Source: Octopus sinensis (lineage: Eukaryota). From it: a stretch of DNA of 64,000 nucleotides. The position numbers and the translations under genes were made by a program. The stretch's first letter is position 1. Each line of letters begins with the position of its first letter. The stretch spans positions 69,130,001-69,194,000 of the forward strand of contig NC_043001.1 of assembly GCF_006345805.1 (NCBI RefSeq), in the 5' to 3' direction. Below are positions 1-64,000 of this stretch, piece by piece. The notes beneath the pieces are model-generated. The model was not told the DNA's origin, did no database searches, and saw nothing but the letters and a program-made list of their open reading frames with translations.

Positions 1-471
1 AAAACAACTCACTACCTGGGCTTGAATTTCTATTTGAAGGTAATCTATTTTACGTAACAAGATATTGTCTTAATCTGTCTCTGGATCTTTCCGGTTTCTT
101 TCCTTGTTCACGATATACATTGAAAACTATGGGCCTATCTAAAGAATCTTGATAATTATCACAGATCGATATCGCTGTGAAGAATCAGTGGTCTTACACT
201 ATATTTAATAACTTTTATCTACGATTATTGTTCGTATCCAAATTGGATAATCCAATCATACAAACTGAATTTATGCCCTGATATCAATGAAATCTGCACC
301 AGTTATGGATTTGGGGTCGAGTTTACTACAATAGTTAATTACACTTCATAAAATTTTTGTATTTTCTCGTCATTTTTAATGTCGTTACTTTGTCATAGCT
401 GTTATTTTTTGAACATTCTCGACTCACCAAAGAACAAATGGCTATATATTAAACGATGGCGGTAGTGGTAG

Positions 472-507
<36 letters not shown>

Positions 508-693
508 CGACGACGACGATGACGATAATCTCAAAATTGTTTCGTATCTGTTCTACAACCGCTGTATTTCAGAGACAGAAAAACGATCAAATTTCCTGGA
601 ATCTTTGAAGGCCGATACCAACAGTTGCTTAATTTTTATATGCTTTAAGTCTTGTGACTGTCATTCACTATGATTTTATTATTCTGTCTCCTA

Positions 694-755
694 TGATTGA
701 TCGATTGATTCTAGTTTCAGCTCATGAGCTGTGGCCATGCTGGGGCACCGCCATT
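694..755 (-). mobile_element. Extremely 5'-truncated copy (3' tail only) of the CR1/L2-group LINE
   Basis: Reverse complement aatggcggtgccccagcatggccacagctcatgagctgaaactagaatcaatcgatcaatca matches the LINE 3' end at 36199-36261 almost exactly. Confidence 0.9.
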
Positions 756-1437
756 ATATGTATTTTTGCATATGAATCAGTTTTATTTTAATCGGTTTAA
801 GCTTTCAAATGAAGTTACTTTACTGGCGTTTCTTAATTTGAAGTGTGTGTATTTACCTGGACGAGACATTGTGTACTTATCTCTTATTTTTCAAGGATTA
901 TATCCATCTAAATGAAAGAGAATATTCAAATAAATGACAACTGAAGATTCCCACAACATTAAGGAAATAAAAAGACTTTAGATTTTCCCAAGACGAGATG
1001 GAATAATTTAACTATAAAAACTTATTAACAGAGAACTGAAAATCTACATCTCAGAAATACGCCTGCGTCGTACGGAAAATGATGAAGTTGCAAACGATAA
1101 TTGGCACCGAAAATGTGATTCGGCTCATTGGAGATATATATACATCAAATATTATTTTCAATATGATATAAAAAGAAAAAAGAGAAATATGACATCGCGA
1201 CTTTTGGCAACATTCCGAAGTAAGTGCATGTTGGGGAAAAAAGAATATCTCGTCAGAAGGTTTTAATTTTTGCATATATAGTGCACTTTAACGGCACTAT
1301 ATCCTACGACACTCTTTAAAATATTTTAATAGTTTACTCCAACGTAAACTGCTACCCTGCATTATACAGTTATTTTGATCGGTATAATTTCAAAGCAATA
1401 CTTTCATTAATAGTGTCAAGGGTTGCTATCCATACCG

Positions 1438-1615
1438 TTAGATCGCTAGCCACTACACATTCTTTATTTTATGTCCCTGTTTCTTTTTGTGTTCATTTCT
1501 TTGGAAGAGCGTAGGTTCGAAACGGTAAAGACTTTTTCAATTCCCGTGTTTAAACTAATACATCTGTTTGTTGTCTACAGTACCTGTCTTTTGTATTCTT
1601 TTGTGAAATCTCCCT
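1438..1615 (+). mobile_element. Short repeat family A (Penelope-like-element-derived by inference) with degenerate HHR-like motif at 1496-1530
   Basis: Homologous to 4654-4765 (-) and 61488-61664 (-). Motif ttt-CTTTGGA-a-gagc-gtag-gttc-GAAA-cggt-aaag; ends in (TA)n. Confidence 0.7.
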
Positions 1616-1628
1616 ATATATATGTATA

Positions 1629-1753
<125 letters not shown>

Positions 1754-1754
1754 T

Positions 1755-1786
<32 letters not shown>

Positions 1787-2132
1787 CATATATATATGTA
1801 TATATGTAGAGACACACACATACACACACGCACACATATACACACACACAAGCGCACACAAACACGCTCACATGCATACACATATATATATATAAATATA
1901 TTTATATAGCGTGCGTACATATATTCAAGCACATACATATGCAAGGGTGCATGCTTACTACGTTAAGAAAATACACCCGTAGATATATTCATATGGGGAT
2001 ATATATATAGACACATATCAACGTTTACATTACTTCATAGGTATATAGGTACACCGATACATACATACGCATGTGCAATCGTACGTAGACATAAAGATAG
2101 GCATATAGCTACGTAGGCTGGCACCTCCCAAT

Positions 2133-2180
<48 letters not shown>

Positions 2181-2221
2181 ACACATGCATATAAATACAT
2201 ACATATAAATACATACATATA

Positions 2222-2279
<58 letters not shown>

Positions 2280-2524
2280 TATATATACATTATTACATTA
2301 ATGGCTGTTATTATAAGTAAAGCCGACTTCCTCTTTCACACATTATCCAAGAACACGTGTATTTCTAAAGATAATCTAAGTGCTTGCATACACTACAAAG
2401 TAACACCTTTCAAAAGGTTTAGTGACTTTCTTGTAAAGAATTTATAACTTTTTCAAAGAAATAATTTAAAAATAAAGCTTTGTTATACTTAGTAAAATTG
2501 TATCAAGTAATTTCCACAAAGATT

Positions 2525-2564
<40 letters not shown>

Positions 2565-2566
<2 letters not shown>

Positions 2567-2927
2567 GGAGTAAACACATAAATGTGAAACAAGGTGGAAA
2601 AAAGAGTACTCAAATACCATTTGTACTGTCTTCATTAACGGCAATAGGTTTTTCCTCGGTTTTTTTCCTCGGATTTTATAATTTTTATAAGTTTTTTTAT
2701 ATATATATATACATATATTTTTGACCTTTTTGTTTATCGCTCGAAGATTGACCGTTTTTTCTAAAGGGCCAATCAAACAAGTCCATTTCTTTTTAAAGGT
2801 GTAGCGTTTGTAAGAGTATAGATTGAATTAATATATATGTTCCATTCTAGCAAAAACTGTCTGATGAACGGCAACGAGAAACTCAGAGTAACAGATTTTG
2901 TTGAATTTTCTGCTGCTTAAAATAAAG
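2565..2927. mobile_element. Repeat family B element with outward-facing ends, flanked by (TA)n, carrying an HHR
   Basis: 2565-2618 and 2851-2927 match the two ends of 26749-26974. Confidence 0.75.
2851..2900 (+). ncRNA. Minimal type I hammerhead ribozyme
   Basis: Stem I caaaa(a)ctgt/acag(a)ttttg; core CTGATGA 2861-2867; stem II a-cg-GCAA-cg-a (closing pair A.A); GAAA 2878-2881; stem III actcagagt (1-nt loop); GUA cleavage after 2890. Confidence 0.75.
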
Positions 2928-3300
2928 TATATATATATATATATATATACATACATACATACATACATACATACATACATACATACATACATACATTTAA
3001 TTGTGTGTGTGTTTTACGAAAACTTTTGTGTTTCAATTTCAGGTGTGTATTGTGTAATATATTACATTTTACTTTAGTTGTACACTTACAACATCACACA
3101 TACCAACTGATGACTGGAAGATAGATGGAAGTACACAGTCCTGTCACGAAGCGACATCATGAGAATTAAATATGAAAGGATTTATAGAAAGAATTAATTT
3201 AAGGCAGATATATATCATTTTGATATTTGTAAGAATGTATAGCGTTTCCTTTGAACGTGTCGCGTCATGATTTGATACGTACATTAACAATGTGTGTTTG

Positions 3301-3338
<38 letters not shown>

Positions 3339-3522
3339 TAATGATGATGTATGCGACTGTGTGCGTCTGTAGGCGCGTGGACATGCATGTATATGTGTAT
3401 GAATATATATGCATACACACGCACACATATATATATATATATGATATATATGTATGTGTATACATATATGCATACATACAAAATCACAGACACGCACACA
3501 CACATACGCACACACACACATA

Positions 3523-3576
<54 letters not shown>

Positions 3577-3764
3577 CATACATAGTATCTCCTATTCCAA
3601 TAATTAAGATATTTGAAAAAGTTTTGCCTATTTATTGCTGAAGGATGATATCTAACATTATGTACACACAATACACACACGGTAACACAGAATCACGCAA
3701 ACATACATTCCAAATCATCCATCAGAATATATACATACACACACACACATACACACACACACAT

Positions 3765-3839
<75 letters not shown>

Positions 3840-4290
3840 TATAATTATTAAAACATGTAGTAAACAAACACAACAACATATACCAAATAGAGAGACGAAC
3901 GAAAAACACAGAAGGTCACACAACTCCCCTTCAGTTATCGGCCGAATAGTCGCGCGCAATTTTAGCCATTATCGATAATATTCTTCCACTCTGGAGGCAC
4001 CTGGAAAAGACTTGCTAGGAATGGGACCCAAACATAACAAAACAAAACGGAATGGGCTCCAGGCGAGAACGTTAGTCAAAGGACGAGGGACAAAGCAACA
4101 AACAGTATAAATACTTAGGGCCACACGAAGACAACAATTCAAATGATAATAATTCATATACAACAAAAAAGCCTTAGCGCCGCAAAACAAGACGTAAATG
4201 GTTGAAGCGATGGAGAAATGAAAACCTGCTTTAAAGGAATATACACGGGAGGGGGAGTAGCATTTGTATCGTATTCTTTTATTCTTATAT

Positions 4291-4460
4291 TTGATTCAGT
4301 TATTTTATTGTGGCCATGCAAGAGCACCGCTTTTAGTCAAACGAATCGACCCCAGGACTTATTCTTTGTTTGGCTAGAATTTATTCTACCGGACACTTTT
4401 GCCGAACCGCTAAGTTAGGGGTACGTAAATACAGAAACACTAGCATACACACACACACAC
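4291..4460 (-). mobile_element. tRNA-derived SINE family 1, 3' half
   Basis: Antisense match to the 3' half of the full copy at 30541-30951 (gccgaaccgctaagtta, tggccatgc..gagcaccgc). Confidence 0.85.
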
Positions 4461-4477
4461 ATATATATATATACATA

Positions 4478-4960
4478 GTCACAGAAGTGGGTGGGTGTTA
4501 AGTAGCTTGCTTACCAACCACATGGTTCCGTGTCCAATCCCACTGCGGGGCACCTTGGGTAAATGTCTTCTATTTTAGCATCGGGTCGACCAAAGCCTTG
4601 TGAGTGGGTTTGGTAGACGGAAATTGAAAGAAGCCCGCCGTGTATATATATATAGGGAGAATTGACAAATAACAAAAGAGGTAGACATGTAGTGTAGACA
4701 ACAAACAGATGTATTAGTTTAACTCTCGGAAAGTGAAAAAGTCTTCAAAGTTTCGAGCCTACGCTATGTTTGTGTGGCTGTGTTTGCCCCCTACCATCGC
4801 TTGACAAGAGATGTCATGTCCCCGTAACTTAACAATTCGGTGAAAGACCGATAGAATAAGTACTAGGTCGATATGGAATAAGTCGTGTGGTTCATTTGTT
4901 CGATTTAAAGGCGGTGCTCCATGGAAGTACTCAAATGACTGAATCAAGTAAAAGAATATA
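4478..4960 (+). mobile_element. SINE family 1, interrupted in its central (TA)n by a family A fragment
   Basis: Head and central domain 4478-4650; 3' half resumes at 4766 and ends in tail ggcggtgctcc..aaatgactgaatcaagtaaaag. Confidence 0.85.
4654..4765 (-). mobile_element. Family A fragment (3' half of the HHR-like motif plus tail)
   Basis: agggagaatt...gtttcgagcctacgct, homologous to 61488-61664 and antisense to 1438-1615. Confidence 0.8.
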
Positions 4961-5077
4961 GGAATTAGAATATATATATATATATATATATATTTACGTA
5001 TGCACATGAGCATGCATGTGTATATATGTATGCGTATGTATATATATGTATATATATATATGTGTGTGTGTATATAT

Positions 5078-5112
<35 letters not shown>

Positions 5113-6173
5113 ATGTGTGTTTGTGTGTACAGATGCATTTATGTATGTATGTGCGGGCGTACGTAAGTCATTATATCTTCTTTCCTCCTCACTGATTCCT
5201 AACTATCACACTAATCTATAAAATCACATACGTCTATTTATAGATATCCTTGTATACTTCCCTCCAATTTATATTTTACCACTAAAAGTCCACCCATACT
5301 TTTTCTCTACCCATCCGTTAATGCAGCTCTATCACGTCACTCCTACTCACATATCCCACATTTATTCACTGCTAACCTTCTCATCTCTTACTATTCCTTC
5401 CCCACGCTTCTCCCATCCTCGCTTCACATTATCTTGACCACCAACTAACACTCTTTCTCTCACCTCTTTCCAAATTTCTTCAGGTTTTACTGTTTTCACA
5501 TCTCTCTCTATTTTTCTCTTTTTTTTTCTCTTTTTCTTTCTCTTCTTTGTTTTTCATTCACACCACAAGACACTTTCGAATGAATAACACAGAATCAACG
5601 GCTTCATACTTTGAGATGACTAAACTACTATTGGAACTTACATGCCAAGTGCAGGAAACTTTCTTTCCCGTTTCTATACACCACTTTCCTCAAATAATAG
5701 AACTGCAACTACAATATCTTTATTTTATATTTTATTTCTACTTTCATTTTCTTATTTACCTCTATATTCACAAGCTCCCCCTTTTCCAAAATAATTCTTT
5801 CTTTCGAACTCAAGTATGTACCTGTGTTTAACCATCTCACATCGTCTCTGCTAAAGAGATATGCGTAATATACCAGAAATAGCTGTAAGGCTATATCTAT
5901 ATATTTTTCCTTATAAATGTCCTGAAAACTTCTCACAGCCTTGGCTTTGTTATTTCATTTTGTCTAATATATATATATATGCATGCTAATACAAGACCCA
6001 CATTAGACTACTCACTCATATCACTATTGGACCAAAAGTTTAACTAGGGTATGTCCATACCACTTACTTAGCTTTACCTACCACTCGTTGGGTCTTTTAC
6101 ATACCAATACCTCTCATACCCAATATATATATATATATATATTGGGCGGAGAGGGTGTAGGGATGCGTGCATT

Positions 6174-6242
<69 letters not shown>

Positions 6243-7286
6243 TATATACACATACATGTATACATTGGCACTGTCAAGTCCTAGGCGCGTATCACCATCA
6301 CTGACAGATTATCATAACCTAGAACCTAGGTTCTAGCGGTTAATAGCATTGTCTGTCAGTAAACTCTCATCTACAGAGACAAGTAGTGCGTATATATATA
6401 CACATACTTACCTACATCCATACACACACACACACTCACACAAACACACACACACATATGTATATATATAAAAGTAAGCAGGTTAGCTGTTGTAGTAACC
6501 GACTAAGGGATAAAAATTATCCGTATTTACTATCGGTATCAGTTACCTGAGCTATCCCTTGGTAATAGGTATGAAGGCACACTATGCTCATAGGGTTCAG
6601 GTAACAACAGAATAAAACAAAAGCTTATCAGGAATCAAGTTTCAATAATCAGAAAATGGAGAAAAAAATGTGGTCCAATTTGTTTGTCTGTTGATCAAAA
6701 GTTTTCTCCATCCGTGGTTACTTTCCATTTAATGGAAACACTGTGTAGTATTTTCTCAATTAATCAAATGCTGATAAATACTATCCCGCATTCACATATC
6801 TTTTTAATTTGCATTTACCAAAATATTACTTTAAATTTATAGATCTCATGGAAGCTCCATGTTAGTCGATTATTTGTCACCCCATTTTCAATGTATTAAT
6901 TATTACGTGCTATTTTTTTTTACCAATATAGACAATTGGTATAAACACTTGCTCAGTAACAAATTGTTGAGCTGAGACAGAATTATTTCGTAATTAAAAT
7001 GTTTATTGCATGGCTCTCTCGTTATCATTCTAGACGTTTCTTATTTACGGTAATAAAAATAGTGACCCTTGTTTCCTTGGTCGATACATACCGTTATTAT
7101 CTAGTTCTTCACAACTTCAAGTTTGTTCTGTGTAAATGACTTGATGCGGGGTAATTACTTCTACACTCCACCCACGATGAAATTCTTGTAAGATTTCAAT
7201 GCACCGTTATCGATATTTAAAATAATGGCATACTTTTTAATGCAAGATATTCAAAACGCGTGCGCTAACGTTCGCATAGTATGTAA

Positions 7287-7317
<31 letters not shown>

Positions 7318-7387
7318 TGTATGTATGTATGTATGTATGTATGTATTCACGTATGTATGCACGTACGCATATACGCATGCATATAGG

Positions 7388-7458
<71 letters not shown>

Positions 7459-9149
7459 ACATACACACACACATACATATAGTGTATATCACAAGAATAC
7501 GATTAACGGTGATCCCCAAATATCGGCCTGCTTGACTTCATCAAACTGATCTTGGTGAGCAAATCGAAACTTCGATGTCGCTGTTAGCCTTTTTTCCTTG
7601 TAAAGCATTAGTTAATCTGTATTAAAAAATAATTCAACTGAGAGAGAATCTTTTTATTCAAAAGATAACACACACACACGCACACAAAAATGCAGATGCA
7701 CACACACACACATATATACTCACAGGTACATACGCATACTAAACTTAGCCCTATGTCTATCACGAGCCCTAAGCCTCATAAGGTCTGACCTTAATTCGGT
7801 TACTATGGCATGTATGATTCATTATAAACTTGCTTATCCATGGCACCCGTATTTTTTAAAATATATTTTTACACATCGTTGCTAGGGTCTCCTCCCATTC
7901 CTGCATACAAACAATTTCTTCAAGCAATACACTGGAAATGTGAGGAGAAGAACATGAACTGATACATAAATATATATTCAGCATACTTTTTTTCTGTTTG
8001 ACACACATTTTCCGTTTGATTATACTTCTTACACAGAGATAGTTTCCTTTGAAGCAATATTCATAATTGGCATGAGAATGTACATCTGGAGAGAAAGTTT
8101 CAATATAACCGGGGCAAGTGAGTCAAAAGAGAATGGTTTTTTTCTTTGTATGTATCTTCAGTAACAATACGCATGAGAGAAGACAGCCAACGGAGTGAGA
8201 ACTTGCTTTTGATATTTTGTTGTGTTTCAACAGAAGCATAGTAACAAAGTTGTTAAAAATGATAAAGTTATGTTATTAAATTCTTTATTATTTTCAAAAT
8301 TAATTGAAACTGGGGTCTTGTATTTGAAGACAAAGTAAAAATGAGATTAAGAGGAATCGGAAACATAGGCATGCAAAATAATTTTGACCTTAATCCTTAG
8401 ACTTTCAGACATTTAGTCTATTGAAGAACTTTTGAAAAATGTTTCATTTTTTGTTGTAAACGTTCGACAAGAACCTAAAACTTTAAAAACTTAAACAAGT
8501 AAATAACAATGCAACGTGCAAAAGACAAAGAATTACTAATGAGAAGAATCCTTGAAAATCATAATAATACTAAGTGAATTAACTGCAAAGATTTTTAAAT
8601 TTTAAATTCAATATTAAATATAAGACATTACAAGCAGTAATTTTTGACAGAAAATTAAATCAAGATAACCTACGTCAGTATTAAATTAGTTCTTGTGTAG
8701 GATTGTAGAGTTTTACATCCCGGTAATATGTTATGGATATCTAATATCGAAATTGATACGAACAAATATATAAGATTATTTTCCTGACTAGAATCAAATG
8801 TGTAGTAAGTCGCAAAAAATGAGGAAAATAATGACTTTTTACTTACAAGTTTAGAAATATGGAATGTTTTTATTTTCTTCTAAGTAAACAACAATGAGAA
8901 TCTTGTTGGAGAAAGAAACACTCCATTACTCAATCCATAGAAGAGGTTACTGTCATCAAGTGATGATAGTGATCTAAGTTATGTGCGACTGATTCCATTC
9001 TGGTGAAAACATTTGAATTATGTCCCGCTTCTTTCCTTCTTCCTTCTATTTGTACAGATTTCCTTTTGTAATTAAAGTAGAAGAAAAAAGAAAATACCTT
9101 GCTAATATTTGTTTTACATAACACTGTAATATTAGTTTGAAATTTTCGC

Positions 9150-9520
9150 ACAAGGTCAGCAAGTTCAGACCAAAGGGTGAATTGGTACTTATTCTATCGA
9201 CCCTAAAAATATGAAAAGTTAAGTCAACCGCAGCGGAAACTGATCTCAGAACATTAAGACGGACAAATACCGCTAAGCATTATACCCAGTATGCTAACGA
9301 TTCTGCCTCGTCAGCGCCTTCTATTTCGGGAAATATTGACTTCAGATTTTGGCTATGTCGATTACATCGATCCCAGTGTTCAACTGGTACTTATTTTATC
9401 GACACTCGAAGGATGACAGGCAAAGTCGGACTCGGCGAAATTTGAACTCAGTACCTAAGGACAGAGGAAATGCCGCTAAGCATTACGCCCAGCGTGCTCA
9501 CGAGTCTACCACATCACCGT
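9150..9520 (-). mobile_element. Two adjacent copies of SINE family 2 (about 9150-9318 and 9370-9520)
   Basis: Antisense of ggcagaatcgttagca..aatgcttagcggtattt..gagttcaaat..gactttgcc..catcc..gtcgata..aagtacca, as at 41590 and 57785. The central part resembles the Meta-type SINE domain from memory (unverified). Confidence 0.75.
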
Positions 9521-9892
9521 CTTATATATTGGGAAATATTAAATACAAAATTATTACTTGGACAGCATTTGAACTCAGAATATGGAGTTACGCAACTAAT
9601 TATTAGAACAAATGCATTTAATATGTGGCTCTATTACTTCTGACAAATTAAGAATAGCAGATATTGTGAATCTGAATTAAGACAATGGATACTCTCCAGG
9701 ATCATCTGAACCAAATATGATGCTATTTCAGGTAAATATTTCTATAAGAAATTCTATAAAGGCCGGAATTACTTTACAAGTATTATTTTATCTCATGTAC
9801 TTTTAACTTTATTTGTATTTCCTTATCAGGGACATCTAATTAGTATATTAATTAATTTCTAAATTTAACAACCATTCATCTACATGCGCCCT

Positions 9893-9990
9893 TTCTTCTT
9901 CTTCTTCTTCTTCTTCTTCTTCTTCTTCTTCTTCTTCTTCTTCTTCTTCTTCTTCTTCTTCTTCTTCTTCTCCTCCTCCTCCTCCTCCTC

Positions 9991-10022
<32 letters not shown>
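9893..10022. repeat. Compound trinucleotide tract (CTT)n(CCT)n(CTA)n
   Basis: Directly visible; source of the poly-E/poly-R pseudo-ORFs. Confidence 0.95.
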
Positions 10023-10023
<1 letters not shown>

Positions 10024-10789
10024 ATAGCATTGCTACTCCTGCTGGAACTGCCAGTGCAATTGGTGTTGATATTTCTGTATGAGATGTTGTTGAAGGCCGT
10101 AAACATGTAAACTAATAGATATCAGTCCCAGAGAGAAGTTCTATTTTGCGTGTCAGATTATTCGAAATCAATAAAATTAATTATAAATACTGTCAATTTG
10201 TTGTGGTTGTTGTTGTTGTTCTTCTTCTTCTTCTTATCATCATCATCATCATCATCATCATCATTATTCTTATTATTTGCAACGGTAAACGTCAGACGTT
10301 TTTTCGAACACTCTACTTAAGTCTCGTTTAAAATATGTTTTTATCCGTTTGGTGTGGGATTTCATTCAACATTTTCTTAAAAATGGTTATTACGAGCACC
10401 AGGAATATCGTGATTGATGACCTGCAGTGGTTTTGCCCCGTAAAGGGCAATACATAGTTTTCCAAGGAAACATTCTGCTAGTGTTAAAAAAATCAATATA
10501 CAAGATGGCGCCAACAATACCCATTATTTGAATATTGAGGGAAGAGAATCGTTTCTCCCACAGATCCCTTCAATAACCGAAGACTTGCCTCATCTTCCTT
10601 CACTCATTCAACTAAATAACAACGAGCAATGCGGAGAGAACGGCGGCAGCGGCAAGAGTAACAACAATAACATCTCCAACGTTCCCTCCAGTCGTGAGTT
10701 ACAGTTTCAATATCATTAACTACTCAATTATTAAGATATGTAATCTTGACAGAAAACACGAAAATTGTTGACAATGCATAGAATGCACC

Positions 10790-11370
10790 ACCCTAAGGCA
10801 GATACCCATCTGAAAAACTCTGATGACTGGATGTTAATACTTGTCTCAAAACATGAAAACAAGAAAGCCCATACGCAGTAACAATAGAAATATATAAGTA
10901 AATTCCAAATACAACAAATTGCAAAATTAGACTACTAGAAACAAGCACAGAAAAAGTTAAGCGTATGTAAACCCGTGCTAAAACTGCTGCCTTAGATATC
11001 CTGGCAAGAAAAACCTCTCAATGGCAAATATCCAAAGAGAGCGAATAATGCCGATGTTGACAAAGACCTTACTCATTAATGGTCAATGGCCTCTGGCTTA
11101 AAATCTGAAACAGAAGGGTTTATCATAGCAGCCGAAGATCAATGCCTATCTCCAAGAAACTAGCAGGCCAACATATTAAAGAACGGCAGCTTCCCAACAT
11201 GTGTATATCAACAACAAAATGAAACCATTGATCATGTTGTCTCCAGGTGCAATCTTCTTGCGCTTACAGAGTATCTCAACAAGCATGATAGAGCTGCACA
11301 ATATATTCACTGGGTAATTTGCAAAAGCCTGCACTTGCCCCATGATAAAAACTGGTGGGAACGCAAAATA
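10790..11370 (+). pseudogene. Degenerate R4/Dong-like (RLE-type) non-LTR retrotransposon ORF fragment, post-RT zinc-knuckle region
   Basis: Frame from about 11002: WQEKPLNGKYPKRANNADVDKDLTH*WSMASGLKSETEGFIIAAEDQCLSPRN*QANILKNGSFPTCVYQQQNETIDHVVSRC..LALTEYLNKHDRAAQYIHW. Matches remembered R4/Dong motifs (W..K.LHG.Y, ETEG...AAQDQ, ET..H..S.C, RHD..A..IHW), with two in-frame stops. Confidence 0.8.
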
Positions 11371-12499
11371 TATATTTATTTAGCTATTGCACATTAGTCC
11401 AAACAATTAAACATAATTTCTTCTACACGGAACATAATACTGCACGAAGAAGGTTGCGAAACAGCCGTTAACCTAAGGATTTCACGTAGTTAAGTAAATA
11501 TATGGTCAATTCTTATAAAGTCTGACATTTATGGTGTATATGCTCGTTATGAAATAAGTTCATCGACCTAATTGGTCATATAATGTAAAGATTATTTAGT
11601 CATTAGTTATTCGAATTATATCCCCTTGTGGTGTTTGTGTGCCTTATTTGATTAAAAATACGACAAATACAGAAACACACTTATATTCCGTTCCGCAAAT
11701 TTCAGGAAAAAAAATTGCATGGCAAAAGAACTGAAAAACTTCATATAGTATGGCGAAATGAAATAACAAAGATATTGAATGTCATAGTTCTTACGTATTT
11801 GTCAACACGAATGTTTTACCCATGCGTGTGATTTTATATGTATAAGTAGGTGCGTGTAAAAATATATACACACGTATGTGTATATATATATTGCATATCA
11901 TTGCCTATGTCTATGTATGTCTGCAGCAGGCAGAATTGAAATATATCCTATTATATTTCGCTATACTAATTTACACAACTTGTGGGAGGCTATACATACG
12001 AAAGTCGGGGTTACTGACCCGAAACATTAATATAAAAATGTATAATTTCTTTCATTCTAACAAGTACACACACGTACAGACACCCACACCCACACCTAAA
12101 CATATACATACATTCATACATGCATGCATACATACAAGCACACACACACGCACACACATACGTGCACACACAAACACACAGAGAGACACAAACACGCACA
12201 CACACATATGTATATATATATATATATATACGTACATGTTCTTCGAAAGTTTGTCTTCACAAATTGCTTTTATCATACCAAATGGCCACCTCACAAATTT
12301 CACCCCTCACCGTTCCTAATATACATAATCTCGTCATACAATTATATATGTTCATAACAATATATTTTGTGTATGACTGTATAAACATATATACGCACAT
12401 ATATATGTACACGCAATAAGTACGCACGTGTATGCACATACATAATGTATGCGTGAATATATGTAATTGCGTGTGTACATATATATGCATATATGTGCG

Positions 12500-12555
<56 letters not shown>

Positions 12556-12624
12556 TATATATAGATATAGATATATGTATATATATATACATACATATGT
12601 ATATATATGTATATATATGTATAC

Positions 12625-12693
<69 letters not shown>

Positions 12694-13084
12694 CATACAT
12701 ATGTATATATATACATATGTATATATATGTGTGTGTATATATGTGTATGTGTGTATGTATGTATGCATGTATGCGTCCATCAGTGCGTATTTGCGTATTT
12801 ACCGCAGAACAAATTTGCTTACCTGAAAGTACAACTAATATGACATAAAAACACTTATCAATATACAGAAATACACACACGCATAGAGATTGACGATCGC
12901 GGTCACATATACACACACAAGCGCACAGATGCACACGCATCATAGATCTCACGGATATGGTGTGTATGTGCATGTAATATATTTATTCTTTTGCTAGTGA
13001 TTGTACACTGACACACAAGCACATACACGAACATTATAATTATATATGTATATATGAAAATATATATGTATGTATATGCATATG

Positions 13085-13145
<61 letters not shown>

Positions 13146-13278
13146 AATAAGCAACAAGAATACCTTCGTTGCTTATTTTGATTATAATCACCCCATTGAT
13201 TTATATGGATAACACCATACAAAATTCTAGTGCATCTAACTTACGTACCGTATTCATCTGAATCTAAATTTTGCTGAA

Positions 13279-13383
<105 letters not shown>

Positions 13384-13435
13384 ATATAAATGCGTTGATT
13401 TAAAGGACGCATACATACATACATATATTATATTA

Positions 13436-13482
<47 letters not shown>

Positions 13483-16400
13483 TCACACACACACACACAC
13501 ATATATACATATATATATTCGTCTATTAAATGAGCTGTATTTCGTGCTTAAATACCATATCACTTGCAGATCTTTATTTTAAATTGCGTTCGTTTCATCA
13601 TGAATATTTCAAATAAAATATAAAACAACAGTCCATAATTCCTATGTAATGGTGCGGTATGATGCTTCTTTTATTATATTGTCTCTACTGATTTGTACAA
13701 CTATTTGTTTTGGCTCATGTAGTCTATAAATCTCTTATATCATACAGATTTTTAGTTATTTTCACTACATCCTGTGTTATTTAGATGATACTTGTTATTG
13801 CTTTCGCTGTCGTCGTCAATCCGATGATGATGTTATTTTATTTCACAATTATTCTTATTGAAAATGGACACAATTCTTGTTATGTTACAGACGCTTGAGT
13901 TTTGATTGTTTATTGAAGCTTTTGTCTCCTTAGATCAGACATCATCAAACATTGTTTCAGTATATGTGCAGGCGTCCAAACGACCAGAAGTGGCTGTCTC
14001 GGTTCTTTTAGTTTTCTACTTCCATTAAGATTGCGCACATCGGAGAACCGCACTACAAACTTCTTGTATACTGATAAATCTTATGGTGTCCAATACATCA
14101 CTTTCAAAATGTTGCAATCGTCCTATTAGCCCATCTTATTTCTGCACGTTCACCAGTTTTGTAACTGGCCTCTCGACGGAAATAGTCAATATGGGCTCAG
14201 TCGTATCGTTATAATTTTTGTTCACAGTCACTTATTGAGTAAAAAGTTGTGTAGATTTCAGAGTTTGTGTGTCTGCATATCCATATATTGTTTTCTGAGA
14301 TAGTTTAGTTATATACATTAGGATGTTTGTGTCATCGCGAAGTGTTTAAAGGTTAAATATGGTGTGTTAATAATCTCTGCTTTTGATATTTTTTTCTCAT
14401 CTTAGTATTTTTATTTGAACTTTCGACAGTTTAAAGCGCTCGATGTTACGCTACTTTGTTTAGTTTTTAATTTATTACGGTATATTTTAGAGAGTTGACA
14501 GGATGCAAGCTGGTACACATAGAAGACACATATATCCTGATAAATATAATATATTCTTTGAACTCTATTGTAGTCACTACTTGGCGCACAAATGAGGGAA
14601 CTGTGACTGCCCTGTTTATTCGTTGCTTGATGTGATTTACTGCCTTCTATGTGAACTGTGCAGTTTTTGATTTATTTTATGTTCTCTGGTATTGATAGTT
14701 AAAAGAGGGACAGTGGACTTGGTAGACCCTGTTTTAAGTCTGTTGTGAAACAGGTTTCTTGGTATTTTATGTTGAACTTGAGTATTTTGCTGCTATGTAT
14801 GGCAAACAGTGATAAAATGTGAATAGACTCTCTGTAAAAGCCTGGGTGTATTATTTGCCCTAGTTTAGTAGTTTGTCAAGGTAAATGTCGAAACAGTTGT
14901 GCAGATACTGCAGAGTAATTGAATATATGCCTACCGTAGCCTTTTGTGTAATTGCATAGTAGGATGGATTTACGCTATTCAGTTACATTTAAAGTTAGAA
15001 TAATGACGAGGTAAACTTCTCTTTTCATTTTTTTTTGGCTGATGATATAAGGATGTGTAATAGACTCTAATCCTTGTTCTTATGTTCATCACAGTACAAA
15101 GTCAACTCAGAAAGAGAGGTGATAATAAACTAGAATTTGAAAATCAATATATAATGATTAAATGTCAAAATGCTTCACTTCATCGACAGGAAATATTTTT
15201 CTTATATATCATCAAGAACAAATGTGCATATATTCCTACGTGCATCTGTGCGATTATCACGACCATTTGACGAGTGTTCATTAATCTGTATTAACTCCTT
15301 TGATATTCTAACTTATGATAGCTTTAATCTCTGAGTATTGAACCCAAACACCCCTGCTCAAACTGATTTCCCAGGAGATATAATTCGATTTATGCATTCG
15401 CCTTGAATCGGATATTACACACTATTACAAGGCACACAAATATACAGACACATTCACGTACACACATGCACTCATTTATTCACGTACATACATATACACA
15501 TACATACGTACGTCCGTACGTTCGTCCATCCATCCATCCATCCATCCATCCATCCATACGTACATACATACATGCATACGTGCAAGCTTTCCTTTATTTT
15601 AGATTTCATAAAAGTGGGAAAAGTCAAAATAAATCTGCCAGATGTATAGCAATTTTGCAATTGGGTAGTAGGTAGTAGATGTTAGACATTTAACCAATGA
15701 GATTTACTAATACTTCTACATTTTCTAGTTGTAAACACAAAGCCAGTTTGGTGATTTGATTGGACATATTTTATTATCTTCATACACTATGTTGAGTATA
15801 CTTTTATGTTCTATCTAAATATGATAATGTGTGCCTAGTATACAACACATAACATAATATTACTCACCGCCAGTAGACATAAGTTAATCTCTATCAAACG
15901 CTATTAATGATGTAAATAGGAAACTAAATGGAGGGCTAAAACCAGAAAACTGGTACAGATTAAAAGAAATAATCACTTATCTATTGAACCTCACTGTATG
16001 TATGCATTACTTGCACACTACATATTTTGTACGGACGAACATTCTAAACATTTAGATACAAGCATACTCTCTGCTGGTATCTTTCACCTATCACTTTTAA
16101 CTTAAAGCTTACCATGTAATATAGCGAGCGAGGTTTTCTTTACCGTATTGAAGAGTAAAGCATAGAATATACTCTTCGAAGATAGGCCATCTTAGAATCG
16201 CCTTTATATTTCTTTATTTTCGTTTTACTATTTAAAATATACGCTAATATTTTGGCTTATTAAAAGTTCAAATGATTCATACGGTTATCACGAGAATATT
16301 TGTGAAAATGTGCATTTTCAAACATATTTTAATATGTATTAAACAAAACATACAATTTATTATGTAATCAATAAATAGTTGTTTAGAATTCTAAAATGAA

Positions 16401-18388
16401 TAACATTAATTATCTTCACTTTTTGTTGTCAACCCACAATATTAATATTTATATTAATATATCGAGGATAAAAGCTTACTTTATTTTTAGTACAGTACCC
16501 TATCATTGTCATTGGCAAATATCAAAATATATAAAGTAATAAAGTATATTCAAATATATCGTATACGTTATCAATACACCTTTAGTAAGATATTTGTCAA
16601 ATATGACAGTGTTATTGTTAAAAAGGTTTCTCGATGAAAGTTGATAATAACAGGATTAGGAAGTAAATAAAAATGCCAATATAACAAGGAAAATAAGAAA
16701 ATTATATTTATCACTCTCAAAGTTAGAGCTAAAATAATGTTGTAGAAATCTTATATAAATGATGGAGTGAACAGCAAATCGTCACAATTTATGAATATTT
16801 AAGCATTCAGAAAGCAGAATGAACTTTTAAATACAAAAGACAAAGAAAACAACTAAATAGAGACGCTATTGCAGTAAGAAAGTAGAAACGCTGTTGGTCA
16901 ATTCAGAAAACTTCAAACTGTTTCACGACACATTATTAGATATATACAAAACATAAATACTCTAACTCGTGTCAAATGATTTAGAAAGTAAATCTTATAA
17001 AGTAGAACAAATTCAGGAGCTTCAATCGTATGTATATAGACACACGTATCGTATCATCTGTATTGATTATGAGTAAAATATCACTCATACATACGCACAC
17101 ACCCAAACTTGTATATACAGAGAGAAAGACAGAAAGAGAAAATAGAGAGAGTCCTTAGGCTATATGAGAGACAGCGTCGCCTAGTCGCGTACACCAGCCT
17201 AAAATTATGGCTTGAATCGGAACATCATATTGCCTGTGTAGTAATTTATTTCCTTTTATATTTCAGACGGGAGGTTATATAAAATATATTATTGCATGTT
17301 ATATGGTAATTTATATCGCATATCAGATTTACTATTTTCATTTTTTTCCAATTTTACTGGCCCAACATTTAGAATTGTTAGTAGAATTTTACCAACATCA
17401 TTTGGTAATTAATCTCGATTAATATAAATTCAGATATGTTGTGTTATTTCCCTTATTGTCCACATATATCAAAAAGACAGGCATATACTCTTCTCAGTAT
17501 ATTCTACTGAGTTCCACAACATATCGTAGGTAATCGAAAGTTCAATGTTTCGCGCTCCCAAGTAGTTTCATTCGGCTATGGGAAATATTAAAATATTAAA
17601 ATACCAAATATAATTCGTTGAAAATTTGAGGAGATTTCTGTTGTATGCTTGATAATTTGTTTATAGGTTATATCTACATTGAATGACTTGTATTTGAATA
17701 CTGACATGAGGTGTGGGTAAGCCGGAAGTGTATTTGAGTAGAGACAGGGCAATAAACTATGTAAAGAAAAAGGCTATGTATTTATGATTATAAAAATAGA
17801 GATAGATAATTTCAATTTTTGTTTATAAATTGGTAGGGTAGTGTATGGATTTTTGCAGGATTTGAATCTGTGGAACAAAAAATCTCACAATAACCATAAC
17901 TATTGTCTCTATACCCAAAACTCGCTGGTTTAGGTGATCCGTAAAAAGAAGGAACTTTATGCACCGGATATTTTATTTCAGAAAAACGCTCTTTAATTCA
18001 GGTACATAAGCTGGTGTTTTAAAATATATTATTGCACTATGAAAATATATTGTATTTTAAATTATAATACTACTTATAAGAACTCAAATGCCAAGTTCGT
18101 TTATAAAATGAGTTTCATAACACATGGATATGTTAATTATATCCGTGTTTGTTGATCTATTTAGCTAAGGAATTTCAATTCAGTTAACGAAACAGCGAAA
18201 ATAAACAATCTACATCATTGCAAGTATTAGCAGTTAAGTTGGAGTTAGGTTACTTTAGCTTTGATAAGGCAAGTAATTGAGCATAGTATGATATAGGGAA
18301 GCTAGGGATTGTACTAGTATATCTGTTATATATTTTGTGTAATCTCTCCTCTTTTTTATATACACACATATATACACACACACGCATA

Positions 18389-18471
<83 letters not shown>

Positions 18472-18678
18472 ATGTGTGTGTGTGTGTGTGCGTCACACAT
18501 ATAAATGGGAGTGAGTAGACAGACGAAAGAAGGGCACTTAACACATTTATTGAGAGTTATATGTATGAAAACATGCTCTGAATTTGAATCAGACTGTTTC
18601 ATATATTTGGTCCTACGTTAGAATCCCTCAGAGTATGTTGAGTATAGCAAAAACAATTGATACGCACGTAGAGTCTAC

Positions 18679-18824
18679 TGGAAAAGTTATTAACCACAAC
18701 GATCGTTTCGACACATCCTGATACCTCCCTGCGGATGGGAAATTTTGTAATTCATTGTATAATTTTCCACCTGTGGGGAAGCGATGCAGGATGTTTCGAA
18801 ACGATCGTTCTGGTAAAGTTTCCA
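18679..18824. repeat. Imperfect rod-like inverted repeat, about 145 nt
   Basis: aacgatcgtttcga(c)acatcctg (18698-18720) pairs with caggatgt(t)tcgaaacgatcgtt (18787-18809); further pairing inside (ggaaatt/aattttcc) and outside (acca/tggt, tggaaa/tttcca). Confidence 0.85.
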
Positions 18825-18865
18825 ATATAGTCAATTTTCCGTATCCATTGTTTCAACTATATATT

Positions 18866-18938
<73 letters not shown>

Positions 18939-19657
18939 ATACATATATTATTACCGTTGCTCACGATAATTTTCTTTTAAACGGAGTAGGAAGTTTAAAG
19001 GAACGCACACAAGCTAATGTAGTGAATATTGTTATTTTCAACAGAAGATCCCAGAGCATGCTGGTCATACAAAGGGGGAAATGAATTGGTATTGAAATAT
19101 ACATTACTGACTGATGTATTCAATGGAAAGGTAAACCTATTACTCATGTTCATTGCATTGCTCTTGTTTATCTTTATTGTGAGTTTCTGGTGATTTGGAG
19201 CTATGGCTCTGATTTAGCAAGTGGTATTATTTACCCTACTAGGTTTAAATTTAGCTTATATTGTTCCCGTGACTGTGTGAACTAGCTAGCGACCTTATTA
19301 TTACCTTATTAATGCCATCAATAATAGTAATAACACACCTTTATTTAAAATAGACAAACGTGTATGACCTTGAGAAAGAGAACCACTCTACATAAAGAGC
19401 AAAACCGTTTCCCGCAATACAGCAAATTCCTCTCAGTGAACATATAGAAAAATGTGCCGATAACATCAAACCAAATTTCACAGTCTTCCCCTTCTACCAG
19501 TGCAAACACACAATCTCTCCACTAGAACTTTTAAATAAAGAAACGCTTTTCATTGAAAAATACAGAACACGCCTTAATATGCACGCATAACCAACTTTTA
19601 TCTTTTTACATATTTCAATTCACGATTACATCACTGAACATAAATCCACTCGTCAAA

Positions 19658-20247
19658 CAGATGTTTTTCCTAGAGGTAAGACACTTTTTTTTCATGTTTG
19701 TTGCACACACGCATCTTTACTAGTACATACGCAGTGAAGCTATACATTAGCGTCGTATTTATTACGTTCGCTATTTTCCAGTAGATATCGGTTCTTCGTT
19801 GTACCATTTATTTACTTTTATGTATAATTTTACCCTCACGGGCTATCCGTTACTGGAAAGCAATAGTCTCGTATTGCATTACTATTTTCATTGAAACTTC
19901 TTCACTGTTCTCGTTCTGTTAACGTTGTGGCGTTCAGACGAGTGTACTTGCATTGATGTGGCAACTTTTGAAATATTGTCGAGGTTTATGCAGCTGATGA
20001 GGATAAATCAAATATACGTTCGGCAAGCGTATTTTGAAAAATCCGAAACCCGTACTGCATTATCCATTATCTAGGTTTTTCATTTTTCAGATGTTTTTCC
20101 TAGAGGTAAGACAATTTTTTTTCATGTTTGTTGCACACACGCACCTCTACTAGTACATATGCAGTGAAGCTATACATTAGCGTCGTATTTATTACGTTCG
20201 CTATTTTCCAGTAGATATCGGTGCTTCGTTGTACCATTTATTTACTT
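19658..20247 (+). mobile_element. Partial-tandem element: 160-bp direct repeats 430 bp apart enclosing an HHR (PLE pseudo-LTR or retrozyme-like)
   Basis: 19658-19817 equals 20088-20247 apart from a few substitutions; HHR lies in the spacer. Confidence 0.85.
19988..20060 (+). ncRNA. Type I hammerhead ribozyme with extended stem II
   Basis: Stem I atgcag/ctgcat (6 bp); CTGATGA 19994-20000; stem II ggat/atcc plus tcaaa/tttga and atacg/cgtat; GAAA 20045-20048; stem III acccgt; GUA cleavage after 20054. Confidence 0.88.
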
Positions 20248-20266
20248 ATATATATATATATATATA

Positions 20267-20771
20267 TCTATATATATAAAACTCTAGTTGTGTGAGTGTC
20301 TGTCCCCTTCGATTTAGATTCCTAAATCCTCCCACATTTTGCGGTGCAGTTTAACCAAAACCGGGTATCTTATAGTCGTGATTCATATCGAGCCCGTCTG
20401 ACTATTAGCGCGCGTCAACGATGAGTCTACGATTTAAAAAATAATTTAACATCATTTTTTATTCCATTTTAATGCATAAAATGCATCGTGTGTCGATGGC
20501 GGTGGAGTTGGCGTCCACGCTCACAGCTGCACTTGTTTGCTTCTCCCCCTTCCCTCCCTCGTGAAGCTGTGGGGAAGGGAGTGTAAAGAAATCAACGTCG
20601 TAATGCGTTGTGAAGGAAACCAGCGTTCTTTTAGAACAACGACTTCATGGCTTGAAAACACCAAAACAAAAATGGCTAAGAAAGCCTGAATTTATAAGGG
20701 AAGTAACTCTCTAAAAATGCTTATATAGTTATTTACCTTACAAACCCGAGTAACGCCGGGCGATACTGCTA

Positions 20772-20772
<1 letters not shown>
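20267..20772 (+). mobile_element. Non-autonomous Helitron, 506 bp
   Basis: Starts TC (tctatatatataaaa) after A; ends with hairpin cccg-agtaacgc-cggg (20745-20760) and CTAG (20769-20772) before T; A|T insertion without TSD. Confidence 0.85.
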
Positions 20773-20810
<38 letters not shown>

Positions 20811-21845
20811 TATATATATATACATATATACATACATGGATGCAAACAATTATTTGTGTGTGCATGTGTGTGTATGTGTGTGCGCGCGGGCGCGCGTGTA
20901 TGAGCACCTGATGTAGGAAGTCTTCTGTATAAGCCACACTCAACTGCATTTCATTTTTTTCTTGAAATAGTCTCACTGCTATCGATTCCGACGACAATCT
21001 CCGCAACAAGTTGTTCTCTCCTCTCCATATTATCCTCTGCTCACCATTCACAACACTTTCTTCCAAATAATAAAGAGAGAAATTTTAAAATTAAAATTGT
21101 CAAATGTATAATTGATTTAGTTACTATTCTCTTCATTTAATATTTAACTTCGCGCAGTTATTTTCATTAAGAAACAGTTTTTGTGGAATATTTTTGTGCA
21201 TTTGAGTATGTGTGAACCTGTTTCTGGATATATGTCTACGTCTATCTGGATGTGCGTTCTGTTGCGGGTGTTAAGTAGTACCATGTGCATATGTGATGAA
21301 ACAGGGCATGGTTTAAGCAATGTGTGCGTATATATATTGGGGGCTGTATGGGAGATTCATGTGTATGGGATGCGCGTGTGCGGAGCGTGTGTGGGTGTGT
21401 GTCTGAGTATGTAGTGGAGAATGATTTGTTCTGTCGATTTTATCCATTGTTTATCCATAGGTATGTGTATGCATGTACATGATCAGGCGCGCATGACTGC
21501 TTATGTATATGTTTAATTTTCTGTCTATGTTATATTGAAGAGTCTACATGTGCAAGATTTTCCAATCTTGATGTTTGAAGTGTTTTCATGTGTGTGACAC
21601 TGATATGATGTATGTGTGTGGTCCACCATTCTTTCAGTGGATGTAATTTTCTGTCTGATTGCCTTTCTTACCTTCTACGTTTGTGCACTTTATTGTACGC
21701 ATGCCCTTCACCTCTGGTTTTATACATCAATACCTATATGTATATTCGTATAGGTACACACGCACACACACATATACATTCATATATATATATATATGTA
21801 TACATATATAGATAGATATCCATATCTATATATCTATATCTATTG

Positions 21846-21901
<56 letters not shown>

Positions 21902-22743
21902 ATATCTATCTATCTATCTATCTATTTGTTTGCTTGTTATCAGTCGTAAGACACTTGTTGTTTTCACCGTTAATGCTTCTGTATTTCATGTTTCTGTATT
22001 CCATTATTGTTTTTTGTTTTTTTTTATATCTGTCCCTTTTGCTGTCCTGGTGTTCGTATGCATTCGATCCTTCTTCCAGGAAATCTACGCTTCCAGCTTA
22101 GTTTTTCTTGGAGGGCTGGCCGTGATCTAGTAATCTCAAGATTAATCAGCCGAAATTACTACGATGATCCGGTTCTTGACTGAAGACTGAGGGGTTCGAA
22201 TGTCCTGTCCATGTTTATTGTATCGTCTTCTATGAGTTATACGTTCTTGTCGATGTTGTATTTTTCTACATACCTTAATATATATATATATATATATATA
22301 TAACATGTATGGTATGTATATGTATATGTATGTGTACGTTATATGTATGCATATTATGTGTGTGTGTGTGCATTATATATATATGCATTATATGTATGTG
22401 CATTGTGTATATGTATATTATATGTATGTGTGTTGTATATATATGTATACACATATATATACATTATATGTATATATATGTATATATTGTGTATGTGTAT
22501 GTTATGTGTATATGTGTTATATGTATGTATATATATATTATATGTATATATTGTGTATATATGTTATATATATATTGTGTATATATGTTATATATATATA
22601 TATTGTGTATATATGTTATATATATGTATTGTGTATGTGTATTATATATGCTGTGTATGTGTATTATATGTATATATGTGTGTGTATGTGTGTGGTGTAT
22701 GTGTGTTTGTAATGTATATATGTGTGTGGTATGTATATGTATG

Positions 22744-22783
<40 letters not shown>

Positions 22784-23381
22784 GTAGTGTGTATGTATGG
22801 CCCGCACACACGCGTAGACACATGTATACATGTATATACACACACAAAGACGCGTAAACCCACACCGTTTGTACGCACACGCACAAGCACATACTCAATA
22901 CCAACACACGCAAAACGCATATACACGCATGCCACACAGATACACACAACAGACATGAACACACATACGAACAAACACATACACACTAACGCACACGCAA
23001 CACACTAATATACATTAACCACACACATACACACACACACAAACGGCCACACATATACACACACCATCCTACCCCAAAAATTCTTTCAATAACACACATC
23101 TATTTACATCACCCTGGAACCAATCAAAAACAGCCCCCCCCACACACAAACACATGTATACATATATATGCACACACACAAGGACACACACACTCACACC
23201 AATCTCACCTCCATACAAACACACATATACACATGCAGCACCATGCCAAATGCCATCCACACACATACATACATACACACACAACACTAAGACAACCACA
23301 CATGCGGTTGACAAACGGACACACCATCCTACCAGATATTACAGACACACAGACACATCTATTCACACCACATATGTATGA

Positions 23382-23418
<37 letters not shown>

Positions 23419-24097
23419 GAGACGTACACTCACCCCATCCTGACCCCAAAATCATTGATGCTTGAAGGAGAGACAAAAAAGAAAAAGGGTAAATTCTTTT
23501 CAGTTCCACATTACTCCTCCTAAAACGGACAGGTCAATTTTAACTTCACCACTATTATAATGTAAATCTTTTTGAACTCATAATATTCTATACGTATATA
23601 CTGAACTTTTTTAATAATTCCTCCTGGAAATTATCTTGAGATGTATAATATATTTGTTGTAATCTTTTGTGCCCATTATTTCAATGAGCTTGTTAAACTT
23701 TTTTATATTATCAACATACTCTTGTCACCAAAGCATGTATATTTATATGGATTGTAGTACTCTGTGTCAACCAATATTCTGTGCATGTTTGAATATACAG
23801 ATACAATACCAATACCAATATCAATTCCTTCTGGAAACTATCTTAAGCATGTCCTTGAGAAGGATGATTTATGTAGTAATATTTTGTGCCCAATATTTTA
23901 AGGAACTCGTTGAACTTTTTTATGTCCTTAACATATCCCTGTTACCAAAGACTGTATATATGTAATGTAGCAATTTGCAGCAACCAATAAGTAACGCAAC
24001 AAAACTTCTACATGTTACTTTTGACAATCTTTTTCCAAAGAGTGAAACCGGTAAAGTAAATAAACATCTTTTAAATTGCATTTTCAAACCTTCTTTC

Positions 24098-24197
<100 letters not shown>

Positions 24198-24969
24198 GTA
24201 TATGTAATGGTCTCTTTCTCTCACATACCCCATTTGCTATTATATTTCACTCTATTTCGCACTTCATCCTCACATATACAGACAATCACACAATCAATTA
24301 CAAACACATATATTCTTATTCTCTCTCTCCCTCTACCCCCACTCTTTCTATCTACCTACCGCGCCTTCCCTCTCTCATTTTCATCTATATCTATGCTATT
24401 GTGCTTTCATATTTTTTTTTAGTTTAAACGTTCATTTTGTATTTTCTTCCTCTTTAACCTCTTTCATCCCTCACATTCCCCACACAATCACCTTTATGTT
24501 TTCTTTCCTCTCTGCCTCAAGCATTCATTCTCTCCACTTCCTTTTCTGTCCTTCTCTCTCGTCTCCTCTCAGTTTAAACATGCATTTAGACTCTGGAAAT
24601 TTCCATTCTTTGCAAACCTTAGAAACAATTTTTCTGTCCACCCATTTTCACATACTCTGATAATAATCTACACTCTACATTCTACTTCTTTTTCTCCTAC
24701 GTCTCTTTTTCATTGTTTTCGTTGTCCTTCTTGTCTCCCTCTCCACGCACACACACACACTCTCTCTCACTCGCTCTCTTCATCAAAACAACTCTCACCA
24801 TATTTTTGCGGGTTTTCTTTCGTTTCCGCTTGTTTTCATTTTTAGGTTCATTTTAATAATTTTAAAATTTAATTCTGTTTCTAAATTTAACATCATTGAA
24901 AGATTAGAGAACGAACAACTGGTTCTATAGAAATAGCCAAACCAATAATGAAGAAATTCAAAAATAGTT

Positions 24970-25115
24970 GTGGCTGTGTGGAAATAGTTTTGCTTCCCAT
25001 GGGTCGCAGTTCAGTCATACAGCGTCGCATTTTAGGCAACTTTCTTCTGCAAGAACCTCAGGATGACGACAGTCGTATGACTGGATTTGGTAGAGGGAAA
25101 GTGGAAGAAGCTCGT
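24970..25115 (+). mobile_element. Degenerate SINE family 1 head and central domain
   Basis: tggctgtgtgg..ttgcttcc..gttcagtc..ggatttggtagagggaaagtggaagaagctcgtc. Confidence 0.65.
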
Positions 25116-25154
25116 CATGTGTGTGTGTATATATATATGTGTGTGTGTGTGTGC

Positions 25155-25243
<89 letters not shown>

Positions 25244-25247
<4 letters not shown>

Positions 25248-26483
25248 GTCATCCCATAACTTCTGTCCGATTTTACCTTTTTTAAAATTAAATGAAATTT
25301 AATAGTAATTTAGGATGTCTAACGGAATTGAAAATTACTTGTATGCAGTTGTGTACATTTAAACTCATTAAATATTATTTTACAGAATAATCCAATTAAA
25401 ATTTCTAACATGGAGGTATCCAAAGAGCATTTGAGGCACATAATGCTTTATGAGAATAAAAAAAGAAACTCTGCAGTCGAAGAGACTCGAAACATACACT
25501 CAGTTTATGGGAAAGAATGCTTGAATGAAAAAACATGCAGGAGAGGGTTTGCTAAATTCAGAATTGGAGATTTCAGCCTTGAAGATGAAGATCGAAGAGA
25601 AGGTGTAGTTTAGTTTGATGATAGGCTCCTTGAGGCATTACTTGCATTATCAGTTGAAAAATTGGCAATAAAGATTAGTTCAAAACATGCAACTATTCAT
25701 CGTTATCTTCAACAACTGGGAAAGTTCCTAAACTTGGAAAATGTGTGCCTCGTGAATTGTCCGAAAGCAACCGCAAATCCTGAGTTGACATCTGCTCTTC
25801 TCTCCATTCTCACGAACTTATTTCACCCTTTTTGGATAGACATGTAACTGGTGACGAAAATTGATCTTCTATCAAAATGTTAAACGTCGTAAACCGTGGT
25901 CCGGCAAAAGGGAAAATGCTGAACCACAACAGAGAAAAAACTTCATGAGAAAATGTTTTCTTCTCTCTATTTGGTGGGATTGCAAAGGTGTAATTCACTT
26001 TGTATGATTACCATCTAATGCGACAACCACTGATTATGTCTACTGTCAGCAATTAGAGCGTTTGAACCAAGCCCCGCTTTAGTGAATCGAAAAGGTGTGC
26101 TGTTTCATCAGGACAATCCACGACCACACACTGCAAAGATCACATCACAGAATATCGAAGAGCTTGGTTGGGAAAAAAGTTCCTCATCCACCTTATTCTT
26201 CCGACTTTGCTCCTTCAGACTACCATTTGTTTTGTAGTTTACAGAATCATTTGGGGGGGCGTAACTTTCGCAAGCCAGGAGGAGGTCGAAACAGACGTTT
26301 CAGAGTTCTTCGCTTTGAAACCAAAAGAGTTTTACATTGATGGGATTAAAAAGCTTGTAAATAGACGGAAGGAAGTCACAGATAATCAGGTAAAGTACAA
26401 TGATTATTAAATTTCAATTAAATAACATTTGATCACTTGTTTTCTTTATTCCAAATTTGGACAGAACTTATGGGATGACCTGA
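25244..26483 (+). mobile_element. Full-length decayed mariner (DD34D) transposon, 1240 bp
   Basis: 25-bp TIRs tcaggtcatcccataa(c/g)ttctgtcc with TA on both sides. Frameshifted transposase: MEVSKEHLRHIMLYE (25410), TGDEN..LYQNVKRRKPW, WWDCKGVIHF, HQDNPRPH, PHPPYSSDFAPSDYHLF. Confidence 0.93.
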
Positions 26484-26495
26484 TATATATATATA

Positions 26496-26537
<42 letters not shown>

Positions 26538-26748
26538 TATGTGTGTGTGTGTGTGTGTATGCATGTGTGTGTGTGTATGCATGTGTGTGTGTGAGGGTAT
26601 GCGTGGTTGTGTGTTTGTGTATGTGAATTCTTGTTTGTGATAGGCCCCCATAACTACTTGATGACTGGCGTTGGTGTGTTTTGTCGACTAAAGTTCATCA
26701 AGGCGAAGTCCTGGCGTGACCGCAGTCAAATAAATATATATAGATATA

Positions 26749-26974
26749 CCCGAGCAAGCACATAAATGTGAAACAAGTTGGAAGAAAGAGTACTCAAATA
26801 CCAGACGTAGGGTAATATGCTTTATTTTAAAGCAGCAGAAATATAACAAAAGCTATTACTTAGAGTTTCACGTTCCCGTTCGTCGGTGAGTTTTGTTAAA
26901 AAGAATCTGTCCGACGACGGGAACGTGAAACTCTGAGTAACAGCTTTTGTTATATTTCTGCTGCTTTAAAATAA
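26749..26974. mobile_element. Family B element: head-to-head inverted duplication of HHR plus tail
   Basis: Arms 26822-26886 and 26911-26974 are near-perfect reverse complements with a 24-nt spacer; left end homologous to 2565-2618. Confidence 0.85.
26907..26943 (+). ncRNA. Minimal type I HHR variant (core CCGACGA)
   Basis: ctgt-CCGACGA-cg-ggaa-cg-t-GAAA-ctctgag-TA-acag; cleavage after 26939; U4 replaced by C. Confidence 0.6.
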
Positions 26975-27003
26975 TTATATATGTACATATATAACATATA
27001 TAT

Positions 27004-27067
<64 letters not shown>

Positions 27068-27284
27068 ATTTTGATTCCAAGAAAATTAGAGGTTGTGAAT
27101 CCAACCAACTAAGGGATAATATCTATCCAATATACTGCTGGTAGAATACCCAACTGTTAATACACAAGTGTTTTTTATTGCATTGCAATTACATTACCGA
27201 TTGTACTAAATTGGTGAACGTTAAGAGATATTTTAGATATGTTTGAGCGGAAATATATATGTATATTTATATGTGTGTGTGTAT

Positions 27285-27331
<47 letters not shown>

Positions 27332-27705
27332 TGTGTGTATGTGTGTATATATATGTATTTTCCTCATGTATATGCAGTTTCGTTCTTGCATAACTGAAAT
27401 AACTTTAAGATATATTGATTTTATAAATTACAATATTACTCCTCTTATAACTTTCTCATACATCTGTTTATATTTTATGTAATATAAATGATATAACGCA
27501 TCTAATAATAATAATTATTATTATTATTATAATAATAATGATAATTGATTCTTGTGTATGCTTATACAGGGAAATATGTATCCAGATTTAAGTGTAGGTA
27601 TATGTATTTATGTATATTTATATATGTATGCATATGTATATGTATATATATATGTATGTACATGTGTGTGCGTTTATATTTATAACTTAACCTTATGTAA
27701 TTTCT

Positions 27706-27837
27706 AAAATCTCTGACGAAGCCTAGAGAAACACCCAAGTACGTCAATTTCATCTACTAATTACTTCAGTCGACTGGAGGGATAAAGGTAGAATAAGGTA
27801 TTTATGTGTCTTGACTGAAACAGCTGTAAGATATTTT
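27706..27837 (+). ncRNA. Type I HHR with very long (about 97 nt), partly decayed stem II
   Basis: Stem I aaaatct/agat(a)tttt; CTGACGA 27713-27719; GAAA 27817-27820; perfectly palindromic stem III acagctgt; GUA cleavage after 27828. Confidence 0.7.
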
Positions 27838-28119
27838 CCCAATTTCTATTCCTGTATGTTATATATTTTAATAATTACTGGTATCTTTATATATTTTATA
27901 TGTAAAGCATAATATTTCATACATGTATGTATATTATTGTAATTGTCATTTTTGTAACTAAATAAATACATTGACATAATATAATGTCTAAAAGTTGATG
28001 AACCACCTATTGATTCTCTCCATTTTCTTATTGATATATATTGAATATATATAGATATATATTCAGTGTGAATACTTGATAAATGTATATGCCAGCTATT
28101 AGCAGAGGTGAGAGGATAT

Positions 28120-28507
28120 ATGTATCAAATGAAATAAAATAAAAACAGGACTCAAAGGATGTCGCGGTACACATGTTTCGAGCTTTATAAAACAACATAT
28201 TCTTACATGAATGTATAATCGACATAACAGATAGTTTAAAGCCCTCTTCAGCCGCATTCAATTGCTACACCAAAGACTTGTATCACATTATGAAACGTTT
28301 GAGAAAGAAAATTTGGTATTATTTATAATGGTAGGTAAACTGAGTATCACTGAGAAAGTATGTTTGTAAATCTTCATAGTCAAATAGGTGTACAGGGTAT
28401 TATTGGACTCCAAAAATCCTTCCATACCGTTTTCTCACTCAATATAGAGTGAATACTGGGTAGATTCCGGTTGGGTTCATTCCTCTAGTAAGGGAAGGAA
28501 ATAAGGA
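28120..28507 (-). repeat. Left arm of an approximately 390-bp inverted repeat (partner 29702-30090), pseudo-LTR-like
   Basis: Reverse complement aligns with 29702-30090 at roughly 90 percent by eye. Confidence 0.9.
28164..28255 (-). ncRNA. Type I HHR, intact core
   Basis: Minus strand: gcgg-CTGAAGA-gggcttta...tataaagctc-GAAA-catgtg-TA-ccgc. Stem II base 8 bp; stem III acatgtgt; cleavage between 28168 and 28167. Confidence 0.85.
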
Positions 28508-28783
28508 ATATATAGGTATGTGGATATGTACATATGTGTGCATGTATATGTGCGTATACTTGTATGTATAGATACGTTGGGTATGTATAGGTGTACATTT
28601 GTATATGTATGTGTATATATGTAGGGCTATATGTATATGTGTGTATATGTATGTGTATGTATATGTGCATGTGTATGTGTGTGTATGTATGCATGTATAT
28701 ATGCATATATATATGTTTGTGTGTGTGTGTGTGTGTGTCTGTGTGTGTGCGTATGTGTAGGTATATGTATGTGTCTATATATG

Positions 28784-28825
<42 letters not shown>

Positions 28826-28829
<4 letters not shown>

Positions 28830-29068
28830 TATAAGCGGGATCAGCCATCTGAATGTGGCTAGGGACAGGGCGGGGTGGTGGGGGTGTTACTGATGCATTT
28901 AGCCCCAGGCGACTATAGACGTCACTAGAAGAGCCGACAAGGACACCGTGATGGTGTCGGCTCTTCTAGTGACGTCTATAGTCGCCTGGGGCTAAATGCA
29001 TCAGTAACACCCCCACCACCCCGCCCTGTCCCTAGCCACATTCAGATGGCTGATCCCGCTTATATTAA
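28826..29068. repeat. Perfect palindrome: 114-bp arms (28826-28939 / 28955-29068), 15-nt spacer
   Basis: Checked base by base with no mismatch. The arm encodes ISGISHLNVARDRAGWWGCY*, resembling the A.DR..W motif at RTE LINE C-termini. Confidence 0.97.
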
Positions 29069-29701
29069 AGAGCAGTTACTGTTTATACCTCGCTGAGAGA
29101 TTTATTATTGTATATATATATATATACATATATATAATGTTGATTGAGGTTAACATGGTGTGTGTAATAATACCTATATTTGGACATATCACTAGTTGCA
29201 TGAGATAGCTTTATATACGTGAGAGTGGGTAAATATGTAGACACACACGTACACACATACAAGATATACTTAAAGTATGTAGCGTCGGATCGCTATAAAC
29301 TGACCACTCGCTACAACTATATCATATTTCACTCCTCTTCCGCCCCCCCCCGATAATTAGAAGTAATTTACGACGTTCACCACAGCATCAGAACATTAAT
29401 CCATTATCTCCCTATCTTAATCCTTTTGACTTTACGATCACTGTATACTTTTGTATCTTTTTATCTTTATTTCATTTTATTTTTGTTTTTTATTTTAATT
29501 TTCACAATACATTTCTAGAATTTATGACCTGACGTTCTTTATATCTTTATATATTTATATTTTTATATCTTTATCTTTTATTATATTTTATTATCTTTTA
29601 TAACTATTTATATTTATATATTTTTTGTAATCCCAACATCTTTTACTTTTCCTCCCCTCCCCCTCTATTCTCCTTTTTCTCTTTTTCTCAACATCCAATC
29701 C

Positions 29702-30088
29702 TCCTTATTTCCTTCCCTTACAAGAGGAATGAACCCAACCGGAATCTACCCAATATTCACTCTATATTGAGTGAGAAAACGGTATGGACAGATTTTGGAG
29801 TCCAATAATTCCCTGTACACCTATTTGTTTATGAAAATTTACAAACATACCTTCTCAGTGATACTCAGTTTACCTACCATTATAAATAATACCAAATGTT
29901 CTTTCTCAAACGTTTCATAATGTGATACAAGTCTTTGGTGTAGCAATTGCATGCAGCTCAAGAGGGCTTTAAACTATCTGTTATGTCGATTATACATTGA
30001 TGTAAGAATAAGTTGGTTTATAAAGCTCGAAACATGTGTACCGTGACATCCTTTGAGTCCTGTTTTTCTATTTTGTTTCATTTGATAC

Positions 30089-30090
<2 letters not shown>
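29702..30090 (+). repeat. Right arm of the inverted repeat, with an inactivated HHR at 29953-30044
   Basis: Core reads CTCAAGA (G5 to C) and stem I gcag/ccgt is mismatched; preceded by a T-rich tract (about 29400-29700). Confidence 0.88.
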
Positions 30091-30171
<81 letters not shown>

Positions 30172-30386
30172 TAAAATTTTTATAATAATATAACTATGCG
30201 ATGACACTTGGTCACATATATATTTAATTCTAACATTTGTAAATTTATAACTCGATGTACAACACTGAGCAGAATAATAGGTAAATATAACTTACTTTAA
30301 ACTCGAAACGTTTCTGGGGTTAATCGAAGACGTATGGATTCATTATTTTTCTTTTTACTTACATAAAAATGTGTTATATATTTATA

Positions 30387-30475
<89 letters not shown>

Positions 30476-30540
30476 ATACATATATACATGCATACATACA
30501 TATACATATATATATATATACATACATACATATATATATA

Positions 30541-30951
30541 GGCGCAGGAGTGGCTGTGTGGTAAGTAACTTGCTTACCAAGCACATGGTTCCGGGTTCAG
30601 TCCCACTGAATGGCACCTTGGGCAAGTGTCTTCTATTATAGCCTCGGGCCGACCAAAGACTTGTGAGTGGATTTGGTAGACGGAAACTGAAAGAATCTCG
30701 TCGTATATATGTATATATATATATGTGCGTGTGTGTTTGTGTGTCTGCGTTTGTCCCCCCAACATCGCTTGACAACCGATACTGGTGTGTTTACGTCCCC
30801 GTAACTTAGCGTTTCGACAAAAGAGCCCGATAGAATATGTACTGGGCTTACAAAGAATAAGTCCCGGGGCGAGTTGCTCGATTAAAGGTGGTGCTCCACC
30901 ATGGCAGCAGTCAAATGACTGAAACAAGTAAAATAGTAAAGAGTAAAGAGT
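30541..30951 (+). mobile_element. Full-length tRNA-derived SINE family 1
   Basis: A box tggctgtgtggt, B box ggttcagtccc; conserved central domain (gggcaagtgtcttct..gatttggtagacggaaactgaaagaa; Nin/Deu-like from memory, unverified); internal microsatellite; LINE-like tail; (gtaaaga)n end. Confidence 0.92.
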
Positions 30952-31297
30952 AATATATATATATATAATTGAAGAAATGACGGATTGAAAGTGTTATCAT
31001 GCAGACAGCAAATATCGGGATAAGACACGTGCAGAGTAAGTGAGAGAGATAAAAATTTTGGACCAAAACAAATGGGGAAATCCGAGTTGAAAACAGAATG
31101 AAACCTTTATGCAATGAAATTTTTGGCATTTCTTTTTTCGGCATATAAATTCAATTAGAAGCCCGAGTGAACTGTTTTGACAAGCTGGCTTGCAAATTGT
31201 TTAATATATATTTTTGAATGCTGTTCTGCAGTTTTTATGTGAGATTGTATACATGCATACATACATACATACATACAAACATACATACATACATACA

Positions 31298-31333
<36 letters not shown>

Positions 31334-31998
31334 TCTTGGCTGGGTGTCTAATAGGTTAGTTTTGAATAGCAACACCTGAACATTCTTCATGGCAGTTGCA
31401 AGAGCAGTTGAAGGAATATGTAAGAGTGGCTTCAAAGTTTTGTTTAAGAGGCTTTTGGTTAAGAGGTTAAGTGGTTAAGAGGTTAAGTAATTAAGAGTTT
31501 TGGTCAAGCTGTTTCATTACAGACACTAAATCCGAAACGACGAAGTGTCCGTCAGACTTTTTCTTTTAAAGCAATCGTTAAACATGAGAAACGTTGTACT
31601 CCACTAAAATGCATTCACCATTGCTTTGCATTATCATTTTATCAAAAGATAAACAGGCATGCATACACACAAACGCACACACACACACATATATACACGT
31701 ACGTAAATACATACATGCATACATACACACATACTACATAAAACGACACACACACATGTATACATATATATATATATGTGTTTATATAAATAAGTATAAG
31801 ATCATTATTTAAATACCGATCTTATCAGGTGGCCAGCATGGGAATAAAAACCTTCAAAGGTAATAATTATAATATATATGTGTATATATACGTATGTATA
31901 TGTGTGTTTGTATGGATATATTATGTATGTGCGTAGGTAAGTATGTAGGTACATAGGTTGGCATACTTGTGTGTGTGTGAGTGAGAAAGAGTATGTGT

Positions 31999-32039
<41 letters not shown>

Positions 32040-33054
32040 CATACATATATATATATATAGATACATATATACATATAGATATATATGTATGTGCATTTAC
32101 CCTTTTGTGTAAGTGTGTATTTAATTGTGTGTGGGGGCTTGCGTGAATGTATAAACATGAAATGTAATATACGCATTCAGTATACACTTTCACATTCACT
32201 CACGTACATAGAAACACGCCCACGCATGCACATTCATATTCATACGCCGCCACACACAAACATATACAAATTGTCACACATACACACGTTCACTCATACA
32301 TTTGCACACATGCACACACGCACACTCGCACTTGTAGCCTGAGACACACAGTAATAAATCACCAATGAACAGCAAACCGTTGTGAAAATATTGCAGCAGA
32401 GTGTTCAGTATAATTATTGACGGAAGTTAATGAATGTTTCCAGTTCTCTAATGGACATTTAATGCTAACAAAGTTGTGTCAAACTGGGCCATAAAATTGT
32501 TGATTTATTTCAATATTCGGTTCACCCAGTACAAAAGTGGTGGTCAATGCAACATTGTTATTATAGTAATCGAAATGGAGTAGATACGGCGCAGCACGTT
32601 ACTACACATCTATTATGTTCACGCAGAATTTAACTTAGAGACACTTATATAACAAATGCCTCCATATTGCCGTACACATTGATACAAATAGGCAGAGGCA
32701 CACACAAACACACACACACATGCTCTCGAGCAAACAGACACGCTCACGCACACACAAAGACACGCACGCACGCACACACGCGCAAACACACACAAACATA
32801 TATATACCATGAATGCGTATTTGTATATATTTTGCATAGAGTTGGCATTCCAAAATTGATATATTAAGAATATCGGCGCCTTCTGACAATACAGAAATAA
32901 GCTTGTGTGTGTGTGTGTGTGTGTGCGTTGTTTCTCCATGTGCACATGTGCGTTTATTTGTGCGACGGTTTTTGTGTATATGTGTGTATGTGAGAATAAT
33001 TATATGTCAATACTATATATAAACTTAACTATATATTTATACTCACACACACGT

Positions 33055-33375
33055 GGCTGTGGGGTTAGAAGCTTGCTTCCCAACCACATGGTTCTGAGTT
33101 CAGTCCCACTGCTGGCACCTTAGGCAAGTGTTTCCTACTATAGCCTCGGACCGACCAAACCTTGTGAGTGGATTAAGTAGATGGTAACTGAAATACGCCT
33201 GTCGTATATATGTGTGTGTGTGTATTTGTGTCTGTGTTTGTCTCCCACCATCACTTGGCAAACGATCTTAACGTGTTTACGTCCCCGTAACTTAGCGGTT
33301 CGGCAAAGAGGGACCGATAGTATATGTACTAGGCTTACAATAAGTCCTGGGGTTGATTTGTACGACTGAAACAAA
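33055..33375 (+). mobile_element. SINE family 1 copy directly abutting the LINE 5' truncation point
   Basis: Head, central domain and 3' half present; the tail stem-loop region is absent. Confidence 0.85.
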
Positions 33376-33383
33376 TAATGAAA

Positions 33384-36261
33384 CAGGACTGAAACAGGAA
33401 AGAAAGGAGTCATGGAGGTGTTGCTATGTACATCCGTGAGGACCTCACACCCCAGGTCCTCTTGTCATACTCAAACTCGGTGTGTGACACACTAATTGTA
33501 CATATTAGGCAACTTGATGTAGTTGTGTGTGCTACATATCGCCCTCCAGATGCCCCAAGCCATGTGGGCAAGTTTGAAGACTGCCTTATAAAAATAGAAG
33601 AAATTCTAACCACATTAGAACAACACATAGGTGTGCTTCTTATGGGAGACTTCAATCTGCCCAATGTCAGATGGCCCGGGGGCCTTTCTCTCCCAGGAAT
33701 GACAAGATGTGAACGAGGACAGGCGAGGTCCCTCCTGAACCTCATCAACACCCTGTACATGGAGCAGGTAATACTCCAACCAACCAGGGCAGGTAACACA
33801 CTGGATCTCTGCTTCACAAATGACATGGATCTCATCCATAATGTGAAAGTGACACCGAAACTACTCTCGGATCACAACATGATAGAGCTGACCATGTACG
33901 GGCCAAAAGAGAGCACGGACATGCAGCCTACAAGAAACCCTCAAAATCTTTCCAGATTGAACTACCATAAGGCAAACTGGAAACAAATTGAGAATGAGAT
34001 CCTCAAACAAAACTGGCCTAAATGTCTCTCCTCGCCAGACATCGACGTGAAACTTCAACAATTCATGTCTGTAATGCAAGCCATATGCTACAAATGTGTC
34101 CCAGAGAGAAAGGCCACTGTACACAAGAACAAAATCCCCAGAGAGAGGAAAATTTTAATGAGACGGCGTACGAAATTTTCAAATCGCCTAAACAAACAGA
34201 TTGAAAGCAGTGAAAAGTCCCACCTAAAAATAAAACTGTTGGAAATCGAAAAATGTCTGCAACTCTCCCATGAAAAAGAAAGAGCAGACAAAGAAGCCTG
34301 GGCTATAGAAAACATAAAATCTAACCCCAGAGCTTTCTACAGGTATGCCAAAGAAACAGCTACAGTGCACTGTAGAATAGGGCCACTCCTCGAAAAGGAT
34401 GGCACACTTACAGGAAAACCAATGAGGGTAAGTGAAATACTGAATGAGCAATTCAAGAGTGTTTTCACTCCACCCCTTGGGCATCTCCAAATCACCAATC
34501 CAACTGACTTTTTTACCACTGCAGATATAAAATCAGAGACGGCGACGATAGATTACATCGATATAAAGGAAGACGATGTAACCAAGGCTATAGATGAAAT
34601 GAAAACAGACAAAGCTACTGGCCCCGATGGATTCCCGGCAATCCTCCTAAAAGCATGTAAGAGAGTCCTAGCAAGACCACTGCAGTTCCTCTTTCAGAGC
34701 TTCCTTGCAGCTGGCAAACTTCCAGGAAAACTGAAGGAAGGTAAAATATGCCCCATTCATAAAGGAGGTAGCAGAGCGGAAGCCAAGAACTATAGACCTA
34801 TCTCTCTGACCTCACACATCAGCAAGGTCATGGAACGAATAGTCAGAAGGAAGCTGATCACCTTCCTTGAAGAGAATGACTTGCTGCCCGACACCCAACA
34901 TGGTTTCCGACCAGGGAGAAGCTGTTTAACTCAGCTCCTACAACACTATGACTGGGTGCTGAAACGGCTGCTCAACCAATCAAATGTGGAAGTGATATAT
35001 CTCGACTTTGCAAAGGCCTTTGATAAAGTCGATCATGGAATGATATGTCACAAACTGCGTGATCTCAACATAGTTGGAAAACTGGGAGAATGGCTTCATG
35101 ACTTTCTGAAGGATAGAAGTCAGGTGGTAGTAGCCAATGGGGCCACCTCCATTAACACACAAATAGTGAGCGGTGTTCCGCAGGGCACTGTTCTGGGACC
35201 ACTACTGTTCATAATGGCCCTCTCAGACATGCCCTCAGCCACGCAGAGAGCCACGATCACAAGTTATGCAGATGATACAAAAGTTTCACAGGCAATACAG
35301 AACCCTGAGGACACTAAACACCTGCAATGTGAGCTGGACGAAATATACAAGTGGGCTGAAAAGAATAGCATGCAGTTCAATGCTGGAAAGTTTCAAGCTT
35401 TATACTATCAGCATGCAAAACTGAATGCAATACCCAATGAATACACTGGACCCGGAGGGATTGCAATCCCAGAGGCACAATCAGTGCGTGACCTGGGTAT
35501 TCACATGAATGATGACGCGACCTTTCATGTACATGTTGCTAAACTGACAATGAAATGTAGACGGCTGGCTGGATGGATTCTTAGAACCTTTAGAACAAGA
35601 GAACAAGAAACCATGATGGTCCTCTGGAAGACACTTGTCCTAAGCCACTTTGACTATTGCTCTCAGCTATGGTCACCATCCAGTGTCAAGTTGATCACAG
35701 AACTTGAGGCGATCCAACGAAGCTACACGATGAAGATAGCCTCTATGCAGAATGTAAGCTACTGGGAAAGACTCAAGAGATTAAAATTATATTCCCTGGA
35801 GCGTAGGCGGGAAAGATATGCCATAATATACATCTGGAAGATCCTGGAGGGAAGTGTCCTGAACTTTGGCATCGAGAGTTACACAAATGCCAGAACTGGG
35901 CGCCACTGCGTGGTGCCTAGGACTCCAAGCCTGCCATCAAGATGTAGGACAAGATTCTGTGATAGCCTGGGCTTCCGAGGCCCACAGCTCTTCAATATCC
36001 TCCCGAAGAACCTGAGAGACCTGCATGGGGTGGATACAGATGTCTTTAAAATGAAGCTGGATCTCTTCCTGTCAGGTGTCCCAGATGAACCAACTTCACG
36101 GCAGGAGGGGCAGATGAGGGCAGCTGCATCGAACTCTCTCATGCACCAAATAGCAGTTGCTAGAAAGCCTCCATGAAGTGAAACCAAGTAGCAACACCAA
36201 ATGGCGGTGCCCCAGCATGGCCACAGCTCATAAGCTGAAACTAGAATCAATCAATCAATCA
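33384..36261 (+). mobile_element. 5'-truncated CR1/L2-group non-LTR retrotransposon
   Basis: Begins inside the APE domain (..KKRSHGGVAMYI); about 85-nt 3' UTR with stem-loops and (AATC)n tail, then (TA)n. Confidence 0.93.
33426..36176 (+). CDS. LINE ORF2: partial APE endonuclease plus reverse transcriptase, 916 aa uninterrupted
   Basis: APE motifs YRPP, GDFN, LDLCFT, SDH. RT motifs KATGPDG, NYRPISL, QHGFRPGRSCLTQL, YLDFAKAFDKV, GVPQGTVLGPLLF, YADD, RDLGI. Confidence 0.96.
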   Translation: MYIREDLTPQVLLSYSNSVCDTLIVHIRQLDVVVCATYRPPDAPSHVGKFEDCLIKIEEILTTLEQHIGVLLMGDFNLPNVRWPGGLSLPGMTRCERGQARSLLNLINTLYMEQVILQPTRAGNTLDLCFTNDMDLIHNVKVTPKLLSDHNMIELTMYGPKESTDMQPTRNPQNLSRLNYHKANWKQIENEILKQNWPKCLSSPDIDVKLQQFMSVMQAICYKCVPERKATVHKNKIPRERKILMRRRTKFSNRLNKQIESSEKSHLKIKLLEIEKCLQLSHEKERADKEAWAIENIKSNPRAFYRYAKETATVHCRIGPLLEKDGTLTGKPMRVSEILNEQFKSVFTPPLGHLQITNPTDFFTTADIKSETATIDYIDIKEDDVTKAIDEMKTDKATGPDGFPAILLKACKRVLARPLQFLFQSFLAAGKLPGKLKEGKICPIHKGGSRAEAKNYRPISLTSHISKVMERIVRRKLITFLEENDLLPDTQHGFRPGRSCLTQLLQHYDWVLKRLLNQSNVEVIYLDFAKAFDKVDHGMICHKLRDLNIVGKLGEWLHDFLKDRSQVVVANGATSINTQIVSGVPQGTVLGPLLFIMALSDMPSATQRATITSYADDTKVSQAIQNPEDTKHLQCELDEIYKWAEKNSMQFNAGKFQALYYQHAKLNAIPNEYTGPGGIAIPEAQSVRDLGIHMNDDATFHVHVAKLTMKCRRLAGWILRTFRTREQETMMVLWKTLVLSHFDYCSQLWSPSSVKLITELEAIQRSYTMKIASMQNVSYWERLKRLKLYSLERRRERYAIIYIWKILEGSVLNFGIESYTNARTGRHCVVPRTPSLPSRCRTRFCDSLGFRGPQLFNILPKNLRDLHGVDTDVFKMKLDLFLSGVPDEPTSRQEGQMRAAASNSLMHQIAVARKPP

Positions 36262-36339
<78 letters not shown>

Positions 36340-38221
36340 CATACGTATATCTAAATACATACAAATATATACATACACACAAACATATCTGTATACGTAC
36401 ATATGTATATATATACAGTGTGTATGTGTGTGTACGTGTGTGATTGCGGGACCTGCATCAAATAGCAGCCAGATTTCTCTCAGTTGTCAACCTAGAGTCT
36501 TAGACGAAGAATATCTTTAATATCGTTTTCTGTTGCAGACATGACTGAGAATGAGACAAACGCTAGTCATAGCATAAAAGTCAATCAGTCTCGACATGAG
36601 ACTGTAAAATGAAAGCATCTACAAGTAATAACATCCTTGATACTAACCTTTGAAAATAAATATGCTTTGACCATAAACTAAGGAGTGCTATCATTTAAAC
36701 TATATGCGATATGCCAGAATGTATTCCTGATTTCGTTATTTTAATATTTGGGGAAAATGCCCGGATATACTGTAAAAATACAACGTTCACCACGCTGCTA
36801 AAATAGCGTCGAGTCATCAAATATTGCGTGACACATTATTGTAACGTGGTTTTCTTCCATAAATTTAAATGTTTTTACAACCGTTCAATGGATCTCGGAT
36901 ATTGAAACAGCAAAAGCTAACAAAACTTCGAAAGGGTTTTGAATTATATAATACCTTTGATTATAGTTTAAACTTTTTACATTGGTTTGTCTGTGTTGTT
37001 GAAAAGTTCTTTTACTAGCAACGAGATTTCGTTAGATTCTATTGCGTGATATGTGGGACAAATATCCTCAGGCTGACAAATATATGGTGAGAGAAATACC
37101 AAAGACAGAAACTGTGTTGAATCTCCTAAATGGATCGCCTCCCGTTTTACAATCACCACTATTCACCTCTTGGTTATCTTTAGCAAAGTCCATGGCCTGA
37201 AGATAACGTTCTCCTTTTTTCCTATCACAAATGTTAGTCTTGGCAACTTCGATAAGGGTCAGCTTACAGCAATTCATGTCATGTCAAAGCAATACAACCA
37301 CGCAACATTACTTCCCTTTCTCATAATTAATCTTTTATTAATTTCCGATCAAATAAATATCACTTCTCATTCTCTTTTGCCGTTCCTCTATCTCTCAATT
37401 TTTTCTCAGTGTGTGTGTGTTTGTATGTGTGTGCATATGTGTGAATGATTTCCTTCTGTTCATATTCTCTATACTTATGTAAAAGCCCCTCCCTTTATAT
37501 ATTGCACAACATTAAACTCGTTAGCAACTGATGTCAGGAGTTCAATCAGAATAGAAAACATCCAAATGTATCCGTTGAAAAGATCATTGTCCAAATCCAA
37601 CAGAGGAGGGAAATGGACGTCTGTTTGTTTATCTCTCGCCTATGTGGGAAGATATCGATGTATCATTAGTAAGGGATGAATAGCACACGAAATAAGTGCC
37701 CTTTAAATAAGAGGTTGGACGTTACAGTTACGCCATTCATCGATTGAAAAATCCTTGCAGCTTGTTGCTTCTTCAGTATGGTTTGGGACGACTACTATAT
37801 TAGCAGATATTTATTGTAGCATGAGAGACCGCGATGACGAATATATGGTTCGAAAGTGTTTAAAACGTGTCTGCATATATCACCAATTGGTAGAGAATCT
37901 AATCTTATAAGAAAGTTGTGGATCAACATATTCTGGAACGATTGCCTGTTTTAACGGAATTGCTCTTACGGCCTTATTTCAAGTTAAGAGTGAGATAATT
38001 CTATGAAATGACTTATTCAACGGAGATATTTTAGACTAATGCATTTCCGTCTCTTATAGAAATCATATATTATGACACTGGTACATGTTAACTTACATTG
38101 TGGTTAAGGTTTCTAAAACGAGGACACTGTTTATTGTCCCGCTATTCATTTCTATGCACACGCGCATGAACACGTGCGAGCGCGTGAACGTAAATACAGA
38201 GTCTCATATATATATACTCTT

Positions 38222-38597
38222 TTACTCTTTTACTTGTTTCAGTGGCCATGCTGGAGTACCGCCTTTAGTTGAGCAAATCGACACCAGGACTTCTTCTTTG
38301 TAAGCCTAATACTTATTCTATCGGGCTCTTTTGCCGAACCGCTAAGTTACGGTAACGTAAACACACCAGCATCGGTTATCAAGCGATGTTGGGGAGAAAA
38401 ACAGACATACAAACATACACCCCCCACACACACATATATACATATATACATATATACGACGGACTTCTTTCAGTTTCCGTCTGCCAAATCCACTCACAAG
38501 GCCTTGGTCGACCTGAGGCTATAGTAGAAGAAACTTGCCCAAAGTGCCACGCAGTGGAACTGAACCCGGAACCATGTGGTTGGTAAACAAGCTACTT
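38222..38597 (-). mobile_element. SINE family 1 body; its head continues at 40630-40668 beyond a 2-kb insertion
   Basis: Antisense tail, body and B box up to ggtaaacaagctactt; resumes ggtaaacaagctacttgccacacggccactcctacgcc at 40630. Confidence 0.9.
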
Positions 38598-40629
38598 TAT
38601 TTCATAAATTTGTCATATAGACAGTACAAAGAGCTTTGCGGGCTGGACAAATACATTAATGAATGAAAATGAAATATAATGAATAAATGAGAGACGAAAC
38701 CCAACACCCGCCGATTGGATTTTTCTCGAAAACATATTTTCTTTCTTTTTTTAAAAATCAATATGAAGTTTCGAACCTCTTACAAGGAGAAGGCACTAAA
38801 ACCTCTTACTTAACATGTTTTCTTTTTTTTTTCTTTCTTAAAGCACAAAATTGAGGTTATAAACCACTACAAAATAATCCAATAAGATGAGGTTTCAAAC
38901 CCTGTAACGAGGGTCTTTCACCTCCTACTCTTCGATATATCCATCGATATATTCATCATTATCTTCAATGCTGCTTGAGTTCCTGTATCCCGCCATTTCC
39001 CATGCCTCACTCATGTAGGACATGTAAGTCATGTAAGGGCCACCCCGCCATATGCGACAATCCTCCCCAAATCCTTTAAGCCTTTCGCACAAGGGAAACC
39101 TTATGACCTCCACAGCTATCTGCGGAGGCCATTCGGGATCCCGTGTGAAGGGCATATCTACTGATTCTTTATGTTCTACTATTTTTTCCACCTCCTCGCC
39201 CTTGTAGAAAAATATAATTAATTGATCATCTTTAAGGGTGGGGGTGGTTTCTTCCACCGTCGGTGGCACAACTTCGGGACATCATCTCCCCGCTGAGATG
39301 ACCCGTTCTTCTTCCTTCTTTTTTTTCTTTTCTTCCTGGCTTCGGGAGAGTGGAGCTCTTCCGCTTTGTCCGGAGACTCTCCCCCGCCTTCCGAAGCCTT
39401 CGTAGTTGCCCGCCTTCTTCCTTTTTAATCATTTTTGAGTTGAGGAGGCTGAAGCCTCCTCGACCACATACACCTCTTCCTTTGACCGGGTAGGGGAGGT
39501 GGCATCTAGTGACTGTTCCAGGACCTTACCCTGGTCCTGGGGGCAGTTCCTTTTAATGTGGCCTGGCTGCAGGCACGAGTGACACTTTGGGGGCCGTCCC
39601 TCAAGTATAACCGGATACCTGCAGCCAGCCATTTTCAAGAAGTCTGGAAAAACCAGTTCTGTTGCGGCCGAAGGGGTCCACAGGGTCAAAATCGCTTTTG
39701 ACCCTTCCCAATCGACCGCCGGCAATACTCTTACATTTAAGAGCCTGGGCCTGCCATCCCCCAGTCCCCGTCGGATGGTATCTTCAATCCAATCCGCTTC
39801 GGTGCCCGGGGGGAGCCCACATACCCAGGCTCGTATTAATTTTCTTCCACAATATGACGGGAGAAACAGAATTTCCTTGCCTTCTAAAGGCTGACTCGCA
39901 AACTGGCGAGCCTTTTCCCCGTTGTCAAACAGCAACCATACGGTTGCATGTTTGACACAACGGGATATATATTTTACAGAGGACAAATGTTCTTTAAGTT
40001 CATTTTTTATGACTTGTTTTAGGAAGACGGTGATGAAATTAAGAACTTTAGAATACGTTCTAAGTACCATCGTCTTCTCCTCCATATCTTTTAACCATTG
40101 CTTAGGCGGGTTAATTTCCCACTCTAAGACAGAGTTTTTCTTTTTAAGTTCCTTCTCTGCCATGTCAAAAAACAGTTCAAAAGTAGTTCAAAAGACAGTC
40201 TGCCAAAAAATTAAACCGAATAAAAATAAAACAAAATAAAAGAGGAGGAGAGGAAACTGAAATTAAAGTAAGGAAAAGAATGAACCAAAATTTAGAAAGA
40301 AAGAAAAACTAGAAGGGAAAAGTAAAAGAAAAACCTCACAAATAGCACAGACAGGGAATCCTTTGTATAATACTCCAAAAAGGTAATCCAAAAGGTAATC
40401 CAAATGGCTTATTCTTATTTTTCTGGCGAGATACGCCCACTAGAATTCACAAGAATAATTTTCAAAAAAATTCTCAATTCACCGTTACGGTGACGAGAAC
40501 TCAGTATTTTGCTCACTATAGCGAGCCATAATTGACAATATTTCTTTTTGTTCTCTTTTTTTCTATTCGCGGAGCCGAAACTCACATCTGCTCACTGTAA
40601 CAGTCCAGACCAACTAGTATTGCATTCTG
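38598..40629 (-). mobile_element. ORF1-only (HAL1-like) L1/Tx1-type element, 2032 bp, 16-bp TSD
   Basis: TSD ggtaaacaagctactt at 38582-38597 and 40630-40645. About 465-bp 5' UTR, gag-like ORF, about 330-bp 3' UTR ending in gaaataa; no RT sequence. Confidence 0.82.
39429..40163 (-). CDS. Gag-like ORF1 with CCHC zinc knuckle; probably continues by frameshifts to 38925
   Basis: CHSCLQPGHIKRNC fits CX2CX4HX4C; upstream RRM-like region. Overlapping same-strand ORFs 39232-39432 and 38925-39269 suggest a frameshifted C-terminus. Confidence 0.8.
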   Translation of the reverse strand: MAEKELKKKNSVLEWEINPPKQWLKDMEEKTMVLRTYSKVLNFITVFLKQVIKNELKEHLSSVKYISRCVKHATVWLLFDNGEKARQFASQPLEGKEILFLPSYCGRKLIRAWVCGLPPGTEADWIEDTIRRGLGDGRPRLLNVRVLPAVDWEGSKAILTLWTPSAATELVFPDFLKMAGCRYPVILEGRPPKCHSCLQPGHIKRNCPQDQGKVLEQSLDATSPTRSKEEVYVVEEASASSTQK

Positions 40630-40668
40630 GGTAAACAAGCTACTTGCCACACGGCCACTCCTACGCCA

Positions 40669-40764
<96 letters not shown>

Positions 40765-40995
40765 ATGTATGTATGCATGGATGTATGTATTTATGTATGT
40801 ATGTATGTATGTATCTATCTATCTATCTATGTATATGTATATGTATTTATATATATAATGACCACTTCATGGATCGGTGTGTGTATGTACTTTTGCATGT
40901 GCATGTATGTGTGTGTGTCTATGCATATGGCTGATAGCATTTCTATGTATGTTTAAGTGTAAATGCACAACCACGTATATATGGAAGGTATATAT

Positions 40996-41432
40996 GCAGT
41001 GCATGCTATCAAAGTGACACTGTGGTAAAATATACGAAACCCAGTATACACTTCCTAACTACACGTCTGATAAGATTACACCGAGCACATGCATCACAAT
41101 CATATGCGCGCGACATAGTGATATCATATAAAGATAAACAGCGCATGACCTTGCAGGTGGGGCCCAGTTACAATTTTTTTCAGGTTGAGTAGTCCATTCT
41201 GCTCAAAAGGCCGCACTATTTCTGTTTGTGATCAGAGATGCACATTTCGTCAGCTACTGAGGGGCATCCTCAAATGGTAAACGTAAATCAAGTGACAAGC
41301 AAATATGTGATATTGAGCAGAATATTTGCTGTAGCTCGTCTTTTATACGAAGACAAAACAATGTACACTTCCAATCAGTTAAAAGGAGAAGTCATGAGAG
41401 CTACTGCCTGGTACTGCATCGGGGCATTTATT
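40996..41432. mobile_element. About 0.5-kb non-coding repeat family C, internally deleted copy, adjacent to (ATT)n
   Basis: Collinear with 54887-55422 but lacks roughly 110 nt. Confidence 0.85.
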
Positions 41433-41460
41433 AGTATTGTTATTATTATTATTATTATTA

Positions 41461-41557
<97 letters not shown>

Positions 41558-41589
41558 TAGTATTGTGGTTGTTGTTGGTGGTGTTGTTA

Positions 41590-41790
41590 ACGCAGAGCGC
41601 TGGCAGAATCGTTAGCACTCCGGGCCAAATGCTTAGCGGCATATCGTCCGTCTCGACGTTCTGAGTTCAAATCCTGCCGGCGTCAACTTTGCCTTTCATT
41701 CCTTCGCGGTCGATAACATAGGCACCAGTAATGCATTCGACTAACCCCCTCTCCCAAAATGCTGGTATTGTGCCAAAATTTGAGACCAAG
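41590..41790 (+). mobile_element. SINE family 2
   Basis: ctggcagaatcgttagca..ctgagttcaaatcc..ctttgcctttcattccttcgcggtcgata..aaatttga; ends in (ATT)n. Confidence 0.8.
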
Positions 41791-42378
41791 ATTATTATTT
41801 ATTATTATTATTGTTATTGCAATATTTTTGTTAAACCTTTCGAAGCATCTTCCTCTCATTAGTTAATGTTTATACCCTGCTTTTAATATCCAACAATTCC
41901 CTTAAATCATATCAGCGTCGATTGGATGAATTCTGAAAGTCATTAACGTTGAGTGGATGTTGTTAGCACTTGCAACGTCGCTGGTGTATGTACTTATACA
42001 TATATAAATTGTTAGAGTTTCTCCATGTTCTACGAATACGTGATACTAAAATGAGATTAAACTGTTATTGTTGAATGACAGTCAAGCATCGTGCACGGAG
42101 TTTTAATGTTCACAATGATTGTAACGCTTTTAATCTAACATTCTAAGATTTGGTACATTCCTTAATAAATCCCGTTAACTTTCCCATTCTGAGATATTAA
42201 CCCAGTATATAGGGTAAGGAATATAGAAATATGTCTCGATGTTTTCTCAGAAATGCAGGATTTAAAACCCATTTGGTTACACTTTAGTTTAAGAGGATTT
42301 CCATTAAGCAAATATGTCGATCTCTCCGTCTATCAATCTATGTTTCTAATCAAATATATTTTCCTCTCATACTAAACA

Positions 42379-42429
<51 letters not shown>

Positions 42430-42534
42430 AGTATTTGACTTAAGAAGTTAGTTCAATCTTCATCGACTAAAACGTTCAGGGTGGTAATCCAGCATAGCCA
42501 TGATCTAATGACTGAAATAAGTATATATTTATTA

Positions 42535-42630
42535 CTCTGTAAGGAGCATAGAGTAGGTTTCTGTGGAGGATACATTTTTCCTGGACGGGATGTCGGTCCG
42601 TCGTAGGATTACTCATTTTTACCTGTTGAA
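42535..42630 (-). mobile_element. Fragment of a third SINE type
   Basis: Antisense ..cctacgacggaccgacatcccgtccagg..cagaaacc resembles a widespread invertebrate SINE domain from memory. Confidence 0.45.
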
Positions 42631-43079
42631 CGTCTCCACACACGCACGCACGCACACCCACACATACATACACACACTTACACACGCATATACATGTATG
42701 TATGGATGTGTGTGTGTGTGTGTGTGTGTATGTGTGTGTGTATGCTTGTTGCATTTGAGTGTAACCGTATCTGTACGTATTTCTGTGTGTATTTGCATTT
42801 CCGACAAAAGTACAGATACCTCTCAACTAGAAGGAAAGCGTAGATCACGGTTGAAAGGGAAAGAAAATAGAGAGTTAGATAGGGGAGAGGGGCAAGGCGG
42901 AGAGAGGGGGATACAGAAACTGAAAGAGAAAAGAGGAGGGAACACGCTCTATGACGTGCTTCAAAAAAGATAAGGTTTTATATATTCCATAAACAGTTTG
43001 TGGTCTTGTGTCACTGTATAAAAATGGGAAAAGTTATTGAACAATGCAAATGAGAGAAAAAGTTCAGGGTTTCAAACTA

Positions 43080-43775
43080 GTTTCAAACGACAACAGCTGC
43101 AGTGATATCACTGGACCCACGCCTCGTAATCATAACAGCGCTGATGGCTGCCCCAGCCACACCGGTGGCAACAACATCTCCAGACCCAGAGCCAATAATG
43201 TGTGCACAACCAACATGCAAGCCTGGAAATATGTCGGGTGAGCCGGGAAAGCGTTCAAGCGGCACCTGTACAACCACAGATCCACATTTGGGATGACTCG
43301 TCAAATCCCTGGCCTGCCACGTGTCTCTCCTCAAAGATGATATCAATGGGAGGATATTAGAGCGACCAGAACCCTACATTAACAGCAGCAAACGCTGCAA
43401 GCTAAGTATGGCTGAGCGAGCGAGGATACTTAAAGACACCCTGAAACTTGAATCATTGAACACTCCTTCTCAAAGACAACCTGCTGCAACCATGGGATTC
43501 TGCGTTCTCCGATTAGACACTCAAAAGTCCTTACGATCTAAAAGCAGCACATCGGAAAATACCATCTTCCTCCTATTTTGGCCCACATGACCTGGTCTAT
43601 GGGCGATGACCCGTTCTCAGTGATGCCTGACAGTTTGGTGACTTACCGACCAAATGACGGTAATGGATTCCTGCCTTCCAGAGGTGAAGACTTGTATTTG
43701 TCTTCGTCTTTATTAACTTTACGAGACTTTCACGGGTCTAAGTCCTTCGTGGATGCGAAACCATATAACCATATA
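43080..43775 (+). mobile_element. Possible decayed LINE 3' fragment
   Basis: GC-richer island; one frame reads PWDSAFSD*TLKSPYDLKAAHRKI, loosely like the CR1 C-terminal WN.LP..VFP..YDL..FK; ends in ccatataa repeats and (TAGA)n. Confidence 0.35.
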
Positions 43776-43854
43776 AAGATAGATAGATAGATAGACAAGC
43801 AGACAGACAGAGAGATGGATAGATTGATTGATTAATAGAGATATATTTAGGTAT

Positions 43855-44290
43855 AGGCACAAGCGTATCGGTGTGGGAAGAAGTCTGCTTCCCAACCACA
43901 CGGTTCCTGGTTCAGTCCCACTCCATGGGAAATTGGCTGGTAGCGGTCTCTTATAGCCTCAAGCCGATCATAGTCTTGTGAATGGATTTAGTAGACGGAA
44001 AGTGAAAGAAGCTAGTCGTATGTATGTATGTGTGTGTGTATCTATGTATGCGTGTATGTGTGTTTGTGTGTCTTTGAGTCTCCGTTTGTCACCCACCACT
44101 GCTTGACAACTGGTGTTTGTGTGTTTACGCCAGCGTAACCTAGCGGTTCGGCAAATACAAAATCAATAGAAGAAATGCCAGGCTTTAGATTATCAGTACT
44201 AGGATCGATTTGTTCGACTAAAAATTTGCAAGGCAATGCCCCAGCATGGCCTAAGTTTAATGACTGTAAGAAGTAAAATATAAAAGTTAA
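43855..44290 (+). mobile_element. Full-length diverged SINE family 1
   Basis: Head, B box ggttcagtccc, central domain, tail ggcaatgccccagcatggcc. Confidence 0.85.
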
Positions 44291-44422
44291 GTTATTTATA
44301 TAAATACGCATGAATGTGTGTATGCGTATTTGTGTTTCCAATTGTCTGCGCATTTATGTCAGTGTATGTGTGTGTATTTTTGTGAATGTTTGTGTATTTT
44401 AACCAGGTTAATTCGTTTTCAG

Positions 44423-46814
44423 CCAAATCTTTGCTAGAGAAACTTTTCGACCCAAGACAATTATAGAAGTAAGGGAATAAAAAGATAATATTAATAATAC
44501 ATTATATGTTTGATGTGCTTGAAGTACTGTCTTGCCTCTGGCAAATCAGAACTGCACAAAATTGTATTAAAACTTTCAAACAGAAATACCAATCTGAAAT
44601 TGAAAGATGCATTGATGAATATAATTTCGGTAACAAAATTATGGCCAATCTAAATGTATATATCAGATTTTTATAGATTAACATTTGCATTTCGGATTGA
44701 TATAGAAATTTAGCGGCGAAAGAAAAATAGTGAAAATACAATTAAAATTTGTGACTATATTTATAGAGGTTGATTATGGTTATTGAAAAATATATGCAGT
44801 CTTTCTTGTAAACTGTATTCTTTAAAACTTATCGATTCAAATATACAATATTTTGGAAAATCCTTATGCAATTTTAGCAAGATATAAAGTGTTTCTCACT
44901 TTATAAAAAATGTTTGCATTAATATACATTCGTGGTTCTACATTATTCAGATCACCTTCTGGAGAGCGGTATTCAAAACACCCTGCTCAATATCATAACC
45001 GGTTACGTATTCTTAGTTCTGTTGCCGGTAACTATATAGTTATCTATTTTCTTATTTTTAATAATTTTACTGAGTATACATTTCTAATTAGGAAAATTCT
45101 ATTTACATACATATAATTAACAATTTCTAATTATAATTTCTAAATGCATAGTTTGGAACTATTCATTCGTCATTATGCATTCTTCACACTATATCTAATT
45201 ACGTTGTTGCACTGATTGCGCACTCATTCACAAGCACACACACACGCACACACACACACACAAACACTCACTCACTCACTCACTCACTAACACGCATGCA
45301 AACACACATTCGCGCATCTAAAAATAACATTATTATTTACTCATGTCTAATTAGATGTCTTTAATTATCTATTTCTCTCTCGCTACACACACACACACAC
45401 ACTCATCTTTATATACAAATATATATATGTGTGTGTGTATGTGTGTGTGTACGCGAACATAAATATATGTTTTATATATAGATAGATAGATAGTTAATGC
45501 CTTCTAATTACTTACTACAGTTTACATATGTGTACTAACCCTCCTCTAATTAAAGAACCCTAAATATGTACCCGTAACGACATGCATTCAATTACGCATC
45601 CAAAATTACAGAGAGTAATTACAGTCCATTAATTATACATATCTTTAATTGCACACCTTCTATTACACACATTCTAATAGAATAGACGCAACGCAAACGC
45701 TTGGATCGATTATATCAAGTCGTCTAAAATAATGCTGACATGATCAGACTTCTTCAATGTATAATAATACGTCGTTATCTTTAATGACAGCCAGTTAACT
45801 ACATGGACCTCACTTACAGTCAGTAATTGACATTAATCATTATCCAAACAGAGATCGGTCATTTAGATATCCTTAATGGCAGCAGGATCACCATGTTCAA
45901 TCACTTTGTAAGAGAGTACAAGAAAATACATTTTATTGTAGTTATCTTCCTAGTTTGTAGTATGTTTAATATCAGAAATAATAGAAACAACAAGGACGGC
46001 ATTTACAACAAAATCTTGGATGGATATTTCCGAAACCGTAAAATGCCGACGCTTTTGCTGTTCAAGGTTTGCTAAACTCAATTCAGTGTGATTCAGAAGT
46101 TATAGAATTATCTATAGGTAGAGATAGTATTACTTTAATAGAAAAGTGATTTTATTATACGTTTTCTCTAACCAAATTTATCGAGGAAGTCTAATTAGAG
46201 ATTTTGACATATACATTCTTATCTTATCTAAGCACAATTAATTGAATATACTACTTTAATCCGTCGGCAATTAAAGACTTTTAATTATTCTTAATTTGAA
46301 ACAATTAAATATCCATATTTAAAACATTTCTATGTGAACTCTCTGAACACTAATATTTACAAACATTATTTTCATATAATTTTTCATTGAATTATCCAAT
46401 TGTACGAGGAATTGTGATACTATTTCTCCAGCTCACAATGGATAAATCATTGGTTCATGACATTTTCAATGCCACGAGTGATAAAGGTATAATCCCAAAA
46501 CATTACGAATTCTATTAAGTGATCATCAAGACACTTTATATATAAACCAGATCTTCCAAATTTCTTGTCTTCCCAATTTGTCAATATGCAAACAATACTT
46601 CGGGCCAATCAAGAATTAATAAGGAAATTTTATGCATGAAAAACTACAAGTCATTGCCGAAGAGGCTATATAAAACATCACTAAAACACGATTCTCCATT
46701 TTCAGTGAATTAATTATTGTAGAATGTCCACATGGGTTCGTTCTTAAGGAAACCAATATTCATCCAGTAGTTGTCATCTGTCTTACAACGCCATCTTACC
46801 ACACACTTAGTTAA
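44423..46814 (+). CDS. Candidate host gene segment of six small exons, product unknown
   Basis: Exons 44423-44468, 44584-44629, 44951-45001, 45852-45907, 46432-46486, 46723-46814. All five introns are GT..AG and phases chain without a stop: QIFARETFRPKTIIEKYQSEIERCIDEYNFDHLLESGIQNTLLNIITEIGHLDILNGSRITMFNHFLTMDKSLVHDIFNATSDKECPHGFVLKETNIHPVVVICLTTPSYHTLS*. Splice sites were picked by eye. Confidence 0.55.
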
Positions 46815-47620
46815 GAAAGAAGGGATACTTTGTTACATGTTCCGACGGAGAGAACTACCACTAATTGATAACATTATTCTTCGACAGAATAATAAACAAT
46901 AATTACCTATAACACTTTTATCTGAACTATTATATTCCTTGTATCCCTTTGCTGAACGTTATATGACATATTCAATGAAGAGCTTTTATGTGAAATTCTC
47001 GTGCGAATATTACGCGTGCAATGCATGAACGTTGACCAATCAATTTGTGAGTTAATAAGTAATGTTCTGGAGCACATCTCTACTTTAAAAACAAACTATT
47101 GTTATAACAACCTCTAGCTTTTAAATACGCTTGAAATCGGTCAAGTGTATTTCTACGACTTAAAATATAATTAAAATCTAATTAATTCTAATATATTCTC
47201 TGAACATTTCCAACTTCATATCTTCCTTCTCTCCACTTGTGTGCCTTAATAACAATTCAGATGTATATATATATATATATATAATATTATTATTTGGGTG
47301 AATAAAGCACTTAAATGGAAAGGTAGCGGCTCGGGTAAATTTTAAAATGCATACCATACCAACTATAGACGAGTACAAAATATTGGTAACCAAGTACAGG
47401 TAGAAAGATATTCAGGTTATGTATACAATTAATTGAACCCTACTCAGCATATTTCTAGCCGTTGTACTAATGCAGAAACGGACATTGTATTAAATATGCA
47501 GTCCAAAAGTCCAGGAGCAGATAGGGATATATCATTAATAAATAACAAATAATGATTAGGTGTCAATTCATTACAGTTGGTTCCAACGAATTTTATTTTT
47601 ATTAATAGGTACATAATGCA

Positions 47621-47853
47621 ATTATGAGAAAAAAACCCCGTTTTCTTCAGATGAATATATAAATCATAGAATTAGGAAATTTTAAAAACATTTAAAATCC
47701 ACATGTGCATATTTTCTGATTCCAAGTCTTCGCTGGAGCATTTAAAAACAATCAAAAGGCACAAAATATGCACATGCTGTGGATCTTAAATGTTTTTAAA
47801 TATTCCTAATACTGTGGTTCATGTATTCATGTGAAGAAAACTCTTTTTCATAA
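47621..47853. mobile_element. MITE-like foldback with about 93-bp imperfect arms
   Basis: 47621-47715 versus 47763-47853, about 80 percent complementary by eye; TSD not identified. Confidence 0.7.
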
Positions 47854-48836
47854 TGATGTTGTGAACCCATATATATATATATATATATTTGGTCAATTCG
47901 AGGACGTCAGCTCCTCATTAGGTAGTAAATAATCCCAAAATTTCACTGGCTAATCAATATCATATAAGGAGAAAATCTCGGCGATATTTTTTACTGATTA
48001 TTATAGTAATGCAATTTGTTAATAATGATGAAAGGAAGAAAAGGAAGAATTATGGGCGTTTAGATAATTTATTTGTATGATATAATGAGGCTGAAAAACA
48101 ATACAAATAAAGTATAAATTCTAAAATTCTAAAAGAAATGGCAGATGCCAAAAGCCTACACATATATTTCTAATCATGCCCCTAGGTGATTAGTAATTTA
48201 AAGTATTTGAGTAGAGTCTTATGCTACGAATTGGTTATCATTTTCAACTATATGGGGCAGAATCTCATCAGAGCTCTATGAGCTTATACAACAAAGGATA
48301 ACGTATTTCTTGAAAAGATGCAGACGAATTACTGATATGTTTAAGAAGTTAGAACATATGTATTACGCACATGTATTTAGCTAGTGAATTATAGATGTAC
48401 GAAAAGATGAAATAAATCAAAATAAAATAAAAAATAAAAATAACATACAAATAATGGTAAAGTAAGAAGTGATATAAAAGTTAAGAAAAATATAAATGTA
48501 TGTAAAATATTATATAAATTTATATAAAACTAAAAAAAACGATACTTAAATATGCAATTAAAGAATTATATACTAAAATAAATGAAGTTAGAGAGTAAAA
48601 TAAATATTAGAGGACCGTTATAGATGAATTATTTTCATTGGTCTGGTGGTAATAGATACAGTTCAGAAAATCAATGGATACGTAGCGTTCACATCATGTT
48701 GTGTCATATTTAGAATCAAGTATAGAGAAAGGTTTGAAAAAGTTGACCGTTATGATATGTATCTTAAAAAACTTACACGTGGACCGTTAGACGTCAATAT
48801 ATAAAATGTATATATTCATATATATGTATTTATACA

Positions 48837-48889
<53 letters not shown>

Positions 48890-49196
48890 CATTATCAGAA
48901 AAGGTATATTGTTAGAGTTATGTTACGGGAAGTGTAATATCTGGAATTTATCAGTTAAGAGGTCAAATAAAAAAAAGTTAAAATGACAATAAAATATATG
49001 AAATAAAATATAGTACAATATATGGGAGAATATATTGGGTATTTATTATAATGTAGCATATGTTTTTAATCATTAATTATCAACTAATATTCATTAATTA
49101 TTAACTGTTAGGTTGCGGCGATATAAACACACCAACATCGGTTCTCAGAAGATGGTGGAGAACAAACACAGACACACAAATACATACATACATATA

Positions 49197-49248
<52 letters not shown>

Positions 49249-49689
49249 AATCCCGTTGTGTGTGTGTGTTTGTGTGTGTAAAAGATTATAACTATTATTT
49301 ACAACTGATTGCGCTGAAATTTTACACATGGATAAAAGACGTTACAATGGGTGAACCAGTTAAATTTCATGAGAGAACATATGAGATTGTAGTAAAAATC
49401 GATATCATTCTAGAATGAATGGTAATCAATCACGTGCATCCAGGCATTTCATTCTGGATTTAATAAATAAGTTGATACAAAACAGTAAGAAGACAAGGTA
49501 ATTATTTCGAATAAGTAAAAATGAAATAAAATATTAACTTTAACGAATAATGGCAATAACTAGCGATCCGTCAACTCTGTGAATATTTTCACTATGCTGA
49601 CTTTACTTCAAATAGTGCTTTAGAGATTTTGAACAAAGGGTCACAAGACTTGGGGCTGATTCTCAACGTAAAATGATTTCTCATGTATA

Positions 49690-52644
49690 TACATGGGTTT
49701 GTTCATGTTGCTGGTCTAACAATGTCTCTCATTGCAGCTCCCATGAGGACTACGCATCATACCCACATATCATCATTACCAACATGTCTACAGTTTGCGT
49801 CCATTGTAATGCAATAAGGTAACCAGCAAAATCTACTGCTATATCCTGTGCTATGGAACGGTGAGCTTGCATATTTACAAGTCGGTGCCGAACCTCTGAA
49901 GTTCCTGATGCTTGGAGACCATCCAGATTCTAAACACTTTCTTCGGAATATAAGAGCCTACAATTACGCCTTCCAAATGACAAGCTGTAGTCATACACCA
50001 ATAAGCGATGGAAATTATATGCCCAACTTCAAAGTAGAAGGCCAAATTTACCACCAAAAGATGGCGATGAACACAGCTTTCTCCAGATCTACGTTATGGG
50101 GAACGGACCTGAGGAAGTTGCACGAAGAGCTTCAGTTGCTACAGGAACAAGATCGTCTCTTCTGCAGACCCTTCAATATATGCTTCATACCATAAACCTC
50201 TACATAACCATTTCCAAAACTGCTCTTCAAAGTAGAGATGCTAACATCAATCAGTTTAAGATTGTCATTCGAGGTGGCCGTGCTCCACCAGGGCAGTATC
50301 AGTATTGCTTTAACAAACCCAAAACCTACTAAGTTGCGATGCTTATAACAAGTCTCAATGAGTGTACTTCAAACCGTGATATTGTTCTTGGCGATGGTTA
50401 CCGCATTGACTTGCCAATGTTTAATCCGTAAACGTTAATGCATCTTCAACCACGGAAAATCATGGAATTCTAAGTATTTCGGCTTATTATTCGCAACAAC
50501 GACATCACCAATCTTCATAGAGCACTGATGCACCTCAATCAACACTGTGTAGACGTATTTGCTAAGATAGATATTTCTTATTTTATGATTTATTTCAGAA
50601 AATGTACTTAGCTCGGTCACTAACTATTTACTCTGCACATTTCTTTCCTTTCTAGATTCAAAAGGAATTTCGTACAGAAGAACATGGTAATCTTCGTGAC
50701 GAACTGAACCGAAATGATCAGGTTGTTGCTTCGAATATTCGACGTTCTGTCATTCTCCCATCATCATACACTGGAGGCCCACGTTACATGCATGAAAAAA
50801 TGCCGGATGCTCTCAATTATGTCCACTACTGTTGCCGTCCAGGTTTTTTCGTCACCTTCACTTGTTATCCAAAATCCTTCAGATAGGCATGATATCATAT
50901 CTGGAGTGTTTCATCTGAAGCTAATGAAAACAATGGACATTATAAAATACGGATATATTTTGGGACCATTAAGATGCTTCATGTACACCGTAGAATAGCA
51001 GAAGAGAGGACTCCCTCATGCTTATATCCGCCTCAAAACAAACTCATGTCAACATATATCGACTCCGTTATCAGTGCTGAACTGCCAAATCATCAAGAAG
51101 ATCCAGTCCTTTTTTAAATCATGAAAAAATCAGCATGATCCATGGCCCATATAGTCACCTAAATCCAAGGTCTGCATGTATGGACAATGGGAGGTTTACA
51201 AAGAGCTACCCACGTAAACTAACTCATAACAACCTGACTGGTGATGACCGCTATCCTTTATACCGTGGCAGGCCACCACAGAAGGGTGGACGTACGGTAT
51301 AATAAAAATGGTTGGTGGTCAAGAGTTGAATGTCGACAACAGATGGGTGGTACCACATAACAAAGTGCTTTGTAAAATGTTTTCCGCCCACATTAACGTT
51401 GAATTTGGCAACTCGGTGGAAGTTATTCAATACATCTGCAATTATATACATAAGAGAGCCGATCGAGCAGTTATTGAGTTGGCTAAGGACGGCGACCCTG
51501 ATGCCACCACAGAAGAGGTGACATTTTTGAAAACTGGACGCTACTAATAAGGCATTTTGGCACATATTCGATTTTCTGATCCATTTGGAGAATGGGAAAC
51601 GGGTGTATTTTAATCAAGAAAATATACTTGACTCTGCAAACCAACCTCAAAGAATAACCCTGACCGGATTCTTTGAACTTTGCACTTCAGATTCTTTTAC
51701 TAGAAGACTTCTTTATGCCTACACATGGAATAAACCTTCCCGCTGTTGACAAAAAAGAAAGCATGCATCTGATTTCTCTCAAGATTGTACAGAGTTCATC
51801 CGCTTAAACACAGAATGCTTTCACCTGCGTTTTGTGTTGCTCGTTGTCAAAGGTTCAACTTTCTTTCAAGACCTTCGTACCGTTAATGGCGATATTTTTT
51901 CAACCTTCAAACGGACCTGTTACAAATTAGGTATTCTTGATAACCATGACCACTATGACCACGCGATCCAAGAAGTATCAATGCGGCATTTCCCCTTTAC
52001 ACCAACCTCTCTACCAGTTACTCAGTCATGAATGGATGTGCGTAAGAACCATCTTAGCTCCAACAAATGCCACCGTCCAAGCCCTAAACACATAACTGCT
52101 TCTTCAACCTCCTACCCCAGAGCTATGCTATGCTTCAGTTGATTCAGTTAGTGATCCAACACAAGTAACATTTTTCCCAACAGAGTTTTTGAAAACACAA
52201 GAACCATTGGGATTCCAACCGCATAAACTTAGCCTTAAACTTGGTTTTCCTCTTATACTCTTGAGAAATCTGGAGCCTCCTCGGCTTTGCTATGGCACAT
52301 GTTTGGCTGTTAAGCAAATGTTGGATAACATTCTCGAATCCACAATTATCACAGGAAAAGGCACTGGCGAATCCGCTTTTAATCCCCGATTTCCACTTAT
52401 TCCGGCTGATTGTGTATTTGCGATTAAAAGAGTACAATTCCCTATTCGATTAAGCTTTGCTATGACAATTACCAAAGCCCAAGGTCAGTCACTAAAAGTG
52501 GTTGGGCTGGACGTTAATACACCATGCTTCTCACACTGACAGCTGTACATGGTGTGTTCCAGAACTGGAAACTCGGCCAATCTCTTCTACTACGCTCTCG
52601 AAAGATTGACAAAAAACGTTGTTTACAAAGCAGCCTTCCAATAG
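49690..52644 (+). pseudogene. Decayed autonomous Helitron Rep/PIF1 helicase
   Basis: CVHCNA zinc finger; IRAYNYAFQMTS, FKVEGQIYH; HUH motif VE*QKRGLPHAY (about 50990); VDNRWVVPHN, HINVE; helicase C-terminus LLRNL..PRLC.GT, QFPIRLSFAMTITKAQGQSL, QLY...SR. Many frameshifts and stops. Confidence 0.92.
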
Positions 52645-54744
52645 TTTTTTTTTCTTTAATTTGAAATCCTCTTCAGGTTTGCCCTTATTACGCTTATGTA
52701 CTCCTCACAACAGGTTAGGTTAATCTTGCAACAAACGCCTGTTGTTAAAGTCAAGTATTTTTTCCATTTCAATGCACAGCTTCCCAGGTACCTCAAATAA
52801 TTTCATATTGGCTTAAATCATGAATATACGACATCGGTATCACAGAATTACATTTTCAATTCTATTGGCAGAAGAAAAGGCTATGTCCATTATTCATTTC
52901 ACAGCCACCATTGTGAGGAAAGAAGCAGTTATCTTCAGACCAGACCCTCGATCCGAAAAGTTGCAAATGACGAGATTCTAAACGCTCCTATGTTGTCAGT
53001 TGTTGGTACTAATCTGCCCTACTACCTACAGGTCTTCATCGATTAGATTTCTCAGGGAAGGACGCAAACAATTACTACAGAAACAAAATAAAAACAACAA
53101 ATAACACATATACACTACTGAATAGACTGTAAATCTCTTCCTTACAGAACGTCATTTCTTGCAGTGACACGTTTTGTAAATACTTAGTTTCATATTTGAT
53201 ATGGGGCAATGTCTCGTTTTTCATAATTTTCCCCAAAAGATAAAGGGTTATAGCAGCATTATACCAAAAAAATTTAAATCAAATATTATTGCAAAAAGGA
53301 AAATATATATATATAATAGACAAACTTTTGTCCTCAAGATAAACTGATATGGGATCACTTCTAAACATTGGCCTGTATCAGTGTGTTTACTGTGATAAAA
53401 CTTCGAACAAATGTATCTTATTTTATCAGAATTGCAATGTTTTGGTTTTAATTTATTGTTTGGTTTAATGATTGTCGAGAGGATGTTGATGCGTAGTAAA
53501 ATTAGATTGTAGAATTCACTATTTTTAAATATAAAAAACACTTCGCATTTTAGCGTGTTGATAGCAACAATCAATATCACTGTTTGTTTTGGTTCATGTG
53601 TGTAAAGAAAGCGAACCAGCACGCTAAATATATGTTAATACAATGCATAGACATAGCTATACACGGATATTCACACCGCATAGGAAATTGAGTGGATATA
53701 CACAAGCATAAAATAGACACATACACGCGCATGTTTAGATACACTAAAAACAAACGAATAAGTAGGAAGAATTAGAAATAAGTGGATAATCTCAATGAAA
53801 TCTCGTGTTAGCTAATCAGAAAAAAGAAAAATGAAAGAAAAACAAGTGATGGAAATCCTTTTACCATATGTTATATTCAGTATAGAGAACGTCTTTTGGT
53901 CATCAAATGTTGTCGACTCTAGCGACGAGAATACTTGATGTCCATTCAAGCGAATTCTTTACTCATCCACTTATACAATCCGTGGCTGTGTATTTCAAAG
54001 ACATGTGCTCTCCATGTAATCCATAGCGCAAATGAGCATGGCACAGAATGCTACAGGGGTTGCTATTTGAAATACGACTCTTGGGATATTAGAAGTTGGG
54101 ATTCCACACAAATTCCGTCATGCTATTTTCTCTCATAAGGCTCAGATTTATCCAAAACTTTGGCAGAATGTAAGTTTGTTCACTGAGCTTACTTTGGGTT
54201 TCGTAGGCGTCCCATGTACGTTAACTCGAAGAAACTGTCCAGCGACACTCCAAACACTCGAACAAGCGATAGAGAGTACCTTCAGTCCTGCAGTAAATGG
54301 ATAATTGTAATTTTCCCCCACATAATATTTAATCCTATTGTTTGTAAATTTAAAAGCAAGCACACACACTCACACACGTACGAGCGACATGTATGGGAAT
54401 TTATGTAAGCAGTATCTTTTGTCAATATGTCTCATTGAAGAAACTGAACATGTGGTCCTTTACAAACAAGCCATTTATGTATTTTGCTGCACAAACATCT
54501 TCATGCCTCAGTGTTTTCACCTCCATGCTGAGCTATAGACCAATACAATAATTGGTCTCTTAGAAATATTTAAATAACCAGTATATCGTTATTAAGTTGC
54601 CAAGGAATACAAATATGATGTAATTTCCATTGTGACGATTACGAGGTACCCTAAGTGTAAGCACAACAACAATAAAAGGAGTAAAAGACAAAAATATCAG
54701 CTTAAAAGCTCGTTGCAATCATAGGAAAATGATAATGATGATGA

Positions 54745-54808
<64 letters not shown>

Positions 54809-54814
54809 ATTATT

Positions 54815-54853
<39 letters not shown>

Positions 54854-54886
54854 ATTATTGTTGTTGTTATTATTATTATTATTATT

Positions 54887-55422
54887 GAGTGAGAGGGCAA
54901 TGCATGCTAACAAAGTGACACTAGAGTAAAATATACGAAGCCCAGTATGCCCATCACGACTACTTGTGTGATAAGGGCACACCAGACACATACATCACAA
55001 CAATATACATGTGACATGGCGATCTCATATCAAGATAAACAGCGCATGCCCTTGAAGGTGGGACTCAGAATTTTCTTCAGGTTCAGTAGCCCATCCTGCT
55101 CAAAAGGTTCCTCAATAGGGTTGTTTAAAAATGTTGAACGAAATACTCATATTTCCGGAGATGAATTATCCAAACACCAAAGAATTGCTTTCAACACACA
55201 GTTATGATGCTCCCAACTACTTCTGCTGGTGATCCGAGATGCACCCATCGTCAGCCACTAAGGAACATGCTTAAGTGGTTATGGTAAAGCAAGTGACAAA
55301 CAATTCTGTGGTATTGAGCAGAATATTTGCTGTAGCTCATATTTCATACCAAGACAAAACAATGAACGTGATATCACTTCCAATCAGTTAAGATGAGAAG
55401 ACATGACAGCCACTGCCTGGTA
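54887..55422. mobile_element. Repeat family C, longer copy, flanked on both sides by (ATT)/(GTT)n
   Basis: Collinear with 40996-41432. Confidence 0.85.
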
Positions 55423-55486
55423 ATTATTATTGTTGTTGTTGTTGTTGTTGTTGCTGCTGCTGCTGTTGTTATAGTTATTGTTGTTG

Positions 55487-55561
<75 letters not shown>

Positions 55562-57784
55562 GTATTATAATAAGGATACAAGTGTATATATTACAGCTGC
55601 AAGATATTGAGGTTTAAGTCTAGGCATGATTTAGGTAAGATAACTTGAAGATATAAATAATATCAGTTAGATATTAAAATCTATCACACCTCTTCTCGTA
55701 TTTCCTCTTCGCTGATATTACTTACCAACCATGAATAATACTTTAGTGGCCACTAGAAAAATAGAATAAATCGATTATACCTGAAATCAACCAAATATAT
55801 ATATCGTTTTCTTTGTTGTTAAATGTCCTAGAGACACTGTCCACATGTTATGTTGGCAGGCTGTACACTAAACTATTTAAATTTATTGATATAAATCAAG
55901 AATGTAATGAGAATGGAATCTCAGATTGTCTGCTCTGGTCTGAGAATTGATGTGGAAGACGTTTGTGTTTCCCTCTCATTTTCTCTGTTTAGGAGAGCAA
56001 TATTAATTAGTTAAATGCATCATAAGAGAAAAAAATAGTAAACACGCACACAATGATTTTTTATATTTCCATATATAGAAATATCTTTTGCATGGGTTAG
56101 TCGAATAATGAGATCTTCTCATATGGATAGCAATATATGCATTAGTTCATTTTAGGTGAAAGTTTTAGTATTGCATTAGCGTTGTTTTGTTGAGTACAAT
56201 TGTTCCTGGTAAATGACGCTGCTAACAATAATGTGCACAACAATGTAATTCTATTGGATATTTGTTCCGAAAATTACAAGAAATTCGTAAAACTCTATAC
56301 CCGTTCCTTCTTTCAATAAAGCTGCTTATCTTTTTCTCTGCAATTGTTTACTTTTATAATCTTACCTCCCTATACTAATGAGGTTTTATTGCTTAATATT
56401 AATTGTTCATATGATTTTATTTGACATTAAGCTTTAGTTTTAAAATTTCATTTAACCACAAAACATATTCACTCATTTATTCCCTACATTTCTGCAACCT
56501 CTAATTATTACAATTAACAATTCGTATTGTTAAGGAATTATAGAAAATAAATGCCTCATTGCATTCGCACGGATCTCTGCACTCACACAGAGAAAGCATA
56601 CTTTTGTGCTGAATAAAAGAAAACAGAACGGGGTTTGCATTTACGAATTAACAGCGATATATTGCGGAGGAATATTTGCCGGCAACCTGATCAACTATTG
56701 AGTGTACTCTGAATATCAAGTTTTTACGAAGGTTCATGACAGAATCACTAAGCAAAACAACAGTTTCTCTTTAGGATATCTACCAGTGTATGTTCTGGTT
56801 TAGACTACGATCAATCCTAATTCAGCAAACATTAACATGTGATTATCTGGTCGTATTGTAAGTTCTACTGTTTCCATGACTATATTATCCACAATACACA
56901 TTTATTCCCGCGCTCACATTTTCTCTAAAAGTGTGATTTAAGAGATTTGCCGATTATTTCTAGCACATCATGTAGCTGCGTGGTGACATCTTTTCTTTGG
57001 CTTTAAAATCACCTGTAGTAGTGTTCAGCTGTCAGAAGGAACGACAACTCATTTCTGTAAGTTTGAGAAGTTAATATTCCTCTTAACCTATATCTAAATA
57101 AAGTTGAATGCCTTTTCTTATTTGACCGAATTTCTAAACATCAAAACATCTTAATATTTTGGTAAATGAAGGAAAAAATAAAACAGTGGTAGATGCAGTT
57201 TTTGCGAATTCGTTGGAGTGTTGGATAAGAAACACTATGGTGCTTATCCTGGTTAATCGTGTTCTAGTTGCAACCTCTATATTATACGTTATATATATTG
57301 TCCTGGCCTCAGATTTATTTTCGATACGGCAATGGAATGAAAGGAAGAGAGTGAACAACTATTAAATTTCAATAAAAATACTTTACTTTGGAGAGAAATT
57401 AACCAGTTGCAAATATATGTCTTAGTAAACAGATGTCGCAAAACATACATATTTAGATACATAAGTGAATATGTATGTGTGTTTGTGTGCGTGTGTATAT
57501 GTGTGTGTGGATGAATATGGGTGTGTGTGAATATATACGTTTTTAAAAAATTATTAAAGGATATATGCACGTATGTATGTGTATATGCTAGCGTAAATAG
57601 TTATAGATGCCTTCATCACACGATACAAAAATGCATAAACATGCTCTAACAAAATACACTTTAACAAAGCACACTCACATCTACATACTTCAACACACAC
57701 ACATATAGATCTATATATGTGTGTATTTGTGTGAATTCATGCTTGTGAGAAAGACAGTGAATAAGTATTAATCGTTCTGAATGT

Positions 57785-57960
57785 CAGCTGACAGAATCGT
57801 TAGCCGGTGGACAAAATGCATAACGGCATACCTTTACGTTGTGAGTATAAATCTCTACGAGATCAACTTTGCTTTTCAACCTTTCGGTGTGGATGAAATA
57901 AATTGTCGTTGAAATACTGTGATCGATGTCATCGACATGATGTGCCGCCATCTAAAAACT
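57785..57960 (+). mobile_element. SINE family 2, diverged; another antisense fragment at about 58580-58700
   Basis: gacagaatcgttagc..gagatcaactttgcttttcaacctttcggtgtggat. Confidence 0.7.
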
Positions 57961-58829
57961 ATGGATGTGTACTGAAATTTGAGTGATAAATTGAAATTAT
58001 CTGGGGGTGGGGGTGGCGAGAAGCAGAGAACCACTGAATTGTAACCAAAACACAAATACACAGGAACAAACACACTTGCAGGTAGACAGGCAAACACAAA
58101 CATAAACGCACAAATAGACAGACAGACAGACACACACACACACACATACGCACGCACATACACGTATGTATTACACATATGTTTTGAGACATCTGTTGAT
58201 GAAGACACATATTTCAGAGACAACAAATGCTGATGAGAAAGGAAAATAATGGAACCTGTTTATGATTGTGATATGAGGGGTCCATAAACCAAGTTTTCGA
58301 TTGATCAAATGATTGCTCAGATCTATTAGCCGAATTATTAATTAGCCAACGTGATGAGTAATGATAGTAATAACATAGGAAACGCGGATCACATATTAAG
58401 GGTATAAGTGTTTTTACATCACGAACTTTGCATAAAAATTATGGAAACGAAATTTGATGACAGCATATATTCAGTTTCTATTTTAAACTTTTATGAAGCA
58501 GTAAGCTGAAGGTTCGAATAATTACAATTCTGTAATGCAAATCTAAGATTCTTTCTATTATCGGCCAAATGTTCAAAATTTCAGACGAAGGGGATAGTTG
58601 ATTACATAGACCTCCAGTGTTCAAATGGTGCTATTTTATCAACTAAGAACGGATGAAAGGCAATGGCAGCATCAGGGGATTCGAACTCAGAGCTTGCCAC
58701 CTTCATTTACTATATTAATAAACTAATCATCAATAGAACGGGTTTTGAAAGGAAATAAGTATGGTAAGTGATACCTCGAATACTTGGTTTTTAATATGTG
58801 TTATATTATAAATTGCATTGTATGGATGT

Positions 58830-59110
58830 GAAAGGTGAAACCGAAGAGGAAACGAGACTGCCAAACTCAAGGCATTTGAAAAAACGTACAAATTAAGTGT
58901 ACCGAGGAAGAGCTGGCTTGACCATCAAACAAACGAAACAGTACGCGAGGAAATATAAAGAAAGAGAAGAATGTCGGCGACTGTCAGGAAGAGAAAGCTG
59001 CAGTGTTTTGTGTATGTCATCAGGACCCACAATATTAGCACCTACGTCTTCGGTTGAGGGTTCAATGGATGACAAAGAAGAAACGATACCAAGAAGACAA
59101 TTGCTGAACT
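58830..59110 (+). pseudogene. Decayed RTE-clade LINE C-terminal fragment
   Basis: LKAFEK, TNETVR and TVRKRKLQCFVYVIR across frames match the RTE C-terminal consensus (L.AFE, TNE.VR, KRKL.WFGHV.R). Confidence 0.7.
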
Positions 59111-59174
59111 GAAGTAGCTAACGTGTAAATCACGTATTCATTAAATTTAATCCATACACACACTCACACGTTTT

Positions 59175-59222
<48 letters not shown>

Positions 59223-59228
<6 letters not shown>

Positions 59229-59458
59229 GGAAAAAAATCACCAACGAATGTGTGACCACGTGTGTATCGTTGCCGATTATTTTCGTGCGTCTTCCCTTCC
59301 TTGGATCTTTCCTTTTGCTATTTTTCTGACGGAGAGCTCCGCTCGAAACGTTAAATCCTCATTCTTTCTTTCCTTTCCTGAGCGTCTAATAACACTATAC
59401 ATGTTCCACGTCTTCGCGTTGTAGTGTTTTCTCCTTGTGTTTGCACGTTTAGATTAAC

Positions 59459-59460
<2 letters not shown>
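59223..59460 (+). mobile_element. Short (TA)n-flanked element with variant minimal HHR at 59323-59355
   Basis: ttt-CTGACGG-a-gagc-tcc-gctc-GAAA-cg-tt-aaa; A9 replaced by G; weak 3-bp stem I. Confidence 0.6.
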
Positions 59461-59500
<40 letters not shown>

Positions 59501-59547
59501 TTCTAGTATCTCAAAATTCAATATATAATCATTTATGATTATAGTAT

Positions 59548-59647
59548 TCTACGCTGAAGAGAAAAGAAGTTTTGGTAAGGTAGAATTATTTAATATTTAA
59601 TTCTTATGCTTTCCTAAAAACTTGATTTCGAAACGTGCGTCCGTAGA
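59548..59647 (+). ncRNA. Type I hammerhead ribozyme, copy 1
   Basis: Stem I tctacg/cgtaga; CTGAAGA 59554-59560; 69-nt stem II (gaaa/tttc, aagtttt/aaaactt, agaatta/taattct); GAAA 59630-59633; stem III acgtgcgt; GUC cleavage after 59641. Confidence 0.92.
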
Positions 59648-60140
59648 TAACTTAAAATTGTATGATAGATTGCCGTCAATTCATTCTCTCTTACCTGTTT
59701 GTGTCTGCCTTCCAATTGCTGTTTTTACTGAGATCTCCCTTTTTAGTAGAAGAAATAGCTATAACTCTTTGACTGCTATTTCTACATTCGGTATGTGGTA
59801 AGGTAATTCGTTGCTAAACCCTTTATTGCTTAGTATTACTTAAATTTTCCTCGAATGAGGCTTTTACATGCCGAAGACTACTTGGTGTAATTGATAATTA
59901 TTCCAAATTAATTAATTTCACCCTTCATTATTACGGATAACCATATTTTATCTCAGTAGATGACCACAGCATCTTGTTTTGGCTACACGCGGGTGGGAAG
60001 GGGCTGGTGACACAATCTTTTCATTCACACATTGAATTTGGTGATACTAGTTGCGGATTCTAGCTCGCTCTGATACTGAGTTGAGTTGGTGCCTTCTAGT
60101 ATCTCAAAATTCAATATATAATCATTTATGATTATAGTAT

Positions 60141-60240
60141 TCTACGCTGAAGAGAAAAGAAGTTTTGGTAAGGTAGAATTATTTAATATTTAATTCTTAT
60201 GCTTTCCTAAAAACTTGATTTCGAAACGTGCGTCCGTAGA
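60141..60240 (+). ncRNA. Type I hammerhead ribozyme, copy 2
   Basis: Identical to copy 1; GUC cleavage after 60234. Confidence 0.92.
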
Positions 60241-61145
60241 TAACTTAAAATTGTATGATAGATTGCCGTCAATTCATTCTCTCTTACCTGTTTGTGTCTG
60301 CCTTCCAATTGCTGTTTTTACTGAGATCTCCCTTTTTAGTAGAAGAAATAGCTATATAGATAGATAGATAGATAGATAGACAGGCAGACAGATGAAAGTT
60401 GGTACATCGATAATGTACGCACATCACGCACGCATTTATGTGTGTGTGTGTGTATAAATACGTATATATGTATGTAGATATGTATGTGCGTGGGAGACGG
60501 GGTACATAAATTAACATAAGCAATATTTCAAATGCTGTGTGTGTGAACATAGAGACGCTTGATTTTTGCATTCTTGTCACCAATGTTATCAAATTGTACT
60601 TAATGAATGCATTTTTAGAGAAAGGCATCCCATGGTCTTTTGTCACAGAATAAACGAATTTCATGTGTGTCAAAATCGAGTGGAAGTTTGTCATGTAGGC
60701 ATCGAACGTAGAAATTCTGTCTCTTTGCTGGCAATCATAGCAAATTACTTTAATTTTAGCTGAACCACATAACCTCAACTAATTCAACAACTTTACCAAG
60801 TCGTGATACGACGTTTATCTCTAGTCTATTAAATTAATCCGTCTCCGTTACTGATTCCACGTGACATTTGTACGTGTGAACAGCGAGAAAAGGTTTCAAC
60901 AATGTTCACTATTCAACACTATTTGCTATAATCTATCTCTACTGGTTTACTTCATCATGTCCTTTTGGCGTTACTGGCATTTAATTAAAGTAAGCCGAAG
61001 TGTAAAATGCATTCTGTTATGAATAACCTGATCAATTATTTGAAATATTATAGCGATGCTAAACGATCTAATCTTACATTTCCTTAAAGGAATGATTTAT
61101 TAACCCTTTCAATTATGCATGCATATGTAATTTATATATGTATAC

Positions 61146-61227
<82 letters not shown>

Positions 61228-61261
61228 GTGTGTGTGTGTGTGTGTGTGTGTGTATTCGTTT

Positions 61262-61457
61262 TCTTTTTTTACATGCATCAGTCATTTGACTGCGGACATG
61301 CTGGAACACCGTCATTACTCGAAAAAATCGACCTGAAGACTTTGTAACCCTAGTAGTTATTCTATCGGTCACTTTTGCCGAACCGCTATCTTACGGGGGT
61401 GTAAATACATCAACAACGGTTGTCAAGCGATGGTGGGGGACAAACACAGACACGCAA

Positions 61458-61488
<31 letters not shown>

Positions 61489-61775
61489 GGGAGAATTCAC
61501 AAAAAGAAATACAAAAGACGAAGACAGGTGGTGTAGACAACAAACACATGTAATAGTATAACGCTCGGAAAGTGAAAAAGTCTTCTTTAACGTTTCGAGC
61601 CTACGGTCTTCCACAGAAAGAGACAAGGAGAGAAAATAAAGAATGTGTAGGGGCCAGCGATCTACAACGAGCTTCTTTCATTTTCCTTCTACCAAAATCC
61701 ACAGATAAGGCTTCGGTCAGCCCGAGGCTATAGTAGAAGACATTTACCGAAGGCACCACGGAGAACCATCTGTGT
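61262..61775 (-). mobile_element. SINE family 1 interrupted in its central (TA)n by a family A element
   Basis: 3' half 61262-61470; central domain resumes about 61665-61775. Confidence 0.82.
61488..61664 (-). mobile_element. Family A element with HHR-like motif at 61584-61621
   Basis: Minus strand: tcttt-CTGTGGA-a-gacc-gtag-gctc-GAAA-cg-tt-aaaga. Confidence 0.8.
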
Positions 61776-61861
61776 TCCGTCTTACTGCGTAGTACGTTGA
61801 CCAAGTATCTTCTACTACAGCCTCGACCAAAAACTTCTGAGTAGTTTTGATAGCCGGAATA

Positions 61862-61960
<99 letters not shown>

Positions 61961-62010
61961 ATATGTGTGTATGTGCGTGTGTATGTGTGTGTGTGTGTAT
62001 GTGTGTATGT

Positions 62011-62052
<42 letters not shown>

Positions 62053-62079
62053 TTATGACTGTGTTTGTATTCCCAACCA

Positions 62080-63215
62080 TTGCTGGACAACTGATGTTGG
62101 TGTGTTTACATCTACGTAATGTAGCAGTTCGGCAAAAGAGTTCGACAGAATAAGTACTAGGAAAAGAATATGTCCAAGGGCCGATATCGTCATCTAAAAT
62201 CGCTTAAGGCGGTGCTCCATATGTTTGTGATGTGTGTGTGTGTGTGCGTGCGCGCGTGTTTGCTTGTGCGCTCCCAACAAACATCACTTGGGTAAGTGTC
62301 TCCAACCTCTGTTCCACAGATCTCTACATCTTCGTTCGTATTTTTTTTCTCTGTTTCTTAGAAGAAGCTTGTTTCCTGTCACCTCGATTAAGTCTTGACT
62401 CTCTTTTCAACGCATAACTGAGTCCCTAACTAAGCATAAATCACACTTCTTCACAAACGTTGTCACACTTGGAAATCTTTTATATCATATTTTGTTTTAT
62501 TCTCCTTACAACTGGCAACTTAGGTCTATTCAAAGTAACATTTTCAGTCAATATACACAGCTATTTTTATATTTTTTCTAAAATATATAACAGCAAAAAC
62601 AGAGATGTTCAGAGTGTTTAGAATGAAATACTGTCTAATTGCTTTAAAAAGAAATGCTGCTAGACATAAATATATACAATGTCATGCAGGTACATACATT
62701 TGAAATACAGTAATGATTACTGAACGAAGATTTGTACAAGTGGTATTAACTCAAAGTTAATGCAAATAATTGGAGCATCGAACTGCAACAACAGACAACA
62801 CACAGATAAATGAAACTGAGTTGAGATTAATCAAAATTGAACCGTTGCAGATACATTAAATATGCAGCGTAGAAGTGTAGTATGAAATTTGCTTCTGAAC
62901 CACGTTGTCCCTGGATGAGTTACATGCGTGACATCTGCAGCAAGTGTATTCTACTATGGCCTAGGGCCGTTCAAAGTCTTGTCTATGAATTTCTTACACA
63001 GGAACTGAAAGGAACCGTTCGTATATATGTGTGTGAGCATGTGTGTGTACGTGTGAGTGTGTGTGTCTTTGTGTCTGTATTTATAGCTGTCCACCTCTTG
63101 ACAACAAGAAATGGTGTGTTTAATTCACCATAGCCTAGCAGTTCGACAAATGGGCTAGATAGAATAAGTACCGGGTGTAAACCAAAAACAAGTACTGCGA
63201 TTTTTCGACTAAATT
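62080..63215 (+). mobile_element. Two SINE family 1 3'-half remnants (about 62080-62222 and 63075-63215)
   Basis: tggtgtgttta..gcagttcg..agaataagtac motifs following (TG)n. Confidence 0.7.
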
Positions 63216-63236
63216 GTATATATATATATATATATA

Positions 63237-63291
<55 letters not shown>

Positions 63292-63559
63292 TTGTGTGTG
63301 TGTGCGTGTGTGTGTATATATATATATATATTATATTCACTATTACCTCGACTGCCAAAGTGCAATAGTTAACTTAGATGTAGGACACCATTTCAAGCTT
63401 GTTATGCAATCATTTACGTTTCATTAACGCATTACATATAACGTACAAGTATTTGACAGTAAAAGCTTGCGAGATTAATAAATTTATGAAAGAAATAAAA
63501 TTCAAATGATTTGTTTTGTTCTTATCTAGTGTATGTATACACACAAACGCACACACACG

Positions 63560-63621
<62 letters not shown>

Positions 63622-64000
63622 AACACACACATTTTATATGTATGTATTCAAGTATATATAGGGATTGAGAAATACCTAATTTATACTGAGTTCCATTACT
63701 ACTATTTTTATTCTCAAGTCGATACTTGCGCACGTGTAAGTGTGTGTACGTGTATGTGTATGCACGTGTGTGTATATGCGTGCACGTACGTGTGTGTGTA
63801 CGTGTGTGTGTGTGTGTGTATGTGTGTGTGTGCGAGTGTATGCATAATCACATTCGATATATATTGTTTTATTACGGATACGGAACTTTAAACCATGTAG
63901 ATATGACTTTAAAGCGCTTTGTTACATACGTATCGTATAAGCTCCACTCTTCAATTTAATTTGTATTATTTACAAAATGTGTTATAATTGCATAATTTAC

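What the first reader, a model, noticed from the sequence alone, without database searches (positions are those of the whole stretch)
36199..36261. LINE and SINE share a bipartite 3' RNA structure with compensatory changes
Seen: LINE end GGCGGTGCCCCAGCATGGCCA-cagct-cata-agctg-AAAC versus SINE end (30887-30925) GGTGGTGCTCCACCATGGCAG-cagtc-aaat-gactg-AAAC, with similar tails at about 4910, 38240 (minus), 44232 and 61275 (minus). The second hairpin swaps ct/ag for tc/ga and keeps 5 bp plus a 4-nt loop. Known: stringent-type LINEs (L2/CR1) mobilise SINEs carrying their 3' stem-loop. Inference: this LINE family is the driver of the dominant SINE here, and the covariation identifies the RT recognition element.
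Basis: partly seen in the sequence, partly recalled or inferred. Interest (0 to 1): 0.7.

Follow-up and report, generated by a model that had tools for sequence, protein, structure and literature searches.

The report
Octopus LINE and SINE share tail
A jumping gene (LINE) and the commonest short parasite repeat (SINE) in this octopus-type DNA end in the same roughly 42-base, two-hairpin RNA signal; this is a new example of a well-known way in which SINEs borrow a LINE's copying machinery, and the LINE copy in this window is probably a relative of the real helper, not the helper itself.

Summary
The LINE copy (33386-36262, intact 916-codon endonuclease plus reverse transcriptase reading frame) ends in a 40-nt module at 36202-36241. 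It consists of hairpin 1 (UGGC.GUGC-CCCA-GCAU.GCCA), hairpin 2 (CAGCU-CAUA-AGCUG) and AAAC, followed by TAGA(ATCA)n. Five to seven copies of the window's main SINE (tRNA-like head, CORE-like body) carry the same module.

The 20-nt box occurs 7 times within 3 mismatches, against 0 expected. Nine LINE lineages (57-88% protein identity, including two from Argonauta) keep both hairpins. 97% of cells pair, and 4 of 13 pairs show changes on both sides.

- The tail came from this LINE family, but other subfamilies match the SINE better. L105 has an identical box (37/43 overall against 33-34/43). L102 and L105 share the SINE's octamer end-repeat, whereas the window LINE has (ATCA)n.
- The LINE copy is young and the SINE copies are 6-26% diverged.
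- Recognition by the reverse transcriptase is inferred by analogy, not shown.

This is a new member of a known kind (stringent LINE/SINE tail sharing, as for CR1- or L2-type LINEs with CORE-SINEs). Interest is modest.

The parts
33386..36262 (+). 5'-truncated copy of a CR1-like LINE, lacking about 350 nt compared with the full-length relative L001
   Evidence: blastn and tblastn against L001/P0001: 89.8% nucleotide identity over 2862 nt, starting at L001 nt 352
33426..36176 (+). Intact 916-codon reading frame with an apurinic-type endonuclease (N-terminally cut) and a reverse transcriptase
   Evidence: ORF list. Pfam RVT_1 1.4e-30 and Exo_endo_phos_2 1.8e-12. 1387 homologues, the closest including Argonauta hians
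36202..36223 (+). LINE hairpin 1: UGGC.GUGC-CCCA-GCAU.GCCA (4+4 bp, a G/G 1x1 mismatch, CCCA loop)
   Evidence: RNAfold, RNAalifold, pair counts
36224..36237 (+). LINE hairpin 2: CAGCU-CAUA-AGCUG
   Evidence: RNAfold, RNAalifold, pair counts
36238..36261 (+). Invariant AAAC spacer followed by the subfamily-specific terminal repeat TAGA(ATCA)4
   Evidence: Sequence. AAAC is invariant in all 11 aligned tails and the repeats differ between lineages
693..755 (-). Tail-only, extremely 5'-truncated copy of the same LINE subfamily (hairpin 1, hairpin 2, AAAC, ATCA-type repeat)
   Evidence: blastn 96.8% over 63 nt, covariance model 66 bits, sequence
30541..30957 (+). Near full-length SINE copy (tRNA-like head, CORE-like body, internal TA/TG microsatellite, tail). 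The tail module is at 30884-30925, followed by an AAGTAAAA..-type repeat
   Evidence: Sequence, blastn family, covariance model 37.9 bits
38206..38597 (-). SINE copy whose tail (38236-38266) keeps hairpin 1 (19/20 to the LINE box) but lacks hairpin 2 exactly. It ends in (AGTAAAAG)n
61267..61753 (-). SINE copy with the tail module at 61275-61316
43871..44301 (+). Older SINE copy (about 21% diverged) with the tail module at 44229-44270
4278..4433 (-). 3' part of a SINE copy with the tail module at 4293-4334 and an (AATAAAAG)-type end
4482..4977 (+). SINE copy with the tail at about 4903-4945 (3-nt deletion in hairpin 1) and another small repeat inserted in its internal microsatellite
42440..42530 (+). 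5'-truncated, decayed SINE tail
   Evidence: The covariance model gives only 6.6 bits
33053..33385 (+). SINE copy that lacks both hairpins (deletion between two GACT repeats) and abuts the 5' end of the LINE copy

Best explanation
The 40-nt stretch at 36202-36241 is the 3'-terminal module of an octopod LINE family of the CR1-like, stringent type. It has two adjacent hairpins, an invariant AAAC, and then a subfamily-specific microsatellite.

The dominant SINE of this genome (tRNA-like head, CORE-type body) acquired this module from a member of the same LINE family. The donor was most like the L105 and L102 subfamilies, not the subfamily of the copy in this window.

By analogy with the L2 and CR1 systems, the LINE's reverse transcriptase binds the hairpin module on the RNA. 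It then starts target-primed reverse transcription on the terminal repeat. A SINE transcript carrying the module would therefore be copied in trans.

Shown here:
- the shared sequence
- both hairpins, with covariation
- the direction of transfer, from LINE to SINE
- the better match of other subfamilies

Inferred: binding by the reverse transcriptase and mobilisation in trans.
For: 1. Element identity. The reading frame at 33426-36176 has endonuclease and reverse transcriptase domains. Its closest relatives include Argonauta hians.

2. Shared module. The box occurs 7 times against 0 expected. The covariance model finds 2 LINE tails and 5 SINE tails in the window.

3. Structure. RNAfold gives the same two hairpins in every lineage and in the SINE consensus (z = -3.2). 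RNAalifold predicts them independently. 97.2% of cells pair, against 21-50% when partners are slid. 4 of 13 pairs change on both sides. No shuffle out of 500 reached the observed covariation score.
- Hairpin 1, pair 1: U-A, C-G, G-C or G.U.
- Hairpin 1, pair 4: C-G, U.G or U-A.
- Hairpin 2, pairs 4-5: CU/AG, CC/GG or UC/GA.

4. Deeper conservation. Three LINEs at about 40% identity (L085-L087) carry hairpin 1's architecture at their 3' ends. In L085 and L086 the G/G mismatch is kept, and L086's outer arm GGU/ACC is the one seen in the Argonauta lineage L103. L087 has C/A at that position and its own outer arm. All three keep the NCCA loop and replace the inner stem by other base pairs.

5. Direction. 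The module is present in LINE lineages of both Octopus-type and Argonauta DNA. The Argonauta SINE with the same CORE body has a different tail. Homology between SINE and LINE starts at the box and does not extend upstream.

6. Partner subfamily. L105 has a box identical to the SINE consensus and matches at 37/43. L102 and L105 share the SINE's octamer end-repeats.

7. Precedent. In bivalves, CORE-SINEs share tails of 35-61 bp at 72-95% identity with CR1, CR1-Zenon or L2 LINEs (PMC11481361). Stringent LINE proteins recognise their own 3' tail RNA (PMC4176376, abstract).
Against: - No functional test was possible.
- The SINE consensus rests on only 6-8 old copies from one 64-kb window.
- L102 and L105 come from metagenome contigs of unknown species, so it is not shown that they live in the same genome as this SINE.
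- No LINE found has the SINE's exact hairpin 2 (CAGUC/GACUG).
- One SINE copy lacks hairpin 2 and one lacks both hairpins. If those deletions arose in source genes, the hairpins would not be strictly required.
- 9 of 13 pairs never vary, so much of the support is sequence conservation rather than covariation.
- The CR1-like label rests on domain content, tail architecture and a C-terminal motif recalled from memory, not on a phylogeny.
Confidence: 0.72

Rival explanations
1. One reading: the particular LINE subfamily present at 33386-36262 is itself the driver of the SINE. On this view, the differences in hairpin 2 between LINE and SINE are compensatory changes tolerated by that LINE's reverse transcriptase.
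For: The window LINE is the only member of the family seen in this window and looks recently active. It has an intact 916-codon reading frame, and a second tail-only copy is 96.8% identical. It shares hairpin 1 (19/20), the hairpin 2 shape and AAAC with the SINE.
Against: Its terminal repeat (ATCA)n is absent from all SINE copies in the window, whereas L102 and L105 carry the SINE-type octamer. The local score of terminal repeats against the SINE is 4, compared with 14 for L102 and L105. L105 matches the module better (37/43 against 33-34/43). The SINE copies are 6-26% diverged while the LINE copy must be within a few percent of its source. In the eel L2 system the terminal repeat is needed as well as the stem-loop (Kajikawa and Okada 2002, from my own knowledge).
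Confidence: 0.15
2. The shared tail is only a fossil of the SINE's birth. The SINE is now extinct or is moved by an unrelated LINE, and the tail module no longer matters for it.
For: All SINE copies in the window are old, at 6-26% from consensus. Two copies lack one or both hairpins. Octopod CORE-type SINEs do exchange tails: the Argonauta SINE has a different one.
Against: The tail was present in the founder of every subgroup seen here. The terminal repeats of SINE copies come in two variants that mirror two LINE subfamilies, AGTAAAAG as in L102 and AATAAAAG as in L105. This suggests continued dependence on the family, though a single G/A change could also explain it. Published O. vulgaris annotation reports joint recent SINE and LINE expansion, with CR1 among the recently active LINEs (PMC13282606).
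Confidence: 0.1
3. The resemblance is a chance or compositional match and the hairpins are not functional.
For: Single-sequence folding z-scores are modest for several lineages, from -0.8 to -2.5.
Against: 0 matches are expected against 7 found. The 20-nt box is nearly invariant (0-3 changes) between LINE lineages that share only 57-70% protein identity. 4 pairs covary, and slid controls collapse to 21-50% pairing.
Confidence: 0.01

Closest known systems
Stringent-type LINE/SINE pairs with a common 3' tail (tortoise Pol III SINE with CR1, Ohshima et al. 1996; eel UnaL2 with UnaSINE1, Kajikawa and Okada 2002; zebrafish ZfL2, PMC4176376)
   Same: A SINE with a tRNA-like head ends in about 40 nt copied from the 3' untranslated end of a LINE. 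The shared part contains a conserved stem-loop followed by short tandem repeats. Homology is confined to the tail.
   Different: There are two adjacent hairpins rather than one. Hairpin 1 has an invariant G/G mismatch and an NCCA loop, instead of the GGAUA loop of the eel L2. An invariant AAAC spacer follows. The LINE copy in the window and the SINE do not share the terminal repeat, while sister subfamilies do. No mobilisation assay exists for this system.
Mollusc CORE-SINEs partnered with CR1, CR1-Zenon or L2 LINEs in bivalves (PMC11481361; PMC4824008; PMC4758252)
   Same: Same phylum and same SINE superfamily (CORE-type body). The tail homology is of similar length and identity: 35-61 bp at 72-95% there, about 42 bp at 77-86% here. 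Both show mosaic evolution with tail exchange between related SINEs.
   Different: This is a cephalopod. The papers I could search name no LINE partner for the octopus SINEs.
Amniote CR1 3' end: a hairpin plus an octamer microsatellite (Suh and colleagues, from my own knowledge)
   Same: A hairpin is followed by a microsatellite at the extreme 3' end. Several lineages here also use 8-nt units: AGTAAAAG, AATAAAAG and, approximately, a CATTAAAA-type unit in L103/L104.
   Different: The sequences are unrelated. The repeat unit length varies from 4 to 8 nt between sister subfamilies. There are two hairpins instead of one.
Octopus OR1/OR2 SINEs (Ohshima and Okada 1994), listed as CORE-SINEs
   Same: A tRNA-derived octopus SINE containing the CORE motif CCTTGGGCAAGT.
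   Different: I could not obtain the published OR1/OR2 sequences, so identity with them is unverified. The two papers I read disagree on which of OR1 and OR2 is the CORE-SINE.

Membership tests
Stringent LINE/SINE pair sharing a 3' tail | The SINE's 3' end is homologous to the 3' end of a LINE in the same lineage | tested here: met
   The box occurs 7 times against 0 expected. The covariance model hits 2 LINE and 5 SINE tails. The SINE consensus is 33-37/43 identical to the LINE tails.
Stringent LINE/SINE pair sharing a 3' tail | Homology is confined to the tail, and the SINE body is unrelated to the LINE | tested here: met
   Local alignments of five SINE bodies against the 200 nt upstream of the box in nine LINE lineages gave no score above z = 3.
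Stringent LINE/SINE pair sharing a 3' tail | LINE and SINE end in the same terminal tandem repeat | tested here: not met
   Not met for the window LINE, which has (ATCA)n against the SINE's (AGTAAAAG)n. Met for the sister subfamilies L102 (AGTAAAAG) and L105 (AATAAAAG).
Stringent LINE/SINE pair sharing a 3' tail | A conserved stem-loop in the shared tail, supported by covariation | tested here: met
   There are two hairpins. 97.2% of cells pair, 4 of 13 pairs change on both sides, and slid controls give 21-50%.
Stringent LINE/SINE pair sharing a 3' tail | The SINE head carries an RNA polymerase III (tRNA-type) promoter | tested here: inconclusive
   A-box-like TGGCTGTGTGG and B-box-like GGTTCAGTCCC are visible about 33 nt apart. 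ARAGORN and Rfam tRNA models give no hit, even at E <= 10.
Stringent LINE/SINE pair sharing a 3' tail | The LINE protein mobilises the SINE in trans through the tail | not testable with these tools
   This needs a retrotransposition or RNA-binding assay.
CR1-clade LINE | An ORF2 with an apurinic-type endonuclease followed by a reverse transcriptase | tested here: met
   Pfam Exo_endo_phos_2 and RVT_1.
CR1-clade LINE | A 3' untranslated end with a hairpin followed by a microsatellite and no poly(A) | tested here: met
   This architecture is also general among the more distant relatives fetched, including an L2-type element, so it does not discriminate CR1 from L2.
CR1-clade LINE | Placement within CR1 in a reverse transcriptase phylogeny with reference elements | not tested
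   No reference LINE set was available. Indirect points: a fish L2-type element (L072) is only about 25% identical, and the C-terminal motif LYSLERRRERY resembles the CR1 motif as I recall it.
CORE-SINE superfamily | The conserved CORE motif in the body, downstream of a tRNA-like head | tested here: inconclusive
   CCTTGGGCAAGT is present in the consensus, and CCTTGGG is named as the conserved CORE sequence in PMC5786205. The body is 83-89% identical over about 90 nt to SINE copies in Argonauta. No CORE reference alignment was run.

The most novel reading that the evidence does not exclude
Hairpin 1, with its NCCA tetraloop (and its G/G mismatch, kept in two of the three distant LINEs examined), may be an ancient protein-recognition element. 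It may be shared by a whole CR1-like LINE lineage across phyla, seen here in LINEs at only about 40% protein identity whose relatives include crustacean and cnidarian proteins. In octopods the SINE may follow successive LINE subfamilies simply by changing its terminal microsatellite. That would make this a compact system for asking how stringent LINE reverse transcriptases read their RNA, and how SINEs switch helpers.
Probability: 0.3. Interest if true: 0.5.

Novelty: new member of a known kind. Interest (0 to 1): 0.3.

Why it matters
SINEs make up about 4-12% of octopus genomes (figures quoted) and have been linked to genome reshuffling and neural expression. None of the papers I could search says which LINE moves them. 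Tying the main SINE's tail to one CR1-like LINE family, with a defined 40-nt two-hairpin module, gives a concrete candidate helper and a short RNA element that can be mutated and tested. The principle itself has been textbook knowledge since 1996-2002, so the value is a specific annotation and an experimental handle, not a new mechanism.

Tried and rejected
- Exact-pattern scans of the viral and prokaryotic genome collections for the box gave only chance hits in phage and bacterial contigs.
- A protein-based scan of viral contigs gave one irrelevant fragment.
- The 80 metagenome loci found with the LINE protein profile are only 22-49% identical and lack the module, both by fuzzy box search and by covariance model. 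They served as an outgroup only.
- A structural descriptor for hairpin 1 gave 7 plus-strand and 7 minus-strand hits in those loci, so there is no general enrichment. However, 2 of the plus-strand hits sit exactly at the 3' ends of two of the three LINEs at about 40% identity.
- The mantis-shrimp locus L107 has an ambiguous, probably decayed tail.
- ARAGORN and Rfam found no tRNA or any other known RNA family in the SINE or in the LINE tail.
- MAFFT misaligned the distant hairpin 1 sequences, so I counted those pairs on an ungapped alignment in a script.
- I considered whether the 244-aa zinc-knuckle ORF at 39429-40163 is ORF1 of this LINE. It shows no similarity to the ORF1 of L085, and I dropped it.
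- I looked for SINE-LINE homology upstream of the box, after MAFFT hinted at it for L105. It was not significant.
- No clear target-site duplications could be called, because most insertions lie in (TA)n microsatellites.
Full report
**What is there**

The window is AT-rich, microsatellite-laden animal DNA. The nearest relatives of its LINE protein include Argonauta hians, so it comes from an octopod cephalopod.

At 33426-36176 (+) lies an uninterrupted 916-codon reading frame with an apurinic-type endonuclease (cut at its N-terminus) and a reverse transcriptase. Comparison with a full-length relative (L001: 1033 aa, 89.8% nucleotide identity) shows that the copy spans 33386-36262 and lacks about 350 nt at its 5' end.

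After the stop codon comes a 25-nt spacer. A second, tail-only copy of the same 63 nt lies at 693-755 on the minus strand.

**The SINE**

A repeat of about 420 nt occurs about 11 times, whole or in part. Its parts are:
- a head with A-box-like and B-box-like motifs
- a body with the CORE motif CCTTGGGCAAGT
- an internal TA/TG microsatellite
- a 3' region ending in AAAGGCGGTGCTCCAGCATGGCC(A/G)CAGTCAAATGACTGAAAC, followed by AAGTAAAAGAGTAAAAG-type repeats

ARAGORN and Rfam do not recognise the head as a tRNA. "tRNA-derived" therefore rests on the box motifs and on the literature on octopus SINEs.

**Check of the observation**

The 20-nt box occurs 7 times within 3 mismatches, against none in 100 shuffles. 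A covariance model built from the module finds the two LINE tails (about 66 bits each) and five SINE tails (20-38 bits), and nothing else below E = 0.1.

GGTGG and GGCAG are copy-specific changes (GGTGG at a CpG), and the GGTGG/CCACC pairing it seems to offer is not the family's structure.

**Structure**

Folding each tail alone gives the same picture:
- Hairpin 1 has a 3-4 bp outer stem, a G/G 1x1 mismatch, a 4-bp inner stem (GUGC/GCAU) and a CCCA, UCCA or ACCA loop.
- Hairpin 2 follows immediately, with 5 bp and a loop of 3-6 nt.
- AAAC follows hairpin 2.

I fetched the 3' ends of eight further LINE lineages through the protein database. Their protein identities, by lineage, are listed here.
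- Identity to the whole window protein: L001 88% in the alignment (87% by BLASTP), L002 64%, L003 63%, L004 57% (Argonauta).
- Identity to its C-terminal 297 aa: L102 70%, L103 60% (Argonauta), L104 64%, L105 63%.

All keep the module.

On the 11-row alignment A2, RNAalifold predicts exactly these two hairpins. Counting pairs gives:
- 97.2% of cells form standard pairs, against 21-50% when the 3' partners are slid by 1-3 columns.
- 4 of 13 pairs have changes on both sides.
- The covariation score is 0.183, against 0.083 in shuffles, and no shuffle out of 500 reached it.

The informative pairs are:

| Pair | Variants seen |
|---|---|
| Hairpin 1, pair 1 | U-A, C-G, G-C, G.U |
| Hairpin 1, pair 4 | C-G, U.G, U-A |
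| Hairpin 2, pair 4 | C-G in all LINEs, U-A in the SINE |
| Hairpin 2, pair 5 | U-A in the window group, C-G in five lineages and the SINE, C/C in two |

All six copies that retain hairpin 2 have the T and the A.

Two caveats apply. Nine pairs never vary, and the window, W754 and L001 rows represent one lineage. The number of independent events is about eight, not dozens.

**Deeper conservation of hairpin 1**

Three LINEs at about 40-48% protein identity (L085-L087) come from metagenome assemblies. Named relatives at that distance are crustacean and cnidarian proteins. These three LINEs do not match the covariance model. Their 3' ends nevertheless fold into the same kind of hairpin:
- L086: GGU.G.GACA-ACCA-UGUC.G.ACC
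- L085: an inner stem GUGG-ACCA-CCAC between G/G mismatches
- L087: AGG.C.GGCCA-CCCA-UGGUC.A.CCU

Compared with the octopod hairpin, every inner-stem pair of L086 is replaced by another standard pair, three of the four through changes on both sides. The NCCA loop is kept in all three. L085 and L086 keep the G/G mismatch, and L086's outer arm GGU/ACC is the one seen in the Argonauta lineage L103. L087 has C/A at that position and its own outer arm.

The descriptor I wrote finds only 7 hits per strand in 340 kb of unrelated LINE loci. Two of those lie within 30 nt of the stop codon of these LINEs. By my estimate about 0.007 such hits would be expected by chance in those positions. I selected these hairpins by eye and by pattern, so this is a lead rather than a proof.

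More distant relatives (24-32% identity) have other hairpins and other repeats. They include a fish L2-type tail with the classical GGAUAA loop. A hairpin followed by a microsatellite is therefore the general plan of this broad LINE group.

**Who gave the tail to whom**

The module is present in LINE lineages of both Octopus-type and Argonauta DNA, and in altered form beyond molluscs. The Argonauta SINE shares the CORE body (83-89% identity over about 90 nt in seven copies) but ends differently, in ...GTAAAGCAGGAGAGTCATTTACATTTTACA. SINE-LINE similarity begins at the box and does not extend upstream. The tail therefore moved from the LINE to the SINE, and octopod CORE-type SINEs have exchanged tails. 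This matches the mosaic evolution described for bivalve SINEs.

**Is this LINE the driver?**

The evidence says it is the family, not this subfamily.

| LINE tail | Identity to SINE consensus, flank through AAAC | Terminal repeat | Local score of terminal repeat against the SINE |
|---|---|---|---|
| L105 | 37/43, 20-nt box identical including the UCCA loop | GGTT(AAAAGAAT)n | 14 |
| L102 | 33/43 | AGAGTAAAAGAGTA | 14 |
| Window LINE (two copies) | 33-34/43 | TAGA(ATCA)n | 4 |

- The SINE copies end in AAGTAAAAGAGTAAAAGAGTA, or in AAGAATAAAAGAATA-type repeats in two copies (4293 and 4903). The first is the unit of L102 and the second is that of L105. No SINE copy here has (ATCA)n.
- No LINE found has the SINE's exact hairpin 2.
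- Ages differ. The eight to nine SINE copies are 6-26% from a crude consensus. The LINE copy keeps 2.75 kb of open reading frame and its sister tail differs at 2 of 63 positions, so it must be within a few percent of its source.

With one 64-kb window this is a small sample. Even so, it points to an older or different subfamily as the helper when these SINE copies were made.

**Mechanism**

Shown:
- a strongly conserved two-hairpin RNA module at the extreme 3' end of the LINE, more conserved than the protein
- the same module in the SINE

Inferred from the eel and zebrafish L2 work and from CR1 (PMC4176376 abstract; Kajikawa and Okada 2002 and Suh's CR1 work from my own knowledge):
- the LINE protein binds this module in cis on its own RNA
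- it starts target-primed reverse transcription on the terminal repeat
- it does the same in trans for SINE RNA

Two features suggest sequence-specific contacts rather than mere stem stability: the invariance of the G/G mismatch among the octopod tails and two of the three distant LINEs, and of the NCCA loop and the AAAC spacer throughout.

Two SINE copies with deletions warn that the requirement is untested. The copy at 38236-38266 has hairpin 2 removed exactly. The copy at 33053-33385 has both hairpins removed between GACT repeats.

**Comparison with what is known, and novelty**

This is the classical stringent LINE/SINE relationship. In molluscs it is already documented for bivalve CORE-SINEs with CR1, CR1-Zenon and L2 partners, with tails of 35-61 bp at 72-95% identity.

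I ran searches for octopus and cephalopod SINE/LINE partnership terms and read eight of the papers they returned, including the 2022 octopus LINE paper, the 2026 O. vulgaris repeat annotation and a 2026 review. None of these names the LINE partner of the octopus SINE. Repbase entries could not be checked.

I therefore rate it a new member of a known kind. The CR1-like label is provisional. It rests on:
- domain content
- the tail plan
- a C-terminal motif recalled from memory
- the fact that CR1 is the only one of the recently active octopus LINE groups listed that seems to fit these features, judged from my own knowledge of those clades

No phylogeny was run.

**Verdict**

The assignment of the SINE's tail to this LINE family is supported. 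The claim that this LINE copy's subfamily is the driver is not supported. Recognition by the reverse transcriptase is plausible but untested. Interest is modest, at 0.3.

Noticed in passing
window 4654-4763 (+), 61477-61605 (+), 1508-1626 (-): A separate repeat of about 115 nt (GGGAGAATTGACAAATAACAAAAGAGG...TTTCGAGCCTACG) sits inside the internal (TA)n microsatellite of two different SINE copies, in opposite orientations relative to the SINE. A third copy lies next to another (TA)n tract. It may be a small non-autonomous element that targets TA repeats (81-85% identity).
   Followed up: partly
window 39429-40163 (-), with possible continuation to about 38950: An intact 244-aa reading frame with a CCHC zinc knuckle (CHSCLQPGHIKRNC) follows a long AT-rich leader and looks like a gag/ORF1-type protein of another retroelement. 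It has no similarity to the ORF1 of the related LINE L085.
   Followed up: partly
window 693-755 (-): A LINE insertion consists of nothing but the 63-nt tail (both hairpins, AAAC and the repeat) and starts 2-3 nt upstream of hairpin 1. The extreme 5' truncation happens to coincide with the start of SINE-LINE homology.
   Followed up: partly
window 38236-38266 (-) and 33330-33385 (+): One SINE copy has hairpin 2 deleted exactly (GGCCA|CTGAAAC). Another has both hairpins removed between two GACT repeats. Whether these are post-insertion deletions or source-gene variants is unknown.
   Followed up: no
L004 about 20-350, 12300-12850, 13300-13860, 14980-15900; L103 1539-1629, 16201-16293: Argonauta hians carries a SINE with the same CORE body (83-89% identity over about 90 nt) but a different 3' part, ending in ...GTAAAGCAGGAGAGTCATTTACATTTTACA. 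This suggests a different LINE partner and tail exchange among octopod SINEs.
   Followed up: partly
3' flanks of window 36262, 30957, 38206, 4977; L102 1775: LINE and SINE copies alike are very often followed directly by (TA)n tracts, and the SINE carries an internal TA/TG microsatellite. Either the endonuclease prefers TA repeats or the element tails seed them. Target-site duplications could not be called for this reason.
   Followed up: no
L105 733-737; L085 4020-4047; L086 4233-4260: The position of hairpin 1 relative to the stop codon varies. It lies 25 nt downstream in the window LINE, immediately after the stop in L105, and inside the end of the reading frame in the LINEs at about 40% identity.
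   Followed up: no
L072 about 3640-3790: One of the distant metagenome LINE loci (about 25% identity) ends in the classical fish L2-type tail (GTAAGTCGCTCTGGATAAGAGCGTCTGCTAAATGACTTAAATGTAAATG). It is a useful outgroup showing that the octopod LINE is not of that L2 type.
   Followed up: no
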